This document shows, in pieces, positions 1 through 64,000 of a stretch of 64,000 nucleotides of DNA. Position numbers and translations under genes: made by a program. Source of the stretch: Minisyncoccota bacterium (GTDB taxonomy: Bacteria > Patescibacteriota > Minisyncoccia > 2-02-FULL-40-12 > GWA2-44-9). Every line of letters begins with the position of its first letter. Position 1 is the first letter of the stretch. Under the pieces are notes generated by a model. That model saw only the letters and a list, made by a program, of their open reading frames with translations. It searched no databases and was not told where the DNA came from. The DNA is taken from contig CP129474.1 of NCBI GenBank assembly GCA_030583765.1, positions 265,709-329,708 of the forward strand. The letters are read 5' to 3'.

Positions 1-830
1 ATAGATTCTAGCATCTGCGTTGCTGTAATTACCGGCTTACCCATCGTGCGGGCAACACGAATCAACTGCTTTTGGATGTGAGGCACCTCTGCAAGAGGGA
101 CGGCAAAACCGAGATCACCGCGCGCAACCATAAGCCCATCTGCTTCGCGTAAAATTTCTTCAACACGATCAACGCCAGCTTTTGTCTCAATTTTTGCGAT
201 CAGCATAGGCGTATATCCCTTAGGGCATGCTTTGCGCACTGCCTTCACGTCAGCCGCACTCTGCACGAAAGAAATTGCCAGCGCATCTGCGCCAACCTCC
301 GCCATCATTTTTATGTCTGCTTTATCTTTTGCAGAAAGCGAAAACGCATTCACGTGCATCCCCTGCGCCGAAAAGCCCATTTTTGATTTCACAACTCCCG
401 GCACGATAACGCGCGCTGTCACTATGCCTTTCTGTATCCGAGTCACTTCTAGTTTTGGCGCGCCATCATTAAGATAAATCTCTGCGCCAACCGCGAGGTG
501 GTCAATAATCTCCGGAAAATTAATCGTGAGCGCATCAGTACCATCGTCACTCTTTACAAAGCGCAGCGTATCGCCCGCCTGCACGTGCCGTTCTGTGGTC
601 ATGCCCGTACGTATCTTTGGGCCTCCGAGATCGCCCATGATCGCCAACGGACGTTGTAGCTTTTCTTCGGCTTCACGCACTGCCTGCGTGCGCGCATGTG
701 ATTCTTCTAGTGTTGCGTGGGTAAGGTTAAAACGGAACACGTCCACGCCAAACTTTGCGAGCTTGAGGATCATCTCCGGTGAATCACTCGCGGGGCCGAG
801 CGTAGCGACAATTTTCACTTTTTTATGCAT
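1..830 (-). CDS. pyk: pyruvate kinase (C-terminus runs off window edge)
   Basis: Minus-strand translation from ATG (rc of 828-830) reads MHKKVKIVATLGPASDSPEMILKLAKFGVDVFRFN..., the canonical pyruvate kinase N-terminus. The frame is open to position 1. Confidence 0.85.
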   Translation of the reverse strand, partial: MHKKVKIVATLGPASDSPEMILKLAKFGVDVFRFNLTHATLEESHARTQAVREAEEKLQRPLAIMGDLGGPKIRTGMTTERHVQAGDTLRFVKSDDGTDALTINFPEIIDHLAVGAEIYLNDGAPKLEVTRIQKGIVTARVIVPGVVKSKMGFSAQGMHVNAFSLSAKDKADIKMMAEVGADALAISFVQSAADVKAVRKACPKGYTPMLIAKIETKAGVDRVEEILREADGLMVARGDLGFAVPLAEVPHIQKQLIRVARTMGKPVITATQMLES

Positions 831-928
831 AGAATGGTTTTTAGACAAAAAGGATATGCATTGTAGCTGAAGCACGGAAAAAAGAAAAGCCCCACAAAGG
901 GGCTTTTCTCGATCAGCGTGCCGCGTGC

Positions 929-1327
929 TTACGATGACAAGCGGCGTGAGAATGCGAGCGGGCCAGGGCCAAAGGCGGACACACAAAGCGCGAGCGCGAG
1001 AAGACCAATTTCAAGCTCATAGCCACCGACAAAGCCCATTTTGAACTTCACCAGCGCGATTGCGCCCACCATCACGAGCGCCAAGAGGCGGCCGGCCCAC
1101 AACGTCCATGCGCCAATGAGCACTGCGATACCGCCCAAGAACTCAACAAGGGCAACGACGTATGCCATGAACGCCGGCATGCCAAGTGTTCCAAAGAAGC
1201 CCACGATTGCATCCATGTTGTTCAGCTTCTGCCAGCCATGGGCAATAAAGACAGCGCCGAGCACTACACGAGCAAGAACAATAACCCATCCTTGCATTTT
1301 CGGTCCTGGAGCAAAAAATTCCTTCAT
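929..1327 (-). CDS. DoxX family membrane protein
   Basis: 132 aa, 4 predicted TM helices, DoxX-like composition (…VFIAHGWQKL…FLGGIAVLIGAWT…). Confidence 0.55.
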   Translation of the reverse strand: MKEFFAPGPKMQGWVIVLARVVLGAVFIAHGWQKLNNMDAIVGFFGTLGMPAFMAYVVALVEFLGGIAVLIGAWTLWAGRLLALVMVGAIALVKFKMGFVGGYELEIGLLALALCVSAFGPGPLAFSRRLSS

Positions 1328-1418
1328 GTGTCACCCGCATGTGTAGGTGCAACGCGTGCCACAGGCCAAGCGCTACATTCACGCATGCGCGTCTTTAATT
1401 GCTGTCTATTGTACACGC

Positions 1419-1934
1419 CTATACTGCACGCGCAATGCCAGCGATAAGGAAAATACCGATCGCGTTCCCCACAAATGCGAGGAGGAGAAATTGCCAGCGA
1501 GCCAACTTTGCAACTCCAAGAACAGCAACCCCTAACTCATCCGGCAATGGGCTTGCGATCACCATGGCACCCAGCACCCACAAGAGCGCGTGCGTAACTG
1601 GAGAGCACGGAGGACGGTGTAGCCAACGAGTCATGCGCTTCATAGGAAGCGCCCGATGAGCGGCAGATAAGAGAAGCGAGTCCCCCAACATGGCGCCAAG
1701 ACCGCCCCACAGCGCCATCACCCATGGCGAGAAAGCGTCAGACATTTCAATAAAGAGCGCGGAGGCTGGCCCCGTAGTAAGGAGTGTCGTGAAACCGATG
1801 CCCGTCACAAATACTCCCAGCCACTTGAGATCAATCAGGAAGCGCACCAAAAAGTCATCGTCCGTCGACGCGAGCATGAAAAGCGCAACGCCAATGCTCG
1901 CGAGCGCGAAGATAAGAACTTTAAGAGCTTTCAT
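1419..1934 (-). CDS. hypothetical polytopic membrane protein
   Basis: 171-aa ORF, strongly hydrophobic with multiple TM segments. No recognisable motif. Confidence 0.4.
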   Translation of the reverse strand: MKALKVLIFALASIGVALFMLASTDDDFLVRFLIDLKWLGVFVTGIGFTTLLTTGPASALFIEMSDAFSPWVMALWGGLGAMLGDSLLLSAAHRALPMKRMTRWLHRPPCSPVTHALLWVLGAMVIASPLPDELGVAVLGVAKLARWQFLLLAFVGNAIGIFLIAGIARAV

Positions 1935-1940
1935 GGGTGA

Positions 1941-2348
1941 TTAGAGCAATCCAAACGTCACGACAAAGAGCACAAGGAAGTTGAGCGCAGACACCACGCA
2001 CCACGTGCAGAACGCACGAATGACGGCTGCCTGTATGTACACAAAGTACATGGAGAAAACGAAGCCGAATGCAACCACTGCTTGGATTGCCGCGAAAGAT
2101 GCAGTGCCAGATGCAACGAGCCCGCTTAACACCAACAACAATGTATAGATACCAAGTCCTGCTACGGAGTTCGGAATGCCGAACGTTTTACTATACGGAC
2201 TGTGCTGCACTTTTCTGCACCACTCCTGCGGGAAGAACCAGCAAGCAACATCGGTGCCCCGCATTTTGTGATAGATCAGGTACAGCGTATCGAGGATGCC
2301 GATCACCGCACACACTTTTACGATTTGAAGCGTCGTTTCCATGAACAT
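1941..2348 (-). CDS. vitamin K epoxide reductase (VKOR) family protein
   Basis: 135 aa, TM-rich, with paired Cys motifs CWFFPQEWC and CTWC typical of VKOR disulfide-forming proteins. Confidence 0.65.
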   Translation of the reverse strand: MFMETTLQIVKVCAVIGILDTLYLIYHKMRGTDVACWFFPQEWCRKVQHSPYSKTFGIPNSVAGLGIYTLLLVLSGLVASGTASFAAIQAVVAFGFVFSMYFVYIQAAVIRAFCTWCVVSALNFLVLFVVTFGLL

Positions 2349-2950
2349 TATTTTCCAGAACCCGCGATGGTGAAGCTCTGTACGAACGCTTCAAAGTCAC
2401 GCGTTACAGAAGAATTTGGTTTATACGGATAGTGTCCTAACGTGATCACTCGACCATCACCTGTGAAATAGACGTAGGTGAGCGTATCGCCATCGGCAAT
2501 GTTTGCGCTCATCACCACGCGCGTCATGGTAAGTGGCCCCACCTTCACCGACCTACGCTCTTTGAGAAATTCACTCCCTAGTACCATGCCATTGCCCGTG
2601 AACCACTCTTGTTCATTGCGCGCTCCACTGCTCTGTCCCAATGGCGCAACGGTTACCGAGAATTGGTTGCCGTATGCGTATCCCTCTGTCCCCTCCAAGA
2701 CCTCAAACTCTTTCTTTTGCGTAAACAAAACATGTCCCGACGTAATCTCATGCGGATACCACCCCGTAGGAACAGAGGCGGTATACAATCCACCCGCTCC
2801 ACGGTATACACCCGTGTTTGAAATATCTGGCGTACCACTCACAGTCGGTTCTGCGGTTTCTGCAGGCGCACTCTCCCCGCCGCGCGTGAACAGCCACACA
2901 CCGAGCACCACCACGAGCAATATTCCTGCAACAACAATAATGCGTTTCAT
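2348..2950 (-). CDS. hypothetical membrane-anchored or secreted protein
   Basis: Likely start is MKRIIVVAGILLVVVLGVWLF (signal/anchor), giving a ~200 aa soluble domain. The longer ORF-track N-extension is Arg/Cys-rich and unlikely to be real. Confidence 0.4.
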   Translation of the reverse strand: MKRIIVVAGILLVVVLGVWLFTRGGESAPAETAEPTVSGTPDISNTGVYRGAGGLYTASVPTGWYPHEITSGHVLFTQKKEFEVLEGTEGYAYGNQFSVTVAPLGQSSGARNEQEWFTGNGMVLGSEFLKERRSVKVGPLTMTRVVMSANIADGDTLTYVYFTGDGRVITLGHYPYKPNSSVTRDFEAFVQSFTIAGSGK

Positions 2951-3051
2951 ATACGTATAGTATACCAAAAAACAAACGGGCACGCCCCTTTGCGTGGCGG
3001 TATTTGACTTATGCGATAAACAGACGTAGTGTATGGCCCGAAGGAGGACGC

Positions 3052-3423
3052 ATGCGCAGTTGGCTTTTGATCGCAGTGCTTGCTCTCGGAGCGCTCTTCG
3101 GATGCACTCCGCCGCAAGAGCCCAAACACCGTCCCCCACAGCCCGTGATGACGCCCACCCCGGAACCGGTGCACTGGTTCCGGATCACGCGCCCCGGCCG
3201 GGAGAACGAGCTCCTAAAGGTCGTGGGGTACATCCGGGTCTACGCAAAGGACGGGTGCGTGACCATCACAAGCGACGCCCCGTTCATAGCCGCCGACACC
3301 AAGTTCCACGAATGTGGAGTCGGGGTCACGAACATCTCCAACCCCAACAAGGTGTCGATCGAGACCGAGCAGCGCCCGGGAACCCCGCAGCCCAAACCGC
3401 CGCAGCCGCTCGAAAAGCCGTAA
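3052..3423 (+). CDS. hypothetical lipoprotein
   Basis: MRSWLLIAVLALGALFGC is a signal peptide with a lipobox (LFGC). Pro-rich C-terminus. Confidence 0.45.
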   Translation: MRSWLLIAVLALGALFGCTPPQEPKHRPPQPVMTPTPEPVHWFRITRPGRENELLKVVGYIRVYAKDGCVTITSDAPFIAADTKFHECGVGVTNISNPNKVSIETEQRPGTPQPKPPQPLEKP

Positions 3424-3560
3424 CTCCCAGCCCCGTGCACGATGTGCTCGGGGCTGTCTTCTTTGCTGGTTACAGATGTCTATAGGGTTACTACACCAGT
3501 CCCCGCCTGCGTATTCCATGGAAGAGTGCCTTACGTCTCAATGATGTACGAAATAGGCGT

Positions 3561-3758
3561 CTAACGATGCTTATCAATCCATCCTGATAAGTAAAATAGT
3601 AATGCCGACGGGATCGCAACAAACAACAACTTTTTTGTTAACTCCTCACTGCAAACAAAACTCGGCCATAAGCAGTTGTAATATCCGTCCACAGAGAGCA
3701 GGATCAGAATCGACGCCAAGACGATAATTGCTAATTGTATTTTTGATATATTGTACAT
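3561..3758 (-). CDS. small two-TM membrane protein
   Basis: 65 aa in an AT-rich segment, immediately downstream of the Abi-like gene on the same strand. Confidence 0.35.
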   Translation of the reverse strand: MYNISKIQLAIIVLASILILLSVDGYYNCLWPSFVCSEELTKKLLFVAIPSALLFYLSGWIDKHR

Positions 3759-3773
3759 AGTGTTTTAGCTTCC

Positions 3774-5021
3774 TCAGGTCTCGGGCGGAAAGTTATCATA
3801 GAGGTTCGCGAGAGCGGCCCCAAATAGCCCTGGCCGCTCCTTTTCAAGCTCTTCCGAGAAATCCCCCCATCCAATCATTTGGTCGTTTGTCTGACTTTCA
3901 ATATACATATTTTCGATATCTTTTTGAGTCAGAACGTCCATAAGAATTCTCATGGCAGCAAAAAATATATCGCTTTGACGATAACTATCAACATTGTAAT
4001 TTGCGATGATCTCATCCTTAATTAGTCTTCGGAGATACATATCGGAGTCAGCTAAGAGCCCTGAAATTATTGTGTCTTCGAGGAGTTCTTTCCTGGAAAG
4101 AAATCTCTTATTACTATTCAATGCAGTTAATAAATCCCTTGCCAAGTGTGTTTTTTGGTCCACCTGAAATTCAAGAGAACTATAAAGAAAGTCGGAAATT
4201 GTCTTGGCACTATCTACAACAAGCTTCGCCTGATGTTTAGCTGGTTTGAGTGAGCGACGATGGCGATCCCCTAGACGATTACTGAGAGAGTCAAGGTTCT
4301 GGATAATACCATTAAACCCTCGGACTAGGCCCTTCATTCCCTCATGCGCATGCTCATCTTCTGAAAGATTTAAGAGGCCTTTCACTTTCTTATAATCCGA
4401 TAGTAGATTCCCAGTCTCCTCCAGTTGCTGACCGGTGCACTGCAGGTACACCTCACCAAGTATGCCTTCGACCAGAGATCGAGCGTTTGTGATTGCGCCG
4501 TCGTAATCACCGGTTTTTAATTTATCATCACACTTTATTATCTGCTCACGAACAAAACTGGAAGAAATTCTTTTCTCGGTGGCAATCTGAATAATTTCTG
4601 TCAGTAGTCGCGCAGCGTAAACGGGTCGCCCAGAAATCATGCGCGATTCAAAAATTTCATAACCATCTCCCTCGAGATGCTGGTTAAAAATCTTTAGGAG
4701 CTTAACGACCTCCTCGGACTTTGTTCGAACAACTGGGTGCAACATCTCGCAAATAAACATCAAAAACTTATCATCAGTGCATGCGAGAAGGTTAATGCGC
4801 TTATCTGTGAATACCCAATTATCTGGCCAATCAGAGTTATGCAACCTGTGCTGAATGATTTCGGCTTCCATGATTGGGAAACGAACATCATATGAAGGCA
4901 TCTCACTCAACCTATACAAACGAGACAGGAAGTCGACCTCACTAAGTCTTCCGTGCCAAGCAAAAGTCGACCCTTGAATTTCATCGATGATATCCCTTCG
5001 AGTTACTTCTGATATAGCCAT
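3774..5021 (-). CDS. abortive-infection (Abi_C/AbiJ-like) protein with HEPN Rx4H motif
   Basis: 415-aa ORF in a markedly low-GC segment. The C-terminal region contains NRLGDRHRRS (R-x4-H, HEPN signature of the Abi_C family), preceded by a long helical N-domain. Confidence 0.5.
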   Translation of the reverse strand: MAISEVTRRDIIDEIQGSTFAWHGRLSEVDFLSRLYRLSEMPSYDVRFPIMEAEIIQHRLHNSDWPDNWVFTDKRINLLACTDDKFLMFICEMLHPVVRTKSEEVVKLLKIFNQHLEGDGYEIFESRMISGRPVYAARLLTEIIQIATEKRISSSFVREQIIKCDDKLKTGDYDGAITNARSLVEGILGEVYLQCTGQQLEETGNLLSDYKKVKGLLNLSEDEHAHEGMKGLVRGFNGIIQNLDSLSNRLGDRHRRSLKPAKHQAKLVVDSAKTISDFLYSSLEFQVDQKTHLARDLLTALNSNKRFLSRKELLEDTIISGLLADSDMYLRRLIKDEIIANYNVDSYRQSDIFFAAMRILMDVLTQKDIENMYIESQTNDQMIGWGDFSEELEKERPGLFGAALANLYDNFPPET

Positions 5022-5063
5022 AATAACCTCCGGTCTCTCTGATGCTTAAAGTCAGCGACCCTG

Positions 5064-5076
5064 GCGGGGCCTGGAC
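5064..5076. repeat. 13-nt copy of tRNA-Gln 3' end (gcggggcctggac), att-like remnant
   Basis: Identical to the tRNA-Gln acceptor/T-stem 3' segment, same orientation, ~300 bp downstream of the tRNA 3' end. Confidence 0.5.
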
Positions 5077-5213
5077 ACAAATCTAACGCTATCTTTTCCC
5101 CACCTTACGCCCTTCGTTTTTCGCATGCAAGACCGCATTCTGGGCCCCAGAACACAAAGCGCCCATACATGGGCGCTTTGTTAAATAGATGTATGTGCTC
5201 ATCGCCTACACTA

Positions 5214-5229
5214 TGCGGGGCCTGGACTC
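5214..5229. repeat. 16-nt perfect copy of tRNA-Gln 3' end (tgcggggcctggactc), att-like duplicate
   Basis: 16/16 identical to 5378-5393 (the tRNA 3' end), same orientation, 149 bp downstream of the tRNA. Confidence 0.6.
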
Positions 5230-5377
5230 ACCTTCCGCTCTCGACCTTGCCGTCGCAAGGTCTCGGCTTCAGGCTCCTGCCCTCGCGGTACCATCTGCTG
5301 ATGATACATCGCTCCGGGCAATGTATGTACCCGCCGCCTACTGGCGCTGGGCACTGCGCTCCTCTTCAGTCGCTTGC

Positions 5378-5447
5378 TGCGGGGCCTGGACTCGAACCAA
5401 GATTTTTAGGGCCAGAACCTAACGTCCTACCATTAGACGACCCCGCA
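5378..5447 (-). tRNA. tRNA-Gln (anticodon CUG)
   Basis: Hand-folded cloverleaf on the minus strand: acceptor TGCGGGG/CCCCGCA, D-arm GTCT…GGAC, anticodon stem TTAGG/CCTAA with loop TTCTGGC (CTG), T-arm CTTGG-TTCGAGT-CCAGG. No encoded CCA. Confidence 0.85.
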
Positions 5448-5530
5448 AGAATCAAACAGCCCCGAGTGTACACGAAAAAGGGGCTTTTTTCAACGGCCCT
5501 CATTTCTGCTCGCCCTAATATTCTGGTACT

Positions 5531-6061
5531 ATGGATGACATGGATACGCTCATTACGTTGAGTGCAGCGCTTGCCCTTGCGACGGTTATTGAATTTTACA
5601 CGCTCGCATTGCGGCTTTCCTTTCATCTCAAATCACGGCACATTCAACAAGATGTGATCCGCATGCCACGCATCCACCACTCCTACCTTGGCATTGCCCT
5701 ACTCATCGTTCACTACGCGTTCTATCCCTCGCTGTGACTTGCGGTCATTGGATGGGCGCTCATTCTCTCTGATGCCTTTCACCACGCCATAGCGCTTCCG
5801 CTCATGAAAAAGCGTGGCTATGACATTGGCATGCGTCGCCATGCACATGCGCACTCCTACTTTAAGCACGGCCTTGCAGTAGTGCTCATTGCAACAGGCT
5901 TGGTAGCATTTCTCACGCCATTCACGCCCGGTTCATGGCTTGTGTTCCCAGGTGTCGCGCTCATTGTTGGCAAAAAAAATGCACGCGCACTTGCACGACG
6001 CATACTAGGAAAGAAGCTCGTGGAGAATCCCCACGTAGCACGCATGCTTCAGAGGTTATAA
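5531..6061 (+). pseudogene. membrane protein reading frame interrupted by an in-frame TGA (or two adjacent small ORFs of 68 and 85 aa)
   Basis: ORFs 5531-5737 and 5804-6061 are in the same frame, separated by a single TGA at 5738-5740. Hydrophobic, TM-like sequence continues straight across the stop (…YPSL*LAVIGWALILSDAF…). Confidence 0.3.
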
Positions 6062-6616
6062 GAGGCGACGTTCGTATGCCCTGGCAACACGAATGAACCA
6101 TGGATCGGCGCTTGGCTCAAAAGGGCGCACGTGGATAGATTTCCACCCCGCCGTATTTGCACCGAGAATATCCGTGAGCACTTGATCCCCAATGTGCACG
6201 CACTGCTGCGGCGCAAGATTCCATCGCCGCTGCGCCACTCGAAAACCGTCAACTGACGGTTTTCTTTTTCGTGCCTGAATGACCGGAATATCAAGAGCTG
6301 CCCCTGCACGAGACACACGACTGCCGATAGCATTCGACAGAACGCACACATTACCACTAAATATGTGTGCCCACTTGGAGAGTATGGGGGCAAGCGAAGC
6401 ATCTACTACACCAGAGCCATAGGCGGCGAGCGTTTGATCAAAGTCAAAACTCACACCACGGATTCCCTGTGCATACAGAGTGTGAGGATCTATGCGCGCA
6501 ACAGATGCGTGGGCCTCCCACGGTCGCAACAACTGCAACGCGCGCTCATTGAGCGCGCGAAAGGGATTGAGATATGGGAGTAGGACAGGGTTCGTGAGAA
6601 AATCGATAGCCACCAT
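6056..6616 (-). CDS. HAD-superfamily IIIA phosphatase (YqeG-like)
   Basis: 186 aa. DxDxT motif (FDFDQTL) and later HAD motifs (SN…, GD). Confidence 0.55.
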   Translation of the reverse strand: MVAIDFLTNPVLLPYLNPFRALNERALQLLRPWEAHASVARIDPHTLYAQGIRGVSFDFDQTLAAYGSGVVDASLAPILSKWAHIFSGNVCVLSNAIGSRVSRAGAALDIPVIQARKRKPSVDGFRVAQRRWNLAPQQCVHIGDQVLTDILGANTAGWKSIHVRPFEPSADPWFIRVARAYERRLL

Positions 6617-6619
6617 TGG

Positions 6620-7531
6620 CTAAATGCGCAGGAAGCGGCGGATGGCGATCGTGCTGGACACAACGCCCAAGAGCACACCGATCACCAGTACCGTCAGCAC
6701 CGTTTGCGGCGCATGACTTATGAAATATTGTGTAAGTGCAACGCCAGGAATTTTATCAGCTACATCGGCGCTAATGAACGAAAGCGCCGGATAAAACACG
6801 GCCAGCGACAGGAGCGACGCAAACACGCCGTACAGCACGCCTTCCACCAAAAATGGTGCGCGAATATGCCAGTTTGATCCCCCCACCAAGCGCATGATCT
6901 CAATTTCTTGGTGTTGCGTGTAGATTGTCAGGCGCACCGTGTTAAAGGTGACCAACACGGCGATGATCGAAAGGAGCAGTGTCGTTGCCATGCCCCAACT
7001 CCGCAAACCCTTAGAAATACTCTGCACGCGCGCGATCACTTGCTCGTTCTCATAGAAGTTAATCTTCTCAATCAGAGGACGAAAGCGCGTGCCTTCAAGG
7101 TAGTTGGCGATGCCCGCATATTCAGATGAGTCTTTCGCTTTGATGTTCACCGATGCCTGGAGCGGGTTATCGTCGAGCTCCGCGAGCGATTCTTGAATGA
7201 GCGCGTTACCCGCATGGCGCGCTTTAAAATCTTCAAAAGCTTTTTCGCGTGAAATGTATTCTACATATGCAACCGCAGGAAGCGCTTCAATGTCTTGCTG
7301 AATCTTTAAAATATCCTCTTCTGCGGTGGTGGTCTTGAAATACACACTCACGTCTACCTTGTCTTCGATGCTCTGGGTAATCGAGTTTGCGATCACATTG
7401 AGCGTCATGAGGCCCAAGAATACAAAGAGCACGAGCGCCATCACTCCCGTAGTGCCGAAGCTCACGTAGCTGTTACGCAGAAAGTTTGTCCATCCGGAGC
7501 GCAAAATGCGCTTAAACATTTCTTGAGACAT
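6620..7531 (-). CDS. ftsX: cell-division ABC transporter permease FtsX
   Basis: 303 aa with 4 TM helices and a large periplasmic loop. Immediately downstream of ftsE. Confidence 0.8.
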   Translation of the reverse strand: MSQEMFKRILRSGWTNFLRNSYVSFGTTGVMALVLFVFLGLMTLNVIANSITQSIEDKVDVSVYFKTTTAEEDILKIQQDIEALPAVAYVEYISREKAFEDFKARHAGNALIQESLAELDDNPLQASVNIKAKDSSEYAGIANYLEGTRFRPLIEKINFYENEQVIARVQSISKGLRSWGMATTLLLSIIAVLVTFNTVRLTIYTQHQEIEIMRLVGGSNWHIRAPFLVEGVLYGVFASLLSLAVFYPALSFISADVADKIPGVALTQYFISHAPQTVLTVLVIGVLLGVVSSTIAIRRFLRI

Positions 7532-7536
7532 AGAAT

Positions 7537-8220
7537 TTAGATAACGTATTTACCACCGTCTTTCTGGTCGCGCACAATCTTTCCCTTCTCCATGGTAATG
7601 ACGCGCTTTTCAAGCGAGTTTACCAAATCACGGTTGTGCGTCACCATAATGACCGTGGTGCCGAGTGAATGAATCTTCTTTAAGAGCTGGAGCACGTCGT
7701 GACTGTTGACGAGGTCCAAGTTCCCCGTTGGCTCATCAGCCAACATAATGCGCGGGCGGTGAATGAGTGCGCGCGCAATGGCAAGACGCTGCTTCTCTCC
7801 GCCAGACATCTGGTGAGGGAAGTTGGTCATTTTGTCTGCAAGTCCTACAATCGCAAGCACTTTAGGCACATCTTCTGCAATCTGGTCATCGCTCGCGCCC
7901 GTCATTTCAAGCGCGAAGGCAACATTCTCATAGGCATTTTTACTGGCGAGCAGTTTGAAGTCTTGGAACACCGTACCGATCTTGCGCCGCAAGAGTGGAA
8001 TGTCAGCGCGGTGTACATCGGCAAGAGAAACGCCATCTACGAGCACCTCTCCATCGCTCGGCTCAAGCTCTTTAATTAAAAGGCGGAGCAACGTCGATTT
8101 GCCCGCACCCGCAGGGCCAACAATGGAGACGAACTCACCATCTTCAATGGTAAGGTCGATAGCGTTCAGTGCTACAAATCCGTCGTTATATACCGATGAG
8201 ACGTTCTTAAATTCAATCAC
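7537..8220 (-). CDS. ftsE: cell-division ATP-binding protein FtsE
   Basis: 227 aa. Walker A GPAGAGKST, ABC signature LSGGEKQR, Walker B LLADEPT. Confidence 0.9.
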   Translation of the reverse strand: MIEFKNVSSVYNDGFVALNAIDLTIEDGEFVSIVGPAGAGKSTLLRLLIKELEPSDGEVLVDGVSLADVHRADIPLLRRKIGTVFQDFKLLASKNAYENVAFALEMTGASDDQIAEDVPKVLAIVGLADKMTNFPHQMSGGEKQRLAIARALIHRPRIMLADEPTGNLDLVNSHDVLQLLKKIHSLGTTVIMVTHNRDLVNSLEKRVITMEKGKIVRDQKDGGKYVI

Positions 8221-8948
8221 GGTGTTGCAAGAAAATCATCAAGATCACCTTCAAGTACACGCTCTGGCTGAGAAGATTTCTTTCCAGATCGGTGATCTTT
8301 CACCATTTGATACGGGTGGAGCACGTAGGAACGAATCTGGCTCCCCCACTCGATAGATCCCGCTTTCATTTCTGGCTTGAGCGCGGAGATCTCGCTCACT
8401 CGTTGCGCCTCCATGCGTTGCATCAGGCGAGCAGTGAGCATACTCATGGCCTTTTCTTTGTTCTGCGCCTGTGAGCGTTCGGTCTGCACTGCTACCGCAA
8501 TACCACTAGGAATGTGTGTGATGCGAACAGCAGTTTCAACCTTGTTCACATTTTGCCCGCCCTTACCACCGGAGCGGAATGTATCAACCCGTAAATCATT
8601 CGGGTTGATAGTGAGCGCCTGGGCGGTGAGCTCGGGAAGAATCTCTACGAGAGCAAACGATGTGTGTCGTAGCTTCTTTGCAGAGAACGGCGAAATGCGC
8701 ACTAAGCGGTGTACGCCACTCTCCCCCTGTAGTATAGCATACACATTCGGACCATTCACCTCACAGGCAACACTTTTTACACCGCCCTGCTCGCCGCGCG
8801 ATTCATCAAGCACAAGAAACTTCCACCCACGCTTCTGCGCGAGGCGACTATACATGCGCAACAGCATGCCCGCCCAATCTTGCGCATCCACCCCTCCCGC
8901 GCCGGCGTAGATGGAAAGAAGCGCTGTATTAGGGTTATGAGGAAGCAT
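8217..8948 (-). CDS. prfB: peptide chain release factor 2, lacking N-terminal domain 1
   Basis: 243 aa. Contains SPF (RISPFSAKK) and GGQ (SGGKGGQNVN) motifs and aligns to E. coli RF2 residues ~118-365. Its ATG is only 11 bp from the tRNA-Thr 3' end, so there is no room for domain 1 or the +1 frameshift site. Has a 4-bp overlap with ftsE. Confidence 0.8.
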   Translation of the reverse strand: MLPHNPNTALLSIYAGAGGVDAQDWAGMLLRMYSRLAQKRGWKFLVLDESRGEQGGVKSVACEVNGPNVYAILQGESGVHRLVRISPFSAKKLRHTSFALVEILPELTAQALTINPNDLRVDTFRSGGKGGQNVNKVETAVRITHIPSGIAVAVQTERSQAQNKEKAMSMLTARLMQRMEAQRVSEISALKPEMKAGSIEWGSQIRSYVLHPYQMVKDHRSGKKSSQPERVLEGDLDDFLATP

Positions 8949-8959
8949 ACAAATAAAAT

Positions 8960-9034
8960 GGAGCCGGAGGTGGGACTTGAACCCACGGCCTATCGCTTAC
9001 GAAGCGATTGCTCTACCGCTGAGCTACTCCGGCG
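8960..9034 (-). tRNA. tRNA-Thr (anticodon CGU), CCA encoded
   Basis: rc reads GCCGGAGTAGCTCAGCGGTAGAGCAATCGCTTCGTAAGCGATAGGCCGTGGGTTCAAGTCCCACCTCCGGCTCCA. Acceptor GCCGGAG/CTCCGGC, anticodon loop CTTCGTAAG. Confidence 0.85.
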
Positions 9035-9061
9035 CGGTTTTAAAAATTGTCATCCTTGCTC

Positions 9062-9102
9062 CCTGCCTGCCGGCAGGCAGGTACCAGCTGAGCTAAGGTG
9101 GC
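9062..9102 (-). other. tRNA 5'-fragment (GCCACCTTAGCTCAGCTGGTA) fused to a 20-bp perfect palindrome cctgcctgccggcaggcagg
   Basis: rc of 9082-9102 matches a canonical tRNA acceptor plus D-arm 5' half. The GAGC D-stem partner appears only after the palindrome, and no anticodon or T-arm follows before tRNA-Thr begins. Confidence 0.3.
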
Positions 9103-9199
9103 AAAAACAAGGCTTACTATAGCGTAGGTGGCCCAAAAATACCAGATACCGATTTGGGCGATATTGGAACGGTGAGATGATACGGGAATCGCCTTCGGG

Positions 9200-9445
9200 C
9201 TATGGCGATGACAGTAGATTTTTTAGCTTTCTCCTCCCAGCACCGCTTTTCCAGTATAGCTCCCTTTTTCGTGCTTCTGCCGACGTCGTAAATGATTCTG
9301 AAAAAATGAGCTGCAGTGGAACTCGGTATTTTGTAGATGCTACCTTTCCTGCGTTGTGGAGGCGTAAACGCGCCTGAAGGTTATTTGTATATCCAACGTA
9401 CGTTCTACCATCCTTAAGACTGCGCAAAATGTAAATATAAAACAT
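9200..9445 (-). CDS. GIY-YIG nuclease domain protein (UPF0213/YhbQ-like)
   Basis: 81 aa: FYIYILRSLKDGRTYVGYTNNLQARLRLHN… shows the GIY…YIG motifs. Confidence 0.7.
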   Translation of the reverse strand: MFYIYILRSLKDGRTYVGYTNNLQARLRLHNAGKVASTKYRVPLQLIFSESFTTSAEARKRELYWKSGAGRRKLKNLLSSP

Positions 9446-9518
9446 TTACGACGAGCGGGTCGCTCCGCCCCTTTTGGGCGAGGCGGACCTCGCTCAAAAA
9501 TTACTGTAATAATTTTTG

Positions 9519-9589
9519 AGCGGGATACGGGAATCGAACCCGTGTCTCCACCTTGGAAGGGTGGCGTACTACCATTATACGAATCCCGC
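9519..9589 (-). tRNA. tRNA-Gly (anticodon UCC)
   Basis: rc reads GCGGGATTCGTATAATGGTAGTACGCCACCCTTCCAAGGTGGAGACACGGGTTCGATTCCCGTATCCCGC. Anticodon stem CCACC/GGTGG, loop CTTCCAA. Confidence 0.85.
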
Positions 9590-9590
9590 A

Positions 9591-9992
9591 CTAACGAAAG
9601 ATATCATACAGCCAGGCGCGTAGATTGGCAAAAACCCCTCCGCCACCAGTTGCGGACACAGACGCCGGTCGCTCCTCATCCGCTAAGTGCACAAAAACCA
9701 CTTCCTCTCCCTCCGCTTGCACATTTAAACGCAGGCGCGCTTGGCGCTCTAAGAACGCCGGATCATACGCACGCGAGGCCCGAAGAGATAGGAGGTCATT
9801 CTCCTCTTTCCCCTTCGCAATACGCTCTTCTAATTCGCGCACTTGGCGCTCCGCTTCACGCGCCTCAATGTGCACGCGTGCCGTAGCAACAAAGAACCAG
9901 AGCGCAAGGAGGCCCAGAGGAATAATGGCAAATGGTGATCGAATGATGCGCTGCCACATATTGCGATTCCGCTCTTCCATGGTAGAGTACAC
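9591..9992 (-). CDS. septum formation initiator (FtsB/DivIC-like) protein
   Basis: 133 aa: N-terminal TM followed by a coiled-coil (REAERQVRELEERIAKGKEEND). Confidence 0.5.
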   Translation of the reverse strand: MYSTMEERNRNMWQRIIRSPFAIIPLGLLALWFFVATARVHIEAREAERQVRELEERIAKGKEENDLLSLRASRAYDPAFLERQARLRLNVQAEGEEVVFVHLADEERPASVSATGGGGVFANLRAWLYDIFR

Positions 9993-10115
9993 GTATTCCT
10001 ATGATTCCTCAATCGTGGCTTCGCCCCATTTCAATGGTCGTTGCGATACTCCTCACCATCAGCATGGTGATCTTCCTCATCTTGCCGCTCTGGTACTAAG
10101 CGCGCAAATACCAGC

Positions 10116-11915
10116 CTAGCGCTTAAGCATGTCCAAGAAGACGCTGTGAGGAATCTCCACTTTCCCGAGTTCTTCCATCTTCTTTTTGCCTCGTTTTTGC
10201 TTTTCGAGAAGTTTCATTTTGCGCGTGACATCCCCACCATATAAATAGCCCGTCACATCCTTGCGGCGTGCTTTGATGGTTTCGCGAGCGATCACCTTGC
10301 CGCCAATAACAGCCTGCAGTGCGACCGCAAACCACTGTGCCGGAATGATATCTTTAAGCTTCTCCACCATCGCACGACCTTCCCGATACGCAAGCGAGCG
10401 CGGCACAATGCGAGAGAACGGTTCAACAAGGTCATCGGCGACAAGAATATCGAGTCGCACTAAGTCGTCGATACGGAATCCGGAAAGTTCATAGCTCAGT
10501 GATGCATACCCAGAAGAAACGCTCTTGAGTTGATCATAAAAATCCGTGATGAGTTCAGCTAGAGGAATGGTGTAGCGCAACACCGCCGTATCGCTACCCA
10601 AGTATTCAGTGGCTTCATAGACACTCCGTCGTGTTGCAGCAAGCTCCATCACCCCACCTACATATGTTGATGGTGTGATAATTTCTACGCGCGCAATAGG
10701 CTCAGCGATCATGGTAACGTGCGAAGGATCTGGCAAGAGCGCCGCGGAGCGAATGAGCAACTCTTCGCCATTTTTTAATGTCACCTGATATTCCACCGAT
10801 GGTGAAGAAACGATGAGCTTCAACTGAAACTCTCGCCGCAGACGTTCAGAAATGATTTCCACATGCAGCATGCCCAAAAAGCCAACGCGAAATCCGCGAC
10901 CAAGTCCCGCCGATGATTCTGGCTCGTAGACAAGTGATGCATCAGTGAGTTTCAACTTCCCGAGCGCATCTTTGAGCACGTCATATTCTTCGCCGTTCTC
11001 TGGAAAAAAACTTGCAAACACCATGGGGGTCGCTTGGCGATACCCTGGCAACGGCTCGAACGCGGTGTTCTGCGCCTCGCGCTGGAGGGTGATGGTGTCA
11101 CCCACGTGAATCTGCCCAGGATCCTTGATCCCCGTAGCGATGTAGCCGATCATGCCGGGCTCGAGAGACTTCTCTGGTGTTTGCTGTGGCGCAAACCAGC
11201 CCGTTTCCAGTACTTCAGCGCGCGCCTTCGTCGCCCATGCAAGCACAGTATCACGATTACCAATTGCTCCGCTTACCATTCGCACGTATGCAATAACGCC
11301 TTTATAGGCATCAAATGAGGAGTCGAAGATGAGCGCGCGCGTTGGCCCATCAACGTGGCGAGGAGGTGGCACATCCCGAACAACGCGATCAAGAAGTTCA
11401 GCAACGCCGGTTCCCTGTTTCGCAGAAATACTAAGGATGGTTTCGGGAGTAATGCCAAGGAGAAGCGAAAGCTGTTCTTTTACAATCTCCGTGCGCGCGT
11501 TTGGTAGATCCACTTTGTTAATCGCTGGGACGATCACTAATCCTTGGCGCTGAGCAAGGTGGAGGTTCGCCAATGTCTGCGCCTGGATCCCTTTTGTAGC
11601 ATCAACAAGCAAAATAGCGCCCTCAACTGCCGCAAGCGACCGTGAGACTTCGTATGAAAAATCGACATGGCCCGGCGTGTCGATAAGATTTAAGGTGTAT
11701 GGCTGCTGTGCGCCCTTTGGTGTGTAGCGCATGCGCACTGGCTGTAATTTAATCGTGATGCCACGCTCCCGCTCAAGATCCATCTGATCAAGATACTGGT
11801 TCTGCATCTTACGACGCTCAACGGCGCCCGTGAGTTCAAGAAAACGATCGGCAAGCGTCGACTTGCCGTGGTCAATGTGGGCGATAATAACGAAGTTACG
11901 TATCAGATCGTGCAT
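10116..11915 (-). CDS. lepA: elongation factor 4 (LepA)
   Basis: 599 aa. G-domain AHIDHGKST, DTPGHVDF, and the LepA-specific C-terminal domain. Confidence 0.9.
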   Translation of the reverse strand: MHDLIRNFVIIAHIDHGKSTLADRFLELTGAVERRKMQNQYLDQMDLERERGITIKLQPVRMRYTPKGAQQPYTLNLIDTPGHVDFSYEVSRSLAAVEGAILLVDATKGIQAQTLANLHLAQRQGLVIVPAINKVDLPNARTEIVKEQLSLLLGITPETILSISAKQGTGVAELLDRVVRDVPPPRHVDGPTRALIFDSSFDAYKGVIAYVRMVSGAIGNRDTVLAWATKARAEVLETGWFAPQQTPEKSLEPGMIGYIATGIKDPGQIHVGDTITLQREAQNTAFEPLPGYRQATPMVFASFFPENGEEYDVLKDALGKLKLTDASLVYEPESSAGLGRGFRVGFLGMLHVEIISERLRREFQLKLIVSSPSVEYQVTLKNGEELLIRSAALLPDPSHVTMIAEPIARVEIITPSTYVGGVMELAATRRSVYEATEYLGSDTAVLRYTIPLAELITDFYDQLKSVSSGYASLSYELSGFRIDDLVRLDILVADDLVEPFSRIVPRSLAYREGRAMVEKLKDIIPAQWFAVALQAVIGGKVIARETIKARRKDVTGYLYGGDVTRKMKLLEKQKRGKKKMEELGKVEIPHSVFLDMLKR

Positions 11916-11935
11916 GGACCCTACCCTACCATGAG

Positions 11936-13282
11936 TCAGCGCTTATCCGCAATTCGTGAAAGTCGCATCTGAAGCACAATAGTCAATACAAGCGCCTGCA
12001 CCACCGAGCCCGCAACAGTCGCGACAATAAGCACCGAAAGAGAGATGGCTCCCTGTATGTATGCGGCTCCGATAATACTTCCCGTGGCAATAATCCCGCA
12101 CAACGCGGCGTAGAGAGGCGTACGCGTATCGTGGAGCGCATAAAATGCACGGGCAACAATGTGAATGAGGCCCTGTGGTACAACACCGATCATAAAAAGG
12201 GCTATGGCTCCCGAAAGCAATGCGGCATCTGGCCCCGTAGGAGTGCCTGCACCAAACGCTATGCGCGCGATAGGCTCGGCAAAGAAAATGCCAAGACCAG
12301 CTGCGAGAAGTAGGAGCCCGGAAATGCGCAGTGCCGCTTTCGATACTAAGCGTCGAAACTCAGGCCACGCCTGTTGTGCCGCGGAGCGAGAGAGCTGTGG
12401 AAATGCCGCAGTAGCTCCCGCAATTGCGATGAGCGACACGGGGACAAAGTGCACATTCGAGGCAAGTGCGAGTATAGAAATACCCCCCGCCGGCAGCAAT
12501 GATGCCGCCATCGTCGTTATGGTCGTGCTCAACTGTTGTGCCCCTAGTGCTAATGTACGGGGCACCATGAGGCGCACGACGGTAAAAAGACCCGTTCCCC
12601 GCAATGCCCACGAGGGAGCCCAGTGGAATCCTGCTCGCCGCGCGGCGATCCACTGCGTACATGCGTGCAATAAAGCGCCCAACAAAACGCCATACACAAG
12701 ACCTGTTACTGGATCCCCTCCAAAACGCATCTCGTGTGGCGCAAGGTAAAGCGCTCCAATAATAATCCCTCCGTTATACAACACAGGAGCAATCGCGTAT
12801 GCAAGAAATCTCTCGCGCGCTTGCAACACTGCGCCCGCGATAGTGCCAATAGCAAACAGCACGGGGCTCCAAGCCATAAGAGCAATCGCCGAGGCAAGGC
12901 GCGCCTGCCCCGCGACATCAAGCCCGGGACCTACAATGCGAGACACCGCATCTGCGCCCAATCCGAGCACAACAACGCCAAGCGCTGTGAGCGTTACCGC
13001 CCACGTTCCAAACACGCGCGCAAGCCTCCATGCCGTATCTTCACGCTTTTCAAGATACGAGACGAACACGGGAATGAATGCGGATGCAACGCCACCAAGT
13101 ACCAACAAATTAAACAGAAGGTCTGGGAATCGAAATGCTGCATAGTAAATATCAAGCGTATCGCCTGCACCGAAAGAGCTGGCGAGAATTCGATCACGCA
13201 AAAGACCCGTCGCCTTTGCAAAGAAGGAAAAGAATGCCAGGAGTATCCCGGCACGCATGAACCCAAGAGAAGAAGTGCGCAT
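11936..13282 (-). CDS. murJ: lipid II flippase MurJ
   Basis: 448 aa with 12+ TM helices and MviN/MurJ-like N-terminal region (…LLRDRILASSFGAGDTLDIYYAAFRFPDLLFNLL…). Confidence 0.8.
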   Translation of the reverse strand: MRTSSLGFMRAGILLAFFSFFAKATGLLRDRILASSFGAGDTLDIYYAAFRFPDLLFNLLVLGGVASAFIPVFVSYLEKREDTAWRLARVFGTWAVTLTALGVVVLGLGADAVSRIVGPGLDVAGQARLASAIALMAWSPVLFAIGTIAGAVLQARERFLAYAIAPVLYNGGIIIGALYLAPHEMRFGGDPVTGLVYGVLLGALLHACTQWIAARRAGFHWAPSWALRGTGLFTVVRLMVPRTLALGAQQLSTTITTMAASLLPAGGISILALASNVHFVPVSLIAIAGATAAFPQLSRSAAQQAWPEFRRLVSKAALRISGLLLLAAGLGIFFAEPIARIAFGAGTPTGPDAALLSGAIALFMIGVVPQGLIHIVARAFYALHDTRTPLYAALCGIIATGSIIGAAYIQGAISLSVLIVATVAGSVVQALVLTIVLQMRLSRIADKR

Positions 13283-13290
13283 ACCCTATA

Positions 13291-15795
13291 CTACTGCGTT
13301 GCGAACCGGATGGCGAGATCGCGATCCAGCGTACCGCTCCACGACCATGCAGCGTCCTTGTGTGCAATATCACCTTCCGCGCGAACATGTGGCGCATCGG
13401 GGAACGTGAACGCGACATCAAGAGGCTTAAGGAGCATGCCCGGCTGCTTTTGCACGGTCAGCTCATACGCTTTCGTGTCGGTCCGCGGAACACTATACGA
13501 GAGTGTAACCGTCTTTTCGGCGCCAGGCTTTGTAACCATCCAAAAGCCAAAGACTGTTCTGTCGCTTTCTGTGGTAACGCGCACACCATTTGCAAGCTCG
13601 GTTCCCTGTTCGATACTCTGCAACACTGGATCGGTAGTCGCGTCTGCATAGGTGACAAGTGGCGCATGCGCCGGAGTATCGTTCCCCGTTATCGCGCTCA
13701 ACTGCGCACCACGCGGCACAACGACGCGCACATATGCCGGATTCTCGGTGTTATAGATGGGTAGCGCATGATCCCCGCCACGGTGCACGCGCGTGAGCGT
13801 GAGCGTGTGCTCGCTTGCAGCGTTATAGACAGTCGTCTTCAAGGATGCGCGTGTATCCGTCAACGCATCGGTCTTGGCCCCTTTCACGTTTGCAAAAACC
13901 GTCATCAAAAAGTCCCCCGTGTCAGAGCGAACGTGGCCGTCAAACCCCTTCTCTCGCGCAAACGCCTGCACATCCTCGTTGCGGAAGTACATGAGCATAT
14001 CTTTTCGCTCAAGTGCCGCAACAAAAATACGCAGCATGGAAAGCCACTGCTCTCTCCCACTCGATGCGATCTTTTCCACGACGAGTGGTGCAGCATCAAT
14101 GATAACCTGCTTGGGTTTATTCTGCTTTCGATTTTCCCCGTATTCCACTTCACGCTGAAGCTCTTCCAAAAATGTATCGCTCTTGAGTGTGATGTTATAT
14201 GCCGGCATTGGGATCGCCCCCACCACATCTAACACTTCACCAAGCACCTTTGTATTAATCGCGATCACGCCATCCGCATCAAGGCCTGTCTCTTTTTTAA
14301 AGAATGAGAGCGTTACCTCCGCTGATGTTGGCCCGTCAATGAACCAACCCGCATCACGCATCGCCCAGTGAGGGGTGATGTGCTGGAGCGCTTTGGGCGG
14401 AACTATTTTTTCTTTTAACTGCCCGTCTGGATTATAAATATCATCTGCCTTAAACGAACTCATGCGACCGCCAGAAAACTCCAAAATGCCATAGCTGCCC
14501 GGAAAACCGCCCATTGGGCGCGCCTCGCTATCGTTCAAGAAGAGCACGAGAAAACGACGATCATCCCCAATCCCGATCATGTACTGGAGGAGGTCGATAT
14601 ACTTTACGCCATCCCGCACCACGGTGTGGAGCGCGGGAAGCTGTTCGGTAAACGTAGCGAGCGCAGCACGCTTGTCTTCGGGAAGCGTGGCGGGGTCAAT
14701 ATCAGCAACGAGCTCTGAGGCGCGCTCCATGTTTGCATCGGCAAGTGCCAGCGCCGCAGCAAGTGGACGAATTTTTTCAGTGACGAGTGTTCGTGTATTT
14801 GCATCCTGCTGCAGTATGGCGCCCGTACTGGAAAGCTTATCAACCGCATCCGCAAGCGCGTGGCCCGCATCTGCGATGAGCGTTCCTGCGCGGACTAAAT
14901 TCCTCCCTGTACGATATGCCTCTGTCCCCGGCAGCTTCGCGATCAGTGCGCCAAGTCCTTCGCCAAAGACATCAACGTCTTTTTGAAGCTGTGAGAACTG
15001 CTCAAATGCAGATAAGAAATTTGCTGACGCATCATGAAAACGTAGCTCTGCGATATGCTGCTTTGCTTGTGATAGGTTATCGATGGCGATCGTTGAGTCG
15101 CGCATGACACGAGACTTCAATTCAGACCCGTAACGAGAAAGGCCGATCATGCCCGCCGTCACCAAGCCCGCGGCAATAAAAAATGCGAAGAGTGGCCCCC
15201 AGCGCATGCGACGGCGCGGTGCCTCAACGCGGATAGGCGGCATATGGATAACGCGCGTGGGATCCGCTGGAGATTGTGCGGAAGCACCGCTCCACCACTC
15301 TCCCACCTCTTCAGATCGCATCGCGGACGCAAAACGCACAGAAGACTCTTGCGGATCTAGGTGCGCCATTACGCTATATTCAGAAACAGGACGCTGGCGA
15401 CGCAGCTCGGTTGCGATATCATCATGCCAACGCTCCGCCACTGCCGGAGATGGCTTTTGGAGCGAACCGCGAATGCGCGTTGGCTTTGGAGCGACTTCTT
15501 GGCTTCCACTCGCAAGCGTTGCAGAAAATGCAACCTCCTTAGCAATAGACTCCTCGAGCATTCGCGAGAGCTCAGCACGAGCTTCCGCATCAGACATGAG
15601 GCGTGAGGTAGCCCGAATCACCGGCTCCGCTTCAAGTGGCGCCGTCGCAGCTACGGCAACGCGCGTTTGGCGTGGCTCAATGCGAAGGTTTACCTCCGCA
15701 GGCAGTGGAGCTTGCGCACGAGAGAAAGCGCCCGTACCTGGTGCGGGTTTTACATCGAAAAGGGCCCCTGTTACGTGTTGGGATTTCTGGGGCAT
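13291..15795 (-). CDS. large membrane-anchored extracytoplasmic protein (possibly DUF4012 family)
   Basis: 834 aa with a single TM near residue 200. Sits in a cell-envelope gene neighbourhood (murJ and glycosyltransferases). The family assignment is from memory only. Confidence 0.45.
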   Translation of the reverse strand: MPQKSQHVTGALFDVKPAPGTGAFSRAQAPLPAEVNLRIEPRQTRVAVAATAPLEAEPVIRATSRLMSDAEARAELSRMLEESIAKEVAFSATLASGSQEVAPKPTRIRGSLQKPSPAVAERWHDDIATELRRQRPVSEYSVMAHLDPQESSVRFASAMRSEEVGEWWSGASAQSPADPTRVIHMPPIRVEAPRRRMRWGPLFAFFIAAGLVTAGMIGLSRYGSELKSRVMRDSTIAIDNLSQAKQHIAELRFHDASANFLSAFEQFSQLQKDVDVFGEGLGALIAKLPGTEAYRTGRNLVRAGTLIADAGHALADAVDKLSSTGAILQQDANTRTLVTEKIRPLAAALALADANMERASELVADIDPATLPEDKRAALATFTEQLPALHTVVRDGVKYIDLLQYMIGIGDDRRFLVLFLNDSEARPMGGFPGSYGILEFSGGRMSSFKADDIYNPDGQLKEKIVPPKALQHITPHWAMRDAGWFIDGPTSAEVTLSFFKKETGLDADGVIAINTKVLGEVLDVVGAIPMPAYNITLKSDTFLEELQREVEYGENRKQNKPKQVIIDAAPLVVEKIASSGREQWLSMLRIFVAALERKDMLMYFRNEDVQAFAREKGFDGHVRSDTGDFLMTVFANVKGAKTDALTDTRASLKTTVYNAASEHTLTLTRVHRGGDHALPIYNTENPAYVRVVVPRGAQLSAITGNDTPAHAPLVTYADATTDPVLQSIEQGTELANGVRVTTESDRTVFGFWMVTKPGAEKTVTLSYSVPRTDTKAYELTVQKQPGMLLKPLDVAFTFPDAPHVRAEGDIAHKDAAWSWSGTLDRDLAIRFATQ

Positions 15796-15852
15796 GCGTA
15801 CCCCTTCAGTATAGCCGTTTTTCCCTCACTCGTGAGTAAAAAATGTGGAGAA

Positions 15853-17001
15853 TCACCCACGCAAAACGGCCAAAGTTGCACGCGCCGCGTCCTCCCACGA
15901 AAAATGCTGCGCACGAGCCTTTCCACGCATAGCCATCATATCGTGTAGCGCATCATCGAGTACCAGTTCACGCATGGCACGAGCAAGCGAATCGCTATGA
16001 TACGGAGAAACGAGAAGTGCGGCATCGTGGAGCACTTCGGGCAACGATCCGACGTCAGACGCGATCACGGGAACGCCCAACGCACACGCGGCAAGAGGTG
16101 GAAAACCAAATCCCTCCAGAAAAGATGGATATACCAGCACGCGCGCACCAGCGAGAAGTGTATCTCGCTCTGATTCAGAAACGTCTGTGCGCACATCGAT
16201 GCGATCACGAAACGGATGCCACTCAATCGCGCTCGAAACAGCGTGCATATCGTGTCCCGCGTAACCCACAAGACAAAGGCGCACATGGGGAATGCGTGCG
16301 GCACACTGCGCAAATGCTTCGAGTACACTTGCAACATTCTTTCGCGGCTCAAACGTTCCCAGAGCCATGATGTACGGATCGCCAGCGCGCACGCCACTCA
16401 CTGAAACGCTTGCATGCGGAAGCCCTGAATAGACGACCCGTACACGCTCATCCGGAATGCCGTACTCACGCACGATATCAATTTTTGTTGCATGCGAGAC
16501 CGCAATCACCGCATCAGAGGCCCGAACGAACCGCCGAGGTTGCATGGCAATGTGCCAGAGCTTCTGTTTTAAGGAAAAGAAATGAGGGGCAACGACAAAC
16601 GAAAGATCGTGCACGGTCGTTACTCGCCGACACTTCTGCGAAAGAGCTCCCGCAAGAATGTGGGGAAAGAAAAAAACATCAGCGCCGCCCACAAGCTCAT
16701 CAAGTGGCAGTGCGCCCAAGAGCGCGGCACCAAAGAGTACGCGGTTAGAAATGCGCCCGTGCACCACATGCACGTTGGGCGCCTGCGGCAGAAGGTCAGT
16801 AGGAACTGGCCGCGCGCCAGCCCAAAAGAGCTTGAATGTAACGTCGGGAGCGGAAGCAATAAGCTGCGGCAACAGCGAGAGGATATACTCCTCAACGCCA
16901 CTGCGCCTCCCCGACCCAAGCGCACGAATATCAACGCCAATAACCATAGCACCAGCATAGAGAAAGATCCGCATAAAAACAAAGGCCCGTGCCGAGAGCA
17001 A
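15853..17001 (-). CDS. glycosyltransferase family 4
   Basis: C-terminal GT4 motif …VYPSFLEGFGFPPLAACALGVPVIAS…. Confidence 0.75.
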   Translation of the reverse strand: MLSARAFVFMRIFLYAGAMVIGVDIRALGSGRRSGVEEYILSLLPQLIASAPDVTFKLFWAGARPVPTDLLPQAPNVHVVHGRISNRVLFGAALLGALPLDELVGGADVFFFPHILAGALSQKCRRVTTVHDLSFVVAPHFFSLKQKLWHIAMQPRRFVRASDAVIAVSHATKIDIVREYGIPDERVRVVYSGLPHASVSVSGVRAGDPYIMALGTFEPRKNVASVLEAFAQCAARIPHVRLCLVGYAGHDMHAVSSAIEWHPFRDRIDVRTDVSESERDTLLAGARVLVYPSFLEGFGFPPLAACALGVPVIASDVGSLPEVLHDAALLVSPYHSDSLARAMRELVLDDALHDMMAMRGKARAQHFSWEDAARATLAVLRG

Positions 17002-17045
17002 TGTGCTACTTTGCCACTTAATTATAGCACTAAATTATACAAAAG

Positions 17046-18125
17046 TCAATCTCGAAAAAGTGCCTGTATTCGGCTTAAAAAGACGCTCGTTGAGAACTGC
17101 TCTGCACGCTTTCTGCACGCTTCTGGCGTGTATGTTTCTCCACGGAATGTATGCAGAGCACTTGCAAATGCTTCCACACTCTGCTCATGCACCAAAGTAC
17201 CCGTGACGCCATCAAGCACCGTTTCTGCCGCTCCCCCACGCGCATACGCGATCACTGGCGTGCCACACGCCATTGCTTCAACGGGCACGATACCGAAATC
17301 TTCTTCTTGCGGAAAGACGAGCGCTTGCGCATGGGCGTACAAATCTCGAAGCTCGTCATCCGACACGCGGCCTACGAACGTTACCGCACCTTGCGCGAGG
17401 CGCTCAAGTCGCGCGCGCTCTGGCCCGTCACCAACGATAACCAGCGGCACGCCAGCCGCCCTTGCTGCGCGAATAGCAATATCAAATCTCTTATATGAAA
17501 CGAGGCGCCCCGCAGCAAGGAATACATCTCTCCGCGCATTCTGCACGGGATAAAATACATCGGTGCGCACGGGAGGATAGATAATAGGAGCACTTCGCTT
17601 CCAGTACGCCTCGATTCGTTCTGCGACAGTACGCGAAATAGCAACCATGTCCGTTGCTCGTTGCGCCGCATGTGCATCCCATAACCGAATGTATGCCTGT
17701 ATGGGCGCAACTGCCGCCCGTGTGATTGCAGGGTACCCAAGGTGTTTCCAAAACGCATGGCTCCCCTCCCATAAAAAACGCGGCGGCGTGAGGCAGTAGG
17801 CAATATGGCGAGTGTGCGGACGAGTGATAATTCCTTTCGCAAATGGACCAGCAATGCTGATCACCGCATCAAACGAAGAGAAGTCCCAGCCCTCTACCGC
17901 AAGTGGAAGAAGTGGTGTATACGCATGCGGATACCGCGTTGCAAGCGGAAGCGATTGAATAAATGATGTTCGAATAACACGTCCTGCGAATACGCCTCCC
18001 GTTCCTTGCTCGTCATACACCGTAGTATATATGGGCGCATCGGGCCACAGCGATGCAAGCGCCTGGAGCACGCGCTCTGCGCCACCAAACTGCGTGAGGT
18101 GATCGTATACGAGCGCTACCTTCAT
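17046..18125 (-). CDS. glycosyltransferase family 4
   Basis: 359 aa. GT1/GT4 E-X7-E region (FPQEEDFGIVPVEAMACGTPVIA). Confidence 0.75.
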   Translation of the reverse strand: MKVALVYDHLTQFGGAERVLQALASLWPDAPIYTTVYDEQGTGGVFAGRVIRTSFIQSLPLATRYPHAYTPLLPLAVEGWDFSSFDAVISIAGPFAKGIITRPHTRHIAYCLTPPRFLWEGSHAFWKHLGYPAITRAAVAPIQAYIRLWDAHAAQRATDMVAISRTVAERIEAYWKRSAPIIYPPVRTDVFYPVQNARRDVFLAAGRLVSYKRFDIAIRAARAAGVPLVIVGDGPERARLERLAQGAVTFVGRVSDDELRDLYAHAQALVFPQEEDFGIVPVEAMACGTPVIAYARGGAAETVLDGVTGTLVHEQSVEAFASALHTFRGETYTPEACRKRAEQFSTSVFLSRIQALFRD

Positions 18126-19522
18126 ACAGCAGTGCGGTCGCTGACCAGCCGCATGAGCGTGCGCACGATAATGCGCACATCCATCCAGAATGACCAGTTC
18201 TCAATATAAAACGTATCGAGGCGTACCTCCTCTTCAAATGAGAGCGTGGAGCTCCCGGAAATCTGCGCGAAGCCTGTTACCCCAGCTTTTATACCCAACA
18301 CTCGCTTATGATGACGCTGGTAACGCGCCACTTCATCGGGTTGATGCGGTCGTGGCCCCACAAGACTAATATCCCCCCGAAGCACATTCCACAACTGCGG
18401 CAGCTCATCCAGGCGCAGACGACGAAGCCAACGACCCACATGCGTTACGCGAGGATCGTTGGTCATTTTAAAGAGCGGGCCGTCGGCGCGTTCATTAAAC
18501 GGCAAGAGTAGCGGTTTCAGCTCCTCTGCATTTTCAATCATGCTTCGGAACTTTAGGAGATAGAACTCCCGATTTTTACTCACACGTGCGAGCCGCACAA
18601 ACACCGGTCCGCGTGTCTCCCATGTAATCGCTAGCGCGATTGCCGCAAAGAGTGGCGAGAGGATGAGGAGGCCAAGTGATGTCGCGCACAGGTCAAAGAC
18701 ACGCTTAAACACCCTCCCCCACCCATCAAGTGACGTGCGCTTGAGCTCGATCACGGGGATGTCACCAATAGCATCGACGCTGTAGTGAGTTGTCAGTGTC
18801 TCGTGCATGTTGGGGACAAACGTGAAGGGAATGTGGTGCTCGTGGCAATACTCGACCAACTCTACGATCGTCGGCGCGTCGAATGTAGGTTGCGCCAAGA
18901 GAACACCATCAATAGCATCCGATCGCCACGCATCACCAATGATATTCATATCAGGCACCTGCATGTGGCGTGCCACCACATATCCAAGATCGCTCTGCGC
19001 CTTAATCGCAGCAATGAGACGTTCCGTCACCACATCATGACCTATCACCAAAAGTCGGTGTATTCCAAATCCACGACGCATCAGGTGTCCATGCATCCAA
19101 CGGATGAAGAGTCTCCCAGCGCAGACGCATATAATGGCAAGGATCCAGGCACCAAGCACCAAGAAGCGTGAGTCGAAAAGCTCTCGGCTGACGAAGATAA
19201 AGACGATGACGCCCAAAATGCCCGCCGACGACGCAAGGGCGACTTTCGCACATTCTTCTGCGCGAGACATGCGAACACCCATCGTGTATAGTCCCGCCAC
19301 TGCATAGCACGCGATAAAGAAAAGCGATGTAGGGATAACAAGCGCAATGTACTTATCTAAAGGCAGCCTGAGCTCAAACAAAACAGGCCGGAATGTATCC
19401 AGAATATTCGTGCGCAACACGTAGGTAAGCACGCCCGCCAAAAAAAGCATGCCCATGTCTACGGGCACCCGAGCTACATTGAGTATAAGATCGGACCGCT
19501 TCATGCGCCGCGAATGTATCAC
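18122..19522 (-). CDS. polyprenyl-phosphate sugar-phosphotransferase (bacterial sugar transferase, WbaP-like)
   Basis: 466 aa. N-terminal TM block plus C-terminal catalytic domain (…PLFKMTNDPRVTHVGRWLRRLRLDELPQLWNVLRGDISLVGPRP…). Confidence 0.8.
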   Translation of the reverse strand: MIHSRRMKRSDLILNVARVPVDMGMLFLAGVLTYVLRTNILDTFRPVLFELRLPLDKYIALVIPTSLFFIACYAVAGLYTMGVRMSRAEECAKVALASSAGILGVIVFIFVSRELFDSRFLVLGAWILAIICVCAGRLFIRWMHGHLMRRGFGIHRLLVIGHDVVTERLIAAIKAQSDLGYVVARHMQVPDMNIIGDAWRSDAIDGVLLAQPTFDAPTIVELVEYCHEHHIPFTFVPNMHETLTTHYSVDAIGDIPVIELKRTSLDGWGRVFKRVFDLCATSLGLLILSPLFAAIALAITWETRGPVFVRLARVSKNREFYLLKFRSMIENAEELKPLLLPFNERADGPLFKMTNDPRVTHVGRWLRRLRLDELPQLWNVLRGDISLVGPRPHQPDEVARYQRHHKRVLGIKAGVTGFAQISGSSTLSFEEEVRLDTFYIENWSFWMDVRIIVRTLMRLVSDRTAV

Positions 19523-19540
19523 TTACGAGCCGGAAACGCA

Positions 19541-19560
19541 AAACGCCCCGAAGGGCGTTT
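19541..19560 (-). terminator. rho-independent terminator of rnpB
   Basis: Hairpin AAACGCCC-CGAA-GGGCGTTT, followed on the minus strand by a U-rich run. Confidence 0.5.
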
Positions 19561-19561
19561 T

Positions 19562-19952
19562 GGGAGGCATACCGATAAGCCGGGTTCTGTCTGGCCTTGC
19601 GGTGAGACTGTCATGTATCTAGGCGTGTCGTTGCCGCCACGCTCAAGCGATCGAACTTTTCGAACCTCGTCTCACGCATTGCTACGTGAGCGGGAACGCT
19701 GATCTTGCACCCGGGTAAGGATTTAGCCGTTTCACCCCAAGCCTTTAATCCCATCAGCTTGGACTTGGCTATGATATGACGAATCACATCACATGGGTTT
19801 GCCACCGATGCCCTTTCGAACATCGAACGTCTCTGCTCGCACCTCTCACATTACTGTGTGCGGGGGTTACCCGCTACCCTGCTCCTCTGCATACGCAAAG
19901 GGAGTGCCCGGACTTTCCTCTCCTGTTAGGGAGCGACAGTCCAGTATACCTC
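19562..19952 (-). ncRNA. rnpB: RNase P RNA (bacterial type)
   Basis: rc contains the universally conserved GGAGAGGAAAGTCCGGGCACTCCC (P4 5' strand) and ACAGAACCCGGCTTATCGG (P4 3' strand). A P1 helix GAGGUAUAC/GUAUGCCUC joins the ends. ~390 nt. Confidence 0.8.
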
Positions 19953-19959
19953 AATGCAT

Positions 19960-19968
19960 ATTATACCA
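19960..19968 (-). promoter_or_regulatory. extended -10 (TGGTATAAT) of rnpB
   Basis: Seven nt upstream of the predicted 5' end of the P1 helix. Partly lies inside copy 1 of the 29-bp direct repeat. Confidence 0.45.
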
Positions 19969-19990
19969 GATTCCCCTGCCGTTGGCGAGC
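19962..19990. repeat. 29-bp perfect direct repeat, copy 1 (tataccagattcccctgccgttggcgagc)
   Basis: Identical to 20491-20519. Together they flank the 20061-20432 gene cassette. Confidence 0.9.
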
Positions 19991-20015
19991 CACTCGCGTT
20001 CATGCATGAAAAAGT

Positions 20016-20045
20016 AAAAGCGGAGGGGTGTTTTCCTCCGCTTTT
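20016..20045 (-). terminator. rho-independent terminator after the 20061-20432 gene
   Basis: Hairpin GCGGAGG…CCTCCGC flanked by A and T runs. Confidence 0.5.
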
Positions 20046-20060
20046 GGATGTGCCCAGCAG

Positions 20061-20432
20061 CTAACGACAGCCCTCGATGGTGCCGCCGAGAAACCGAATC
20101 TCGCGACCATCGGAAAGGTACATCGTGCCGACGCCCTGCGAGATGTATACGCGGTAGGGGTGATACGTTCTGCCCTCCACCATCACCACACAAGCCGACT
20201 CGCTCTCGATGGGCACGCCCGATTTGGCCCTTGCCGCACCCAAGATGCCGATCAGAACAAGTGCCACGCCACCGAACATCATCCAAGTAGGATCTGGCGC
20301 CTGAGACGCAGGAGTCCCCTTGACAAGCCTGTAGACCGCCCCCGCAAAGACCCGCAACAACAACGTAAAACCAACGGCAAGGAACCAAAAAACCGGATCG
20401 GCGATTTGCTCCTGCATCACATCCCTCCCCAA
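20061..20432 (-). CDS. hypothetical membrane-anchored protein
   Basis: 123 aa: two N-terminal TM helices plus a ~50 aa C-terminal domain. It has its own consensus promoter and terminator. Confidence 0.4.
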   Translation of the reverse strand: MGRDVMQEQIADPVFWFLAVGFTLLLRVFAGAVYRLVKGTPASQAPDPTWMMFGGVALVLIGILGAARAKSGVPIESESACVVMVEGRTYHPYRVYISQGVGTMYLSDGREIRFLGGTIEGCR

Positions 20433-20439
20433 AAAAGGA

Positions 20440-20475
20440 CCGAACCACTATCGGAAATATTATAGTACAGTCTTT
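20440..20475 (-). promoter_or_regulatory. near-consensus sigma70 promoter (TTGACA-N16/17-TATAAT)
   Basis: rc reads ttgacaaatataaagactgtactataat, directly upstream of the 20061-20432 ORF. Confidence 0.5.
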
Positions 20476-20489
20476 ATATTTGTCAAAAG

Positions 20490-20934
20490 CTATACCAGAT
20501 TCCCCTGCCGTTGGCGAGCTTCGCGCTCATCGAGGGCGCGGTTCACGAAACCATCTGCTTTTCCGTTCTCTTCTCGCGGAATGTGTATAAAATCAACGGA
20601 ATGAAAATCTTGGCGCGCATTCCAAAGCTCCATAAACAACTGCTTGAGCCCAGCTTCTTTTACACGATACTCGCCGAGCGCTTGGCGCACAACGAGCTGA
20701 CTATCAGCGCGCACAATCACCGCAGATCCTTTTGCAGCTTCAGCGCCAATGAGTAATTTAAGCTTCCGGAGTGCCTCAATGACAGCCCGGTACTCGGCAA
20801 CGTTATTGGTCGTTTCGCCAATGTAGGCGCCGTGGCCGTCCTCCACCCCTTCGCCACTAATAACAAAACCGATAGCCGCCGGCCCTGGGTTTCCCCGCGC
20901 ACCACCATCTGTCCAAATATTATACGTGTTCATA
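20490..20934 (-). CDS. rnhA: ribonuclease HI
   Basis: MNTYNIWTDGGARGNPGPAAIGFVI…AEYRAVIEAL… are RNase H catalytic motifs. Its last 10 codons overlap copy 2 of the 29-bp repeat. The longer ORF-track N-extension overlaps pgk and was rejected. Confidence 0.8.
20491..20519. repeat. 29-bp perfect direct repeat, copy 2
   Basis: Identical to 19962-19990. Confidence 0.9.
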
Positions 20935-22005
20935 GTAACCGATAGCTTCAAGGCCCGGAAGTTTTTGCCCCGCGAGAAATGCGAGCATTGCCCCGCCGCC
21001 CGTCGATACAAATGAGAAGCGATCTCGGATACCGAGCCGATCGATTGCTGCGACAGTGTCACCGCCGCCGATAATGGTGCGCGCTGGCGAGTCAGCAACT
21101 GCGCGAGCAATGGCGAACGTCCCCTCTGCATATCGCTCATCTTCGAATAAGCCAAGGGGGCCATTCCACACGATCATGCGAGCACGAGTAATATGTTCTT
21201 TAAACAAAGCAACCGACTGAGGCCCAATATCAAGCGCGCGACCATCGGTAATAATAAAATCTGGAGAAAGAATAATGCGCTCATCATGCACATCAAGTCC
21301 CGCAAGGAGTTCTCCTATGTTGTCGTCAACCAGTGATGTGCCCACGTCGATGCCTCGCGCTTTTGCTAAATCATTTGCCACGACACCGCCAACAAGCACC
21401 GCTTCAGCGCGAGAGAGAACATGTGAAATAACGGGCACCTTTGTGCTTGCTTTCGCGCCACCAATAATGACTACCTTTCCCGCGGCCGGCGCATCGAGCG
21501 CTTCAGTGAGTGCGTTCGTCTCCGCAACAACCAGTGGGCCAGCATAGGACGGCAAGAGTTTTGCGACCGCATCTACAGAAGCGTGCGCCCGGTGACATAC
21601 CGCAAACGCATTTTGCACATACGCATCCATGCCTTGCGCAAGAGCCTTCGCAAGATCTTCACTATTTTCTGTCTCACCACGCCATGTGCGTACATTTTCG
21701 AGCAAGCCAACGCCTTGTCCATTCTTCTGGAACGCCTCTCGGTCAGCAAGTGTGGGAAGGAGGGTGAGCGCGTGACCAAGCGTCTCTTCAAGCGTCACGA
21801 GAATCGACTTAAAAGAATCAACCGCGGAAATGTGTGCAACGAGCACGACACGCGCGCCCGCAGATACCAACATGTCGAGAACTTCTTTTTGACGAATAAT
21901 TCGGTGATTCGCCTGGATGCGCCCGTCGACAACAGGCACATCAAAATCGGTGCGCACGAGTACCCACTTTCCTTTTAAGTCCATGCCTGGTGTAAGTATG
22001 TTCAT
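20920..22005 (-). CDS. pgk: phosphoglycerate kinase
   Basis: 361 aa. N-terminal LVRTDFDVPV… and the central GGGA/nucleotide-binding motifs. Confidence 0.9.
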   Translation of the reverse strand: MNILTPGMDLKGKWVLVRTDFDVPVVDGRIQANHRIIRQKEVLDMLVSAGARVVLVAHISAVDSFKSILVTLEETLGHALTLLPTLADREAFQKNGQGVGLLENVRTWRGETENSEDLAKALAQGMDAYVQNAFAVCHRAHASVDAVAKLLPSYAGPLVVAETNALTEALDAPAAGKVVIIGGAKASTKVPVISHVLSRAEAVLVGGVVANDLAKARGIDVGTSLVDDNIGELLAGLDVHDERIILSPDFIITDGRALDIGPQSVALFKEHITRARMIVWNGPLGLFEDERYAEGTFAIARAVADSPARTIIGGGDTVAAIDRLGIRDRFSFVSTGGGAMLAFLAGQKLPGLEAIGYYEHV

Positions 22006-22751
22006 GAAAAAAATGGGGTCAGTGCATCTAAAAGCTCTTTCAGTGATTCGGGCGATGCGCTTGCGCGTCCAACCAGCACACCATCTACTACCCCACTTCC
22101 TAATACGCTCCCCACCGTAGCGCCCGTCACCGAGCCACCATACAGAACTGCGTGCGGTTGGGCGCCTTGCAATGTCTCACGAATAACCTGTATGGCGCGA
22201 ACGATATCTTGCGGCTCTTCTACGCGCGCACCTGGCGTTGTACTTATTGCCCACACCGGCTCATATGCAATCACGCATTGCGCAATATCGGTAGCAGATG
22301 CGCCTTCGAATGCTCCGCGCACCTGCTCGCGAAGCTCAGCAAATGATGCGTCGGGAGCATGCTGACCAACGCACACGATCGGGAGGATGTCGTGCGCGAC
22401 TGCCTGCTGCCATGCTGCACGCACATCCGCATTTGTCTCTCCAGACTGAGTGCGTCGATCCGAGTGGCCAATCAACGCCGCGGTGGCACCAGACGCACGG
22501 AGCATGGCTGGAGTAAGTCCGCCCGTCTTTGCATCGGCGTCGAGATATTGCGCACCCACGACAACGCTAGCAAGACGCGCATCTTCTTTCTTGCACGCCT
22601 GCGTGTCATCAATGAGTGTTGTAGGAGGACATATAATGATAGTCCCGCTTGAAACAACTTCGCGCCATGAGGCAAGGACCCCACACAGTGGGCGGATATC
22701 GTCTGCCGACGCAGGATAGCTTTTCCAATTAAGAATGCAGAATGTGGTCAT
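22002..22751 (-). CDS. tpiA: triosephosphate isomerase
   Basis: Start taken at MTTFCILNWK. Contains VIAYEPVWAI and YGGSV motifs. Has a 4-bp overlap with pgk. Confidence 0.85.
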   Translation of the reverse strand: MTTFCILNWKSYPASADDIRPLCGVLASWREVVSSGTIIICPPTTLIDDTQACKKEDARLASVVVGAQYLDADAKTGGLTPAMLRASGATAALIGHSDRRTQSGETNADVRAAWQQAVAHDILPIVCVGQHAPDASFAELREQVRGAFEGASATDIAQCVIAYEPVWAISTTPGARVEEPQDIVRAIQVIRETLQGAQPHAVLYGGSVTGATVGSVLGSGVVDGVLVGRASASPESLKELLDALTPFFS

Positions 22752-23455
22752 GATGTCCATGCGCGCGTAAAGCGCCACCACGCAACCTTACACACATCAC
22801 GGAGCACGCTGACATAAGCTCGTGACGTAACTTTCGTTGCCGGATGGTTCTTCCATACGACGGGTACTTCATCTATACGGTACCCGAGGGCGCGAGCAAT
22901 CGCAAGAACTTCTACGTCAAAACCCCACCCCGTAATGCGCAGTTTTGGGAAAATGGCATCAGCTGCGATACGCGAGAATACTTTAAAGCCCCGTTGCGTG
23001 TCCCAAATTCCTGGGACTGCGAGAGCTTGAATAAAAAGGTTGCCGAGCTTACCGCCCACCACCCGCCACCACGGCTCATGCCCCCCTTCCAAAATACGCG
23101 CACCGGGAAGGGCAAGTGACCCAATAACAATATCAGCGCCGCGCTCGAGACGCTCGAGCATGGGCACAAGATGATCAATCGACGTTGAGTGATCCGCATC
23201 CAGAAAAGCCTTCACATCACCAGTGGCAGCGCGCATGCCCGTGCGCACTGCGGCACCCTTGCCACGCACAGGCTCAAACACAACGGAAACGTCATATGCT
23301 TGCGCTACCGCTCCGGTATCATCCGAAGAGGCATTATCGACAACGATAATCTCAACATCCCAAGGTTGCTGCGCGCAAAACGCCTTTACCGCTTCAAGAG
23401 TGGGGCCGAGGCGTGGCGCCTCATTATATGCGGGAATAATGAGCGATATTCGCAT
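22748..23455 (-). CDS. glycosyltransferase family 2 (polyprenol-phosphate sugar transferase-like)
   Basis: MRISLIIPAYNEAPRL…VVDNASSDDT…DAD are GT2 motifs. Confidence 0.75.
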   Translation of the reverse strand: MRISLIIPAYNEAPRLGPTLEAVKAFCAQQPWDVEIIVVDNASSDDTGAVAQAYDVSVVFEPVRGKGAAVRTGMRAATGDVKAFLDADHSTSIDHLVPMLERLERGADIVIGSLALPGARILEGGHEPWWRVVGGKLGNLFIQALAVPGIWDTQRGFKVFSRIAADAIFPKLRITGWGFDVEVLAIARALGYRIDEVPVVWKNHPATKVTSRAYVSVLRDVCKVAWWRFTRAWTS

Positions 23456-23521
23456 AGCTTTGTGTGCATCATACGCCTTTACGTGCGAGAGTAAAAATTG
23501 ACGCGCTTTTAAAACATCCGT

Positions 23522-24418
23522 ATGCTAGTCTCAAGCATGCGCACTTCTGGTGTTACGCACATAGCGATCACCGACGCCCGTTACCCCGAGCGCCTGCGGC
23601 ACATTCCCAATCCACCGCGCATACTCTACTGCCGCGGCAACATCGCGCTCCTTGCGAGCGAAACGTGCATCGGAATTGTCGGATCGCGCATGCCGACGTC
23701 TTATGGAAAAGATGTCACGCACACCATTGCGACGGCGCTTGCACATGCGGGCGCTGTTATTGTCAGTGGTCTTGCACTTGGCATTGATGGCATCGCCCAC
23801 CGCGCAGCGCTTGCGGCACATGCCCACACTATTGCCGTTATCGGCTCTGGCGTTCATGAGAGCGTACTCTACCCACCAAGCCACCGCTCACTTGCACGCG
23901 AGATCATTGCGGCCGAGGGCCTTATACTATCAGAGTACGAGCCAGGCACGCCCGCCCGTGACTACATGTTTCCAGAAAGAAACCGAATTATTAGTGGGCT
24001 CTCTCGAGGCATTATTGTTACCGAGGCAAACGAAAAGAGTGGCGCATTGATCACCGCACGCTGTGCCGCCGAACAGAACCGCGACGTCTTCGCGGTGCCC
24101 GGCAGCATTCTCTCGCCCCGCTCTGCGGGGCCAAATCGCCTCATTCGAGATGGTGCCACGCCGATCATGGGAGCGGAAGATGTCATTCATGCATATGACG
24201 ACCTGTTCTCAATACAGCCATCGCGAAGAGCGCGCATACAAGATGACCTCCAGCAACGCATCGTTGCAGAGCTCGCCGCGCATGGACCGCAGCACATTGA
24301 TCATCTCACTCGCGCCCTTGCAGTCTCTTCAAGCGAACTTTTTGTAGCTATTACCCATCTCGCTCTCGCAAAACATATTATTCAAAGCGCACCGGACACG
24401 TGGCGCATCACTTCATGA
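23522..24418 (+). CDS. dprA: DNA-processing protein DprA
   Basis: Rossmann-like DprA core GIVGSRMPTSYGKDV…VSGLALGIDGIAHRAAL, plus a C-terminal DML1-like region. Confidence 0.8.
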   Translation: MLVSSMRTSGVTHIAITDARYPERLRHIPNPPRILYCRGNIALLASETCIGIVGSRMPTSYGKDVTHTIATALAHAGAVIVSGLALGIDGIAHRAALAAHAHTIAVIGSGVHESVLYPPSHRSLAREIIAAEGLILSEYEPGTPARDYMFPERNRIISGLSRGIIVTEANEKSGALITARCAAEQNRDVFAVPGSILSPRSAGPNRLIRDGATPIMGAEDVIHAYDDLFSIQPSRRARIQDDLQQRIVAELAAHGPQHIDHLTRALAVSSSELFVAITHLALAKHIIQSAPDTWRITS

Positions 24419-26451
24419 AATTAGTCATCGTAGAAAGCCCAACAAAAGCAAAGACAATCTCCCGTTATATCACGGGAGATGTTGTCGTTCTCTCTTCTTT
24501 TGGTCATGTGCGCGACCTCCCCAAGAGTGATCTCGGTATTGATGTTGAACATGATTTCACGCCGAAGTATGTGGTCCCCACAAAAGCAAAAAAGAACCTC
24601 TCACTCTTAAAGAAGGAGGCGGCAAAAGCAGACACTGTTGTGCTGGCGACCGATGAAGACCGCGAAGGAGAATCAATCGCATGGCACCTCCTTGAGGCGC
24701 TCGGACTTTCGGGTACGAAGAAAAAGAAGACAGAAGAAGGAAAAGATATTCAGCGCATCGTTTTTCATGAAATTACAAAAGAGGCCATCCTCCACGCACT
24801 TGAACATCCGCGCACCATTGACCAAAGTCTCGTGGATGCACAACAGGCGCGACGTATCCTGGATCGCCTTGTGGGATATAAACTCTCACCACTTCTTTGG
24901 AAGCGCTACTATCGCGGCCTTTCGGCAGGGCGCGTACAGTCAGTCGCACTCCGCATTATTGTGGATCGCGAGCGAGAGATCCAGGCATTCAAGCCACAAG
25001 AGTATTGGACCGTTGACGCAACGCTCCTCCCAGAGGCCGGAACATCCTTTACCGCGCATCTCACTGGCGTCGATGGAAAGCCATTGGGTGACATGGATAT
25101 CGCATCACAGACACACGCCGATATTATCACTAAAGATCTCGAGGGGGCGAAGTGGCAGGTACAGGACGTACAGCGCACCGAGGTTACGCGCTCACCGATG
25201 GCGCCATTCACCACGAGCACCATGCAACAAACAGCGTCGCGACGCCTCCGCTTTTCATCAAAGCAGACCATGATGCTCGCCCAGCGCCTCTACGAAGCTG
25301 GATACATTACGTACATGCGTACGGACTCCGTGAATCTCTCCGAAGAGTCCCTCGCAAAAGCAGCGACGTATATTACTGAAAACCTTGGGGCGCAGTACTA
25401 CCAACGACGCACTTTTAAGACAAAGTCTAAAGGCGCACAGGAGGCCCACGAAGCCGTTCGCCCAACGGATCCATTCCGTACCCCAGAAGAAATGGCAAAA
25501 GAACTCGATCCTCGTCAGGCAAAACTGTATGACCTTATTTGGCGGCGCTTCATCGCAAGCCAGATGCCACAAGCACGGATCGATTCTACCGGCATCGACG
25601 TACGCGCATCGCGCGAAGGCAGTGAGCACGTCTACGACTTCCGTGCTACGGGAAGCATTATGACATTTGATGGCTTCACAAAGATTTATCCATCCTCCTT
25701 TGAGGAAACGCCACTTCCGATTGTAAAAGCAAATGATGCTCTCACACTCGAAGCGCTCCTCCCCGAACAACACTTTACAAAACCACCTGCACGATTCAAT
25801 GAAGCGTCGCTCATTAAAGTTTTGGAGAAAGAAGGCATCGGACGACCTTCAACGTATGCGTCTATTATTTCAACGATTGTAGATCGTGGATATGTCGAAA
25901 AGGATAAGTCGCGCTCATTTGTGCCCATGGATATTGGCATGCTTGTCACCGACTTCTTGGTTGAGCACTTCCCCGCTATCGTGGACACCCATTTCACATC
26001 ACACATGGAGGCAAAACTGGATGACATCGCCGAAGGCAAAGAAGAGTGGGTGCCCGTAGTAAAAGAATTCTATGATCCGTTCGCGCAAACACTCGCTGCG
26101 AAAATGGATATCGCGAAAGATGCAAAAGCTGCTGACGTCGAAACCACCGATAAGGTTTGCGACAAATGCGGAAGCCCCATGGTAGTAAAGCGTGGTCGCT
26201 TTGGGAAATTCATCGCGTGCTCTAACTTCCCCACCTGTAAGAACGTACTCAAAGAGAAAAAGGATACGCCGCCGCCAGAGCCAACGGGAGAAAAATGTGA
26301 CAAGTGTGGTGAGGGAGATCTCGTGATGCGCACGGGACGCTTTGGGAAGTTTATCGGCTGCTCTCGCTATCCAAAGTGTAAGAACATCAGAAAGCTTCCG
26401 AAGGAAGAGCGTGACGCACCGGTCGCGAAGCTTGACGAGCAAGAGAAATAG
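24415..26451 (+). CDS. topA: DNA topoisomerase I
   Basis: TOPRIM start MKLVIVESPTKAKTI, the catalytic domain, and two C-terminal Zn ribbons (CDKCGSPM…, CDKCGEGDL…). Confidence 0.9.
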   Translation: MKLVIVESPTKAKTISRYITGDVVVLSSFGHVRDLPKSDLGIDVEHDFTPKYVVPTKAKKNLSLLKKEAAKADTVVLATDEDREGESIAWHLLEALGLSGTKKKKTEEGKDIQRIVFHEITKEAILHALEHPRTIDQSLVDAQQARRILDRLVGYKLSPLLWKRYYRGLSAGRVQSVALRIIVDREREIQAFKPQEYWTVDATLLPEAGTSFTAHLTGVDGKPLGDMDIASQTHADIITKDLEGAKWQVQDVQRTEVTRSPMAPFTTSTMQQTASRRLRFSSKQTMMLAQRLYEAGYITYMRTDSVNLSEESLAKAATYITENLGAQYYQRRTFKTKSKGAQEAHEAVRPTDPFRTPEEMAKELDPRQAKLYDLIWRRFIASQMPQARIDSTGIDVRASREGSEHVYDFRATGSIMTFDGFTKIYPSSFEETPLPIVKANDALTLEALLPEQHFTKPPARFNEASLIKVLEKEGIGRPSTYASIISTIVDRGYVEKDKSRSFVPMDIGMLVTDFLVEHFPAIVDTHFTSHMEAKLDDIAEGKEEWVPVVKEFYDPFAQTLAAKMDIAKDAKAADVETTDKVCDKCGSPMVVKRGRFGKFIACSNFPTCKNVLKEKKDTPPPEPTGEKCDKCGEGDLVMRTGRFGKFIGCSRYPKCKNIRKLPKEERDAPVAKLDEQEK

Positions 26452-26472
26452 CGTATTCTCTGCGCCAAGGAG

Positions 26473-27093
26473 GTGGGTTGGGTGTACATCTATCCGCCGC
26501 AAAAGACGCATGAGATTCGCGAGATTAGAGGGGCGCTCCTAGTGGATCGTCCTCTGTACCATGACGAACGCGGCCAGTTCTCTGAACTCTTGCCTGCGGG
26601 AGGAATACGGCCCCCGCGGGGTCGCGCAATCACGTTCGCAGGCGGACAGACGAACAGCTCCGTGTCGTTCATGGGCGCCGTGCGAGGCATGCACTGGCAG
26701 CATGGGCAGGGAAAGCTCATCACCGTACTTTCTGGTAGGATTCTAGACATCATCCTTGATGTCCGTCATGGGTCGCCTACTTTTGGCGCCACTCATGAAG
26801 TCCTACTCCAGGACACGACGCACGAAGATGTGGTCGCGCAATCACTCTACGTCCCGCCAGGAGTCGCTCACGGATTCATGGCGCTTTGTCCTACAACCCT
26901 GGTATATCACACGACCAGCGCATGGCAGCCCCACAATGAAGGCGGCGTTCGCTTCGACGATCCAGACCTCAGCCTTCCATGGCCCAAAGAGTGTGCGCCA
27001 ATCGTCTCGAAAAAGGACAGTAAGCTCCCCTTGTGGAGCTACTGGAAGCATAACCTAAACAAACTCCCGCAGTGGCCCCGCACCGAAGGGTGA
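26473..27093 (+). CDS. rmlC: dTDP-4-dehydrorhamnose 3,5-epimerase (cupin)
   Basis: …VRGMHWQHG…LDVRHGSPTFG…PPGVAHGF… matches RmlC core motifs. Confidence 0.7.
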   Translation: MGWVYIYPPQKTHEIREIRGALLVDRPLYHDERGQFSELLPAGGIRPPRGRAITFAGGQTNSSVSFMGAVRGMHWQHGQGKLITVLSGRILDIILDVRHGSPTFGATHEVLLQDTTHEDVVAQSLYVPPGVAHGFMALCPTTLVYHTTSAWQPHNEGGVRFDDPDLSLPWPKECAPIVSKKDSKLPLWSYWKHNLNKLPQWPRTEG

Positions 27094-27170
27094 CGGCCCC
27101 TGCACGGGCGCCACCTCTCCCTATGAGGTGGCGCTTTTTCTTGCAAAGAGCTCGCCCGGGTGTACCATAC

Positions 27171-29102
27171 ATGATTACTATGACCCTCCCGGAATCTGGA
27201 GCATCATTTTTAGAAACCCTACATCGTGCGCGGCGCTTTGGTGACGAAGAGCGCGAACGCATCGTGCACGCTTTTGCTATCGCACAACGCGCGCATGCGA
27301 TGCAAACGCGAAAAAGCGGAGAGCCCTATCTCTCGCACCCAATCGCCATCGCACAACACCTTGCAACACTTGGTATGGATGCTGCAACTATTGCCGCAGC
27401 ACTCCTCCACGATGTGCTTGAAGATACCGCAACAGACCAAGCAGAGATTGCGCGCGCATGCGGGAATGACGTGCTCTTCCTTGTACAAGGCGTCACAAAG
27501 CTTTCACACCTTCCCTTTGCGCCTCGCACCACAGCGGAAGCACACGATGCATATGTAGCCTCTTTTAAAAACCTCGTCTTTGCCATGGCGGAAGATCTGC
27601 GCGTCATCATCATTAAACTCGCCGACCGCCGGCACAACCTCATGACCCTCGATGCGCTTCCTGAAGAAGACCGCCAGCGTATCGCGCGAGAGACGATAGA
27701 GATTTATGCGCCCATCGCTTCTCGGCTTGGCATGGGAACAATGCGTGGCGAGCTTGAGGATCTTGCCTTCCCATATGCGTACCCCGAAGCCCATGCTCAC
27801 CTTTCTTCACTGGTACATGAGACCTATGATGACCGTCTCGCCTATACCAAACGCATCACCCCCATTGTTGCACGAACCCTTGATCTCGCCGGCGTGCGCG
27901 TGCGCGATATTCATGCACGCGCAAAACATACATGGAGTTTGTACCAAAAAATGCAACGCGACGGCCTCACAACGCTCGACACCATTTTCGATCTCGTGGC
28001 GCTGCGCGTCATCGTAGATTCAATTCCCGCATGCTATGAAGCCCTAGGCGCCATCCACGCCCGCTATAAACCTCTTCCAGGCCGCATTAAAGACTATATC
28101 GCCCTCCCGAAGCCAAACGGGTATCGCTCGCTCCACACGACAGTGTTTTGTGAAGAAGGCCGCGTCACCGAAATACAAATACGAACTCCGGATATGCACG
28201 CGCATGCAGAGCATGGTATTGCGGCGCACTGGGCGTATAGCGAGTCAGGAAAGGTACGAGGATTTACCGCCGACACCAATCACGCCGCGTGGGTTGCCTC
28301 TCTTCGCGACACCCTCAAAGATATTAAAACAAGCTCTGGCATGGCGCGCGCAACTAGCGACTTTTTGAAAAACCGCATGTATGTATTCACGCCACAAGGC
28401 GACGTAAAAGACCTCCCCGAAGGCTCGACTCCGGTCGACTTTGCATACGCGGTACACACAAATCTTGGGCACGCGATCGTAGGGGCAAAAATAAATGGGG
28501 CAATCGCACCACTGAGTGCCTCTTTGCATAATGGAGACGTCGTTGAGGTTCTCAAAAGTAAAACGCAAAAGCCGTCCTTTGACTGGTTGGCATTTGTACG
28601 CACATCGCACGCACGGCAAAGCATTCAGTCATGGTTCAAGAATAATGACCCACGAACCATGATAGCCAACGGGAAGGCCCTTCTCGCAAAAGAACTCCGA
28701 CGCATTGGCATTGCGTGGGATAGTATCCCGCGCGCAACTATTGTCCAGATGATTCATACCTATTCCGCGCGCACCACTGATGGACTCCTTTCTCGTATCA
28801 GCGTGGGGGATGTAAGCGCATCTGAAGTAGTAAAAAAGTTTTTCCCTGAAGCGCGGACGCCTCGCAAGCAACAGAAAAGAAAGAAATCAACCAAGGCACC
28901 CCAGCGCACTCAAGCGCTTATCGTGGCGCACGACCCAACGCTCCCGTGGCGTATTGGCAAGTGCTGCGCCCCAGAGCAACCCGAGCGCATTATCGGATAC
29001 ATCACCCGCGGCAAGGGCATTACTGTACACGCACGCACGTGCACAAACGCACAAACCGCCCCCAAGGAGCGGCTTGTGTCTGCAAAGTGGAATGCAGATT
29101 AG
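27171..29102 (+). CDS. bifunctional (p)ppGpp synthetase/hydrolase (RelA/SpoT family)
   Basis: HD domain (HDVLEDT), synthetase domain (…YRSLHTTV…), TGS and ACT regions. Start chosen at MITMTLPE after the rmlC stop. Confidence 0.85.
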   Translation: MITMTLPESGASFLETLHRARRFGDEERERIVHAFAIAQRAHAMQTRKSGEPYLSHPIAIAQHLATLGMDAATIAAALLHDVLEDTATDQAEIARACGNDVLFLVQGVTKLSHLPFAPRTTAEAHDAYVASFKNLVFAMAEDLRVIIIKLADRRHNLMTLDALPEEDRQRIARETIEIYAPIASRLGMGTMRGELEDLAFPYAYPEAHAHLSSLVHETYDDRLAYTKRITPIVARTLDLAGVRVRDIHARAKHTWSLYQKMQRDGLTTLDTIFDLVALRVIVDSIPACYEALGAIHARYKPLPGRIKDYIALPKPNGYRSLHTTVFCEEGRVTEIQIRTPDMHAHAEHGIAAHWAYSESGKVRGFTADTNHAAWVASLRDTLKDIKTSSGMARATSDFLKNRMYVFTPQGDVKDLPEGSTPVDFAYAVHTNLGHAIVGAKINGAIAPLSASLHNGDVVEVLKSKTQKPSFDWLAFVRTSHARQSIQSWFKNNDPRTMIANGKALLAKELRRIGIAWDSIPRATIVQMIHTYSARTTDGLLSRISVGDVSASEVVKKFFPEARTPRKQQKRKKSTKAPQRTQALIVAHDPTLPWRIGKCCAPEQPERIIGYITRGKGITVHARTCTNAQTAPKERLVSAKWNAD

Positions 29103-29986
29103 TCAATAATATTTCGAGCGATGAGGTTGAGCTCTTCGTGATCTGCGAAGCGAATAACAATTTGTCCGCCACGAGCGCCCGTCTTGATAAGTACCGGGGC
29201 TTTTAAGCGCTCACACAGCGTACTCTGAAGCTCTTCAAACCGACGATCTGCGTTCGTACCCGCACGGCCGCCCTTATCACGTGACGAAGCAAGTTCGATG
29301 TCAGACTTTGAAAACCCGTCCTCAACGATGCGCCGGAACATTTCTTGCTGCTTCGTAGGGTCAGAGAACGCCAAGAGTGCGCGCCCATGCGTAGCGCCAA
29401 TTTTCCCACTACGAATCGCCTGTTTAATGTTATCCGGCAACTTCATGAGACGCATGGTGTTGGCCACCGTTTCACGAGACTTCCCCACTTTTTGAGCAAT
29501 TTCTTGCTGGGTAAGGCCAAACTCGCTTGCGAGACGAGCATAAGCTTCCGCTTCTTCCATGCCGTTCAGATCATCGCGCTGTACGTTTTCAATGAGCGCT
29601 ACCTGAAGGCGCGTAGACTTCTCATTGCCAAGATCGTCTTTGATGATAACAGGAACGGTTGGTAGACCCGCCATCTGCGCTGCGCGTAAACGACGTTCAC
29701 CGGCAATAAGCTCATAGAACACGTCCATGCCCCGCGGACCATGATCCTCTTTCTTTGAAACCAAAAGCGGCTGGAGCACCCCATAGCGCCGGATAGAATT
29801 CGAAAGTTCCTTCAACGCATCTGCGTCAAAATCCTGGCGCGGCTGATCTGGGTTCGGACGAATCTTGCCGACTTCAATATAAAAGACACTCTCTTTCACT
29901 GCAGTCGCCTCTGCGCTCCGCACGCTTGAGTCTGCAGGAATGAGCGATCCGAGCCCCTTACCAAGTCCAAATAATTTTTTCACCAT
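29099..29986 (-). CDS. parB: chromosome partitioning protein ParB
   Basis: ParB box GERRLRAAQMAGLPTVPV and an HTH (LTQQEIAQKVGKSRETVANTMRL). Confidence 0.85.
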   Translation of the reverse strand: MVKKLFGLGKGLGSLIPADSSVRSAEATAVKESVFYIEVGKIRPNPDQPRQDFDADALKELSNSIRRYGVLQPLLVSKKEDHGPRGMDVFYELIAGERRLRAAQMAGLPTVPVIIKDDLGNEKSTRLQVALIENVQRDDLNGMEEAEAYARLASEFGLTQQEIAQKVGKSRETVANTMRLMKLPDNIKQAIRSGKIGATHGRALLAFSDPTKQQEMFRRIVEDGFSKSDIELASSRDKGGRAGTNADRRFEELQSTLCERLKAPVLIKTGARGGQIVIRFADHEELNLIARNIID

Positions 29987-29988
29987 AA

Positions 29989-30753
29989 TTACGCCAGTTT
30001 AATAATTTCTTCTGCAAGCTGTCGGTATGCGTACGCTGCTTTTGAATACGGATCGAACTGAAGAATTGTTTTTCCAAAACTCGGCGCCTCTGCAAGCGAT
30101 ACGGTGCGCGGAATGACTGAAGAAAACACTCGGCCCGGGAAATGTTTCATCACTTCGTTCACGACTTGGTTCGCCAACTGGTTACGCTTGTCATACATTG
30201 TAAGCACCACACCGAGTACTTGCAAATCATGATTCAATCCATTGCGCACCAACTCGACAGTGCGCAATAGCTGCCCCAATCCTTCAAGCGCAAAATATTC
30301 ACACTGCACTGGGATCATCACCTTCTCCGCAGCCGCAAGCGCGTTAATAGTGAGAAGGCCAAGTGATGGCGGGCAATCAATGAGCACGTAGTCATAGTTG
30401 TGCCGCACTGCGTCAATCGCACGCTTGAGACGACTCTCGCGAGCATCCATAGACACGAGTTCAACGGTAGCGCCCGCAAGATTCTGCGCCGCGGGTAGCA
30501 CATCAAACCCAAAAAGCTGCGTGCGCTTTAGGATGCGTTGCGGATTTTGATCACTGACAAGCACGTGGTACACATTCGCGCCTTCATTGTCTTCGTGGCC
30601 CAATCCCAAGCCTAATGTTGCGTTTGCTTGAGAGTCTAAATCTACCAAAAGCACATACTTTCCGAGCGCCGCCAAATATGCGGCAGTGTTGATAGCCGTC
30701 GTTGTTTTTCCTACGCCCCCCTTCTGGTTGCACACTGCGATAACGCGGGCCAT
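29989..30753 (-). CDS. parA: chromosome partitioning ATPase ParA (Soj)
   Basis: Deviant Walker A KGGVGKTTT. Start at MARVIAVCNQ. Confidence 0.85.
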   Translation of the reverse strand: MARVIAVCNQKGGVGKTTTAINTAAYLAALGKYVLLVDLDSQANATLGLGLGHEDNEGANVYHVLVSDQNPQRILKRTQLFGFDVLPAAQNLAGATVELVSMDARESRLKRAIDAVRHNYDYVLIDCPPSLGLLTINALAAAEKVMIPVQCEYFALEGLGQLLRTVELVRNGLNHDLQVLGVVLTMYDKRNQLANQVVNEVMKHFPGRVFSSVIPRTVSLAEAPSFGKTILQFDPYSKAAYAYRQLAEEIIKLA

Positions 30754-30805
30754 AGCTGTACCTGCATCGTAGCACGCAGGCATACGGGGGGCAATGAAGA
30801 AGCGT

Positions 30806-30835
30806 TGAAAAACCGGCTTTTCCGTGGTACGCTAT
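30806..30835 (+). promoter_or_regulatory. candidate promoter for tRNA-Leu (TTGAAA-N17-TACGCT)
   Basis: Hexamers read directly upstream of the repeat/tRNA leader. Confidence 0.3.
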
Positions 30836-30852
30836 GCCCGCAGTAGTTAGCG

Positions 30853-31076
30853 CAGTGAAGCGAAAAAATGCCGGGGTGGGTTGATATCGAGCATCATGCA
30901 CAGATATCAACGGGTTTCAACAGAAACCCGGGCCACAACCCCGCTCCGCTTTTACAGCGGAACACAGTGAAGCGAAAAAATGCCGGGGTGGGTTGATATC
31001 GAGCATCATGCACAGATATCAACGGGTTTCAACAGAAACCCGGGCCACAACCCCGCTCCGCTTTTACAGCGGAACA
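30853..31076 (+). repeat. perfect tandem repeat, 2 x 112 bp, each unit = 27-nt tRNA-Leu leader + first 10 nt of tRNA, followed by an 85-nt hairpin-rich segment
   Basis: Copies 30853-30964 and 30965-31076 are 112/112 identical. A third start of the unit (cagtgaagcgaaaaaatgccggggtgg) continues into the genuine tRNA-Leu. Confidence 0.9.
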
Positions 31077-31093
31077 CAGTGAAGCGAAAAAAT

Positions 31094-31179
31094 GCCGGGG
31101 TGGTGGAATGGCAGACACGATGGACTCAAAATCCATTGAGGGCAACCTCGTGAGGGTTCAAGTCCCTCCCTCGGCACCA
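31094..31179 (+). tRNA. tRNA-Leu (anticodon CAA), long variable arm, CCA encoded
   Basis: GCCGGGGTGGTGGAATGGCAGACACGATGGACTCAAAATCCATTGAGGGCAACCTCGTGAGGGTTCAAGTCCCTCCCTCGGCACCA. Anticodon stem ATGGA/TCCAT, loop CTCAAAA. Confidence 0.9.
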
Positions 31180-31185
31180 GATCAG

Positions 31186-31665
31186 ATGACCCCCCAAGAA
31201 GCCACGTTCCATAAGCTCGTAGACCCAACAAAAGTGCAGGTGTTTGTATTCACGTGCCCTGCGAATATCCCAACGAACATCGGTGCGCACCCTTGGTTCG
31301 TCGTTAATCGACACGGCACGCTCTCGCGATGGGAGGTGCTTTTTCAGAAAAAATCACGATCCGCACAGCATTGGGGCCACATTTTTAAAGATGCCTTCCC
31401 TCCATTCTCTGGCATCAACATTTTTCCCTTTTTCTACGCTCCACGCTGGAATGCTACGCTTCTCGAAGTAGTTGAGGGCGAGACCGCAGAACTACTCGCT
31501 CAACGTATAGAAAACTCACCAACAGAATATCCATTGCGGGATACTTATTTCATCCTCGGCCCCAATAGCAACACGTACGGACAATGGGTTTTAGATACGC
31601 TCCCCATCCCTACCATCAAACTTCCCTGGAACTCATTTGGAAAAAACTACAGGCCCCGCACCTAG
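31186..31665 (+). CDS. hypothetical protein
   Basis: 159 aa from ATG 31186. The ORF-track start at 31108 lies inside the tRNA and was rejected. Confidence 0.4.
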   Translation: MTPQEATFHKLVDPTKVQVFVFTCPANIPTNIGAHPWFVVNRHGTLSRWEVLFQKKSRSAQHWGHIFKDAFPPFSGINIFPFFYAPRWNATLLEVVEGETAELLAQRIENSPTEYPLRDTYFILGPNSNTYGQWVLDTLPIPTIKLPWNSFGKNYRPRT

Positions 31666-32483
31666 AGCTCGCAGAGATTTTCAAGCATTGCGGCAACCAT
31701 AATAGGCCCCATGCCGCTGGGCACAGGAGTGAGAAGGTCGGTAAGCGAAGCAACCGATGTTGCGTCCACATCCCCCACTACCTTTCCTTTCTGGAGTGCG
31801 TAGCCAAAATCAATCACTGTCGCACCTTCTTTGATCCATTTTTTCGTAATCAGTTTTGGCTTACCTACTCCTGAAACAATGAGGTCTGCACGTGATGCGA
31901 TTGTGGCGGGATCTTTTGTGTACTCATCAATAACCGCAACGACTGCACCTTGCGCCTGAAGCCAGCGCGCGACGGGCTCGCCAACGAGCTGGCCCCCGCC
32001 CACGACAGCACACTGCATGCCGGGCAACACAACACCGCGCAACTCGCACACTTCACGCAACGCTCGTACCGTTGGAGGCAAGAGCACGAGACCAGCGGGA
32101 TCGGCATGGAACATCGCGCGGCGCTGGGAAGTGAGCACATCAACATCCTTACGAGGATCAATGAGATCCATACATACACTTGAGTCCATACCAAGAGGCA
32201 ATGGAAGCTCTAAAAAGATGCCGGTTACTTCATCATCTGCATTGAGAAACGCAATGGTCTCGCGCAAGCTCGCATCAGAAACATCTTCGAGAACGTATGA
32301 TGAAAACAATATGCCGCACCGTTCAGCGGCCTTCTTTTTGATAGCAATAAACTTTTCAACCGCGGGATTTTTTCCCACAGACACTGCCGCGAGCATGGGC
32401 GCGACGCCAAGCGCATCAACGCGCGCGCGAATACGCTCATGCATGTGCTCCGCGATGATAGTGCCATCAAGAATGGTTGCCAT
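31662..32483 (-). CDS. folD: bifunctional methylenetetrahydrofolate dehydrogenase/cyclohydrolase
   Basis: MATILDGTIIAEH… plus the NAD(P)-binding GxGxxVG region (AVVGGGQLVGEP). Start at the internal Met. Confidence 0.85.
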   Translation of the reverse strand: MATILDGTIIAEHMHERIRARVDALGVAPMLAAVSVGKNPAVEKFIAIKKKAAERCGILFSSYVLEDVSDASLRETIAFLNADDEVTGIFLELPLPLGMDSSVCMDLIDPRKDVDVLTSQRRAMFHADPAGLVLLPPTVRALREVCELRGVVLPGMQCAVVGGGQLVGEPVARWLQAQGAVVAVIDEYTKDPATIASRADLIVSGVGKPKLITKKWIKEGATVIDFGYALQKGKVVGDVDATSVASLTDLLTPVPSGMGPIMVAAMLENLCEL

Positions 32484-33135
32484 GGGCTTCTGTTGCATGA
32501 GTAATGAGCGAGAATGTACGGAGTAGGTCTTCTGGTTTTGCTGCACCAACGCGCGTAATGCGCGGCTGCGCCCCCGTGAGATCTACAATGGTAGACGGGG
32601 CCGATGCAGGCAGCGTTCCCACGTCAATCACAATATCAGGTTTGAGACGAGAAAACGATGCCAAGATGCTCTCAACATCACGAAGCGGCTCCTGCCCTGA
32701 AACATTCGCCAATGTGAGCGTGATTGGGTACCCGAATGACCGAAGCACGGCGTCAACGAGAGGAGCAGCGGGGGCCCGAAGCGCAACCGCCTGCGTGTGC
32801 GCCGTAACGATCTGTGGCACGATATCGCGCGCTTCAAGCACTACACAAACGGGACCAGGCCACACAGCCTTAAGGAAGGCCCCTTGCCTGGTGTTCACAT
32901 GCGCAAGCTCTGTCGCCCACCGATCATCACGCACGCCAACGGGTACTGGCTTATGCTCTGGCCTCCCTTTAATGCGAAACACGTGGCGCACATCTTTTTC
33001 ATTGAGTGCATTAGCGCACAACGCATAAAGCGTATCAGTGGGAAGCATAGCAACGCCACCACGAGAGAGCACCCACGTCACACGTTGGACAATGTCTTCG
33101 GAGATAGTGTCGGGGGTACAGCGAATAACTTCCAT
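32467..33135 (-). CDS. tsaC: L-threonylcarbamoyladenylate synthase (TsaC/YrdC/Sua5 family)
   Basis: YrdC fold motifs (LPTDTLYALCANALNEKDVRHVFRIKGRPEHKP). Start at MEVIRCT to avoid overlapping rpsP. Confidence 0.7.
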   Translation of the reverse strand: MEVIRCTPDTISEDIVQRVTWVLSRGGVAMLPTDTLYALCANALNEKDVRHVFRIKGRPEHKPVPVGVRDDRWATELAHVNTRQGAFLKAVWPGPVCVVLEARDIVPQIVTAHTQAVALRAPAAPLVDAVLRSFGYPITLTLANVSGQEPLRDVESILASFSRLKPDIVIDVGTLPASAPSTIVDLTGAQPRITRVGAAKPEDLLRTFSLITHATEAHGNHS

Positions 33136-33184
33136 GGGATAAAACACAACGAGGGCCCCGTGGCCCTCGTTCTCTGCTCGGGCA

Positions 33185-33469
33185 TTACGCCGTCGCCGCT
33201 TTCTTCTTTGGCTTCCAACTCTGCACTTTCTCGCGGTCAAGAATCTTGTGATTTGCGAGAAGATTATTAGCCGTTGGGCTCAAGAGTGCGCCTTGGCTCA
33301 GCCAGAACGTAATGCGCTCAGTTTGCGCCGCAAGCCTCTTTGCGTGCGGATCATAGGTACCCAAAAGCTCCTGGTATTCACCCTGGGGCTTTTTGGTGTG
33401 CTCAGTGAGCACAACGCGAAAATAGGCTTGTTTCTTCTTGCCAACGCGTTGGAGACGGATCATTAACAT
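33185..33469 (-). CDS. rpsP: 30S ribosomal protein S16
   Basis: MLMIRLQRVGKKKQAYFRVVLTEH… is a canonical S16 N-terminus. Confidence 0.85.
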   Translation of the reverse strand: MLMIRLQRVGKKKQAYFRVVLTEHTKKPQGEYQELLGTYDPHAKRLAAQTERITFWLSQGALLSPTANNLLANHKILDREKVQSWKPKKKAATA

Positions 33470-33694
33470 GGTGCGGAATATACTAGCACAGACTCAAAAA
33501 AAGACAAGTAGCGCCATTCGGTAATGGCCTCAGCCTTTTGGGCATGAAAAGCATAGGGGTCCCGAGACCATTCGGAGCCCGAGCGGGCAGGGTGTCTCCG
33601 TGAGGAGACGAGCGAGGGCGAGTGAGACCGCGCAGTCCCGCTGGGACTGCGACGGGAGTCGGAGGGACCTCTGTGCTGCATCATGCCCCATGCC

Positions 33695-34393
33695 CTATTT
33701 CCCCCACTTTTTCCTTGCGAGAGCGTCCTGCGCTGCCGCCTGTTGTGCATCTTGCTTCGATGGACCCTCGCCTACGCCAACCTGCTCGCCGTTTAGGAGC
33801 ACCCCGACACGGAAATGTCTCGCATGATCTGGGCCCCACTCTTCAAGCACTTCATATGTGGGCGTGGCGCTGACGCGCTCTTGCGCCTCTTCTTGCAAGA
33901 CGCTCTTTGGGTCGCGATAAAGACGCTTTTCAATAATATCAGGAAGGCGGCTCAGTACGTGCGTTTGGATAAGGGCTGCCGCGGGAGCATACCCTCCGTC
34001 TAGATATACAGCACCAATGAGTGCTTCCATAGCATTTGCGAGAATGTACTGTCGTGCGCGACCGATATCACGAGCCTCCCCCTTAGAAAGGAGCATGCAC
34101 TCATTCAGCGCAAGGTCGCTCGCGATAATGGCCAGCGTATTGGCGTTCACGAGCGCTGCGCGCCAATTCGTAAGCTCCCCTTCGGGATTTGGGTATGTTT
34201 GGTAGAGGTGCTCCGTCACCACAAGCTCCAGTACGGCGTCGCCCAAAAACTCAAGACGCTCATTGTGATCCAATGGCCACGAAGGATTCTCGTTGAGGTA
34301 GGAGCGGTGCGTCACCGCCTGCTTGAGTAGCTCTGGCTGTGCGAACGTATGCCCGATAGCCTCTTGAAGGCGGGCAAGAAGTGCGTCGTGTTC
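33695..34393 (-). CDS. rnc: ribonuclease III
   Basis: RNase III signature ERLEFLGDAVLELVV and a C-terminal dsRBD. Confidence 0.85.
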   Translation of the reverse strand, partial: EHDALLARLQEAIGHTFAQPELLKQAVTHRSYLNENPSWPLDHNERLEFLGDAVLELVVTEHLYQTYPNPEGELTNWRAALVNANTLAIIASDLALNECMLLSKGEARDIGRARQYILANAMEALIGAVYLDGGYAPAAALIQTHVLSRLPDIIEKRLYRDPKSVLQEEAQERVSATPTYEVLEEWGPDHARHFRVGVLLNGEQVGVGEGPSKQDAQQAAAQDALARKKWGK

Positions 34394-34439
34394 CATGCGA
34401 GGTTCACGCATGGCAACAGAGAACATGACGATTCACAAC

Positions 34440-34964
34440 TTACGATTGTGCACTGTCATGTGCGCTGTCTGCCTCTGCGGTATCAGCGGAATCTGAAGGC
34501 TTTTTTGCGCCCTCACTGCGATGGGGGGCGTCGTCTTTTCCTGGCTCCCCGATCTCACGATAGACCGTCCCTAAAACACCATTCACAAATCGTCCTGATG
34601 CCTCGCCGCCAAATGATTTTGCCAGTTCAATCGCCTCATTAATAGCAACTTTCGGAGGAACCGCGGAACGATCTCCGAACAAAAGCTCATAGAGACCGAG
34701 GCGGAGAATGTTGCGATCAACAATTGCGATCTGATCGAGCGGCCATGCAGGCGCCGCTTTTTCAATAATCTGGTCGAGCGCTTCGCGATGCGCCAAAACG
34801 CCCTTGATAAGGTCGCGGACGAACTGTGCGTCGTCGAGTCCGGTTCCGAATTCGACGAGATTCTTTTCAATAACAGCATCTAACTTCTCCTCATTTTTGT
34901 CTCGGAAATCCCACTCGTAGAGTGTCTGCAGTGCGATCGATCGAGAGAGGTGTCGTGATGCCAT
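34440..34964 (-). CDS. nusB: transcription antitermination factor NusB
   Basis: NusB fold motifs (…RSIALQTLYEWDF…WPLDQIAIVDRNILRLGLYEL…). Has an acidic C-terminal tail. Confidence 0.75.
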   Translation of the reverse strand: MASRHLSRSIALQTLYEWDFRDKNEEKLDAVIEKNLVEFGTGLDDAQFVRDLIKGVLAHREALDQIIEKAAPAWPLDQIAIVDRNILRLGLYELLFGDRSAVPPKVAINEAIELAKSFGGEASGRFVNGVLGTVYREIGEPGKDDAPHRSEGAKKPSDSADTAEADSAHDSAQS

Positions 34965-34974
34965 GCTTGAAAAC

Positions 34975-35199
34975 CTAGGATGCGGTGCGCTGACGGGCTT
35001 TCTCCTGCTTGCGGAGCGCCTTGCCAACAACGTCCACTACCTGACGCCCTTTGTAATACCCACAGTATTTGCAGGTTGTGTGGGGGCGAATCATTTTTTT
35101 ACAGTGTCCGCACGCGCTCAACCCTGCTGGCTTTCGTGCCAGGTGGCTGCGACGGCGACCCTGTCGGCCTTTGGCCAAATGGTGTCGTGGTACTGCCAT
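34975..35199 (-). CDS. rpmF: 50S ribosomal protein L32
   Basis: MAVPRHHLAKGRQGRRRSHLARKP…CGHCKKMIRPHTTCKYCGYYKGRQV is an L32 Zn-ribbon form. Start at the internal Met of the ORF-track entry. Confidence 0.75.
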   Translation of the reverse strand: MAVPRHHLAKGRQGRRRSHLARKPAGLSACGHCKKMIRPHTTCKYCGYYKGRQVVDVVGKALRKQEKARQRTAS

Positions 35200-35293
35200 A
35201 CGTGAGGCACAGAATACCACGGAAAGATGCCCCCTGCAAGCGTCATCGGTTATCCATTGCAGACAGCCTCTGGTCGGGCCACAATGGGGACGC

Positions 35294-38200
35294 ATGCGGT
35301 TCACTCATTTGCACACCCATTCGCACTACTCCCTCCTCGACGGCCTTTCAAAGGTTGATGCCATTGTCTCACGCGTCAAAGAGGCTGGGATGGATTCAGT
35401 CGCCATTACGGACCACGGCGTCATGTATGGCGCTATTGAGTTTTATAAAAAAGCAACAAAGGCCGGCATCAAGCCAATCATCGGGTGTGAAATGTACATC
35501 ACGAGCGGATCGCGACATGACAAACGACCCGGGATCGATGATCAACGCTATCACCTTATCCTCCTTGCAGAAACAAATGAAGGCTACCGCAACCTCATGA
35601 AGCTGGTTACGGCAGCGCACCTTGAAGGCTTCTACTACAAGCCGCGCATCGACAAAGAAATTCTGCGCCAGCACAGTAAAGGACTCATTGGCCTTTCGGC
35701 ATGTCTTGCCGGAGAAATCTCACGTGCGCTCACTGGCAATGATTACCCCGCTGCGTGCGCAAAAGCGCGTGAGTATGAAGACATTTTTGGAAAAGGAAAT
35801 TTCTTTATTGAGCTCCAACAGCACACCAGCATCCCCGACCAAAATATGGTGACGCCCCAGCTCGTGCGCCTTGCACGCGAGCTCGACATCCCTATGGTTG
35901 CCACACAAGACTCTCACTACACACACCACCACGATCAAGAGGCCCACGACATTCTCCTTGCAGTCCAAACGGGCAATAAGCTCGACGATAAAGATCGCTT
36001 CAGTATGAATCAAGATGACTTCTCCCTTCTCACCGTTGAAGAGATGCGCGAGAAATTTCTACCACTGGGAGAAGATGTCATGCACGAGGCATTTGAGAAC
36101 ACGGCGAGGATCGCAGATCGCTGTTCCCTCACTATTGAGATCGGCAAAACACAACTCCCCTCGTTTCCTCTTCCCACGGGACACACCGACGCTTTCGCGT
36201 ACCTCACCGAGCTCGTCGCACAAGGCGTGAAACGCCGATTTGGCGAAACAGAGCGCGTTGATGTCACCGAGCGTATCGCCTATGAAATGGGGGTTATCAA
36301 AGAAACCGGGTTCGCCTCCTACTTCCTCATCGTCCAAGACTTTGTGAACTGGGCAAAGCGTCAAGGCATCATTGTGGGACCAGGCCGTGGCTCCGCCGCA
36401 GGAAGTCTTGTCGCCTATGTTTTAAACATTACCAACATAGACCCACTCCACTACAGCCTCCTCTTTGAGCGATTCTTGAACCCCGCGCGTATCTCCATGC
36501 CTGATATCGACCTCGACTTTGCCGATCATCGACGCGATGAAGTACTGCACTACGTGTCAGAAAAGTATGGCAAAGATCACGTCGCGCAGATTATCACTTT
36601 CGGAACGATGGCTGCTCGTGGGAGCATCCGCGACACCGGTCGTGCGCTTGGACTCAGTTATGATTTTTGTGATCGCGTCGCGAAGATGATCCCGTTCAAC
36701 CCGAATGCGGGCGGCGACAAAACGGGACAACTAGCGAAGGCTCTTGAAAGTGTTGCGGAACTCAAAGAAGCATACGATAAAGATCCCGACATCAAGCGCC
36801 TCATTGATTCCGCTGCCAAGCTTGAGGGCGTCGCACGACATGCATCTACACACGCGTGCGCTGTAGTGATCTCCCCACAGCCACTCACGGAATATCTCCC
36901 CCTCCAACAGGGCACCGATGATGGCGACATTATCACGCAGTATGAAATGCATGCTGTTGAAGATCTTGGGCTCTTGAAGATGGACTTTTTAGGACTTGCC
37001 AACCTCACCATCATTGAGCGCGCCCTGTCTATGATTAAAGAGCGTCACAACGTCAGTATAGACATGGACGCCCTCCCCCTTGATGACGCAAAAGCATTCA
37101 AACTCCTGCAAGAGGCAAAAACAACAGGAGTATTCCAGCTAGAGTCCGCCGGCATGAAGCGCTACCTCAAAGAACTGCGCCCCACCACTATTGAAGACAT
37201 CATCGCCATGTGCGCCCTGTACCGCCCAGGACCAATGGACCTCATCCCCGACTACATCAATCGCAAACACGGACGCAGTAAAGTCACCTATCTTCACCCC
37301 GCGCTTGAACCAATCCTCAAAAACACCTACGGCATCATGGTATATCAAGAGCAGCTCATGGCCGCCGTGCGCGCGTTGGCCGGATTCAGCCTTGCTGAAG
37401 CGGACATCATGAGAAAGGCGGTTGGCAAGAAGATTAAATCACTCCTCGACGAGCAGGAGGGCAAATTTAAAGACGGATGTGCGCGCGTTGGAACCCCGAA
37501 AGATGTTGCCGAAACATTCTGGGGACTCGTTGAACCATTCAACCGCTATGCGTTCAATAGAAGCCATGCCGCATGCTATGCAGTCATCGCCTACCAAACG
37601 GCCTATTTGAAAGCCAACTTCCCCGCCGAGTTCATGGCCTCATTCATGAATAGTGAAACGGGTGACGTAGAACGTATTGCCTTTTTAATCGATGAGTGCC
37701 GCTCCATGAAGATTGAGGTCCTCCCTCCTGACATCAATCAGAGTGGTGAAAGGTTTGCTGTCGTCTCAGATTCACCGGCAGCAATCCGCTTTGGGCTCAC
37801 CGCCATTAAAAACGTTGGCGAACATGCCGTACAGGCGCTCATCGCTGAACGTGCAAAGAACGGCCCCTTCACCAGCGTCGCCGACTTCGTCACTCGCATT
37901 CCTTCAAAGGACCTCAATAAAAAATCACTGGAGAGCCTTATTAAATCAGGCGCGCTTGATGCATTTGGTGAGCGTGGCGCATTACTGGCGAGTATGGACA
38001 ATCTTCTCAGCTACGCACGTGATCACCAAAAAAATGCGTCGAGTGGTCAAGTAAGTCTCTTTGGTGAACACACTGCAACGGCGCTTCCTCCAGTCAGTTT
38101 AGTGAAGGCAGAACCAGCAACGACATGGTCGCGCCTCTCGTGGGAAAAAGAGCTTCTCGGACTCTATGTCTCCGAGCATCCGCTCGATTCATTTAAAACA

Positions 38201-38512
38201 CAGCTTGCGCAAGAACGCGTCATTCCTATTAAAAATATCGTGCCGCGCGTCACGCACTCATTTGCCATCGGAGGTATGGTGACTCGGGTGCAAAAGATTA
38301 TTACCAAAACAGGAAAGCCGATGGCGTTTCTAGAACTTGAAGACCTTACGGGGAAAATGGAGGCGGTAGTTTTTCCAACAGTGCTCGCAAAGTTTCAAGA
38401 CATTTGCACCGAAAACCACATTCTTGTCGCACAAGGAAAAGTGAACGAACGAGATGGACGTGTTTCATTCCTCTGCGATTCACTTAAGTCACTCGCGGAG
38501 CTCGGAAAATAA
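35294..38512 (+). CDS. dnaE: DNA polymerase III alpha subunit
   Basis: PHP domain start MRFTHLHTHSHYSLLDG, polymerase core and OB-fold. Start at the internal ATG 35294. Confidence 0.9.
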   Translation: MRFTHLHTHSHYSLLDGLSKVDAIVSRVKEAGMDSVAITDHGVMYGAIEFYKKATKAGIKPIIGCEMYITSGSRHDKRPGIDDQRYHLILLAETNEGYRNLMKLVTAAHLEGFYYKPRIDKEILRQHSKGLIGLSACLAGEISRALTGNDYPAACAKAREYEDIFGKGNFFIELQQHTSIPDQNMVTPQLVRLARELDIPMVATQDSHYTHHHDQEAHDILLAVQTGNKLDDKDRFSMNQDDFSLLTVEEMREKFLPLGEDVMHEAFENTARIADRCSLTIEIGKTQLPSFPLPTGHTDAFAYLTELVAQGVKRRFGETERVDVTERIAYEMGVIKETGFASYFLIVQDFVNWAKRQGIIVGPGRGSAAGSLVAYVLNITNIDPLHYSLLFERFLNPARISMPDIDLDFADHRRDEVLHYVSEKYGKDHVAQIITFGTMAARGSIRDTGRALGLSYDFCDRVAKMIPFNPNAGGDKTGQLAKALESVAELKEAYDKDPDIKRLIDSAAKLEGVARHASTHACAVVISPQPLTEYLPLQQGTDDGDIITQYEMHAVEDLGLLKMDFLGLANLTIIERALSMIKERHNVSIDMDALPLDDAKAFKLLQEAKTTGVFQLESAGMKRYLKELRPTTIEDIIAMCALYRPGPMDLIPDYINRKHGRSKVTYLHPALEPILKNTYGIMVYQEQLMAAVRALAGFSLAEADIMRKAVGKKIKSLLDEQEGKFKDGCARVGTPKDVAETFWGLVEPFNRYAFNRSHAACYAVIAYQTAYLKANFPAEFMASFMNSETGDVERIAFLIDECRSMKIEVLPPDINQSGERFAVVSDSPAAIRFGLTAIKNVGEHAVQALIAERAKNGPFTSVADFVTRIPSKDLNKKSLESLIKSGALDAFGERGALLASMDNLLSYARDHQKNASSGQVSLFGEHTATALPPVSLVKAEPATTWSRLSWEKELLGLYVSEHPLDSFKTQLAQERVIPIKNIVPRVTHSFAIGGMVTRVQKIITKTGKPMAFLELEDLTGKMEAVVFPTVLAKFQDICTENHILVAQGKVNERDGRVSFLCDSLKSLAELGK

Positions 38513-38562
38513 AAGAAGGCCGGCGACACCCTAAGGTATCTCCGGCCCGGAAAGAACTTGAG

Positions 38563-38751
38563 CTAGTGGGCCTCGCGGCACCACACGTGGGGAGGGGCGC
38601 ACACAGGACGAGACGAATTCGACACGAGGATCTCTCGCTTGAGCTCCTCGACGGCGCGCTCCATCTCCTTGAGCGCGGTCGCAACGGGCACGCCGCGCGC
38701 CATGTCGTCCTGGAGAATCTTCTCCAGACGACCCTTCGTTTCGAGCTTCAT
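38563..38751 (-). CDS. small hypothetical protein (62 aa)
   Basis: K/E-rich helical composition. Second gene of a two-gene minus-strand pair in a locally GC-rich segment. Confidence 0.3.
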   Translation of the reverse strand: MKLETKGRLEKILQDDMARGVPVATALKEMERAVEELKREILVSNSSRPVCAPPHVWCREAH

Positions 38752-38759
38752 GCCTCCTC

Positions 38760-39008
38760 CTATCCCACGCCGCCAACGGCGATGAACCGGGCGGTTGCCT
38801 CGGGCACCAGGCGCACGGTGCGCAAGTGGGCAGCGCGCAGGCCGTGCGGTTCGCCGAACACCTTGCGCTCCGCAGCGGTGTCCGTGGTATGCCCCGTCAC
38901 GTGAAGCACGCTCATGGCCTCTTCACGCGAAGCGCCACGCTCCCGCATGCCACACAGGAACTCCTCCTTCAGCTCGAGGGATTTTTCCTCGAACGTCTTC
39001 TGCTTCAT
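38760..39008 (-). CDS. small hypothetical protein (82 aa)
   Basis: First gene of the pair. Protein-like composition, in contrast with the Arg-rich plus-strand alternative. Confidence 0.3.
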   Translation of the reverse strand: MKQKTFEEKSLELKEEFLCGMRERGASREEAMSVLHVTGHTTDTAAERKVFGEPHGLRAAHLRTVRLVPEATARFIAVGGVG

Positions 39009-39111
39009 CTGCCCTCCTTGATGTAACGACGAGAGAAGCCATTATAATACAGTTTTATGGATAAGTCAAAACCTTTCATTCGTGGGCATTATTCGGTATT
39101 CTACAGAAACT

Positions 39112-40854
39112 ATGGCACAGCAATTAGAACACATTCGGCATTCTCTCGCGCACCTGTTAGCCGCCGCGGTTATCAAACACTTCCCCGACGCACAGCGAAC
39201 GCTCGGGCCAGCTATCGAGCATGGGTTTTACTACGACTTTCTCTTCCCGACGCCCGTCAGCGAGCATGACCTTGAAAAAATAGAGGCAACCATGCGTAAG
39301 CTGCTTCCTGCGTGGACTTCATTCACACATCGAGAAGTATCTGCAGATGAGGCGCGCGAAGCGTTCAAAGGCAACCCTTTCAAGCTGGAAATGATCGAAG
39401 AGATTGTTGCCAAGGGCGAGCCCATCACCCTCTACACGAGCGGCGAATTCACCGACCTGTGCCGTGGAGGCCACGTCGAAAACCCTGCACAAGAAATCCC
39501 CGCCGATAGCTTTAAGCTTGAGAAGCTCGCAGGCGCCTACTGGCGCGGCGACGAAACCAAAGCACAGCTGACGCGCATCTACGGGCTCGCCTTTGAATCA
39601 AAAGAAAAACTTGAAGCGCACATCGCCATGGTTGAGGAAGCAAAAAAGCGCGACCATAAAATCCTCGGGCCCGCGCTCGACCTCTTCACCTTCTCGGACC
39701 TTGTTGGCGCCGGATTGCCGCTCTGGACACCAAAAGGAACCCTTCTCCGCAACATTCTCGACGACTTTGTGTGGTCGCTCCGCGCAAAGCGCGGCTACAT
39801 GAAAGTAGAGATTCCACACATCACCAAGAAAGACCTCTACGTCACCTCGGGCCACTGGGAGAAATTTAAAGACGACCTCTTCCGCATCACCACGCGCGAG
39901 AAGCATGAGTTCGCTATGAAGCCAATGAACTGCCCGCACCACACGCAGATCTACGCACGTAAGCAGTGGAGCTATCGTGAGCTCCCCCAGCGCTATGCGA
40001 ATACCACGATGTGCTATCGCGACGAACAGTCAGGTGAGCTTTCAGGCCTCTCTCGCGTACGAAGCTTCGCGCAAGACGATGCGCACGTCTTTTGCCGCAT
40101 GTCACAGGCACGAGAAGAATTCTTGAAGATCTGGGATATTATTCACGAATTCTACACACCATTTGGCTTTGAGCTCCGCGTACGCCTCTCGCGGCACGAT
40201 CCCGCACAGCCAGAAAAATATCTTGGGGATCCGCAGCGCTGGGAAGCTGCAGAAGGCATTTTGCGAGACATAGTCAAAGAAAAGAACGTCGACGCAATAG
40301 ACGGGCTTGGCGAAGCTGCATTCTATGGACCGAAGCTCGATTTCCTTGCACAAGATTCTCTGGGCCGCGAGTGGCAAGTTGCCACCATCCAGCTCGACAT
40401 GAACATGCCCGAGCGCTTTGACCTCACCTGCGTAAACGAAAAGGCAGAGAAGGAACGCATCGTCATGATCCACGCCGCAATCATGGGTTCCATTGAGCGC
40501 TTCCTCTCCATCGCCATCGAACACTTTGCGGGAGCATTTCCACTCTGGCTCGCGCCGGTGCAAGTTGCCGTGCTGCCTATTTCAGAAAAACAGCTTGAGT
40601 ATGCACAGAGCGTTGTGAGCGCGCTCGCCACTGCAGGATTTCGCGTAGAACTGCGCGATGAGAACGAAAGTATCGGCAAGAAAATCCGCGCCGCAGAGAT
40701 GATGAAGATTCCATATCTTCTCGTAGTGGGTGCGAAAGAAGTAGAAGCGCAAGCCGTGGCCGTACGTCAGCGCGGTGCTGGCGACACGGGCGCCGTATCA
40801 CTCGAAGCATTTATTGGGAAGGCAAAGGGAGAGATAGCGCAGAAATCACAGTAA
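39112..40854 (+). CDS. thrS: threonyl-tRNA synthetase (lacks N1/TGS domain)
   Basis: Editing domain H-x3-H/CRGGH motifs, class II catalytic core, C-terminal anticodon-binding domain. ~580 aa. Confidence 0.85.
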   Translation: MAQQLEHIRHSLAHLLAAAVIKHFPDAQRTLGPAIEHGFYYDFLFPTPVSEHDLEKIEATMRKLLPAWTSFTHREVSADEAREAFKGNPFKLEMIEEIVAKGEPITLYTSGEFTDLCRGGHVENPAQEIPADSFKLEKLAGAYWRGDETKAQLTRIYGLAFESKEKLEAHIAMVEEAKKRDHKILGPALDLFTFSDLVGAGLPLWTPKGTLLRNILDDFVWSLRAKRGYMKVEIPHITKKDLYVTSGHWEKFKDDLFRITTREKHEFAMKPMNCPHHTQIYARKQWSYRELPQRYANTTMCYRDEQSGELSGLSRVRSFAQDDAHVFCRMSQAREEFLKIWDIIHEFYTPFGFELRVRLSRHDPAQPEKYLGDPQRWEAAEGILRDIVKEKNVDAIDGLGEAAFYGPKLDFLAQDSLGREWQVATIQLDMNMPERFDLTCVNEKAEKERIVMIHAAIMGSIERFLSIAIEHFAGAFPLWLAPVQVAVLPISEKQLEYAQSVVSALATAGFRVELRDENESIGKKIRAAEMMKIPYLLVVGAKEVEAQAVAVRQRGAGDTGAVSLEAFIGKAKGEIAQKSQ

Positions 40855-40963
40855 GAAAAAAGCCCCCGGTGGAGTGAGTGTGTTTGGTAAACACTCCACG
40901 CGCGGGGGCCGGTTGCTACTCGGATGACATTATGGGCCGCGATGCCCTCCTGTCTCCTTTCGC

Positions 40964-40990
40964 GTCCCCACCTTCAGGCGGGGACTTTTT
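40964..40990 (+). terminator. rho-independent terminator downstream of thrS
   Basis: GTCCCC-ACCTTCAGGC-GGGGAC followed by TTTTT. Confidence 0.45.
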
Positions 40991-41088
40991 CATGTCACCC
41001 AGGGATTCAGATTACCTGTCCCCGGGCCCGGTTATGCTGTCCGCTTACTGGGCCTCGAACCCAGTGCGGAAGCCGGCAACCTTGGCAG

Positions 41089-41125
41089 CCATTGCATATA
41101 TATTACCATATGGTATATATTCTGT
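41089..41125 (+). promoter_or_regulatory. candidate miaA promoter (TTGCAT-N17-ATATAT) containing the 12-bp palindrome taccatatggta
   Basis: AT-rich block immediately 5' of miaA. Confidence 0.3.
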
Positions 41126-41128
41126 CAA

Positions 41129-42013
41129 ATGTCTCAAAAAGGCTCCCCAGACAAGCCGAAGCTCATCGTTATCGCCGGCCCCACTGCATCAGGAAAATCT
41201 GATCTTGCTATTCGTCTTGCTCGCGCGCTCAACGGCGAGATCATTTCCGCAGACTCGCGGCAAGTGTATAAGGGCATGGATATTGGGACCGGCAAAGTTA
41301 CGAAGCGCGAGCAAAAACTCGCACGACACTGGCTCATTGATGTCGCCTCCCCTACGCGCCAGTACACGGTCGCCCACTTCGTGCGCAACGCTACAAAAGC
41401 AATCCGCGACATCACCAAGCGCGGTAAGGTGCCTATCATCTGCGGTGGGACAGGTTTTTGGATTGATGCGCTCGTCTATGGCACTTCCATTCCTGATGTA
41501 AAACCTGATGCCAAACTGCGCGCTAAATTACAGAAACTTTCAACCTCACAGCTTTTTTCAAAACTACAGAAGCTTGATCCCACCCGCGCCCAATCCATTG
41601 ATCCCAAAAACCCTGTGCGCCTCATCCGCGCGCTGGAGATTGTAATGAAAACAGGAAAGCCGGTGCCCCAGCAAAGCGCTACCACTCCCTATCACGTCCT
41701 CTATCTCTGTGTTTCGCGTAACGCGGAAGAGCTCCGCGCTCGCATTGAAAAGCGTCTTGATGCACGCTTGCGCCAAGGCATGATTGCGGAAGTACAAAAA
41801 CTCCACACACAAGGCGTAAGCTGGAAAAAGCTTGAATCTTTCGGCCTTGAGTACCGCTGGGTTGCGCGCTTTCTCCAAAAGAAAATCGCACGCGATGAGA
41901 TGCGCACCGCGCTCCTCCACGACATCATCGCCTACTCAAAGCGCCAGCTCACCTGGTGGCGGAGGAATGGGGATGTGAGGTGGGTAAAAGCTGGCATTGC
42001 GCAGATGGTATGA
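41129..42013 (+). CDS. miaA: tRNA dimethylallyltransferase
   Basis: P-loop GPTASGKS and MiaA core (…VYKGMDIGT…IICGGTGFW…). Confidence 0.85.
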   Translation: MSQKGSPDKPKLIVIAGPTASGKSDLAIRLARALNGEIISADSRQVYKGMDIGTGKVTKREQKLARHWLIDVASPTRQYTVAHFVRNATKAIRDITKRGKVPIICGGTGFWIDALVYGTSIPDVKPDAKLRAKLQKLSTSQLFSKLQKLDPTRAQSIDPKNPVRLIRALEIVMKTGKPVPQQSATTPYHVLYLCVSRNAEELRARIEKRLDARLRQGMIAEVQKLHTQGVSWKKLESFGLEYRWVARFLQKKIARDEMRTALLHDIIAYSKRQLTWWRRNGDVRWVKAGIAQMV

Positions 42014-42052
42014 GTACGCTAGGATGTCCGCGGTTCTTTCTAGGAGGCATGA

Positions 42053-42502
42053 GTGGGGATTGCGGACGGCAACGTGACGCTCGCCATGGTAAAGCCGTGG
42101 CCAGAAATCGAGACGCGCTACGAGATCCGTTGTTTGGCGCGACAGATGTACCACGACGCCGAACTGCGCGTCGTACAGGAACACGAGATGCAGTTCACGT
42201 ATCTGGGAGCCGCGGAGTTCTACGCGGAGCACCGCAACAAAGGGTGGTTCGAGCAACTCGTTGCCTACATGGCATCTGGCCCCGTGTGGGTCATGCGAGT
42301 CGAAGGGCTCGACGCCATAATTAACGTGCGCCTCATTAACGGGGCCACAAACCCTCGCGAAGCGGCGCCGACAAGCATTCGTGGCAGGCTACGCGAACGC
42401 TTCGATCCCGCCAAGCCGGCTGCCAATTTCATCCACGGATCCGATTCACTGACAGCAGCACGGCGTGAGCTCGCGCTCATGGGCCTCTGGATGAAGCGTT
42501 AG
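42053..42502 (+). CDS. ndk: nucleoside diphosphate kinase
   Basis: MVKPW… GPVWVMRVEG… NFIHGSDS (active-site His region). Confidence 0.8.
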   Translation: MGIADGNVTLAMVKPWPEIETRYEIRCLARQMYHDAELRVVQEHEMQFTYLGAAEFYAEHRNKGWFEQLVAYMASGPVWVMRVEGLDAIINVRLINGATNPREAAPTSIRGRLRERFDPAKPAANFIHGSDSLTAARRELALMGLWMKR

Positions 42503-42541
42503 CACACGGGCGCGTCAGCAATGACGCGCCCACTTTTCTTT

Positions 42542-44029
42542 TTATTGAAGCGCTTTGAGAATTAACTCTTGAGCAACTTGTGGGTTTGCCTTCCCTTTTG
42601 AGGCCGCCATTACTTTTCCCACGAGGAATTTCAGCGGAGCTTCTTTTCCTGCTTTAAAGTCTGCCACTGCCTTTTCATTCTCTGCAAGTACACGAGATAC
42701 AATTTCCAAAAGCGCACGAGAATCAGAAACTTGAGCAAGATCTTTCTCTCGAATAATAGCCTCTGGCGATGCGCCGCTTGCGAACATGCCGGCGATGAGT
42801 GCCTGTGCGCCAGACGAAGATACTTCTCCATGGAATACGCGGACAATTGCATCAGCGAAATGCTCTGGGGAGATAGGGCACTGCGAGATGTGTAGCCCGG
42901 CGGCATCAAGATGGCGCGCAAGCTCTGTCATGAGGTAGTTCGAAGCGAGTTTATATAAACGAGGCACGTGCTCTACGCCTGGGCGGTTGAGGTGAGAAAG
43001 TTTTTCAAATGAGGCAAGCTCACTCGCCACATGTTCGAAATAGTCACCGAGTGCGCGATTCGTGGTCATCACTTCGATATCGTGTTCTGGAAGGGCATAT
43101 TCCTTCGTAAAACGAGTGCGGCGTTCTGCGGGAAGTTCTGGAACCAGCATTTGCACATCGGCGAGCCATTCGGGCGTGAGTACGATAGGTGGCAAATCCG
43201 GCTCTGGGAAATAGCGATAGTCCGCGGCCCCCTCTTTCACGCGCTGTGAGATCGTTTTTCCTTGCACCTCGTCCCATCCGCGCGTTTCTTGAATCACGCG
43301 CTCTCCAGAGCGAAGCGCGTCTGCTTGGCGCTCCATCTCATAGGTTGCCGCGCGTCCAGCGGCGTTGATTGAGTTAATATTCTTTACTTCAACTTTGGTT
43401 CCAGTGCCTGGCGCATTACTTGGAGCCATGGAGATGTTTACCTCAACACGCATCTGCCCCTTTTCCATGTCAGCATCGGAAACACCTGCATAGCGCAAAA
43501 TAAGGCGGAGCTCTTCTGCAAAGGCAACCACCTCTTCTGCAGAAGAAAAGTCGGGTTTCGTTACGAGCTCCATAAGCGGCACGCCGGCGCGGTTAAAATC
43601 AAGAAGCGTGTCGCTCCCATCGGCGCTGTGATATGAGCGGCCTACGTCTTCCTCAAGGTGGATACGTTCAATACGGATTGTTTTAGGCTTTCCCTCCCCA
43701 TCAGGAATGGTGAGTGCCCCATCTTTACAGAATGGTCGCTGATATTGGGTAATTTGGTAACCCTTAGGAAGGTCAGGATAGAAATAGTTCTTACGCTCGA
43801 AAAATGTTTCCGGGTCGATTGCGCACCCCAACGACATGCCGGCAAGCACCACCTTACGGATGGCTTCTTCATTTGCCACTGGAAGCGTGCCCGGATGCCC
43901 CATGCACACGGGACAAATGTTCGTGTTCGGACGCTTCTCGTCGGGGTCGTTCAAAGACGCGCAGAACATCTTCGTGCGCGTCTTGAGCTCGACGTGAATC
44001 TCAAGGCCAATAGTAGGCGTATATTCCAT
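42542..44029 (-). CDS. gatB: Asp-tRNA(Asn)/Glu-tRNA(Gln) amidotransferase subunit B
   Basis: MEYTPTIGLEIHVELKT… is the canonical GatB N-terminus, with a C-terminal YqeY-like tail. Confidence 0.85.
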   Translation of the reverse strand: MEYTPTIGLEIHVELKTRTKMFCASLNDPDEKRPNTNICPVCMGHPGTLPVANEEAIRKVVLAGMSLGCAIDPETFFERKNYFYPDLPKGYQITQYQRPFCKDGALTIPDGEGKPKTIRIERIHLEEDVGRSYHSADGSDTLLDFNRAGVPLMELVTKPDFSSAEEVVAFAEELRLILRYAGVSDADMEKGQMRVEVNISMAPSNAPGTGTKVEVKNINSINAAGRAATYEMERQADALRSGERVIQETRGWDEVQGKTISQRVKEGAADYRYFPEPDLPPIVLTPEWLADVQMLVPELPAERRTRFTKEYALPEHDIEVMTTNRALGDYFEHVASELASFEKLSHLNRPGVEHVPRLYKLASNYLMTELARHLDAAGLHISQCPISPEHFADAIVRVFHGEVSSSGAQALIAGMFASGASPEAIIREKDLAQVSDSRALLEIVSRVLAENEKAVADFKAGKEAPLKFLVGKVMAASKGKANPQVAQELILKALQ

Positions 44030-44113
44030 ACGAATACCCAACGGTAGCATGTTTTGTTGGCAAAAAAAAGCGCCCCCAGACTCGAAAGTCTGAGGGCAGT
44101 TTTCCACTTACGC

Positions 44114-44758
44114 TTACGCTGCGTAGTGCGGAGAGAACTTGCGGACCACGCGAGAGAAGATCTCGTGATGGATCTCTTCAATGCTCTTAGTGCCGTCATC
44201 GACGACAGCGGAGCAATTGGGCGAGACAGAGATCCACTCTCTGAATCCTTCATGTACGCGGCGATGGAACGCGAGCTCTTCACGCTCGAAACGATCCATC
44301 TTCTCGCCACGTCCGTGCACGCGACGGATCCCCACCTCGGGCTCCACAAGAAGCACGATCTGCAGATCGGGCATCAGACCACCCGTCGCAAGGTTGATGG
44401 CCTGCATCCGAGCATCGCGGTTGTCCATGTCTCGAGCAACCAACTGGTAGGCAAACGTGGATCCGATGTAGCGATCGCTCACCACCCAATCACCTCGCTT
44501 GAGCGCGGGCTGTACGATCTCGCGGACATGTTGAGCCCGGTCCGCAAGGAAGAGAAAGAACTCCGCATCGGGGTACAGGATGGTATTCCGCGGGGTAAGC
44601 AGCAGTTCACGGACGCCTCGACCTACGGCGGTATCCGCGCCAGGCTCCTTGGTTAGTACTGCATTTCGCCCCAAAAAGCCGTGAAGCATAGAAACGAGTC
44701 GCCTCGCCTGCTCCGTTTTACCAGCGCCCTCAATTCCCTCAAATGTGATGAACGGCAT
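44114..44758 (-). CDS. tmk: thymidylate kinase
   Basis: MPFITFEGIEGAGKT (P-loop), DRY motif, LID region. Confidence 0.85.
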   Translation of the reverse strand: MPFITFEGIEGAGKTEQARRLVSMLHGFLGRNAVLTKEPGADTAVGRGVRELLLTPRNTILYPDAEFFLFLADRAQHVREIVQPALKRGDWVVSDRYIGSTFAYQLVARDMDNRDARMQAINLATGGLMPDLQIVLLVEPEVGIRRVHGRGEKMDRFEREELAFHRRVHEGFREWISVSPNCSAVVDDGTKSIEEIHHEIFSRVVRKFSPHYAA

Positions 44759-44770
44759 GCACGCCTCCCC

Positions 44771-44803
44771 TCAATAAAGAACGACGCCCTGGTGGGCGTC
44801 GTT
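44771..44803 (-). terminator. rho-independent terminator after rplK
   Basis: AACGACGCCC-TGGT-GGGCGTCGTT hairpin plus U-tract on the minus strand. Confidence 0.5.
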
Positions 44804-44835
44804 CAGTCTAAGCGAGATTCTCTATGCATGCAACC

Positions 44836-45258
44836 TTACTTCACTTCGATGCCCATTGAGCGGGCGGTGCCTTCAACAATCTTCATTGCAGCCTCTACGT
44901 CGTTTGCGTTGAGATCCTGCATCTTTTTCTCTGCGATCTCGCGCACTTGCGCCTTGGTGACAGAGCCCACTTTCTTCTTATTTGGCTCACCAGAACCCTT
45001 CTCAAGACCTGCGGCTACCTGCAGAAGATATGCTGCTGGCGGGGTCTTAAATTCAAGAGAGAACGAGCGGTCGTCATAGATAGTAACAATGACCGGCGTC
45101 ACCTCGCCCGGACGATCCTTTGTTGCATCATTAAACTGCAGAACAAATTGCTGCAAGTTGATACCAGTTGGACCGAGTGCCGTACCCACTGGAGGTGCCG
45201 GAGTTGCCCGACCGCCGGGAATCTGAAGTTTTGCGACTGCTTTGATATTCTTTGCCAT
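44836..45258 (-). CDS. rplK: 50S ribosomal protein L11
   Basis: [30 protein letters not shown]…. Confidence 0.9.
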
Positions 45259-45321
45259 GTATACGTGCTTTGCGCGGGAGAAGCATCACCGCACCAAAGC
45301 GATAAGCCAAACGAGTATATA

Positions 45322-45867
45322 CTACAACTTCTTCATCTGCAAGAAGTCAAGTTCCACGGGCGTTTCGCGACCAAAGATCGTTACCAACACTTTGACGCGG
45401 CCACGCTCCGGATCTACTTCTGCGATTTTACCATCGAAATCTTTAAAGGGGCCGTCAGTGATCTTCACGCGCTCCCCAACCGCAATGTCCACTTGGTACG
45501 AAGGCTCCTTTGCGCCGGAGCGAGCAAGAAGATCATTTACCTCCGAGGCAGAGAGTGGGGTTGGCACCGTGCCAGCACCGATAAAGCCGGTCACGTTTGG
45601 CGTGTTGCGCACTACATACCATGACGCGTCATTGACGAGCATCTCCACGAGCACATAACCTGGGTAGATCTTTTCTTCGATCGTTTCACGCTTGCCGTTG
45701 CGGATACGAATCTTCTTTTCTTTTGGAACGAGAATGTTGAAAATCTGATCTTCAAAACCGAGCGTTTCCACGCGTTGTTTTAAACTGCGGCATACGTTGT
45801 CTTCGTAGCCAGAATACGTGTGAATAGCGTACCAGCGGCGCTCTTCAATATTAGCTTGCTTTGCCAT
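45322..45867 (-). CDS. nusG: transcription termination/antitermination factor NusG
   Basis: NGN domain (WYAIHTYSGYE) plus KOW (GERVKITDGPFKDFDGKI). Confidence 0.85.
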   Translation of the reverse strand: MAKQANIEERRWYAIHTYSGYEDNVCRSLKQRVETLGFEDQIFNILVPKEKKIRIRNGKRETIEEKIYPGYVLVEMLVNDASWYVVRNTPNVTGFIGAGTVPTPLSASEVNDLLARSGAKEPSYQVDIAVGERVKITDGPFKDFDGKIAEVDPERGRVKVLVTIFGRETPVELDFLQMKKL

Positions 45868-45870
45868 AGG

Positions 45871-46044
45871 TTAAGAAACAATAAGCGTGAGGATGTAGGT
45901 AAACAACGCATCCAAAACACCTAGATAGGCGGACATTACAATCGTGATCGCGAGAACAACACCCGTATAACGGATGACTTGCGAGCGGCTTGGCCAACTT
46001 ACTTTTGCTAATTCTGTGCGTACTTCTTGTAAAAAGGTAGTCAT
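45871..46044 (-). CDS. secE: preprotein translocase subunit SecE (58 aa)
   Basis: Hand translation: MTTFLQEVRTELAKVSWPSRSQVIRYTGVVLAITIVMSAYLGVLDALFTYILTLIVS. Under 60 aa, so it is absent from the ORF track. Confidence 0.7.
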   Translation of the reverse strand: MTTFLQEVRTELAKVSWPSRSQVIRYTGVVLAITIVMSAYLGVLDALFTYILTLIVS

Positions 46045-46122
46045 GTCGTGGTAGAGAAAAACGCCCGGGGGCGCTTACAGACGATAACGATAGCACGTCT
46101 GCAAGCGAACGTCAATTCCCTT

Positions 46123-48201
<2,079 letters not shown>

Positions 48202-48248
48202 CTACGCTGATAACGTGGGATATTCAACCCTTGCCAGGGTGGCTCGAC

Positions 48249-49415
48249 CTACCGCATATCTGCCTTGAAAAGGCGTGCAGTTTCGGCATAGATATTCGCC
48301 TGAATAGGGTCGATTTCCTCAGTAGTGAGTGTGCGCTCATTGCTGCGATATACAATGCGATAGGTGTAGCTCCGTCGGCCAGCACCAAACTTCTCCGCGT
48401 TCTCATACGTATCGAGTAGTTTCACTTCTTCAACGAGATCGCCTCCAAGGTCACGGATAACGTCGAAGTAATTGTTTGGGATAAAGTCATTACTCACCAC
48501 AAAAGAGATGTCTCGCGTGATTGGTGGGAACTTGCTTACCGGCACAAACGTGCGACCGAGCTGAAGCTGCGCCTTTACGCGCGGATCAGTGGACCAGAGC
48601 AATCGGATGTCAGGAAGCGCCATGCTAATAATCGCAAGGCGCTCTAAGCCAAACCCGAACGCCCATCCTGTATACACATTCGGATCAACATTCAGCTTTT
48701 CGAGAACACTTGGGTGCACAATGCCGCCGCCGAGCACCTCAATCCAGCGGTCGCCCACTTTTACTTCCATCTCGAGGCTCGGGTGTGTGTACGGAAACGT
48801 ATCTTCGTTAAAGCGATACTCAATCTCACCACCATAGAGTCCTTTTGCCACCTCAACAAGCGCCTCTTCTAAGTCTGCGCGGGAAAGATCCTTTTGCGCT
48901 TTTGGCACCATGTAGAGCCCGTCCATTTGATGGAAGATGTTCATGTGGTTCCGATCGATCTCATCTTTGCGGTACACCTTTCCATGTGAGAACACGCCGA
49001 ATGCTTCGTTGTTCGCAATGCGTTCGCGCACGACATCGGATGCAAAGTAGTAGTACCACATCACCGTGGTATGCGTGCGGAGAATGTGTGTGTCCGTAAC
49101 GTAATAGGTGTCAGAACGACTCCGCGCAGGGTGGCTCGGAGGAAAGTTGAACAGATCAAAACTGATATCAGCGCGCACAATTTCGGGCACCTCGATGCGG
49201 TCGAACCCTTGGAAATAAGGGCGCTCAACAATACGGCGCACCAGCTCAGCGATAGGGCTTTCTGGTGTGCGGGACAAATCGGGCATGCCGAGATAACGCT
49301 TGAGGCGTTCGCTATCAGCGTCGTTTCGTGTCTGTAATTCGGTACGGAGCGCCTGCTCTTCAGAACGATCAATCTGGATATCTGCACCAGTCGTGCGGGT
49401 AATAAGTAATGACAT
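48249..49415 (-). CDS. pheS: phenylalanyl-tRNA synthetase alpha-type catalytic subunit fused to a C-terminal FDX-ACB-like domain
   Basis: Class II motif 2 (FPYTHPSLEMEV) and motif 3 (GWAFGFGLERLAI). Then ~95 extra residues (…PPITRDISFVV…DLVEEVKLLDTYEN…RRSYTYRIVYRSNERTLTTEEID…) resembling the PheT/mitochondrial PheRS anticodon-binding FDX-ACB domain. Confidence 0.75.
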   Translation of the reverse strand: MSLLITRTTGADIQIDRSEEQALRTELQTRNDADSERLKRYLGMPDLSRTPESPIAELVRRIVERPYFQGFDRIEVPEIVRADISFDLFNFPPSHPARSRSDTYYVTDTHILRTHTTVMWYYYFASDVVRERIANNEAFGVFSHGKVYRKDEIDRNHMNIFHQMDGLYMVPKAQKDLSRADLEEALVEVAKGLYGGEIEYRFNEDTFPYTHPSLEMEVKVGDRWIEVLGGGIVHPSVLEKLNVDPNVYTGWAFGFGLERLAIISMALPDIRLLWSTDPRVKAQLQLGRTFVPVSKFPPITRDISFVVSNDFIPNNYFDVIRDLGGDLVEEVKLLDTYENAEKFGAGRRSYTYRIVYRSNERTLTTEEIDPIQANIYAETARLFKADMR

Positions 49416-49519
49416 AACGGGAAAGAATATGTGAGAGTGTAGCATAGCACACCATGCTCTGCATCTTGACTTCAGTTAGAAAAATTGGTATTCCTACCAC
49501 CCAGAGGAGGCTGACGGTT

Positions 49520-49909
49520 ATGCAAGAAAACGTGATCCGGTCAGGATCTCTCCTGCTGGTAATCAACCCGAACAGACCGAATTTCGGAAAGATCGTCGTC
49601 GTGGAGACACTCTCCCCACCCGACATGGCATTGTGTGTGGAGCAAGACACACCGAGCGGGCGCCTCGATAGCTACTTGCTGCCAGGCGACCACGGGGGAA
49701 TGGAGGATGCGATCCCCGTTCAGCTCAAAGACTTGCCGCCAGACAATGCCTTCGTGAGGGCGCTTCGGGCAGCCAGAATCACCCTCGGCCCCTGGTGGGA
49801 AGAGATCCACTACTTCAGCAGAGGGGCTGAGACACTGGAATCTCGGGCGAAATACCGAGAACACATCCTGCGCCTGGCGTGGAGCTGGTGCGGAACCAAG
49901 GAGGCTTGA
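49520..49909 (+). CDS. hypothetical protein
   Basis: ~130 aa, no recognisable motif. One of only two plus-strand genes between pheS and tRNA-Asp. Confidence 0.3.
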   Translation: MQENVIRSGSLLLVINPNRPNFGKIVVVETLSPPDMALCVEQDTPSGRLDSYLLPGDHGGMEDAIPVQLKDLPPDNAFVRALRAARITLGPWWEEIHYFSRGAETLESRAKYREHILRLAWSWCGTKEA

Positions 49910-50265
49910 TGAGCGCCCCCCAGCAGTTCGGGATCATCACTGATCCCGATAACGAGTACTTCGCACGGGTCTGCATGATCACGAAAGTGACTCCTGCGGG
50001 CTGGTGCACGGTGCGAGTCGGAAACCACGAGATGCGCCTGCAGGAGCACACCTGTATCGACGCTCCCGATGTGCCTCAGGTGATGCGGGTCGCCTCGCCT
50101 GAGAACCGCGCACTCCCTCTGGAGCGGGCGCTCAAAAACTTGAGCAGACCGCTCACCCACTTCGCGGCGCGCATCCGGAGGAGTAGCGATCCCATCGCCG
50201 AACGCCAGACAGCGCGCGGCGAGTTCATGAAGACGCTCTTTTCCGCGAGCCAAAGCACGCGGTAG
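49909..50265 (+). CDS. hypothetical protein
   Basis: ~118 aa from MSAPQQFGIITDPDNEYFARV…. No recognisable motif. Confidence 0.3.
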   Translation: MSAPQQFGIITDPDNEYFARVCMITKVTPAGWCTVRVGNHEMRLQEHTCIDAPDVPQVMRVASPENRALPLERALKNLSRPLTHFAARIRRSSDPIAERQTARGEFMKTLFSASQSTR

Positions 50266-50366
50266 AGACAGAAAAAGCGCAGCCCCGCAACACATCGCGG
50301 GGCTTTTTCTTTATTCGCATCCGGCCCAAATATATATCCCCCAGAGGGGGGGGGATATATAACTTG

Positions 50367-50441
50367 CGCGGGCGGCCGGATTCGAACCGGTGACCTCTTC
50401 CGTGACAGGGAAGCGCTCTAAACCAGCTGAGCTACGCCCGC
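50367..50441 (-). tRNA. tRNA-Asp (anticodon GUC)
   Basis: rc reads GCGGGCGTAGCTCAGCTGGTTTAGAGCGCTTCCCTGTCACGGAAGAGGTCACCGGTTCGAATCCGGCCGCCCGCG. Anticodon stem CTTCC/GGAAG, loop CTGTCAC. Confidence 0.85.
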
Positions 50442-51163
50442 AGCGTGCTATCGAATTGCCTGAATATCTTACTTGCTTTCTGGAAAATTTTCAACTTGCG
50501 CGGGAGAAAAAGGGTCTCCCCATCTCTCTTCTTATACATTAAAGCGTAAAGCCCAGCAGAGTCGCGCCAAGAAAAAACAAGGTCAAAAGATCTATTTTTT
50601 TGATATATAAACCCAGATTGCACAGCGCCAGTGGCTCTGAGAGCCGAAAGAAGGGCTAATAAAAAGTCTTTACTCCCCGAAGAAAAGCGTGATGTTATCG
50701 TCCAGCGGTATGCATTGTTCTCTGAGCGCTTATAGCGCCCAAAACTAATACATCCATCGCCATCAAAGTAACCCCTTACGAATGAGGCGAAAAATTTCTT
50801 TGGGATTTTAGGGAGCTGAATAGAGAAGCTTTTATTCGCAACAACTCCTAATTTCTCTAGATCACGCACCCAAGCAACCGACCCTATCTGGACGCGATAT
50901 GCGATCTTCCAACGCACATTCTGTTGGGTACGCCTTACGGGACGAACTGGGTGAGGAAAGCCAATCCTCTTTTTTAACTGCCTCAACAACACAACATCGG
51001 TACTATAGAGAGATACATACCGAGGCGGGCTGCCTTCAACTGCGCCGTCCGCACAGATAAACCCGAGCGCATACGCCATGTCATCACTCCACTTTTTGAA
51101 GAAGTCATCCCATTTATCCATAGTGCATTCTAACCATTTTTGAAAGAAAAGGCCAGCGCCCAT
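50432..51163 (-). CDS. free-standing LAGLIDADG homing endonuclease (two-motif)
   Basis: Two LAGLIDADG motifs: LGFICADGAV and VRGYFDGDGCIS. Low-GC gene. Its stop overlaps the tRNA-Asp 5' end by 10 nt. Confidence 0.7.
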   Translation of the reverse strand: MGAGLFFQKWLECTMDKWDDFFKKWSDDMAYALGFICADGAVEGSPPRYVSLYSTDVVLLRQLKKRIGFPHPVRPVRRTQQNVRWKIAYRVQIGSVAWVRDLEKLGVVANKSFSIQLPKIPKKFFASFVRGYFDGDGCISFGRYKRSENNAYRWTITSRFSSGSKDFLLALLSALRATGAVQSGFIYQKNRSFDLVFSWRDSAGLYALMYKKRDGETLFLPRKLKIFQKASKIFRQFDSTLRA

Positions 51164-51178
51164 CTACACCACCCCGCC

Positions 51179-51775
51179 TTACAAACGAGACACGATGCAG
51201 ATGAAGCGCTGGCGGAAACCAGCGAGAAACTGGTCGTTGGTCAGCACGCGATACCCTTTCTCGCGCGTAGACTCTAGTGGGTCTTGCACAACAACATGTC
51301 CCCCGTCAGCGCCAACAACTACGACGAGGTGCCCGCTCTTTGACCGTGGGTGGAAATCTTTCCACACCGATGCGATCACCGGCCCTTGTGCCAGCGCCTT
51401 GCGCAACAGTTCGAGCGATGCGACGGGACTTTCGGGTGTTTTAGATTGTGGCGCGAAGTCAGCATTATAGCCGTCGAGGCCGTACTGCCGTGCAAGCGAA
51501 ACAAGCCCTGCATGTCGCCACCCAACGCCGGACATGTACGCTCCTATGGCGACCCCCTCAGCGAAGAGATCGTCACAGGTTTCTTTTCGGAGCTCTGGCT
51601 TCCAGAATTCAATAACGCTCTGCAGCGCAGCGATGCCGCACCCTTGCGAGCGCCATGTCTTGTTCGTAAAGTCCGTGACTTGCGAATGCCACGGAACGCG
51701 CCATTCACGACGCGGCGCTCTACGCATCAAGCTTGGAGTGCCAGTAGATACGGACGATCTTCCTTGTGTTGCCAT
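51179..51775 (-). CDS. C39-like (papain-fold) cysteine peptidase domain protein
   Basis: …WRSQGCGIAALQSVIEF… fits the C39 catalytic Cys context, with a downstream His (SGHLVVVVGADGGHVV). Confidence 0.45.
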   Translation of the reverse strand: MATQGRSSVSTGTPSLMRRAPRREWRVPWHSQVTDFTNKTWRSQGCGIAALQSVIEFWKPELRKETCDDLFAEGVAIGAYMSGVGWRHAGLVSLARQYGLDGYNADFAPQSKTPESPVASLELLRKALAQGPVIASVWKDFHPRSKSGHLVVVVGADGGHVVVQDPLESTREKGYRVLTNDQFLAGFRQRFICIVSRL

Positions 51776-52166
51776 AGGTGTAGTGATGCGCGTGCGGAAT
51801 CAGCGTTCCGTTGGAATCGTTGCTGACGGCCTCTTCGCCACCGACAAAGAATCCAGCGTGATCATGCATGGAGCCATCGGTACCAGGACGCGCCTCCCAC
51901 ACGATCACAGCGCCTTCGCGGAGCTCATCGATCAACTGCCAGCCGGAAGCGCGCATGTCGCGCTCAAGACCGCCAACGCCTGCGTGCATCTCGGCGATCA
52001 GCCCGTTCATGAGGAGAACGCCCGACACGAACAGCCCACATGAGCGAGCCCCTCCCCGTACGATGTCTTCCTCGACGCCATCGACTTCAGCGAAGAGCGT
52101 TTGGAACATGTGATTCTCGCCACGAGCCGCGTTGCGGATCATGGCAAGGTAACTTTTGGTACGCAG
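51720..52166 (-). CDS. predicted papain-fold (NlpC/P60- or CHAP-like) cysteine hydrolase
   Basis: Start at MRAMSVKLL. Cys (ARSCGLFVSG) then His (HDHAGFFVGG) then His (IPHAHH) is the order expected for NlpC/P60-CHAP. The longer Arg-rich ORF-track N-extension was rejected. Confidence 0.35.
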   Translation of the reverse strand: MRTKSYLAMIRNAARGENHMFQTLFAEVDGVEEDIVRGGARSCGLFVSGVLLMNGLIAEMHAGVGGLERDMRASGWQLIDELREGAVIVWEARPGTDGSMHDHAGFFVGGEEAVSNDSNGTLIPHAHHYTYGNTRKIVRIYWHSKLDA

Positions 52167-52267
52167 AAGCTTTACACTCATAGCCCGCATAGTATCAGAC
52201 TCCTCACAAGAAGCACAAGGAAAACAAAAGGCCCTCGGTGTGTTGAGGGCCTTGCCACCACCTCTCG

Positions 52268-53194
52268 CTACGGTGTGACGAGAGAGCGCGGGAGAGAACA
52301 CGCGAGCGTTACGCGTATCGGGAGCACGTGCGACACAGCACCCCCTTGCGACGCGGCGCCCATGAAGCGCGCATAGTCCGGCGTTATGCCGGGCCATGCG
52401 GTGCCAGGTTCGGCAAACTGCATGAGCCAGAGCGCGCGACGCTCTGCCGGAATGAGCGAAGGATAGTCCCAGCTTACTCCGGTGCGAGACATGAGCCCCT
52501 CTGCCCGATGCAGATGACCCAGACCAAGCGCATGGACCAGTTCGTGAGCCAGCGTGTGGCTTTCGAAGTACGCGGAGCGCAATTCGATGTAGGCCTCCGT
52601 GATCACCGAGCCTTCGGTGATAGCCCACGCCCACCCAGCAACGTTCTCTGGGATGCGATCATTCACGTACACGTATACGCGAGTCGCATTCGTGGGCATG
52701 GCCTGCTCCGGCCTCCGCTCCACCAGCCTAATCCACGGCACTGCCGGCTGAAGATCTGCGATCGCCTTACTCACCGCATCGGGATCGCGCACGCCGCGCA
52801 GTGGGCTCATGACAGTGATCACGAACTTCTCCGCGACAGGACGCGTGAGGAGCTTCTCACCCTCATCACCCGCCGTGCGGTACCACAGCTCGTAGAGCGT
52901 GGTGAGCTCGTTGTCATCCCCACTCGGGGTGAGTTTGATGACCTCCTCGCCTTCCCACGGCGCGATGCCGAAGTGAGGAAGAAAGCCATCCGCTTGAGCG
53001 ACGAAGAACGAGCCTGGTCGCACAATCGTACGTGAGCCCGCGGCAACGACAATGCCGCTCGGGTCTCCAACCGTTGCGGCGACGCTTCCACCTCCTCCCA
53101 AAGCAGTCGCGTCACGAAACTTCAGAACCGCTTCCTGCGCGAGCGCCGAAGCGGTTGAGAGCACGAACACGGCCGCGATCAAGAAGGGCTTCAT
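52268..53194 (-). CDS. secreted metzincin-type zinc metalloprotease
   Basis: Signal peptide MKPFLIAAVFVLSTASALA, and HELVHALGLGH (HExxHxxGxxH). Confidence 0.65.
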   Translation of the reverse strand: MKPFLIAAVFVLSTASALAQEAVLKFRDATALGGGGSVAATVGDPSGIVVAAGSRTIVRPGSFFVAQADGFLPHFGIAPWEGEEVIKLTPSGDDNELTTLYELWYRTAGDEGEKLLTRPVAEKFVITVMSPLRGVRDPDAVSKAIADLQPAVPWIRLVERRPEQAMPTNATRVYVYVNDRIPENVAGWAWAITEGSVITEAYIELRSAYFESHTLAHELVHALGLGHLHRAEGLMSRTGVSWDYPSLIPAERRALWLMQFAEPGTAWPGITPDYARFMGAASQGGAVSHVLPIRVTLACSLPRSLVTP

Positions 53195-53360
53195 CCCCTG
53201 CCTCCATACTACATATTATGCATTAAAAACAAAGAATTGCAAGAGGCTTATATCTCTCTCGCAAGTCCCGCCGATTTCAATCCCACGCTCTGCGACATCT
53301 GTCCCCAGTAGGGGCCAGTTCTCCCGCCCGCGGTATGCACTACATGCATAGCGCGGGCTT

Positions 53361-54581
53361 TTATTTTTTAATAAATACCCTTCCCTCTCCACTTAAAAAC
53401 TTTTGGTAGGTGCGCATGAGCGTCTCGGTATCCATCCGCTCTGCAATAGCCAAAAGCTCAGAAAACGCAGGTGGCTCATCAAAGAATTTCATGAGTTTCT
53501 GCATCTTTGTGAGAGCGCCATCATGCTCCGCGATAGCACGGCTCGTAAGTCCCTTAAACTGTGATGCGAGCCACGCCACATCTTCATGTGGTATTTGTAC
53601 AGCGAGTTCTTTGATAACGTTTTGTACAACACTGGCGGCCTCTTCTGGATGTTGCGATGGGCCATCTATAAAGAAACAGAAGGCGTTTCCAAATATCTCA
53701 TGGTATGCATTAATTTCATATACAAGCCCACGCTTCGTTCTGAGCTCGTCACGCAACAAAGAAGAATATCCAACGTTAAGGCGGTGGCGTAAAAATTCAA
53801 GCGCAACAAATTCTTCACGCAAGGGCTTTTCTAAAGATGGATACGCCACCATCCAAAACGACATTTGTCCATTCACGGAAATAGATGAGCCACGGTCTGA
53901 GACTGTGACAGGTGGCAACTTTGGAAGAGTGAAGGCTCCTGATATTGGCCATACTTTAAATGCCTCTTCGACTTGTGTCCGCGCTTCATTGGCCGAAATA
54001 CCACCAACAATGAGTAGGGTTGCGTTTTGTGGGACGATCATGTGCCGCCAATATGCAATAAGGTCTTCACGAGATGCCCTTCCTATAGCCTCTAAGCTGC
54101 CGAGAGAATTTAGTGCGGAAGGGTGTCGAGAAAATAATGCTGCTACAGCTGCATCATAAAACATCCTGTGGGTGTTTGCTTGAGATCTCGCGAATTCCTC
54201 GCCAATAACTTTTTTCTCATTTTCAAGCACCGCTGGATCTATCAGTGAATCAGTGACGTCGTCTCGCACAATATTTAGTACAAGAGGAAGGTCATCTCGA
54301 GCTCCCTGCATAACAAAGGTAAGATGAGTAGCTCCTGTATTTGCACTAACAAACGCTCCAATGCGGTCTATCTCCTTTCCAATTGCCATACTTGAAGGAC
54401 GCGCTTTCGTGCCTTTCAAAAGCATGTGCTCAAGTAGGTGCGCGTATCCCTGCTGATCCTCCTGCTCATAGGCGCACCCTGCACGAAACACGAGATTCAT
54501 TGTTACCACTGGCGCATCGGGCTGTTCTAATACGGCAAGTCGCATGCCGTTAGGGAGGGTTGTCCAAGAAAAATCATTCAT
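53361..54581 (-). CDS. M16 (pitrilysin/insulinase) family zinc peptidase
   Basis: Inverted zinc motif HLLEH (GYAHLLEHMLLKGT), plus the M16 N- and C-domains. Confidence 0.8.
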   Translation of the reverse strand: MNDFSWTTLPNGMRLAVLEQPDAPVVTMNLVFRAGCAYEQEDQQGYAHLLEHMLLKGTKARPSSMAIGKEIDRIGAFVSANTGATHLTFVMQGARDDLPLVLNIVRDDVTDSLIDPAVLENEKKVIGEEFARSQANTHRMFYDAAVAALFSRHPSALNSLGSLEAIGRASREDLIAYWRHMIVPQNATLLIVGGISANEARTQVEEAFKVWPISGAFTLPKLPPVTVSDRGSSISVNGQMSFWMVAYPSLEKPLREEFVALEFLRHRLNVGYSSLLRDELRTKRGLVYEINAYHEIFGNAFCFFIDGPSQHPEEAASVVQNVIKELAVQIPHEDVAWLASQFKGLTSRAIAEHDGALTKMQKLMKFFDEPPAFSELLAIAERMDTETLMRTYQKFLSGEGRVFIKK

Positions 54582-54604
54582 TGCTAGATTGCGAACGTTT
54601 GATA

Positions 54605-55078
54605 TTATTGTATGCCTTCTAACCCCATTTTGATACGACGCTTTTCCAGGTTCTTCGGATCCTTCACGGGAAGCATCTTAAGCGTCCCGTCTGATAGGCG
54701 CTGGCGCTGTGTTCCGTAGAGTTGTAGCTCTCCCCGATTGATAAGGACGCGATCCGTAAGGTGCGCTTTTTCGTTTGGTTCAAAGTCACAATACTTAAGG
54801 CACTGCTCTTGGAGTTTGGTATCGTGCATGACGTGCTGCACGAGCAGAAAGAGTGCTTTCATCGCCTCTGCGCCAACCATCTTCTGCGTTGGGTATCCGT
54901 ATTCTTTGATAATCTGACGCACATTCTGGTAGTGAAGTGTGTCTATGGCGTAGATAAGATAGTTCACCAGCTCCTTCCCAGGCTTTGATTGAAGACGCAA
55001 CTCCTGTTCAACCGCCGCCATTTCTAATATGTAGCGCGAGAGCGATTGTTTTTGTTGTACGGTAAGTTTTTTGGGCAT
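54605..55078 (-). CDS. hypothetical protein (157 aa), low GC, inside candidate RiPP cluster
   Basis: No recognisable motif. Located between the ATP-grasp and M16 peptidase genes on the same strand. Confidence 0.4.
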   Translation of the reverse strand: MPKKLTVQQKQSLSRYILEMAAVEQELRLQSKPGKELVNYLIYAIDTLHYQNVRQIIKEYGYPTQKMVGAEAMKALFLLVQHVMHDTKLQEQCLKYCDFEPNEKAHLTDRVLINRGELQLYGTQRQRLSDGTLKMLPVKDPKNLEKRRIKMGLEGIQ

Positions 55079-55131
55079 GTATTGATTATATAAAGAAGTG
55101 GGGTACTAGGCTTTGCCGTTCCCCCATTGTC

Positions 55132-56118
55132 CTACACGAGCAAGTCCGCAATCGCTTCAGCGATTCGGGCCTGCGTCCTTAGCTGCACGAAGTACCATTG
55201 GCCATTCGGATTGATTTCGAGAAAAATGTAGTCGCCACTTGGCGAAACAATCATATCGATACATCCGAACCTTAGGCCAAGCTTTGCCACCAGCTTGAAG
55301 AGACGAGCCTCAACATCACTAGGCAGCGTGACTGAGCTCATCTTTAAATCCGTGTCGTTTAGTCTCGGCTTGCGGCGCCAGTCCACTGCCGTTTCAGGAT
55401 CTACTTGGGAGTCGATTTTTGCAGCGAAGATCTTGTCACCAACAACCGTGATACGAAGTTCGTATGCCTTTTCGACATACCCCTGGAAGATTGCGGGGGC
55501 CTGCTTGATACGATCAATCCCCGCCAGAGCTTCCTCAGAAAGTCTGTTCGTGTACATCACGTTGTTCATGATCATGGCAGGAGCTAGGAGCTTCATTATC
55601 ACACCCCCGCTCTGCTGATAGAAAAACGCGCGCACACGATCGGGGTCCGATGTCACAAGCGTTGGTGGGATCGAAAAACCAAGATCTGTCGCTACCTTTA
55701 GCTGCAGCAGTTTGTTCTCAGCTATGGCTTCTGCCCAGGGATCGTTAACCCACTTCTTGTCTCGAAAAAGCGTCCGGAGCGCATGACGCATCTCCTGGAA
55801 CTGCCTGTTCACCATCTGCCGATACTCACCGGGCTCTAGTAAGAGCAGCTCCTTTGGTAAGTGCGGCTTGAGGTACCAGATTCCCGTGAAGTCGTCGATG
55901 CAGTAGGGCGTCGAGTCGATGACGACATCATACCGAACTCCGGTAGCATTGGCTTGATAGACGAGAAAGTCAGACTCCAGGCACTTGTCCTGCCGAAACA
56001 GAACAACTTTGTTTACACCACGACTCTGAAGAGCTGTCACAACGGATTGGAACGCTTCTACTTCATGGATTCCAGAATTGCCAATTGCAAGTATCATCTC
56101 ACCCTCCTCCTCGCCCAC
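55132..56118 (-). CDS. ATP-grasp ribosomal-peptide maturase, MdnC/MvdD (microviridin/graspetide) family
   Basis: C-terminal half reads …AYELRITVVGDKIFAAKIDSQVDPETAVDWRRKP…RFGCIDMIVSPSGDYIFLEINPNGQWYFVQL…IAEAIADLLV. This is near-colinear with MdnC from memory (ALELRITIVGEQIFTAAINSQ…DWRKEG…YGAIDMIVTPDERYIFLEINPVGEFFWLE…ISQAIAEILVN). Probable start at MILAIGNSG (56097). Confidence 0.8.
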   Translation of the reverse strand: MGEEEGEMILAIGNSGIHEVEAFQSVVTALQSRGVNKVVLFRQDKCLESDFLVYQANATGVRYDVVIDSTPYCIDDFTGIWYLKPHLPKELLLLEPGEYRQMVNRQFQEMRHALRTLFRDKKWVNDPWAEAIAENKLLQLKVATDLGFSIPPTLVTSDPDRVRAFFYQQSGGVIMKLLAPAMIMNNVMYTNRLSEEALAGIDRIKQAPAIFQGYVEKAYELRITVVGDKIFAAKIDSQVDPETAVDWRRKPRLNDTDLKMSSVTLPSDVEARLFKLVAKLGLRFGCIDMIVSPSGDYIFLEINPNGQWYFVQLRTQARIAEAIADLLV

Positions 56119-56151
56119 TACCGTACATTTAAATTATTGATTAGTCAAGCA

Positions 56152-56198
56152 TCTTTTTAAAAAGAGGGGCGCTGAATCCCGTTAAGGAATCAGCGCCC
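56152..56198 (-). terminator. intrinsic terminator/attenuator between precursor gene and ATP-grasp gene
   Basis: 12/13-bp stem GGGCGCTGAATCC/GGAATCAGCGCCC with loop CGTTAA, followed on the minus strand by CUCUUUUUAAAAAG. Confidence 0.45.
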
Positions 56199-56214
56199 AA
56201 AGGCGTGAGGCTTG

Positions 56215-56439
56215 CTACGTCGCGTCGAGAGCGTCGGTGTCGTTCCAGTACCCGGTCGAGGTGCCAGCGAAGACACCTTCACGGTACTCGAAGTAGTCCA
56301 TGATGAACGGCTTGGGGCTGTTGGACGGAAGCTGCTGGGGCCGAGTGGCGGCGAGAACGCTCGCCGGGATCCTCGGTTGCGTCGAAACGGCCTGTGCGAT
56401 TTCCATGAGCCTTACTCCTAACAAATACGGTACTGACAC
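56215..56439 (-). CDS. candidate graspetide precursor peptide
   Basis: 74-aa ORF (shorter if started at MEIAQ) immediately upstream of and co-directional with the ATP-grasp gene. The leader-like segment KPFIMDYFEY is followed by a Thr/Ser/Asp-rich C-terminal core TSTGYWNDTDALDAT. Confidence 0.5.
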   Translation of the reverse strand: MSVPYLLGVRLMEIAQAVSTQPRIPASVLAATRPQQLPSNSPKPFIMDYFEYREGVFAGTSTGYWNDTDALDAT

Positions 56440-56470
56440 TAGAATACTTCTTTCTAATAATTCGTCAAGA
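56430..56470 (-). promoter_or_regulatory. candidate promoter of precursor gene (TTGACG-N16/17-TATTCT)
   Basis: rc of 56463-56468 is ttgacg. There is a weak -10. Confidence 0.25.
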
Positions 56471-56493
56471 ACCTCGGAAGGTCGCGGAGCACA

Positions 56494-56535
56494 TGAAAGA
56501 AAAAGAAAAGCGCCGAAGGGGTGAACCTTCGGCGC
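56494..56535 (-). terminator. rho-independent terminator after lipoprotein metzincin gene
   Basis: 10-bp stem GCGCCGAAGG/CCTTCGGCGC with loop GGTGAA, followed by a U-rich tract on the minus strand. Confidence 0.5.
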
Positions 56536-56607
56536 GGTGGCAAGAACGGGACGGTATCACATCGCCCCGCGATCGCCGGAAAGAACAGAGAGTGGGAACG
56601 GGTGAGG

Positions 56608-57519
56608 CTAGTGGAGCGGGCAGTCGATCTCCACGGTGCTGTGCGCCGTCGAGAGAGCGGTGGTGACGTCACGATCGTTGTCGGGGGCCGAAGTCCCCGG
56701 CCGACGACGGAACATCATGCGCATGACGTAGGCTTCGGTGTTCGTAAACACCGGCTGGAACAAGGCTCCGTTCGAGTGCATCGTATCTCGAGCATCGATT
56801 GAATGCCCCATACCCAGGCCATGACCTGCCTCATGGCAAATCGCAAGCCTCGCCTTCTCAACGCTCGAGAATCGCATACGCGACGAGGAGATGAGATTCC
56901 CTGCGAACGTGTTTCCGGTTATCCCGAAAGCTTGCAGCGATGGGTCGATGAGGAGCGTGAACTGCACGCCGGATCCACCAACCGAAACGCTCGCCCTCTG
57001 GGTCGCAGTCGTCATCTCGCCAGCGCAGGCATTGATCACGTTCATCGCCTGCGCATCGGCGGAGATTTCCGCGGACGGCGCGAGTCCGATGGAGCCCGCC
57101 GCAGGACGGGACAGGCGGTTGCCCGGCGCCCACTGATGATACACCAGTGCGTCGATGTACTCTCCAGACACCACGGTGGTATTCCAGAGGTACACGTTCC
57201 ATGGCGACTCCCCACGATACGCCGTGTTGAAGTCGCGGTGACCGGAAGCAGAGACGTCCACCGCATCACCCGAACGGAGCGACACGGAGACCTCGCCGCT
57301 GGCGTTCGTCGTCACGCGACCTGAAGGGGTCGCGATGGACGCGCCGGCCAACGGCATGTCGTCCCAGCCCGAGAACACTCGGACCGAAACGGTCTGCGCG
57401 CCCGGGGTGGGCGTTGCCGTCGGCCCCGGGGTGGGGCCAGACGGGCTCCCCCCTCCGCCGCACGCGGCGAGGGAGAGGAGGACGAAAGCCACCAGAAGGC
57501 GGCTCATCATCTTCGTCAT
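56608..57519 (-). CDS. lipoprotein metzincin-type zinc metalloprotease
   Basis: Lipobox LLSLAACGGGG, Pro/Thr linker, and HEAGHGLGMGH (HExxHxxGxxH). Confidence 0.65.
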   Translation of the reverse strand: MTKMMSRLLVAFVLLSLAACGGGGSPSGPTPGPTATPTPGAQTVSVRVFSGWDDMPLAGASIATPSGRVTTNASGEVSVSLRSGDAVDVSASGHRDFNTAYRGESPWNVYLWNTTVVSGEYIDALVYHQWAPGNRLSRPAAGSIGLAPSAEISADAQAMNVINACAGEMTTATQRASVSVGGSGVQFTLLIDPSLQAFGITGNTFAGNLISSSRMRFSSVEKARLAICHEAGHGLGMGHSIDARDTMHSNGALFQPVFTNTEAYVMRMMFRRRPGTSAPDNDRDVTTALSTAHSTVEIDCPLH

Positions 57520-57659
57520 GTTACTACCCTCCTACCGCCATACGGCGGCGAAAACGTGTGAAAGAACTTGTATATATTATACCACAAAAAATGGTGTTTT
57601 AGCAAGATGCTCTTTTTGCACCAAAAAGCCCCATTTCTGGGGCCTTTTTGTATCTACCG

Positions 57660-59297
57660 CTATTGTGGTAGCACTTCCTTCCACTTCGGAAGCGGGAGCG
57701 TTTCTACGGTGATATTCTGACTCGCAGGCGCTGCGGGGCAGGTGTATCCCTCGTTATCTGTAACCTGCATCGTTGCGGTGTATGTCCCCTCTGCAGAGTA
57801 GGCGTGTGAGGTATTGCCAAGGTTCGCGCCGGGGCCAGCGCCCGTGCCGTCACCAAAGTTCCATGTCCACGAAGCGCATGCCTGTGGGTTGCCGCCGCCG
57901 TTGTAGCACACTGCTTGGGAAGCAAACGCTACGTTCTGGTTAATGCGTGGGGTTTGTGGCGTCGCAGTAAACGTTGCACTGGAAGGATATTGGTGTTGTG
58001 GCGAAGACCACGACTGTTGGTTTGCCGCACATCCAGGACCCGTGCAGAGCGACATGTTCGCGTAGCTTGAGACAAGACCGCCAGCGTCCCACGTGCGCAC
58101 GCGGGCGTAATATGTTCTGTTAAATGCTAGTTGGCCCTGCGGAATGCTGTATGACGTTGCAGAAGAGGAAACCTGTCCTGAGTCATGGTTGACACTCGTA
58201 AAGCCGCTGTTGTCATCCACTTGGACTTGGTAGGCGCTCTGGGTATCTCCTGCATCATTGAACGTCCATGAGACAATACCTCCAGGACCAAGGGCGCAGT
58301 AGTCTGGCTCAGTGAGGCGCACACTGCTTACCGTTGGCGCACTATTTGCAGCCACGGTTACCGTAACGCTATCTGCGACACCGTTACAGGTGAGCGTATA
58401 GGTTCGTGTGCTGGTAAGGGCGCCGGTAGATTCACTGCCACTCGTTGGCTTACTCCCCGACCACGCGCCCGATGCCGTGCAGGAAGATGCATTGCTGGCA
58501 CTCCACGAAAGCGTAGCACTTGCACCATTTTGAATGGAACACGAATTTGCATTGTTACACTGAATGTCTACCGTTGTATTCGGAGCATAGGTAAGAGTCC
58601 ACGAAAGCGTCACTGTGCCCTCTGCGCTACCGCGCGTTTGTGTAGCGCCTGGTGAAACACTCTGGAGCGTATAGCCGTTTCCGCTACCCGCAGAGAGCGT
58701 GTAATCTCCTTGGCCGGCGAGATCTCCTTGGTTTGATGCATATGAACTCGTACCAGAAAGCGGGCATTCACTATTCTGGTTGGTGTCTGGGCATGAAACG
58801 CTCCAGGAACCACCGTTAATGGCGTTGCCACTCGTATCTTGCACATTCACTACAACATTCACCCACTTTGTAGTAGGGGTCGGTTCGGGGGTCGGTTCGG
58901 GGGTCGGACTCAAGAGAGGCCCACTAGGCACTGTCTCGGAGCGAAGCTCATATTCCCCTATCTCACTCCAACACTCAGTAACAAAATCATTGTTCCCAGC
59001 AACTAATGCAATGTCATTCCTTGTCAGGGAGGCATTTTGATACAGCTGGTTTGATGCCGCGCTCCCCGTTGGCCACATACTGGAAACCCACACCGTCCAC
59101 TCACCGCCTCCAGAACCAACCTGCGCGCTTAAGTCTACAGTAGAGCCATCATAGCCCGAAAGCCCTTGAAAACAGGACATTGGGCAAAGGTTTTCTTCAA
59201 TACCTACGGAGCAGAGGGCTTCTGCAGGAAGCGGTACTACGAACGTAGCGCTCATCAGGACTACTGCGGAAATAATGAAAAGACGGAATGCGTTCAT
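57660..59297 (-). CDS. secreted surface protein with Ig/PKD-like repeats and TPEPTPEPTP linker
   Basis: 545 aa. Signal peptide, Ser/Thr/Gly/Asn-rich beta-repeat composition, (TPEP)n linker. Confidence 0.5.
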   Translation of the reverse strand: MNAFRLFIISAVVLMSATFVVPLPAEALCSVGIEENLCPMSCFQGLSGYDGSTVDLSAQVGSGGGEWTVWVSSMWPTGSAASNQLYQNASLTRNDIALVAGNNDFVTECWSEIGEYELRSETVPSGPLLSPTPEPTPEPTPTTKWVNVVVNVQDTSGNAINGGSWSVSCPDTNQNSECPLSGTSSYASNQGDLAGQGDYTLSAGSGNGYTLQSVSPGATQTRGSAEGTVTLSWTLTYAPNTTVDIQCNNANSCSIQNGASATLSWSASNASSCTASGAWSGSKPTSGSESTGALTSTRTYTLTCNGVADSVTVTVAANSAPTVSSVRLTEPDYCALGPGGIVSWTFNDAGDTQSAYQVQVDDNSGFTSVNHDSGQVSSSATSYSIPQGQLAFNRTYYARVRTWDAGGLVSSYANMSLCTGPGCAANQQSWSSPQHQYPSSATFTATPQTPRINQNVAFASQAVCYNGGGNPQACASWTWNFGDGTGAGPGANLGNTSHAYSAEGTYTATMQVTDNEGYTCPAAPASQNITVETLPLPKWKEVLPQ

Positions 59298-59301
59298 GGG
59301 T

Positions 59302-59778
59302 TTAGCGTTGGATAAAAATAATATATGCGTTCGACTGGGATTGAATCCCTGTTACCGTTACCTCGATGGACTGCGCCATACGTGTAGCGCGGAGCGTGAA
59401 CACGCCGTTACGCTCTTCGTCGCTCGTAATGTTCCACTGTGCATTTTTCAGAAACATGCGATACGCCGCGGCAAGGCGCTGAGGCTCATCGCCCGTTCGC
59501 GTGCGGATCCACAGCGGACGGTAGTCGTCTGGGTATCCCGCGTCTACTATGCGCCCACCAGCGAGCACTTCTGGAGCTGTGCCAAGTACCGCATAGGGCG
59601 GCATACCATTAGGCATGTTGCTTTTTGAGGCTGCAGAAATCTGAGGCAGTTTTATAGAAAAGGAGTATGTCCCCGGCTTCATGTCGCCACCAGAACGCGT
59701 CGTGAAGTATGCGACGACGATCACTGCAAGGAGTATCCCTGCACCACTCAGCAACGTGCGACGTGATTGCATGTCCAT
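59302..59778 (-). CDS. hypothetical membrane-anchored protein
   Basis: 158 aa with an N-terminal TM (LLSGAGILLAVIVVAYF). Confidence 0.4.
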   Translation of the reverse strand: MDMQSRRTLLSGAGILLAVIVVAYFTTRSGGDMKPGTYSFSIKLPQISAASKSNMPNGMPPYAVLGTAPEVLAGGRIVDAGYPDDYRPLWIRTRTGDEPQRLAAAYRMFLKNAQWNITSDEERNGVFTLRATRMAQSIEVTVTGIQSQSNAYIIFIQR

Positions 59779-59873
59779 GTGCCCTTATTGTACCACTCTT
59801 GACCGCTCCATATTTACGTTTCTGTGTGGATAAGAAAAGCCCCCTACGCACACAGTGTGTGGCGCAGGGGGCG

Positions 59874-60167
59874 CTAGGGCTTGTGACGGCGATTGTACTG
59901 CAGATGCTGATCTGCGAACACTCGCCACGAGAGATCTGGAATGAGGATGCCCTCCGCAAGCGCGACGGCTTCCAGCCGTAAGCGAACGGCGTTGAACGCC
60001 GACTCCGCCTGCTCTCGTTCGTGGGTTTCACCGGGAAGCTCACCGAGGAGCTTCCCGCGAACGCGCAGGAATGCGGGATCATACGAGAGGCCCCACAGCA
60101 GCTCCCAGAGCGGTGACAGCGCGGGCCGACGACGGCACTCACGCGCGAATGCCCTCAGTTCTTCCAT
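59874..60167 (-). CDS. hypothetical protein
   Basis: 97 aa, helical composition. Confidence 0.3.
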   Translation of the reverse strand: MEELRAFARECRRRPALSPLWELLWGLSYDPAFLRVRGKLLGELPGETHEREQAESAFNAVRLRLEAVALAEGILIPDLSWRVFADQHLQYNRRHKP

Positions 60168-60182
60168 AGGAGCAGAGCCTCC

Positions 60183-60623
60183 TTACCCTGCAATTGCACG
60201 AGCGACGGCAAGCGCCCATCGCCCTACAACAGTCCTATCAAGCGGATGCAATCCTACAACATCTTTCCACTTCGTGTCAAGTTTCCCCTTTACGCATGCG
60301 CGCATGATAGCATTCAGCGTGCTAATGAGCGCATCGTGTACCCGCGTGCGATTGTCATCCGCGCCCTCAATTGCCTGAAGTTCTTCGGCGGTTGCAGAGC
60401 GCCCCTCTACAACGTCGCGCAACTGATTGTGCTTTATAACCGCGCCCGCATACGCAGAAAGGCCCTGTTTTAATTCTGGGATAAAACGCCGCACATCTTC
60501 ACTCTTCTCCCCAAGATCTACGAGATACCAAAATATATCAAGCGCCTCTTCTTCGGGAGTAGGAGCTCCGTGCTCATGGTCTGCCTTTCTCTGCCACAAC
60601 TCTTCAAGACTCGGTTCACTCAT
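60183..60623 (-). CDS. hypothetical protein
   Basis: 146 aa, acidic. Has a 4-bp overlap with the upstream glyQS stop. Confidence 0.35.
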   Translation of the reverse strand: MSEPSLEELWQRKADHEHGAPTPEEEALDIFWYLVDLGEKSEDVRRFIPELKQGLSAYAGAVIKHNQLRDVVEGRSATAEELQAIEGADDNRTRVHDALISTLNAIMRACVKGKLDTKWKDVVGLHPLDRTVVGRWALAVARAIAG

Positions 60624-61921
60624 AGGCGGATAGCGTTAGCGATAATGCTGTCCAGCTCGCTGATGGGCACCCGCTTTTGTTCTGCAGTGTCACGGTCGCG
60701 AATAGTCACCGTGTCATTTTCGAGCGTATCAAAATCAATGGTGATGCAGAATGGCGTGCCGATCTCGTCTTGCGCAAAGTAGCGCTTGCCAATGTTGCCG
60801 CGGTCATCCCACGCAACCATATATTTTTCACGGAGCGCACCAAACACGGTGCGGGCCTTCGTAACCAGCTCTGGCTTGTTCTTTAAAAGTGGAAACACTG
60901 CGGCCTTAAACGGTGCGAGCGCGGGGCGCAGCGCAAGGTAGGTGCGCTCGCCGTCTTCGCGATACGCACTGCAGAGCACCGCAAGCACCGTGCGGTCTAC
61001 GCCCCATGTCGGCTCGATCACGTGCGGAATCGACTTCTCTCCCGTTTCTGGATCGGTGTATTCCAGCGATTGCCCGGAAGCTTCTTGGTGGTTGCGCAAG
61101 TCAAAGTCGGTGCGATATGCCAAGCCGTAGAGCTCCTTGGTGCCGAATGGAAACTCAAATTCAAAATCGATGGTGCGCTTTGAGTAGTGCGCACGCTCGC
61201 CATCGGGTACATCGAGCTCGTGTACTTTTTCGGTATCAATGCCCACGGCGGTCATCCACGCGAGCATTTCTTTGCGCCAGTGTTCAAATGACTCCTGCCA
61301 CTCTGCATCCGCTTTCGGCGATGGAATAAAATATTCTATTTCCATCTGCTCAAACTCACGCGTACGGAAGATGAAGTTGCCCGGCGTGATTTCATTGCGA
61401 AACGCTTTCCCTACCTGCGCGACACCAAAGGGCAGCTGCACACGCGTTGAATCAAGGACGTTCTTAAAATTCACGAACATGCCCTGCGCCGTTTCTGGAC
61501 GAAAGTATGCAACATTCGCCTGCTCTTGCGCCGCACCGATGAATGTTTGGAACATGAGATTGAACTGCTTTGCGGGCGTAAACTCTTTTCCACCACACGA
61601 AGGACACTCGCCTTCCATTTGGTCTTCGCGCAAACGTGCGTGGCACTTTTCACACTCAACAAGCGGATCAGAAAAACCAGCTACGTGCCCGCTCGCCTCC
61701 CACACTTTGGGGTTCATGATAAGCGCGGCATCAATGCCTACTACATCGGTGCGGCGGTGCACAAAGCGCGACCACCAGGCGTTTTTAATGTTGTTTTTGA
61801 GCTCTACACCCAAAGGACCGTAATCCCACGAATTCGCGAGGCCGCCATAAATCTCCGACCCTGGATAGATAAAGCCGCGGCGTTTGGCGAGAGAAACAAT
61901 CGTATCGAGTGACAATGTCAT
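60620..61921 (-). CDS. glyQS: glycyl-tRNA synthetase (alpha2 dimeric type)
   Basis: MTLSLDTIVSLAKRRGFIYPGSEIYGGLANSWDYGPLGVELKNNIK… is the canonical GlyRS N-terminus, with a class II core and a Zn-binding insertion. Confidence 0.9.
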   Translation of the reverse strand: MTLSLDTIVSLAKRRGFIYPGSEIYGGLANSWDYGPLGVELKNNIKNAWWSRFVHRRTDVVGIDAALIMNPKVWEASGHVAGFSDPLVECEKCHARLREDQMEGECPSCGGKEFTPAKQFNLMFQTFIGAAQEQANVAYFRPETAQGMFVNFKNVLDSTRVQLPFGVAQVGKAFRNEITPGNFIFRTREFEQMEIEYFIPSPKADAEWQESFEHWRKEMLAWMTAVGIDTEKVHELDVPDGERAHYSKRTIDFEFEFPFGTKELYGLAYRTDFDLRNHQEASGQSLEYTDPETGEKSIPHVIEPTWGVDRTVLAVLCSAYREDGERTYLALRPALAPFKAAVFPLLKNKPELVTKARTVFGALREKYMVAWDDRGNIGKRYFAQDEIGTPFCITIDFDTLENDTVTIRDRDTAEQKRVPISELDSIIANAIRL

Positions 61922-61927
61922 GGTGTG

Positions 61928-63688
61928 CTATTGTACGGCACCGTTGTTCCGTTGGTCAACGAGATCATCGGTGGTGAGGGTGCGCGAGCTCGTGGTCATT
62001 ACCTGCCCCGTGAACGCGTCAGTTGCGGTCAGCGAGATGTTGCGCAAGAGCGTTATCACCGATCCGCGCTGAATGAGTGAGGGCGTTACCGACACCTGAA
62101 ATGCCGCTTCTGGTTTTGCGCCAGAAAATCCGGCACCCTGCGCAACTGATGCGAGCGACCACGCCACGGTGCTCGTGTTTGCGTTGTATGCTGGTACGCC
62201 AAATCCGCCACCCCCTGCAGGACCGAGGAACTGCACACCCGGCGGGAGCAGTGCAGAGACGGTAACGTTGCGAATGTCATTGCCCGGGTTCGCGACACTC
62301 CAGCGCACCGTGTACGTTGTCGCCTGATCTACCTGTGGTGGGAATGGGCCCGTGGCGCCCAACGAAGGGTCGTTGTAGTACGCTTGTGTGCCAAGGCTCG
62401 GCTGTGTGCTGATCTTTGTAGTAAGTGAGTCTTGTGCGGCTACGTCTTCTCCGTCGACGCCAGAAGGAACATTAGGCGTGATGAGATTTGCGCTTGCCTT
62501 TACAGAGAATGCGCGCGAACCAAACGAACCGCTGGGGAACTGCTCTTTCAAGACGATAGAGAAGCGCGTTTCGCCGCTCGCTCCTGGCGGGAGTGCCGCA
62601 AACTGCGGCACCGCAGCAGAATTCCATGTGATCGTTTGTGTAGCGCCATCAAAGAAGCCGCCCTGCGTGTTAAGTGTTGCAAGGTTGTACATGTCTCCCT
62701 CAAGGCGGACGCCGAGCGTTAAGCCAATGAGTGTTGTATTTGATGTATTGCGCCACCGCACGTAGTAATCGAGACGGTCCCCTACGCCAGCAACCACGTC
62801 ACGCGCACCCGCGATAGAAAGCTGCACAGAAAGAAGTGGGCTTGAAATAATTGTTGCCGCCGACGCTTTTTCGTAATCAAGATACTGGTCATTCACCTTG
62901 CGCTGGAGCACGATATCAAGGGTCTTCGTCTCCCGCTCTACACCTGAAAGCGTCCCTGTCACCGCAATGCGGGCCCCCTTGTTTTGAGCCAACGTACGCA
63001 CGTCCCAGATGTTTGTGCCTTCGGTAGGCGCCGGCGTTGCGCGCTTAGGCGTGAAGCCATCAGGAAACGTGAACACAAAGCGAAGGTCGGAGATATCATC
63101 AGTGGTTGCATTCCGATAATCTAAAATGTACGAAACTTCCTGCCCCGAAATAGCGTTCGGTGGCACAGAAAGCGAGAGTGGCACAGGAAGATCTGCGATG
63201 GTCGTGCTGACGGAAGCGCTCTTTTCAAACACGGAGCGAAGACCCTTTGCAGAGAACGCCATCTCGAGTGTAGCGTTTTTAATATTTCCCTTGTCACCGA
63301 TAAGATAGACGGTAAATGTCTGCTCACCCGATTTTCCTGAACCAACATCGCCCACCTCAAGCACTTCGTTCACTACGGGAGAGAACGTACCGTCACGCTC
63401 CTGCACGGAGCCTTCTGGGTAGAAGAGGCGCATGCGCACGTCGGTGAGATCTACTTTCGTGTTGTTCTGCCACTTGGCCGTATAGGTGATCTGATCACCA
63501 GAAGATGCTTGTGGCGCAGCCTCAAGCAAGAGCACGACGTCACTCTCACGGAACGATGGCGCACTGTAGAGAAGCATACCAATGCTCACCACCACCAAGA
63601 GCCCCGCAAGGCCCATAAGCCATGCAAGCGCTTTGCGAGAGCGCGGCTGTGCTGGAGTAGTCCATTGTTGTTCCATCATAGATACCAT
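61928..63688 (-). CDS. membrane-anchored protein with DUF11-like repeated beta domains
   Basis: 586 aa. N-terminal TM, then three or more repeated ~110-aa modules (…DQITYTAKWQNNTKVDLTDVRMRL… / …GQEVSYILDYRNATTDDISDLRFVF… / …GDRLDYYVRWRNTSNTTLIGLTLGV…). Confidence 0.5.
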   Translation of the reverse strand: MVSMMEQQWTTPAQPRSRKALAWLMGLAGLLVVVSIGMLLYSAPSFRESDVVLLLEAAPQASSGDQITYTAKWQNNTKVDLTDVRMRLFYPEGSVQERDGTFSPVVNEVLEVGDVGSGKSGEQTFTVYLIGDKGNIKNATLEMAFSAKGLRSVFEKSASVSTTIADLPVPLSLSVPPNAISGQEVSYILDYRNATTDDISDLRFVFTFPDGFTPKRATPAPTEGTNIWDVRTLAQNKGARIAVTGTLSGVERETKTLDIVLQRKVNDQYLDYEKASAATIISSPLLSVQLSIAGARDVVAGVGDRLDYYVRWRNTSNTTLIGLTLGVRLEGDMYNLATLNTQGGFFDGATQTITWNSAAVPQFAALPPGASGETRFSIVLKEQFPSGSFGSRAFSVKASANLITPNVPSGVDGEDVAAQDSLTTKISTQPSLGTQAYYNDPSLGATGPFPPQVDQATTYTVRWSVANPGNDIRNVTVSALLPPGVQFLGPAGGGGFGVPAYNANTSTVAWSLASVAQGAGFSGAKPEAAFQVSVTPSLIQRGSVITLLRNISLTATDAFTGQVMTTSSRTLTTDDLVDQRNNGAVQ

Positions 63689-64000
63689 TATTGTAGCACA
63701 GCTCGCAGCAGCGGTAGAGACGCAAAGCGAGCGCCAGCAGTCATTTCAAATTGAGCACCTACATCACCAGCACCCGCACCAGAAGCAGTAAGCGAGCCGT
63801 GCGGAGCGCAGGACGCGCACACGCGCCCGCCAATATCGGCGTGCGTGAACCACCCATCGGGATGCTCCTCGCGAAGGCACAGAGCGCAACGACCTCGCGG
63901 GCCCGGATATCCCAACACCGCAAGTAGCGCCTCTTGGCGAGCGGTTATCGCGGCACGCGTAAGGAGGCGTCCAGCATTTAAATCTTCATATGTCTGCGTA
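63688..64000 (-). CDS. partial CDS (5' end beyond window). C-terminal CxxC…CxxC zinc ribbon, possibly an aminoacyl-tRNA synthetase (IleRS-like) C-terminus
   Basis: …RCALCLREEHPDGWFTHADIGGRVCASCAPH… resembles the IleRS C-terminal Zn-finger pattern. The ORF is open to the window end. Confidence 0.3.
   Translation of the reverse strand, partial: TQTYEDLNAGRLLTRAAITARQEALLAVLGYPGPRGRCALCLREEHPDGWFTHADIGGRVCASCAPHGSLTASGAGAGDVGAQFEMTAGARFASLPLLRAVLQ

Follow-up and report, generated by a model that had tools for sequence, protein, structure and literature searches.

A tRNA-Gln 3' flank in Paceibacterota as a small variable cargo slot, holding an AbiJ-type gene, beside probable old integration scars

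The window (the whole stretch of 64,000 nucleotides that was analysed) contains a tRNA-Gln(CUG) gene with two partial copies of its own 3' end downstream of it, followed by a low-GC segment with an AbiJ-type defence gene. Two sister genomes, H41 and H51, were found, with flanks about 82% identical to the window. From the tRNA promoter to the far edge of the cargo, the locus consists of the following features.

5452-5493, minus strand: tRNA promoter region, sigma-70-like TTGAAA-17-TACACT at 5465-5493.
5376-5447, minus strand: tRNA-Gln(CUG) by ARAGORN, Rfam tRNA 59.3 bits, without encoded CCA.
5378-5393: repeat copy 1 (core), inside the tRNA, plus-strand text TGCGGGGCCTGGACTC.
5356-5374, minus strand: 19 nt adjoining the tRNA 3' end, where the assembly graphs of three public samples branch.
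5320-5377, minus strand: trailer 1, a native-type tRNA trailer homologous to the H51 trailer.
5321-5341: D2 copy 1, the 21-nt repeat ending trailer 1.
5230-5319, minus strand: module A, a 90-nt unit abutting repeat 2.
5243-5262, minus strand: apical 8-bp hairpin of module A, GACCTTGC-GACG-GCAAGGTC.
5214-5229, minus strand: repeat 2, a 16/16 copy of tRNA positions 57-72.
5189-5213, minus strand: truncated second trailer, with D2 copy 2 at 5189-5209 (17/21 vs copy 1).
5101-5196, minus strand: unit B, orthologous to 12202-12297 of the H51 locus L008 (92.7% identity over 96 nt).
3424-5100: window-specific low-GC variable segment (the cargo slot), 1.68 kb.
5063-5078, minus strand: repeat 3, 14/16 overall, with 13 contiguous nt at 5064-5076.
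3774-5021, minus strand: AbiJ-type defence gene, 415 aa (Pfam, PADLOC).
3561-3758, minus strand: hydrophobic 65-aa orphan ORF, doubtful as a gene.
3454-3521, minus strand: 68-nt relic common to H41 (L007 10196-10262).
3428-3456, plus strand: hairpin after the convergent 139-aa flank gene (3004-3423).

The core, TGCGGGGCCTGGACTC, is the reverse complement of tRNA-Gln positions 57-72, from G57 of the T-loop to the end of the acceptor strand. All three repeats have the orientation of tRNA-Gln, with start-to-start distances of 164 and 151 nt, and the two fragment copies thus lie 164 and 315 nt downstream of the tRNA on the same replicon; they begin at tRNA positions 57 and 59, both in the T-loop, and stop at positions 72 and 71. 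Repeat 3 is placed within the window-specific segment, and its end is 42 nt ahead of the AbiJ start codon. Matches to the core with up to three mismatches on both strands of the 64 kb number four, vs 0.73 expected, a count reached by none of 100 shuffles, and near the other four tRNAs of the window, where 5' or 3' fragment copies were looked for, none were found. ARAGORN, Rfam and the window scan therefore confirm the co-oriented tail copies (16/16 at 5214-5229, 13 nt at 5064-5076) proposed by an earlier, sequence-only reading of this DNA.

The region between the tRNA and the cargo is a succession of short units. Trailer 1 aligns locally with the H51 trailer with a score of 46, the maximum for shuffled sequences being 29 (0/500), and, adjoining the tRNA, it looks native rather than element-derived. 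Logan contigs end at 5375 and begin again at 5355, while L004 runs through; we rejected these breaks as a proof of excision, since the 19-nt gap fits a short alternative allele and not an att-core junction. Module A has an orthologue in H41 (L007 5800-5890; 87.9% identity over 107 nt) that also abuts a tRNA 3'-end copy, and ...GAGAGCGGAAGGT, which leads up to repeat 2, also stands before the repeat in H41. A related sequence, ...GGGCGTAAGGTG, closes unit B in both the window and H51, and unit B homology stops at this sequence (position 5101). Module A was also considered as a pseudo-tRNA or tmRNA and rejected: it is without T-arm/anticodon-arm geometry and has no ARAGORN match.

Unit B consists of a hairpin with a 13-bp stem and a weak U-tract at 5154-5181, plus about 50 nt, and in H51 it stands directly after the tRNA; the conserved hairpin is probably the tRNA terminator. 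The sequence that follows repeat 2, first the truncated trailer and then the terminator, is homologous to the H51 sequence after the intact tRNA, and relative to H51 the window has an insertion of 132 nt whose limits are the two D2 copies. The repeat-bounded units are 148 and 135 nt long, and neither contains genes; a spurious 130-aa ORF spanning the repeats matched H41 and, apart from that, just one tRNA-Gln locus, L023, which is unrelated. Upstream of the tRNA, a 33-nt block of the promoter region (5452-5484) is identical in the window, H41 and H51.

This arrangement bears on the idea that the repeats simply belong to a conserved terminator or leader structure of the tRNA. The strong hairpin at 5154-5181 is indeed conserved in unit B and common to H51, and repeat 2 lies inside a conserved folded unit, but all repeats are outside the terminator hairpin, the other tRNAs of the window have no such repeats, and the number of repeats differs, two in the window, one in H41 and none in H51, where an identical tRNA 3' end, the trailer and the terminator are all present. 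Mainly because of H51, we consider this explanation very improbable.

The same units are relevant to a second alternative, local tandem duplication of the tRNA 3' end and trailer by unequal crossing-over or slippage with subsequent decay, in which an integrase would never have been involved and the varying cargo would result from unrelated illegitimate or homologous recombination. Several observations are in line with it: the block of copy 2 reaches beyond the tRNA into the trailer (the 17/21 D2 match), the indel vs H51 is clean and limited by D2, the spacing is regular (164 and 151 nt), no integrase is found anywhere and the units are devoid of genes, and H41 also has a short duplication, a 13-nt 5' tRNA fragment that precedes the intact tRNA-Gln by 56 nt. 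On the other hand, units A and B are barely alike outside the core and D2 (alignment score 22, reached by 19 of 500 shuffles), whereas the core copies match at 16/16 and 13/13; GCGGAAGGT, which stands upstream of the repeat, does not derive from the tRNA; and the two fragments start no more than 2 nt apart in the T-loop, and both end at the tRNA 3' end. Such shared limits are expected from site-specific recombination, not from random duplication breakpoints. Tandem duplication is an unlikely alternative, and the preferred reading of the tail copies is that they descend from integration at the tRNA; the 5' fragment in H41 likewise points to repeated recombination at tRNA-Gln.

Module A together with repeat 2 forms an imperfect palindrome that is conserved and strongly structured. 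For the 109-nt unit (5214-5322) the predicted fold has z = -5.3 and an MFE frequency of 0.64, and for the H41 orthologue z = -5.2; the apical hairpin differs from that of H41 (GATCCGAC-GACG-GTCGGATC) by four compensatory pair changes, two sequences being compared, and the tRNA-tail copy pairs in the predicted fold with an upstream 19-nt block that is 100% conserved. The Rfam search of window positions 3000-6500 and of H41 at permissive E-values yielded tRNA as the sole match, and the CUGAAGA string in the trailer had no hammerhead match.

These features allow a third explanation, that module A and repeat 2 make up a functional structured element, either a small RNA or tRNA-tail mimic transcribed along with the tRNA, or a recombination site, acting as folded DNA or as duplex, where a recombinase encoded elsewhere would exchange cargo. 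It agrees with the fold statistics and the compensatory changes, with the identity of the unit (88% between species, vs about 82% for their genes), and with the fact that the cargo begins right after a tail copy in both the window and H41. However, the covariation comes from two sequences and one hairpin and can be imitated by template-switch repair of palindromes, both strands of the unit fold about equally well, no Rfam family corresponds to the unit and no further copy of module A was found among the loci searched. Moreover, H51 lacks module A and all repeats, yet its cargo is variable, and in the window the probable terminator hairpin and unit B lie between module A and the cargo. Taken together, this makes a functional structured element quite unlikely. 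The counter-argument named by the sequence-only reading, that the repeats might belong to a conserved structure, holds in part, for repeat 2 in its folded unit, and fails for the terminator hairpin, which contains none of them.

The cargo segment differs sharply from its surroundings. The GC content of 3424-5100 is 0.435, the lowest of 624 sliding windows in the 64 kb (mean 0.535, z = -4.3), in agreement with the previously noted low-GC islet, and the GC3 of the AbiJ gene is 0.43 vs 0.50-0.76 in the neighbouring genes. At its distal edge, the variable cargo is limited by the 68-nt relic both in the window and in H41, where the relic lies just upstream of an ECF sigma-factor gene and runs into the gene start; homology with H51 picks up again exactly at the stop codon of the 139-aa flank gene.

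The gene earlier described as Abi-like proved to be of the AbiJ type. Its 415-aa protein matches Pfam AbiJ_NTD3 (3.7e-49, residues 3-144), Pfam Abi_C (HEPN; 4.8e-10, past the curated cut-off, residues 210-280) and PADLOC AbiJ (6e-20), and Foldseek matched the HEPN protein 2hsb with probability 1.0. The HEPN motif R249-LGDR-H254 (R249-x4-H254) fits Rx4-6H; in 38 AbiJ homologues, H254 is invariant and R253 nearly so. Residues 281-415 form a helical C-terminal extension (about 135 aa) common to a subfamily of about 410 aa, which is mostly metagenomic and includes proteins from CPR genomes. By analogy with the family, AbiJ_NTD3 would act as the sensor of a phage component and then set free the HEPN RNase (R249-x4-H254), halting the growth of infected cells; the mechanism of AbiJ itself is still unknown (PMC13064643). 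The closest homologue is 58% identical, and the homologues occur in unrelated contexts, one of them next to GmrSD, a further HEPN protein and two integrases.

The small membrane gene assumed next to AbiJ exists as a hydrophobic 65-aa ORF; it has no homologue among 1.84 billion representatives and no Pfam or PADLOC match, and since the homologue search was empty, its status as a gene is unsupported. We also considered this ORF as a partner of AbiJ and rejected this, as it is an orphan, no small ORF adjoins AbiJ in the homologue loci and the small membrane ORF of H51 does not resemble it. No other ORF of at least 60 aa with a family match was found in the islet. With one AbiJ gene and flanks that are housekeeping or unknown, the locus does not have the two or more clustered systems of a defence island.

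The same slot holds different genes in the sister genomes: one has a PIN-domain gene with three unknown ORFs there, and the second a GNAT/PIG-L/glycosyltransferase set. In place of the cargo segment, H51 has 2.3 kb and H41 more than 4.3 kb of other genes; the sister cargo proteins are found nowhere in the 64-kb window, and neither sister genome carries the AbiJ gene, so that the same Abi gene at a repeat-free locus of a relative, which would have spoken against an island, was not encountered. The comparison of related tRNA-Gln loci suggested earlier therefore revealed different cargo in both sisters and three unrelated cargos in three genomes, with no truly empty site among them. Because the sisters have unrelated cargo in this slot, the locus is a variable tRNA-linked slot and AbiJ is foreign to it. 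A metagenome scan with the conserved promoter block for more haplotypes returned the H41 and H51 contigs alone, and the HAD neighbour belongs to only three clusters in 5.8 billion proteins; with three haplotypes in the databases searched, the history of the locus is under-determined.

The absence of an integrase, also noted previously, was corroborated: Pfam found none among the cargo ORFs of the window, H41 and H51, nor did phmmer with two tyrosine recombinases against 569 ORFs of the window and sister loci, a search that is weak for very divergent or serine recombinases. A direct distal copy of the core was not found in 3000-5060 on either strand with up to 4/16 mismatches, and local alignment of a 23-nt core to 3429-3773 gave no direct copy (best score p = 0.27), which answers the earlier proposal to search 3.4-3.6 kb for a degenerate distal att. 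The one inverted 10/11 match, at 3496-3506 inside the 68-nt relic, is marginal (p ~0.02, uncorrected) and is not kept in H41. Exact-pattern scans of IMG/VR with the module-repeat junction and the tRNA 3' end returned no matches. All three repeats lie on the tRNA side of AbiJ.

Taking all this into account, we find it somewhat probable that the tRNA-Gln 3' flank in this member of Paceibacterota (CPR) is a small hypervariable cargo slot beside old integration scars. The two extra tail copies would be displaced fragments that earlier site-specific integrations at the T-loop sublocation left behind, with the element bodies, any integrase included, deleted down to 148 and 135 nt, and the cargo slot would turn over independently of these T-loop-type scars. 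Parts of the repeat-bounded units are 88-93% identical to the sister genomes, compared with 82-83% for the flanking genes, and so the scars appear to be older than, or independent of, the current cargo. The order of core, trailer and terminator after repeat 2 fits a displaced original tRNA end with its original flank; repeated insertion at the intact tRNA predicts the opposite of the order seen, with conserved material nearest the tRNA and variable cargo farthest from it. AbiJ may have arrived in an integrase-mediated insertion, its distal att having decayed afterwards, or by replacement through recombination via the conserved flanks, unit B and the 139-aa gene. Without an integrase and bracketing repeats, the locus is now immobile.

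Of the tandem tRNA island proposed earlier, the T-loop-to-3'-end copies, the foreign composition and the differing sister cargo stand, whereas the repeats do not flank AbiJ; likewise, AbiJ as the surviving cargo of a decayed tandem island is one possible history rather than a demonstrated one, the units being 148 and 135 nt long, geneless and partly conserved in the sisters. The locus is an insertion hotspot of the ordinary decayed tRNA-linked kind, in which the repeats do not bracket AbiJ. Both tRNA-linked scars and single-gene HEPN defence are already well known, and the locus adds an example, not a principle; it documents slot turnover and a horizontally acquired abortive-infection gene in the very small genome (a contig of ~0.6 Mb) of an uncultured member of Patescibacteria, a group in which mobile elements and defence repertoires have been little charted. 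It also illustrates that tRNA-fragment repeats beside a foreign gene are insufficient alone to delimit this gene as an island. For the structured unit beside the tRNA, there is a slim chance that module A with its tail copy (5214-5322) is functional, as a recombination or docking site mimicking the tRNA 3' end or as a structured RNA. If the former were true, a recombinase acting in trans would swap integrase-less gene cassettes there; if the latter, module A RNA would be made together with tRNA-Gln.

Among known systems, an integron cassette array has an intI integrase, an attI site and a cassette-associated attC behind every ORF; the locus differs in that it has no integrase and its structured unit precedes the cargo and occurs once. 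Cis-mobilizable elements (CIMEs) are kilobase-sized, gene-bearing and mobilised by a resident integrative element. The units described here resemble them in having att copies at their limits and no integrase of their own, but no resident integrative element or integrase is seen at the locus. The CIME concept, including accretion arrays, is cited in the work on Dehalococcoides (PMC3146451).

The T-loop-to-3'-end extent of the copies is a common tDNA att identity block (bioRxiv 10.1101/2020.11.02.365908; PMC4383910). As in Islander islands (Hudson, Lau & Williams 2015, PMC4383910), an intact tRNA is followed by co-oriented 3'-end copies with the identity block starting at the T-loop, and the locus has foreign low-GC cargo whose content differs among relatives. 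Unlike in these islands, there is no integrase, the tRNA-to-fragment intervals are 148 and 135 nt vs the Islander minimum of 2 kb, AbiJ lies outside the intervals and the distal fragment is absent. In terms of the features by which such islands are recognised, the locus has a tRNA with a co-oriented fragment, an identity block at a canonical sublocation (here from the T-loop to the 3' end, the anticodon loop being the other canonical start) and different occupancy among relatives; it lacks cargo between tRNA and fragment, a tyrosine integrase inside and an interval of 2-200 kb.

The tandem ssrA islands of Dehalococcoides (McMurdie et al. 2011, PMC3146451) are similar in their tandem 3'-end direct repeats downstream of the target, the strain-variable region, the insertion point in the T-loop and the presence of some units without integration genes. 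They also have a conserved element-end motif beside each 20-bp repeat, comparable to the conserved non-target motif directly upstream of each repeat here. The Dehalococcoides units, however, are multi-gene, many with a serine-recombinase module, and their mobility is supported by many strains, whereas here the remnants are about 140 nt long and three haplotypes are known.

Finally, the defence gene conforms well to the AbiJ-NTD3 + HEPN architecture (Anantharaman et al. 2013, PMC3710099), a stand-alone gene with AbiJ_NTD3 fused to a HEPN domain with Rx4-6H. The prototype, Emin_1454, is among its homologues (46% identity over 68% of the query); compared with lactococcal AbiJ and Emin_1454, the protein described here, at 415 aa, has the helical C-terminal extension in addition. 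Thus, both hallmarks of the AbiJ family, an Abi_C HEPN domain with Rx4-6H and an N-terminal AbiJ-NTD sensor-type domain, are present in the current occupant of the slot.

Two extra copies of the tRNA-Gln 3' end separate the tRNA gene from an AbiJ-type reading frame, in the following arrangement, listed in tRNA orientation (H51 is a sister genome, described below).

5376-5447, minus strand: tRNA-Gln(CUG) (ARAGORN; Rfam, 59.3 bits)
5378-5393: tail core within the tRNA, TGCGGGGCCTGGACTC in plus-strand text, corresponding to tRNA positions 57-72 once reverse-complemented
5377-5320: trailer 1, directly after the tRNA, homologous to the H51 trailer (score reached by 0/500 shuffles)
5319-5230: module A
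5229-5214: repeat 2, a perfect recurrence of TGCGGGGCCTGGACTC
5213-5189: truncated trailer 2
5196-5101: terminator hairpin and unit B, the latter 92.7% identical to H51
5078-5063: repeat 3 (14/16; 13 contiguous nt at 5064-5076), 22-24 nt past unit B and 42 nt before the AbiJ-type gene
3774-5021, minus strand: AbiJ-type open reading frame, 415 aa
3561-3758: hydrophobic open reading frame, 65 aa

The copies that the sequence-only reading had reported (16/16 at 5214-5229 and 13 nt at 5064-5076) were thus recovered; they are co-oriented with the tRNA, all lie 3' of it, and have start-to-start spacings of 164 and 151 nt. At three mismatches or fewer the core matches four places in the 64 kb (0.73 expected), a count reached by none of 100 shuffles, and no fragment copies of the window's other four tRNAs were found; the tail copies are therefore real and specific to tRNA-Gln(CUG). 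They begin in the T-loop and stop where the acceptor strand ends, as att identity blocks in tRNA genes commonly do (PMC4383910; bioRxiv 10.1101/2020.11.02.365908).

The source organism is a Patescibacteria/Paceibacterota MAG, and the collections searched held only two sister genomes, both from Hainich groundwater: H41 (locus L007 and duplicates) and H51 (locus L008). All three genomes share the PrfB-FtsE-FtsX-HAD block (sisters ~82-83% identical to the window, H41 and H51 85.5% to each other), a 33-nt identical promoter stretch and tRNA-Gln, and diverge downstream. In H51, the tRNA is followed by a 54-nt trailer, a terminator hairpin, ~50 nt and a cargo segment of 2.3 kb (PIN-domain protein, 58-aa reading frame, and unknown proteins of 261 and 168 aa), past which lies a homologue of the window's 139-aa gene, with homology restarting exactly at its stop codon; no tail copy was found in H51. 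H41 has, between the tRNA and more than 4.3 kb of cargo (GNAT-like, unknown, PIG-L, GT4, unknown), a terminator, a module A orthologue and a single tail copy, GAGGACAGGCCCCGCAGCTAA (19/21). No sister cargo protein has a match anywhere in the 64-kb window, and both sisters lack the AbiJ gene; strains of the window's species (Logan assemblies, 99.3-100% identical) carry it in all contigs reaching that far. Different cargo in three genomes, with AbiJ in the window's species and in neither sister, indicates that the locus is a variable slot and the AbiJ gene a lineage-specific acquisition.

Several further differences were seen around this locus. In H41 the cargo is followed by an ECF sigma-factor gene and a diversity-generating retroelement with bAvd and reverse transcriptase (L014 12659-17399); 68 nt that adjoin this sigma-factor gene on its upstream side are kept at window 3454-3521, the gene itself being absent from the window. 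At L007 5592-5660, H41 also duplicates 13 nt of the tRNA 5' end, TTGCGGGGTCGTC, at the original promoter-proximal position, ahead of a 56-nt insert and the intact tRNA; the insert starts with CCTGGCTCCTGCCC, almost a reverse complement of GGGCAGGAGCCTGG, a conserved block in module A. The anticodon arm of the window's tRNA-Gln (5404-5423, 20 nt) differs throughout from both sisters (L007 5686-5705; L008 12110-12129), including G37 in place of A37, between identical stretches of 27 nt (5') and 31 nt (3'), and an arm of similar type occurs on an unrelated Patescibacteria contig (L023); this suggests that the arm was replaced or gene-converted and did not diverge by point changes. Two Yanofskybacteria scaffolds in which FtsX and tRNA-Gln are likewise adjacent (L009 10675-10824; L010 5215-5395) end 76 and 107 nt past the tRNA; anecdotally, a variable region might have broken the assembly there as well.

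Compared with H51, 132 nt are inserted in the window, with an imperfect 21-nt repeat, D2 (17/21), at the boundaries, and the sequence after repeat 2 is what comes after the intact tRNA in H51, consistent with repeat 2 being the original tRNA end, displaced along with the flank that it had. Both the window and H41 have the non-tRNA sequence GAGAGCGGAAGGT immediately before the tail copy, and in the window and H51 unit B finishes with the related GGGCGTAAGGTG.

Module A with repeat 2 is 87.9% identical to H41. The fold of segment 5214-5322 is dominated by a single long, imperfect hairpin (-52.6 kcal/mol, z = -5.3, MFE frequency 0.64; z = -5.2 for the H41 orthologue), in which 19 nt that are identical in both genomes pair with the acceptor-strand copy and an apical 8-bp hairpin (5243-5262) keeps its pairing across four two-sided changes. 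No Rfam family matched the unit. Since the two strands fold alike and there are two sequences in all, an RNA, a DNA structure and a palindrome-maintenance artefact all fit; the lack of the whole unit in H51 disfavours an essential role. This conserved structured unit is the one lead of the locus deserving more work.

Logan contigs of three samples end at 5375 and begin again at 5355; those of a fourth are continuous across this stretch. The interval 5356-5374, directly after the tRNA, is an assembly-graph branch, and the 19-nt gap points to a short, co-existing alternative allele rather than to an att junction. The interval is also the most diverged part of the trailer relative to H51. Elsewhere, T at window position 5737 (C in strain contigs L001, L003 and L004) makes a TGA stop that splits a 173-aa reading frame, intact in those strains, into 5531-5737 and 5804-6061 (plus strand); the frame may be a pseudogene at strain level or no true gene, or the T may reflect a difference in sequencing.

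The low GC content of the islet was borne out (3424-5100, GC 0.435, with none of 624 sliding windows lower, z = -4.3), with AbiJ GC3 of 0.43 against 0.50-0.76 in neighbouring genes. So was its Abi-like gene: the protein matches Pfam AbiJ_NTD3 (3.7e-49, residues 3-144), Abi_C/HEPN (4.8e-10, residues 210-280) and PADLOC AbiJ, has R249-x4-H254, with H254 invariant among 38 homologues, and the only PDB matches of its AlphaFold2 model (pLDDT 88) are HEPN proteins. The C-terminal extension of ~135 aa (residues 281-415, coded at 3774-4178), modelled with confidence as all-helical, matched no Pfam family or PDB fold; it is common to a ~410-aa subfamily, almost only from metagenomes including CPR (Falkowbacteria, Peregrinibacteria), and is absent from lactococcal AbiJ and ~300-aa homologues. 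The closest homologue is 58% identical. Homologue neighbourhoods are unrelated (one homologue adjoins GmrSD, a second HEPN gene and two integrases), with neither a tRNA nor a small reading frame adjacent to the gene in the loci examined. The proposed small membrane gene exists as the 65-aa hydrophobic frame, but has no homologue among 1.84 billion representatives and no counterpart beside AbiJ homologues, and is best left out of the gene count.

The proposal of a decayed tandem island with AbiJ as its cargo stands in part: the tail copies and a foreign, variable cargo, different in each sister, are there, but the copies do not delimit AbiJ, and no integrase was found in the window, H41 or H51. 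All three copies lie between the tRNA and the cargo, the search for a distal att site found no direct copy, and the repeat-bounded intervals (148 and 135 nt) are gene-free. If insertions had recurred at the intact tRNA, the newest material would lie closest to it, whereas the repeat-bearing units are conserved across species at least as well as the coding flanks, and the cargo distal to them is the variable part. Given the missing distal copy, tiny gene-free intervals, absent integrase and reversed order of conservation, we therefore read the tail repeats as old scars, some of which may have arisen when such a scar was duplicated. The slot farther out, which holds the cargo, would turn over independently of them. 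On balance, we read the locus as a decayed tRNA-Gln-linked insertion hotspot with two tail scars and a horizontally acquired, stand-alone AbiJ-type HEPN gene of predicted defence function.

By the Islander criteria (PMC4383910), the locus has the tRNA-fragment signature and falls outside those for integrase, interval content and length. The tandem ssrA islands of Dehalococcoides carry a conserved motif upstream of each 20-bp repeat, similar to GAGAGCGGAAGGT/GGGCGTAAGGTG here, and their insertion point lies in the T-loop, as inferred for these tail copies (PMC3146451). Both tRNA-linked scars and AbiJ-type HEPN genes are of known kinds, to which this locus adds an example.

Follow-up and report, generated by a model that had tools for sequence, protein, structure and literature searches.

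Islands and prophages that tyrosine integrases place in tRNA genes normally occupy the 3′ half of the gene, carry an integrase together with cargo, are kilobases long and are bounded by repeats of at least 15 bp. MITEs and IS-derived miniature elements have terminal inverted repeats and multiple dispersed copies, and CRISPR arrays are composed of short repeats of 20–50 bp with unique spacers between them. Integration upstream of a tRNA gene or at its D-loop is a rare exception (bioRxiv 10.1101/2020.11.02.365908). The tRNA-linked repeats (TLRs) of Escherichia coli (Egan and Landy 1978; Rudd 1999, as summarised in PMC8144298) comprise 22 units, which are spread over ten loci in groups of one to five, and each unit ends in 18–19 bp that are identical to the upstream tRNA or rRNA gene's 3′ end (PMC8144298). 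Most of them are without known function, and RrA, RrB and RrF are processed sRNAs (PMC8144298). Small RNAs derived from the spacers of tRNA operons, such as 3′ETS-leuZ, have also been described (cited in PMC8144298).

The tandem repeat examined here lies in the small genome (615,149 bp) of a groundwater-type member of the CPR/Patescibacteria (Paceibacterota), within a 64-kb stretch of DNA that was analysed as a whole and is called the window below. It occupies a divergent intergenic region, in which parA (29989..30753, minus strand) and after it parB (29099..29986, minus strand) are read leftward, and tRNA-Leu and a DUF3750 gene (PF12570; 31186..31665, plus strand) are read rightward. The ATG of the DUF3750 gene lies 6 nt past the tRNA CCA, and folD, a Sua5-like gene, rpsP, rnc and nusB follow in this order; the NCBI proteins of the locus are WKZ27416-19. 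The tRNA gene is an intact tRNA-Leu(CAA) with an encoded CCA (31094..31179, plus strand), called by ARAGORN and matched by the Rfam tRNA model with 57.9 bits. It is the one tRNA-Leu(CAA) gene seen in the 64-kb window, which also holds the RNase P RNA gene (19560..19952). A putative sigma-70-type promoter of tRNA-Leu, read from the sequence, is located at 30805..30833 on the plus strand (TTGAAA at 30805-30810, a 17-nt spacer, and TACGCT at 30828-30833). The window's own TACGCT scores under the threshold of the promoter scan; the homologous promoter of a one-unit allele described below, TTGAAA-17-TAGGAT with an upstream TG, was called by that scan. Alignment showed the promoter stretch to be nearly invariant, even among relatives at ~79% identity. 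The repeat array is situated downstream of the putative promoter and upstream of tRNA-Leu at 31094, and no terminator-like site was found within 30600-31300. Because this conserved promoter stands upstream and a terminator-like site is absent between, the array most likely belongs to the transcribed tRNA leader.

Tandem Repeats Finder reports positions 30853-31103 as one array with a period of 112, 2.2 copies (2.24 copies of a perfect 112-bp repeat at the finer figure), 100% matches and 0 indels, in agreement with a first-pass annotation of this DNA, which had described a perfect 2 x 112-bp tandem repeat. The 112-nt unit consists of 17 nt of leader, nt 1-10 of tRNA-Leu(CAA), which form a decoy core (GCCGGGGTGG), and an 85-nt hairpin-rich segment. 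Unit 1 (30853..30964, plus strand) is divided into the leader at 30853-30869, the decoy core at 30870-30879 and the segment at 30880-30964. Unit 2 (30965..31076, plus strand) is the same as unit 1, with its leader at 30965-30981, decoy core at 30982-30991 and segment at 30992-31076. The segment thus occurs twice in the window, with 0 mismatches between the copies. The partial third unit (31077..31103, plus strand) comprises the functional 17-nt leader (31077-31093) and nt 1-10 of the real tRNA, and so bears out the first-pass observation that a third leader copy runs into the real gene. Within the 64-kb window GCCGGGGTGG is present at 30870, 30982 and 31094 only. Immediately to the left of the array, 'tagcg' (30848..30852, plus strand) is the rest of the native leader and contains the first position at which the window departs from the repeat-free allele L001. 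The segment gave 0 chance matches across 100 shuffles, and its G+C content is genome-like (0.52 vs 0.535), as of native DNA. A coding role of the unit was considered and rejected: the 42-codon open reading frame at 30868-30996 needs an ATG from the 17-nt leader, this ATG is missing from the left copy in the one-unit allele, and the 112-nt period shifts the frame. Exact-protein look-ups with the repeat-internal open reading frames and with the DUF3750 gene gave no match.

Like the E. coli TLRs, the array is made up of short non-coding units that lie within a tRNA transcription unit and adjoin the gene (from the promoter at 30805-30833 to the tRNA at 31094), these units repeat nucleotides from the end of the stable-RNA gene beside them, and their generation and amplification presumably proceed by recombination at the shared end. 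In contrast to the TLRs, which are found downstream and share the 3′ end, the array is found upstream and repeats the 5′ end, over 10 nt of tRNA sequence or over 27 nt when the leader is counted in. It is also known from one locus in one species, in which its presence varies by strain, compared with ten loci in E. coli, and sequence similarity between the two is absent. Because the units share tRNA nt 1-10 and 17 nt of leader, and the defining 3′-end feature is absent, the array falls outside the TLR family, and by analogy it may be regarded as a mirror image of the TLRs on the 5′ side. Nor is it a CRISPR array, as had been recognized at first pass, the units being 112 bp long and arranged head to tail, with unique spacers absent.

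Other alleles of the locus were retrieved as Logan contigs (k=31 assemblies) by exact-protein look-ups of ParA and FolD, and parA and the DUF3750 gene served as left and right anchors. It turns out that the copy number is polymorphic within one species, with 0, 1 or at least 2 units, so that the comparison between strains proposed in the first-pass annotation does reveal variation. One unit is present in L037 and L044 (two runs; 98.1-98.7% identity to the window). The insert is absent from L001 (97.8-98.9% identity) and from L033, L034 and L036, which represent related species (~79.5% identity). The GTDB representative JBBTYA01 (H51-bin004_1; L041) is presumed to have 0 units from a match to the L033-type promoter stretch, its leader being unread. 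Up to 30847, and from 31094 onward, L001 shows 100% identity to the window; its leader reads 'ggcacccaac'. The one-unit allele shows the order promoter, leader 'agaaaagagc', GCCGGGGTGG, 85-nt segment, 'cagtgaagcgaaaaaat' and intact tRNA, and its segment differs from that of the window by a single A-to-G change in the loop of hairpin 1. The sole flanking direct repeat in this allele is the 10-nt tRNA 5′ end GCCGGGGTGG, and the inserted block therefore measures 85 + 17 = 102 nt, with the 17-nt 'cagtgaagcgaaaaaat' inside the block. Nucleotides 1-83 of tRNA-Leu are the same in all six aligned alleles, relatives at ~79% identity included; the encoded 3′ tail is the sole variable part of the tRNA, and the full CCA is not encoded in some of them.

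These alleles bear on the two histories that had been offered for the array at first pass. The insertion of two 85-nt elements, each with a 27-bp target duplication, is contradicted, because the left copy in L037 and L044 has a different leader (agaaaagagc), only 10 nt are repeated and the block is 102 nt long. The alternative of a very recent tandem duplication that created two decoy tRNA 5′ ends fits the conspecific one-unit and zero-unit alleles and the identity of the units. Over 112 nt the window and L037 differ once, in keeping with the divergence of the flanks (1.3-1.9%), and the insert is therefore at least as old as the split between the window and L037. With 0 differences between its units, the tandem duplication is younger, or else is homogenised by conversion.

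The presence of more than one unit does not depend on the deposited assembly. All six ParA-side Logan contigs (L002-L005, L038 and L039) stop at window position 30882, and all four FolD-side contigs (L006, L007, L009 and L010) begin at 31074; identity to the window is 99.2-99.9% for the contigs that break at 30882/31074. When 0, 1, 2, 3 and 5 units were simulated with a de Bruijn graph, the sequence stayed unbroken for 0 or 1 unit and broke at exactly 30882 and 31074 for two or more. Because the contig ends are the breaks simulated only for at least two units, the unit-unit junction is present in at least seven runs (SRR26372204, SRR26372205, SRR26372210, SRR26372211, SRR24881069, DRR779145 and DRR859381), and the window allele contains at least two units. 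An assembly artefact, which the first-pass annotation had named as the case that would undo its reading, might be suspected from the 100% identity of the units and from the length of the array (251 bp), which could outrun short reads. However, the same contig ends in independent assemblies of seven runs require the unit-unit junction, and contigs with zero-unit or one-unit alleles pass through the locus unbroken, which leaves the artefact scarcely credible. As a practical warning, k=31 assemblies carrying the allele with at least two units all break at this locus. What results is a clean and independently reproduced copy-number variation in the leader of what is possibly the sole tRNA-Leu(CAA) gene of a 615-kb CPR genome.

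Three hairpins were recognized in each segment on the plus strand. Hairpin 1 (30880..30911; second copy 30992-31023) has a 9-bp stem, GTTGATATC/GATATCAAC, and a 14-nt loop. Hairpin 2 (30911..30930; second copy 31023-31042) has an 8-bp stem, CGGGTTTC/GAAACCCG, and the 4-nt loop AACA, and hairpin 3 (30945..30961; second copy 31057-31073) has the sequence TCCGCTTTTACAGCGGA and is not terminator-like, the U tail being absent. The first-pass annotation had reported two hairpins; its 9-bp stem stands, its second stem is 8 bp rather than 6 bp long, and the third hairpin had been overlooked. Between hairpins 2 and 3 lies an anti-core, CCACAACCCCG (30933..30943, plus strand; second copy 31045-31055), which is an inverted copy of tRNA nt 3-13 at 10 of 11 positions. 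The unit folds with -43.2 kcal/mol (z = -4.5), and the decoy core plus the 85-nt segment with -42.9 kcal/mol (z = -5.5); in the predicted fold of the unit a three-way junction is closed by pairing between CCACAACCCCG and the decoy core. Shuffled sequences fold far less well than the unit, and the allele with at least two units is established in several runs; both facts sit uneasily with the explanation that we favour below, and selection for an RNA function is conceivable.

A significant complementarity of the anti-core was claimed at one stage and has been lowered to borderline. The 10/11 inverted match is reached by 19 of 1000 shuffles against tRNA nt 1-16 and by 56 of 1000 against the whole tRNA, and the duplex energies of the segment are ordinary (matched by 614 of 2000 shuffles for the 10-nt core and by 288 of 1000 for tRNA nt 1-16). 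Nevertheless, the match to tRNA nt 3-13 hints at a specificity beyond that of random DNA, and this too speaks against the favoured explanation. The idea that the decoy 5′ end shields the folding of the tRNA from the anti-core was likewise rejected, because the equilibrium probabilities show the opposite: the predicted pair probability of the acceptor stem, which takes account of thermodynamics with kinetics aside, falls from 0.94 when the insert is absent to 0.63 when the segment is present and the decoy missing, and to 0.01 with the decoys. This modelling points to rivalry between the decoys and the real acceptor stem and not to any help from them, as would be expected of a tolerated burden more than of a designed element. 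Since the decoys outcompete the acceptor stem at equilibrium in the model, correct folding of the tRNA would have to rest on co-transcriptional folding.

The first-pass annotation had also raised a multi-copy miniature mobile element, to be checked by BLAST of the 85-nt segment, and that check found no copy beyond the locus in the window and in the collections searched. Elsewhere in the 64-kb window, the part of the 615-kb genome that this search covered, the 102-nt insert was detected neither at up to 3 mismatches nor by short-word BLAST, and a sensitive BLAST of the segment against the window and all fetched loci gave no match above 13 nt. Decoy 5′ ends are absent from the four further tRNA genes of the 64-kb window. 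A 22-mer of the segment had 0 matches in 185,579 GTDB species representatives (one genome per species), three segment patterns had 0 matches in IMG/VR, and blastn of the segment found none in 50,697 phage records and 72,556 plasmid records. A gapped hairpin-1 pattern gave 22 matches in JGI contigs, all of them chance matches to the arms only. The inverted-repeat scan found only the internal hairpins and the pair of core and anti-core, and thus no terminal inverted repeats, and the 12-nt tRNA 3′ end is not repeated nearby. We see no sign of mobility or of a separate function of the unit.

We consider it probable that the array is an orphan insertion in a tRNA leader that was amplified by unequal recombination or slippage, is co-transcribed with the tRNA and is discarded by RNase P. 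The 5′ leader of tRNA-Leu(CAA) carries a lineage-specific, non-coding insertion of 102 nt (the 85-nt segment with its own 17-nt leader), at whose border tRNA nt 1-10 stand a second time; together they make up the 112-bp unit. In the window strain this unit has undergone a tandem duplication, for which unequal homologous recombination or replication slippage between the flanking direct repeats is the most likely cause, and the array now has the order leader-[decoy 5′ end + segment] x 2-leader-tRNA. The repeat with its anatomy, the three allelic states, the support from independent assemblies and the absence from the other collections searched are observations; we infer that transcription of the array yields a longer 5′ leader on the pre-tRNA, that the array is lost through RNase P cleavage at the true tRNA 5′ end, that the duplication came about in the manner just given and that the array is close to neutral. 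The most fitting description of the array is a structural polymorphism that is neutral or carries a slight cost. If it is a structural polymorphism only, its value is modest, and it mirrors, on the 5′ side, the long-unexplained tRNA-linked repeats of E. coli.

Against this, the unit might encode a functional structured RNA whose dosage is set by the copy number, a reading that we regard as rather unlikely. It could be an sRNA released from the leader, each unit recreating the RNase P context AAAAAAU/GCCGGGG (cut at the slash) as a 5′ analogue of 3′ETS-leuZ or of RrA/B/F, or it could act in cis as an anti-acceptor switch: CCACAACCCCG would have two alternative partners, the decoy and the real 5′ end of the tRNA, and would so tune the maturation of tRNA-Leu(CAA). 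A Y-shaped fold of high stability (-43 kcal/mol, z = -4.5 to -5.5) that 0 of 200 shuffles reach, the 10/11 inverted copy of tRNA nt 3-13 (19/1000 shuffles), the orientation of the unit, which is that of the tRNA, its position downstream of the tRNA promoter, and the retention of the segment with one loop change across strains 1.3-1.9% apart are all consistent with such an RNA, as is the fact that processed sRNAs occur among the E. coli tRNA-linked repeats (PMC8144298). Like 3′ETS-leuZ, the segment is structured and non-coding and would form part of a pre-tRNA outside the mature tRNA, from which processing enzymes could release it; unlike 3′ETS-leuZ, which is a 3′ trailer, it lies in the 5′ leader, and it is conserved in one species only. 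However, a conspecific strain and all related species are without the segment, which is therefore dispensable, and the units matched no Rfam family, the tRNA model included, even at E <= 10. ARAGORN made no tRNA call on the decoy units and found the real tRNA-Leu only. The duplex energies of the segment are ordinary, and in the predicted fold the helix begins 1-2 nt inside the decoy and an NCCA-like tail is absent after it, which would make the unit a poor mimic of an RNase P substrate. Another account places the function at the level of DNA and takes the palindromes as sites for parAB, either ParB sites that resemble parS or a centromere (hairpin 2, GGTTTCAACAGAAACC) or additional outward promoters (a minus-strand TTGAAA-16-CATGAT in each unit). 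The array does lie 127 nt upstream of the parA start with a promoter-like site pointing at parA in each unit, hairpin 2 shows by eye the outer arms (GTTTCA/GAAAC) and spacing of the 16-bp parS consensus TGTTNCACGTGAAACA, and no canonical parS was found in the 64-kb window within 3 mismatches of this palindrome. Hairpin 2 nevertheless has 5 mismatches to parS, the central CG among them, and the promoter agrees with the consensus at only 9 of 12 positions. GGTTTCN4GAAACC-like sites number 5 in the window, of which 2 are the repeat copies, and 7 of 100 shuffles reach 5, so that these sites are not enriched. L001, whose ParA protein is identical, is without the segment, as are the related species, and hairpin 2 was accordingly rejected as parS; we hold any such role at the DNA level to be very improbable.

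A different origin of the insertion is conceivable, as the scar or mini-derivative of an integrating element that targeted the 5′ end of tRNA-Leu (acceptor/D-arm) and brought in a leader together with tRNA nt 1-10; the tandem units would then stem from tandem integration or from later amplification. As with tRNA-integrating islands, the insert of the one-unit alleles L037 and L044 lies between direct repeats of tRNA sequence (GCCGGGGTGG around 102 nt), the tRNA is reconstituted by the incoming sequence with a new leader, in keeping with the logic of attL and attR, and the insert is present in some strains and absent from others. Hot spots occur on both sides of this tRNA, which also has variable islands on its 3′ side (low-GC in L001 and L033), the ~10 nt directly 5′ of the tRNA differ in every lineage although the promoter is conserved, and islands upstream of a tRNA gene at the D-loop have been reported, if rarely (bioRxiv 10.1101/2020.11.02.365908). 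In contrast to such islands, the insert is 102 nt long and holds no gene, no integrase or recombinase is found among the called genes of the locus, and the composition is native, with a genome-like G+C content. Its repeat is only 10 nt long, compared with 15-221 bp for tRNA-associated islands (bioRxiv 10.1101/2020.11.02.365908), and is located at the extreme 5′ end of the tRNA rather than at a crossover in the 3′ half. The lack of terminal inverted repeats, and of a larger element or second copy in IMG/VR, the phage and plasmid records and the GTDB representatives, also argues against integration, and the left junction of the window, with its 27-nt repeat, does not suit a simple attL. An integration scar is accordingly a doubtful reading. 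There is likewise only a small chance that the unit represents an undescribed module of 5′-side tRNA-linked repeats, or the trace left by a miniature element with tRNA 5′ ends as its target. As a module it may release a Y-shaped sRNA or gate the maturation of tRNA-Leu(CAA), scaled by the copy number. If the units were processed RNAs or a maturation switch, they would constitute a new coupling of tRNA supply or sRNA dosage to a repeat that varies by recombination.

As regards the history of the orphan insertion that we prefer, the leftmost copy in the window already carries the 17-nt leader, and the repeat is therefore 27 nt long. Simple unequal crossing-over from an L037-type allele, which has a 10-nt repeat, would not yield this 27-nt repeat. 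In rooted three-taxon counts, the strains are equidistant over the left flank (41, 43 and 39 differences; star-like), and over the right flank L001 and L037 are sisters (17 differences vs 45-50), which conflicts with the distribution of the insert, shared by the window and L037. The 27-nt repeat of the window and this conflict between flank phylogeny and insert both count against the preferred explanation. The attempt to polarize gain and loss of the insert from the flanking phylogeny was abandoned, since the signals of the left and right flanks conflict. The locus is a recombination mosaic, the history of which involves recombination between lineages.

The 3′ side of the tRNA varies as well. 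A derivation of the segment from the 3′-flank islands of L001 or L033 was considered and dropped, similarity being absent. In L001 the 3′ side is occupied by a low-GC island of 1537 bp (GC 0.41) with ProRS, and in L033 by one of 657 bp (GC 0.44); in the window and L037 it is down to 6 nt. The two flanks of this tRNA-Leu gene thus stand out as recombination hot spots in an uncultivated lineage.

The stretch of approximately 10 nt that directly precedes tRNA-Leu bears no relation between any of the lineages in the alignment of locus alleles A1 (window 30848-30869, the conspecific contig L001, which lacks the insert, the more distant relatives L033 and L036, and L037, which carries the one-unit allele). 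The five 5'-adjacent sequences are ggcacccaac, agctaccagc, gagcggtatat, agaaaagagc and tagcg plus 17 nt. In the same alignment, the tRNA body and the promoter next upstream show essentially no variation, including in strains about 99% identical. From this pattern of sequence, the 10 nt look like a segment that has been replaced repeatedly, not point-mutated.

The regions on either side of the repeat were compared over window positions 25989-30806 (left) and 31186-33510 (right) with L001, L037 and L033. The left flank is star-like, and the left and right flank phylogenies are incongruent. In the right flank, L001 groups with L037 as its sister, with 17 differences as against 45-50, but the insert is common to the window and L037, contrary to that pairing. 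This incongruence indicates that strains of this CPR species have exchanged DNA by homologous recombination.

Besides the leader, the 3' flank of tRNA-Leu is also variable among the window, the one-unit allele, L001 and L033. The tRNA CCA and the DUF3750 start codon are separated by just gatcag in the window (31180-31185) and in the one-unit allele. A motif, ccaaaatagNtacactcNtttNac, precedes DUF3750 in L001 and L033 and is absent from the window and the one-unit allele, so that in these two DUF3750 may rely on read-through from the promoter of the tRNA. L001 has an island 3' of tRNA-Leu (L001 4274-5810; 1537 bp, GC 0.41) containing a ProRS gene of the archaeal/eukaryal type (PF09180), and L033 (3155-3811) and the relative L034 each have one of 657 bp (GC 0.44) with a 129-aa ORF. 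The L001 island opens, around 17 nt past the tRNA (about 5785-5795), with GGGACTTGAAC, the reverse complement of the tRNA-Leu T-arm 11-mer, which may be the remnant of a tRNA fragment in the opposite orientation.

The tRNA 3' end in the one-unit allele is GGCACA (L037 about 3826-3830; L044 528-533), one C fewer than the CCA encoded in the window and L001; CCA is not encoded at all in the L033 tRNA-Leu. A bacterial class A RNase P RNA lies at window 19560-19952 on the minus strand (119.2 bits; gathering score 100).

The parAB operon is present (window 29099-30753) despite the absence from the whole 64-kb window of canonical parS (TGTTNCACGTGAAACA, up to three mismatches), for which shuffles gave an expectation of 1.8. 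Each 85-nt segment of the repeat contains one minus-strand promoter-like site (TTGAAA-16-CATGAT, 9/12; window 31032-31005 and 30920-30893) pointing toward parA, and this site also occurs in the one-unit allele. In L040 (positions 1-1991), a Hain_H41 contig from a relative of about 79% identity, ParA is called at the same locus as a 228-aa product that is overlapped by a 444-aa ORF upstream, which may reflect a rearrangement or a gene-calling oddity.

What the first reader, a model, noticed from the sequence alone, without database searches (positions are those of the whole stretch)
50367..57519. Candidate graspetide (microviridin-like) RiPP biosynthetic gene cluster next to tRNA-Asp
The co-directional minus-strand genes are, 5'→3': candidate precursor ORF 56215-56439, an MdnC/MvdD-family ATP-grasp maturase 55132-56118, a low-GC hypothetical 54605-55078, an M16 peptidase 53361-54581, a secreted metzincin 52268-53194, a papain-fold hydrolase 51720-52166, a C39-like peptidase 51179-51775, and a free-standing LAGLIDADG endonuclease 50432-51163 that abuts tRNA-Asp. 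A lipoprotein metzincin, 56608-57519, is encoded upstream of the precursor. A strong hairpin sits between precursor and maturase, the layout typical of RiPP operons. GC content is patchy (low at 50.45-51.2 kb and 54.6-56.1 kb), and the tRNA-adjacent position suggests horizontal acquisition. The maturase C-terminal half is near-colinear with MdnC. ATP-grasp RiPP clusters are barely characterised outside cyanobacteria, Bacteroidetes and Proteobacteria. This peptidase-rich architecture (candidate leader peptidases M16, C39 and metzincin) would be an undescribed variant.
Basis: partly seen in the sequence, partly recalled or inferred. Interest (0 to 1): 0.85.

Follow-up and report, generated by a model that had tools for sequence, protein, structure and literature searches.

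The report
Graspetide peptide operon in a CPR bacterium

Summary
The sequence observations are essentially all correct. The core interpretation, a graspetide RiPP cluster, is supported.

The real unit is about 3.1 kb (53.3-56.5 kb, minus strand):
- a promoter and a 63-aa precursor gene (ATG at 56406, not the 74-aa ORF)
- a conserved stem-loop
- an MdnB/MdnC-like ATP-grasp ligase
- a DUF6624 protein
- an M16 peptidase, followed by a strong stem-loop

The triad precursor / ATP-grasp / DUF6624 recurs in about 20 loci, mostly in Patescibacteria. These loci share a precursor family with leader PF(I/V)LxFLExxxG and core T(T/S)(S/T)GxWxDxDxxD.

The two metzincins, the "papain-like" ORF, the C39-like gene and the LAGLIDADG gene are not conserved with this unit. 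They have their own promoter-like and terminator-like signals. In a 97%-identical relative, four other genes (including ddl) separate them from the operon.

The kind is already described bioinformatically:
- Makarova 2022: CPR graspetide loci, precursor cluster1865, "cluster 23", which I show to be DUF6624.
- Carter 2026: group 42, DUF6624-associated.

So this is a new member of a known, experimentally untouched kind. One point of extra interest is that a related genome keeps DUF6624 and M16 but lacks the precursor and ligase.

The parts
56441..56468 (-). sigma-70-like promoter candidate (TTGACG-16 nt-TATTCT) upstream of the precursor gene
   Evidence: This is a consensus scan hit. The sequence is conserved in relatives L084 and L081. 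It is a consensus match only; function is not shown.
56215..56406 (-). Graspetide precursor gene, 63 aa: MEIAQAVSTQPRIPASVLAATRPQQLPSNSPKPFIMDYFEYREGVFAGTSTGYWNDTDALDAT. The leader motif is P33-FIMDYFEY and G44 is invariant. Candidate donors are T49/S50/T51 and candidate acceptors are D56/D58/D61.
   Evidence: An AGGAG lies 8 nt upstream of the ATG. Relatives carry 63-aa gene calls. A family HMM scores the window ORF at 3.9e-23, and homologues sit directly upstream of the ligase in L001-L014, L016-L018 and L081-L084. Against L081, residues 1-31 show 7 non-synonymous and 2 synonymous changes, whereas residues 32-63 show 1 non-synonymous and 3 synonymous changes.
56158..56198 (-). Stem-loop (13 pairs: a 9-bp stem, a 1x1 internal loop and a 4-bp stem; 56167-56198) followed by a U-run, between the precursor and ligase genes. 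It is probably a leaky terminator or mRNA stabiliser that sets the precursor:enzyme ratio.
   Evidence: Folding gives -25.8 kcal/mol with z = -4.15. The sequence is identical in L084 and L081 and unique in the window. An equivalent perfect hairpin of unrelated sequence is present in 14 of 15 family loci. Its function is inferred.
55132..56097 (-). ATP-grasp graspetide synthetase (321 aa); a GGAGGAGGG ribosome-binding site precedes ATG 56097
   Evidence: NCBIfam gives MvdC 2e-63, SAV_5884 6e-60 and MvdD 4e-57, against RimK 3e-10; all are below the equivalog cut-offs. PDB hits are MdnB 4.5e-42, AMdnB 3.8e-41, MdnC 1.8e-35 and CdnC 3e-33. There are 836 homologues, and the named top hits are mostly Patescibacteria.
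54605..55078 (-). DUF6624 protein (157 aa, no signal peptide). It is the strictly co-conserved accessory protein of this graspetide type and corresponds to 'cluster 23' of Makarova 2022. Its function is unknown.
   Evidence: Pfam PF20329 scores 8e-16. The gene lies directly downstream of the ligase in 16-18 loci. Conserved residues are Q25, R28, D46, P63, H82, Q90, D109-R110, Q119, G122-T123 and R148. The AF2 model has pLDDT 86 and is helical, with no significant solved homologue. The motifs match Makarova Fig. S2D.
53361..54581 (-). M16 (pitrilysin-type) zinc peptidase, 406 aa, cytoplasmic, with HLLEH intact. It lies 23 nt after DUF6624 and is a candidate leader peptidase. The association is specific to this lineage.
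   Evidence: Pfam M16 plus M16_C and PDB M16B relatives support the assignment. M16 follows DUF6624 in the window, L081 and L084. It is otherwise found near the ligase only in L015. In L085 it is present without the ligase.
53326..53358 (-). Strong stem-loop immediately after the M16 stop codon; probable 3' end of the operon
   Evidence: Folding gives -39.6 kcal/mol with z = -5.3. There is no U-run, so terminator function is inferred.
56608..57519 (-). Lipoprotein with an HExxHxxGxxH motif (neighbour; not part of the operon)
   Evidence: A terminator at 56510-56535 lies between it and the precursor. It has no homologue in the 80 related loci. It evolves fast, at 74-80% aa identity between strains.
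52268..53194 (-). Secreted protein with an HExxHxxGxxH motif (neighbour; own transcription unit)
   Evidence: A promoter-like site lies at 53215-53242 and a terminator at 52228-52253. In L084 it is separated from M16 by four genes. It has no homologue in related loci.
51179..52166 (-). Unassigned 148-aa ORF (claimed papain fold, unverified) plus a C39_2-like ORF (neighbours; not part of the operon)
   Evidence: The C39-like gene is called as 118 aa in L084 and is absent from L085.
50432..51163 (-). Free-standing double-motif LAGLIDADG endonuclease gene, low GC. Its last 10 nt overlap the 5' end of tRNA-Asp. It is an insertion specific to this genome.
   Evidence: Pfam LAGLIDADG_3 scores 2e-8. 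The gene is absent from L084 (40 nt at that place) and from L085 (55 nt).
50366..50441 (-). tRNA-Asp (GTC)

Best explanation
The window comes from a Candidatus Paceibacterota (CPR/Patescibacteria) genome. It carries a four-gene graspetide operon on the minus strand at about 53.3-56.5 kb, in the order precursor, ATP-grasp ligase, DUF6624, M16 peptidase.

Shown:
- The ligase is a full-length member of the graspetide-maturase superfamily.
- The 63-aa ORF belongs to a conserved precursor family that always sits just upstream of such ligases.
- DUF6624 is the only other gene consistently linked.
- A stable hairpin always separates precursor and ligase.

Inferred mechanism:
1. The precursor is transcribed from its own promoter. 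The hairpin with its U-tract attenuates read-through or stabilises the short transcript, so precursor message outnumbers enzyme message.
2. The ligase docks on the leader motif PFIMDYFEY. This is the counterpart of microviridin's PFFARFL and matches the 'Phhx(1,2)h' signature of Makarova et al.
3. The ligase uses ATP to acyl-phosphorylate the side chains of D56, D58 and D61. It then closes two or three omega-ester (macrolactone) rings with T49, S50 and T51. The core has no Lys, so no lactam is expected. Ring topology is not predictable from sequence. T49/T50 with D/E56 and D58 form the pairing set conserved across both subfamilies.
4. The cytoplasmic M16 peptidase probably removes the leader, possibly near the invariant G44.
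5. DUF6624 is a cytoplasmic helical protein with a conserved polar constellation (Q, R, D, H, DR, Q, GT, R). It acts either as a partner or tailoring factor of the ligase, or as a self-protection factor.
6. No exporter is encoded. By analogy with characterised graspetides, the product is most likely a protease inhibitor.

The two metzincin-motif proteins, the unassigned 148-aa ORF, the C39-like ORF and the LAGLIDADG gene are neighbours, not cluster members.
For: - Ligase family.
- Precursor family and its fixed position. The same family is Makarova's cluster1865 in Ca. Giovannonibacteria.
- Coding constraint on the C-terminal half of the precursor.
- DUF6624 adjacency in 16-18 of about 21 loci, with no other recurrent gene. 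This agrees with the literature: cluster 23 and DUF6624 in group 42 at 81.8%.
- Hairpin conservation.
- Operon boundaries: a terminator after the upstream lipoprotein gene, a 23-nt DUF6624-M16 spacing, a strong stem-loop after M16, and a separate promoter-like site and terminator for metz1.
- The operon is conserved in L081 and L084.
- Low-GC composition is shared by M16, DUF6624 and the ligase.
Against: - No experimental data exist for any member of this group. Ring formation, leader cleavage site and bioactivity are all inferred.
- The ligase scores below every NCBIfam equivalog cut-off, so it is a separate clade whose chemistry could differ.
- M16 is linked to the ligase only in this lineage and in L015. 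In L085 it sits at the same chromosomal place without precursor or ligase, so it may simply be a resident neighbour.
- DUF6624 has no informative structural relative. It also persists in L085 without the ligase, which does not fit a strictly biosynthetic partner.
- No transporter is present.
- Promoter and terminator calls are consensus matches only.
Confidence: 0.8

Rival explanations
1. First reader's model. The whole 50.4-57.5 kb block is one peptidase-rich graspetide cluster acquired next to tRNA-Asp. M16, the C39-like protein and the metzincins act as alternative leader peptidases.
For: All genes are co-directional. Makarova et al. mention metallopeptidase clusters in several CPR graspetide loci. 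GC content is patchy.
Against: No homologue of either metzincin, the 148-aa ORF, the C39-like protein or the LAGLIDADG protein occurs in the 80 related loci. Terminators and stem-loops with separate promoter-like sites break the block into at least four units. In L084, ddl and three other genes lie between M16 and metz1. metz1, the 148-aa ORF and the C39-like gene are 97% identical to L084, like the core-genome flanks, whereas the operon region is more diverged. The two metzincins are secreted or lipid-anchored, while the ligase and precursor are cytoplasmic. Only the LAGLIDADG gene is variable next to the tRNA.
Confidence: 0.06
2. DUF6624 (and possibly M16) is not biosynthetic. It is a self-protection or 'orphan immunity' and turnover module that can stand alone, as bacteriocin immunity genes do. 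The minimal biosynthetic unit is then precursor plus ligase only.
For: L085 keeps intact DUF6624 (94% aa identity) and M16 (92%) but has no trace of precursor or ligase. These two genes are about 92% nt identical between the window and L085, while the flanks are 77-82%, which suggests recent exchange. In other phyla many family members are secreted lipoproteins (Makarova), which is hard to reconcile with partnering a cytoplasmic ligase. The fold is helical with no enzyme-like match.
Against: DUF6624 sits immediately downstream of the ligase in nearly every locus, as expected for a biosynthetic partner. The CPR versions lack signal peptides. Partner-protein-dependent graspetide ligases are now known: MirC, in Carter 2026. 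L085 is a single case, and only 11 kb of its contig was available, so precursor and ligase could lie elsewhere.
Confidence: 0.25
3. The ATP-grasp is a primary-metabolism or protein-tail ligase (RimK, GshB or LysX-like), and the small upstream ORF is a chance ORF.
For: Pfam alone sees only weak RimK and GSH-S matches, with E around 0.004-0.006. Some sources name homologues 'glutathione synthase/RimK-type ligase'.
Against: The graspetide-maturase models score 50 orders of magnitude better than RimK and cover the full length. The best PDB relatives are all graspetide ligases. The small ORF is conserved in sequence, position and reading frame across divergent loci.
Confidence: 0.02
4. The operon is a decaying remnant in a recombination-scrambled locus and no longer makes a product.
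For: The locus is mosaic. The window's M16 is only 54% identical to that of L084 although the ligases are 98.8% identical. Four genes are missing relative to L084, and precursor plus ligase are absent in L085.
Against: All four ORFs are intact with good ribosome-binding sites. The precursor core and leader motif are unchanged across three strains while synonymous changes accumulate. Promoter and hairpin are conserved.
Confidence: 0.05

Closest known systems
CPR graspetide loci of Makarova et al. 2022 (Biol Direct 17:7, PMC8939145). The closest are the Ca. Giovannonibacteria loci with precursor cluster1865, a 320-aa ATP-grasp and a 'cluster 23' protein.
   Same: The precursor family is the same: cluster1865 reads ...QLPFILGFLEYREGAMAPTTCGIITDIDAYDAA and the window reads ...KPFIMDYFEYREGVFAGTSTGYWNDTDALDAT. 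The gene order precursor, ligase (320-321 aa), cluster 23/DUF6624 protein is the same. The leader signature Phhx(1,2)h is the same. Both come from the same superphylum.
   Different: The Giovannonibacteria loci hold a second ATP-grasp (309 aa, 'Branch 2') a few genes away, whereas the window has one. The window operon adds an M16 peptidase. In that paper the family was represented by three near-identical sequences and was not analysed as a family. Here it is traced through about 20 loci, with invariant positions and a conserved hairpin.
Graspetide group 42 of Carter et al. 2026 (ACS Chem Biol 21:698, PMC13097080). It has 22 BGCs, many from candidate phyla, with DUF6624 in 81.8%. The representative is a Ca. 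Komeilibacteria locus.
   Same: The BGC is a minimal ligase plus DUF6624 set from candidate phyla. The precursor has a P(L/F)IL leader motif and a C-terminal T(T/S)xGT..(D/E)xD core. My loci L014 and L016-L018 match the group-42 representative closely.
   Different: The window belongs to a sister subfamily. The spacer between leader motif and core is short and of fixed length. There is a third conserved Asp (D61). The ligases are only about 37-40% identical to the group-42-like ones. Whether it falls inside group 42 at their network threshold could not be checked, because the stored dataset file is truncated.
Microviridin pathway (MdnA/MdnB/MdnC; PDB 5IG8, 5IG9)
   Same: The closest solved ligase structures are MdnB at 4.5e-42 and MdnC at 1.8e-35. 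The precursor is leader-dependent, with a PFxxxF-type recognition motif just before the core. Crosslinks are side chain to side chain.
   Different: Microviridins use two ligases (ester and amide), the core motif TxKxPSDx(D/E)(D/E) with a Lys lactam, and usually a GNAT and an ABC transporter (established knowledge). The window has one ligase, no Lys in the core, and no GNAT or transporter. It should therefore not be called microviridin-like beyond the enzyme fold.
Single-ligase, ester-only graspetides such as plesiocin (PsnB, PDB 7DRM) and thuringinin
   Same: One ATP-grasp installs several Thr/Ser-Asp/Glu macrolactones in a short core. Adjacent donors (TT) precede a cluster of acceptors, which suggests nested 'hairpin' rings (background).
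   Different: PsnB is a distant relative, at E 1e-7 against 1e-42 for MdnB. Plesiocin has repeated cores, whereas this precursor has a single core at the extreme C-terminus. No DUF6624 is involved.
M16 peptidases in other RiPP pathways (PqqF/PqqL for PQQ; AlbE/AlbF for subtilosin). This comparison comes from general knowledge and was not tested here.
   Same: A pitrilysin-type zinc peptidase is encoded in the operon of a ribosomal peptide. The window protein gives weak NCBIfam hits to PqqF (1e-7) and PDB hits to PqqL (1e-7).
   Different: Similarity is no greater than to any generic M16B protease. Linkage to the ligase is lineage-specific, and the gene also occurs at this locus without the ligase (L085).

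Membership tests
Graspetide (omega-ester/amide RiPP) biosynthetic gene cluster | ATP-grasp ligase of the MdnB/MdnC/MvdD-type maturase superfamily with the pre-ATP-grasp leader-binding region | tested here: met
   There are full-length matches to TIGR04185, TIGR04187 and TIGR04184 (2e-63 to 4e-57), against RimK at 3e-10. The best PDB relatives are MdnB, AMdnB, MdnC and CdnC. Many homologues carry PF21068.
Graspetide (omega-ester/amide RiPP) biosynthetic gene cluster | Adjacent small precursor gene with a conserved leader recognition motif | tested here: met
   The 63-aa ORF lies 117 nt upstream of the ligase. Its motif P-F-I-M-D-Y-F-E aligns with PF(I/V)LxFLE in 16 or more homologues and fits Phhx(1,2)h.
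Graspetide (omega-ester/amide RiPP) biosynthetic gene cluster | Core with conserved donor (Thr/Ser/Lys) and acceptor (Asp/Glu) residues | tested here: met
   T49 and T/S50 are conserved or nearly invariant, and D58 and D61 are invariant in the main subfamily. S/T/C51 and D/N56 are also conserved.
Graspetide (omega-ester/amide RiPP) biosynthetic gene cluster | ATP-dependent dehydrative macrocyclisation (-18 Da per ring) demonstrated | not testable with these tools
   This needs co-expression or an in vitro assay with mass spectrometry.
Microviridins (graspetide group 1) | Core motif TxKxPSDx(D/E)(D/E) with a Lys for the lactam | tested here: not met
   The core is AGTSTGYWNDTDALDAT, with no Lys and no PSD.
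Microviridins (graspetide group 1) | Two dedicated ATP-grasp ligases (ester and amide), usually with a GNAT and an ABC transporter | tested here: not met
   A ligase HMM gives one hit in the 64-kb window. No GNAT or transporter lies in the operon.
CPR graspetide type 'precursor / ATP-grasp / cluster 23 (DUF6624)' (Makarova 2022; sister of Carter 2026 group 42) | DUF6624 / cluster 23 protein encoded next to the ligase | tested here: met
   PF20329 scores 8e-16, and the gene starts 53 nt downstream of the ligase. The same arrangement occurs in 16-18 related loci. The motifs are identical to Makarova Fig. S2D sequences.
CPR graspetide type 'precursor / ATP-grasp / cluster 23 (DUF6624)' (Makarova 2022; sister of Carter 2026 group 42) | Precursor homologous to cluster1865 or the group-42 consensus | tested here: met
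   The alignment with cluster1865 has no gaps from the PFIL motif to the C-terminus. Relatedness to the group-42 representative is weaker: the subfamily-2 loci score 1e-4 with the family HMM.
CPR graspetide type 'precursor / ATP-grasp / cluster 23 (DUF6624)' (Makarova 2022; sister of Carter 2026 group 42) | Falls in the same sequence-similarity-network group (alignment score 70) as the group 42 ligases | not tested
   The network data were not available and the stored supplementary dataset is truncated. The ligase is 37-40% identical to group-42-like ligases.
Metzincin metallopeptidases (for 52268-53194 and 56608-57519) | HExxHxxGxxH zinc site plus a Met-turn within a recognisable metzincin catalytic domain | tested here: inconclusive
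   The motif is present in both proteins (sequence). Pfam Peptidase_M10 matches only the motif region, at E about 0.01 and below cut-off. The fold was not modelled.
Papain-fold / NlpC-P60 hydrolase (for 51720-52166) | Recognisable Cys-His catalytic core or a family HMM match | tested here: inconclusive
   There are no Pfam or NCBIfam hits even at E 5. The PDB NlpC/P60 hit has E 0.75. The AF2 single-sequence model has pLDDT 39.8 and is unusable.

The most novel reading that the evidence does not exclude
DUF6624 is the third most common graspetide-associated protein family and has no known function. The novel reading is that DUF6624, here together with the M16 peptidase, forms a self-standing module that can outlive loss of the synthetase. 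It would be swapped between related Paceibacterota by recombination, which suggests an immunity, detoxification or processing role rather than a ligase cofactor. The locus would then behave like a bacteriocin/immunity hot spot in an episymbiotic CPR bacterium, and the graspetide would be a weapon or signal used among CPR cells or against their hosts.
Probability: 0.2. Interest if true: 0.6.

Novelty: new member of a known kind. Interest (0 to 1): 0.4.

Why it matters
Graspetides are compact, protease-resistant multicyclic peptides, and the characterised ones are often potent protease inhibitors. None from the candidate phyla radiation has been made or tested, and the role of DUF6624 is an acknowledged open question (Makarova 2022; Carter 2026).

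This locus offers a very small test case for asking what DUF6624 does:
- a 63-aa precursor, with relatives as short as 32 aa
- one ligase
- one DUF6624 protein
- one M16 peptidase

Natural comparators are also available: strains with divergent M16 alleles, and a relative that lacks precursor and ligase.

The finding does not change what is known about RiPP genomics. Its value is as a well-delimited candidate for experiment and as a correction of the over-extended cluster boundaries.

Tried and rejected
1. Searches with the precursor alone found almost nothing. The word-indexed search gave 1 hit. phmmer against 1.8 billion representatives gave 2 true hits plus 2 spurious repeat proteins, P0129 and P0130. 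Small ORFs are rarely called, so the family had to be recovered by translating the DNA upstream of ligase homologues.
3. The single-sequence AF2 model of the 'papain-like' ORF failed, with pLDDT 39.8.
4. I tested whether the 141-142-aa protein that follows the ligase in L003 and L006 is a cryptic DUF6624. hhalign gave a probability of 1.4%, so this was rejected.
5. I tested whether the M16 peptidase is a general partner of this ligase clade. It was found only in the window lineage and in L015, so it was rejected as a family feature.
6. I tested whether group 27 of Carter et al. (candidate phyla) is the matching group. Its precursors (Angelobacter, GG-type leaders) are unrelated, so this was rejected.
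7. PADLOC defence models gave no hits. Rfam found only the tRNA.
8. A tRNA-Asp-anchored genomic island was rejected. Synteny with L084 and L085 shows that only the LAGLIDADG gene is inserted there.

Full report
**Origin and observation check**

The window's ATP-grasp protein is 100% identical to a protein annotated [quoted passage not shown], on a 615-kb contig. The window therefore comes from a CPR/Patescibacteria genome.

Profile searches confirm the following:
- LAGLIDADG_3, E 2e-8
- Peptidase_C39_2, E 2.9e-9
- M16 plus M16_C, about 1e-22 to 1e-23, with an intact HLLEH site
- DUF6624 (PF20329), E 8e-16, for the "low-GC hypothetical"

The two "metzincins" have no significant family hit. Pfam M10 scores E about 0.01 over the zinc motif only. 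Both do carry HExxHxxGxxH, plus a signal peptide and a lipobox respectively, read directly from the sequence.

The "papain-fold" claim for 51720-52166 could not be verified.

GC patchiness is real. The window mean is 53.5% with a 1-kb SD of 2.9%. M16 is 46.4%, DUF6624 47.9%, LAGLIDADG 45.8%, and the metzincins and precursor 62-64%.

**The ligase**

The 321-aa protein (ATG 56097, preceded by GGAGGAGGG) matches three NCBIfam graspetide-maturase models over their full length:
- MvdC, 2e-63
- SAV_5884 type, 6e-60
- MvdD, 4e-57

RimK reaches only 3e-10 and glutathione synthase about 1e-3. All scores are below the equivalog cut-offs, so this is a separate clade within the superfamily.

Its best solved relatives are all graspetide ligases:
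- MdnB (5IG8), 4.5e-42
- AMdnB, 3.8e-41
- MdnC (5IG9), 1.8e-35
- CdnC, 3e-33
- PsnB, 1e-7

**The precursor**

AGGAG lies 8 nt upstream of ATG 56406, which gives a 63-aa product. Gene callers on three related contigs also aa.

Protein-database searches with the peptide are nearly empty. I therefore translated the DNA upstream of ligase homologues in 80 genome loci. I built an HMM from 16 such peptides. It finds one small ORF directly upstream of the ligase in L001-L014, L016-L018 and L081-L084.

From the leader motif to the C-terminus the alignment has no gaps: P-F-I-L-x-F-L-E-x-x-x-G-x-x-x-x-T-(T/S)-(S/T/C)-G-x-(W/Y/H)-x-D-x-D-x-x-D-x-x.

In window numbering:
- P33, G44, G52, D58 and D61 are invariant, and T49 nearly so (Ala in L011).
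- Position 50 is always T or S.
- Position 56 is D, except N in L008.

A second subfamily (L014, L016-L018) has PLILDF, a longer spacer and the core GT(S/T)xGT(H/Y/W)x(D/E)xD.

Between the window and the 88%-related L081, residues 1-31 carry 7 non-synonymous and 2 synonymous changes. Residues 32-63 carry 1 non-synonymous and 3 synonymous changes. This is the pattern expected for a recognition motif plus core under purifying selection. There is one copy each of precursor, ligase and DUF6624 in the window.

**What belongs to the cluster**

I ran BLASTP with all window proteins against every ORF of the 80 loci, then clustered the neighbours of 21 loci.
- Only DUF6624 recurs, immediately downstream of the ligase in 16-18 loci.
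- M16 appears in just one other locus, L015 (23% identity, HMVEH, two genes downstream).
- The two metzincins, the 148-aa ORF, the C39-like protein, the LAGLIDADG protein and the PKD protein have no counterpart anywhere.

Signals along the DNA agree with this:
- A canonical terminator at 56510-56535 ends the lipoprotein gene.
- A promoter-like site at 56441-56468 precedes the precursor.
- The ligase-DUF6624 and DUF6624-M16 spacings are 53 and 23 nt.
- A very stable stem-loop at 53326-53358 (-39.6 kcal/mol, z = -5.3) follows the M16 stop.
- metz1 has its own promoter-like site (53215-53242) and terminator (52228-52253).

**The hairpin**

The stem-loop at 56167-56198 (-25.8 kcal/mol, z = -4.15) is followed by a U-run. 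It is identical in L081 and L084 and unique in the window.

Folding the precursor-ligase spacer of 15 family loci gives a perfect 7-16-bp hairpin in 14 of them. The sequences are unrelated, and many are followed by U-runs. Its function, either attenuation or transcript stabilisation that raises the precursor:enzyme ratio, is inferred.

**Comparison with close relatives**

L084 has a 98.8% identical ligase and flanks 96-98% identical at the nucleotide level. L081 has an 88% identical ligase. Both share the order lipoprotein, precursor, ligase, DUF6624, M16.

L084 then has four extra genes before metz1: three unknowns of 182, 89 and 231 aa, and D-Ala-D-Ala ligase. The window has no copy of these in its 64 kb.

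The window's M16 is only 54% identical to the M16 of L084 and L081. Nucleotide similarity stops inside the gene at 54207.

L085 is a metagenomic relative with about 80% identical flanks. Its M16 is 92% and its DUF6624 94% identical to the window's. Its gene order is lipoprotein, M16, 182 aa, 92 aa, DUF6624, metz1. It shows no trace of precursor or ligase.

Three conclusions follow:
- The precursor-ligase pair is variably present at this locus.
- The M16 and DUF6624 alleles have been exchanged between lineages more recently than the flanks diverged.
- The locus is a recombination mosaic.

By contrast, metz1, the 148-aa ORF and the C39-like gene behave like core flank, at 97% identity to L084. 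The LAGLIDADG gene is an insertion found only in the window genome. L084 has 40 nt and L085 has 55 nt at that place. The tRNA is therefore a landmark for the homing-endonuclease gene, not for the RiPP operon.

**DUF6624**

The CPR versions lack signal peptides. They conserve Q25, R28, D46, P63, H82, Q90, D109-R110, Q119, G122-T123 and R148.

**Mechanism (inferred)**

1. The leader motif PFIMDYFEY docks on the ligase, as PFFARFL does in the microviridin system.
2. The ligase activates the D56, D58 and D61 carboxylates with ATP.
3. It esterifies them with T49, S50 and T51, giving two or three macrolactones. The core has no Lys, so no lactam is expected.
4. T49/T50 with D/E56 and D58 are conserved in both subfamilies, so at least two rings are expected. 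The topology cannot be derived from sequence.
5. M16 is the most plausible leader peptidase in this lineage. The role of DUF6624 is open: partner, tailoring enzyme or immunity.
6. No exporter is encoded.

**Comparison with what is known**

Makarova et al. 2022 (PMC8939145) already reported graspetide loci in CPR bacteria. They described the leader signature Phhx(1,2)h, cores of the type TxxxTx(6-10)Dx(1-4)D, occasional metallopeptidases and an ever-present uncharacterised "cluster 23" protein.

Their precursor cluster1865 from Ca. Giovannonibacteria reads ...LPFILGFLEYREGAMAPTTCGIITDIDAYDAA. It is the same family as the window's precursor and sits next to a 320-aa ligase. The protein following that ligase, shown in their Fig. 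S2D, carries the GYP...LVQH...CDF...DRVL...QLYGTQF motifs of DUF6624. Cluster 23 is therefore DUF6624.

Carter et al. 2026 (PMC13097080) list 43 graspetide groups. Group 42 has 22 BGCs, many from candidate phyla, with DUF6624 in 81.8%. Its representative is a Komeilibacteria precursor, ...KPLILDRLRQPIEDIYKGGEKAMEGFTTHGTPNDPDSGGTD. [quoted passage not shown] That representative matches my second subfamily, so the window belongs to the sister subfamily.

No member of either subfamily has been characterised experimentally. A full-text search for DUF6624 returns only that paper.

**Verdict**

The cluster is four genes, not nine. "Microviridin-like" and "undescribed peptidase-rich variant" are not supported. 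This is a new member of a bioinformatically known but experimentally unexplored kind.

Three results are new here:
- The family-wide precursor alignment and the conserved hairpin.
- The explicit equation of cluster 23 with DUF6624.
- The strain-level mosaic, in which DUF6624 and M16 persist without the ligase.

The last point keeps open a modestly novel reading of DUF6624 as a stand-alone, possibly protective, module.

Noticed in passing
window 50432-51163 (-), next to tRNA-Asp 50366-50441: A free-standing double-motif LAGLIDADG endonuclease gene (45.8% GC) overlaps the 5' end of tRNA-Asp by 10 nt. The gene is absent from two related genomes, which have only 40 nt (L084) and 55 nt (L085) at that place. 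It is therefore a presence/absence polymorphism of a homing-endonuclease-like gene in an intergenic site of a CPR genome.
   Followed up: partly
window 53251-54207 (M16 3' part and downstream) vs L084 11891-15513: This is a recombination mosaic. The window's M16 is 54% aa identical to the M16 of L084 and L081, although the adjacent ligase is 98.8% identical to that of L084. The same window M16 is 92% identical to the M16 of the otherwise more distant L085. Four genes present in L084 (182, 89 and 231 aa unknowns, plus D-Ala-D-Ala ligase) have no copy anywhere in the 64-kb window.
   Followed up: partly
L085 3805-6946 (metagenome contig ERZ1292623.134-Hain-H51...): A related Paceibacterota locus has M16 and DUF6624 intact (92% and 94% aa identity to the window) but in a different order and without any precursor or ATP-grasp gene. 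These two genes are about 92% nt identical to the window, while the flanks are 77-82%.
   Followed up: partly
L007 3446-5596, L013 8867-11689, L016 3452-5608, L050, L075: A 7TM-GAF-HisKA-HATPase histidine kinase lies next to the precursor/ligase/DUF6624 module in 5 of 21 family loci. This may be shared synteny or a regulatory link, and was not resolved.
   Followed up: no
L002 5839-5934, L003 1447-1542, L006 5848-5943: Some precursors of the family appear to start at a Met directly before the PFIL motif, which gives peptides of only 32 aa with a leader of about 16 residues. That is unusually short for a leader-dependent RiPP. The start codons were not verified.
   Followed up: no
L015 66-212, 321-1226, 1314-2318, 2821-4059: In this locus an IS-type transposase-like ORF (301 aa, opposite strand) sits between the precursor-like ORF and the ligase. 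DUF6624 is missing, and an M16 peptidase lies two genes downstream of the ligase.
   Followed up: no
window 56608-57519 and 57660-59297: The lipoprotein with the HExxH motif is 74-80% aa identical between strains and the PKD-domain surface protein 81-84%. Housekeeping flanks are about 97% nt identical. These cell-surface proteins are therefore evolving fast beside the operon.
   Followed up: no
window 51179-51775 vs L084 17229-17585 and L085: The C39_2-like gene is 198 aa in the window, is called as only 118 aa in the 97%-identical L084, and is absent from L085 except for its last approximately 40 nt. L084 also has an extra segment of about 590 nt just beyond tRNA-Asp.
   Followed up: no
L012-L015 record titles: Several loci carrying this Patescibacteria-type module are labelled 'uncultured Gammaproteobacteria bacterium' in automated third-party (TPA_asm) MAG assemblies. 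L010 is a 6.25-Mb Chitinophagaceae chromosome with the same precursor family and DUF6624 on the opposite strand. This points to either mis-binning or real spread outside CPR.
   Followed up: no
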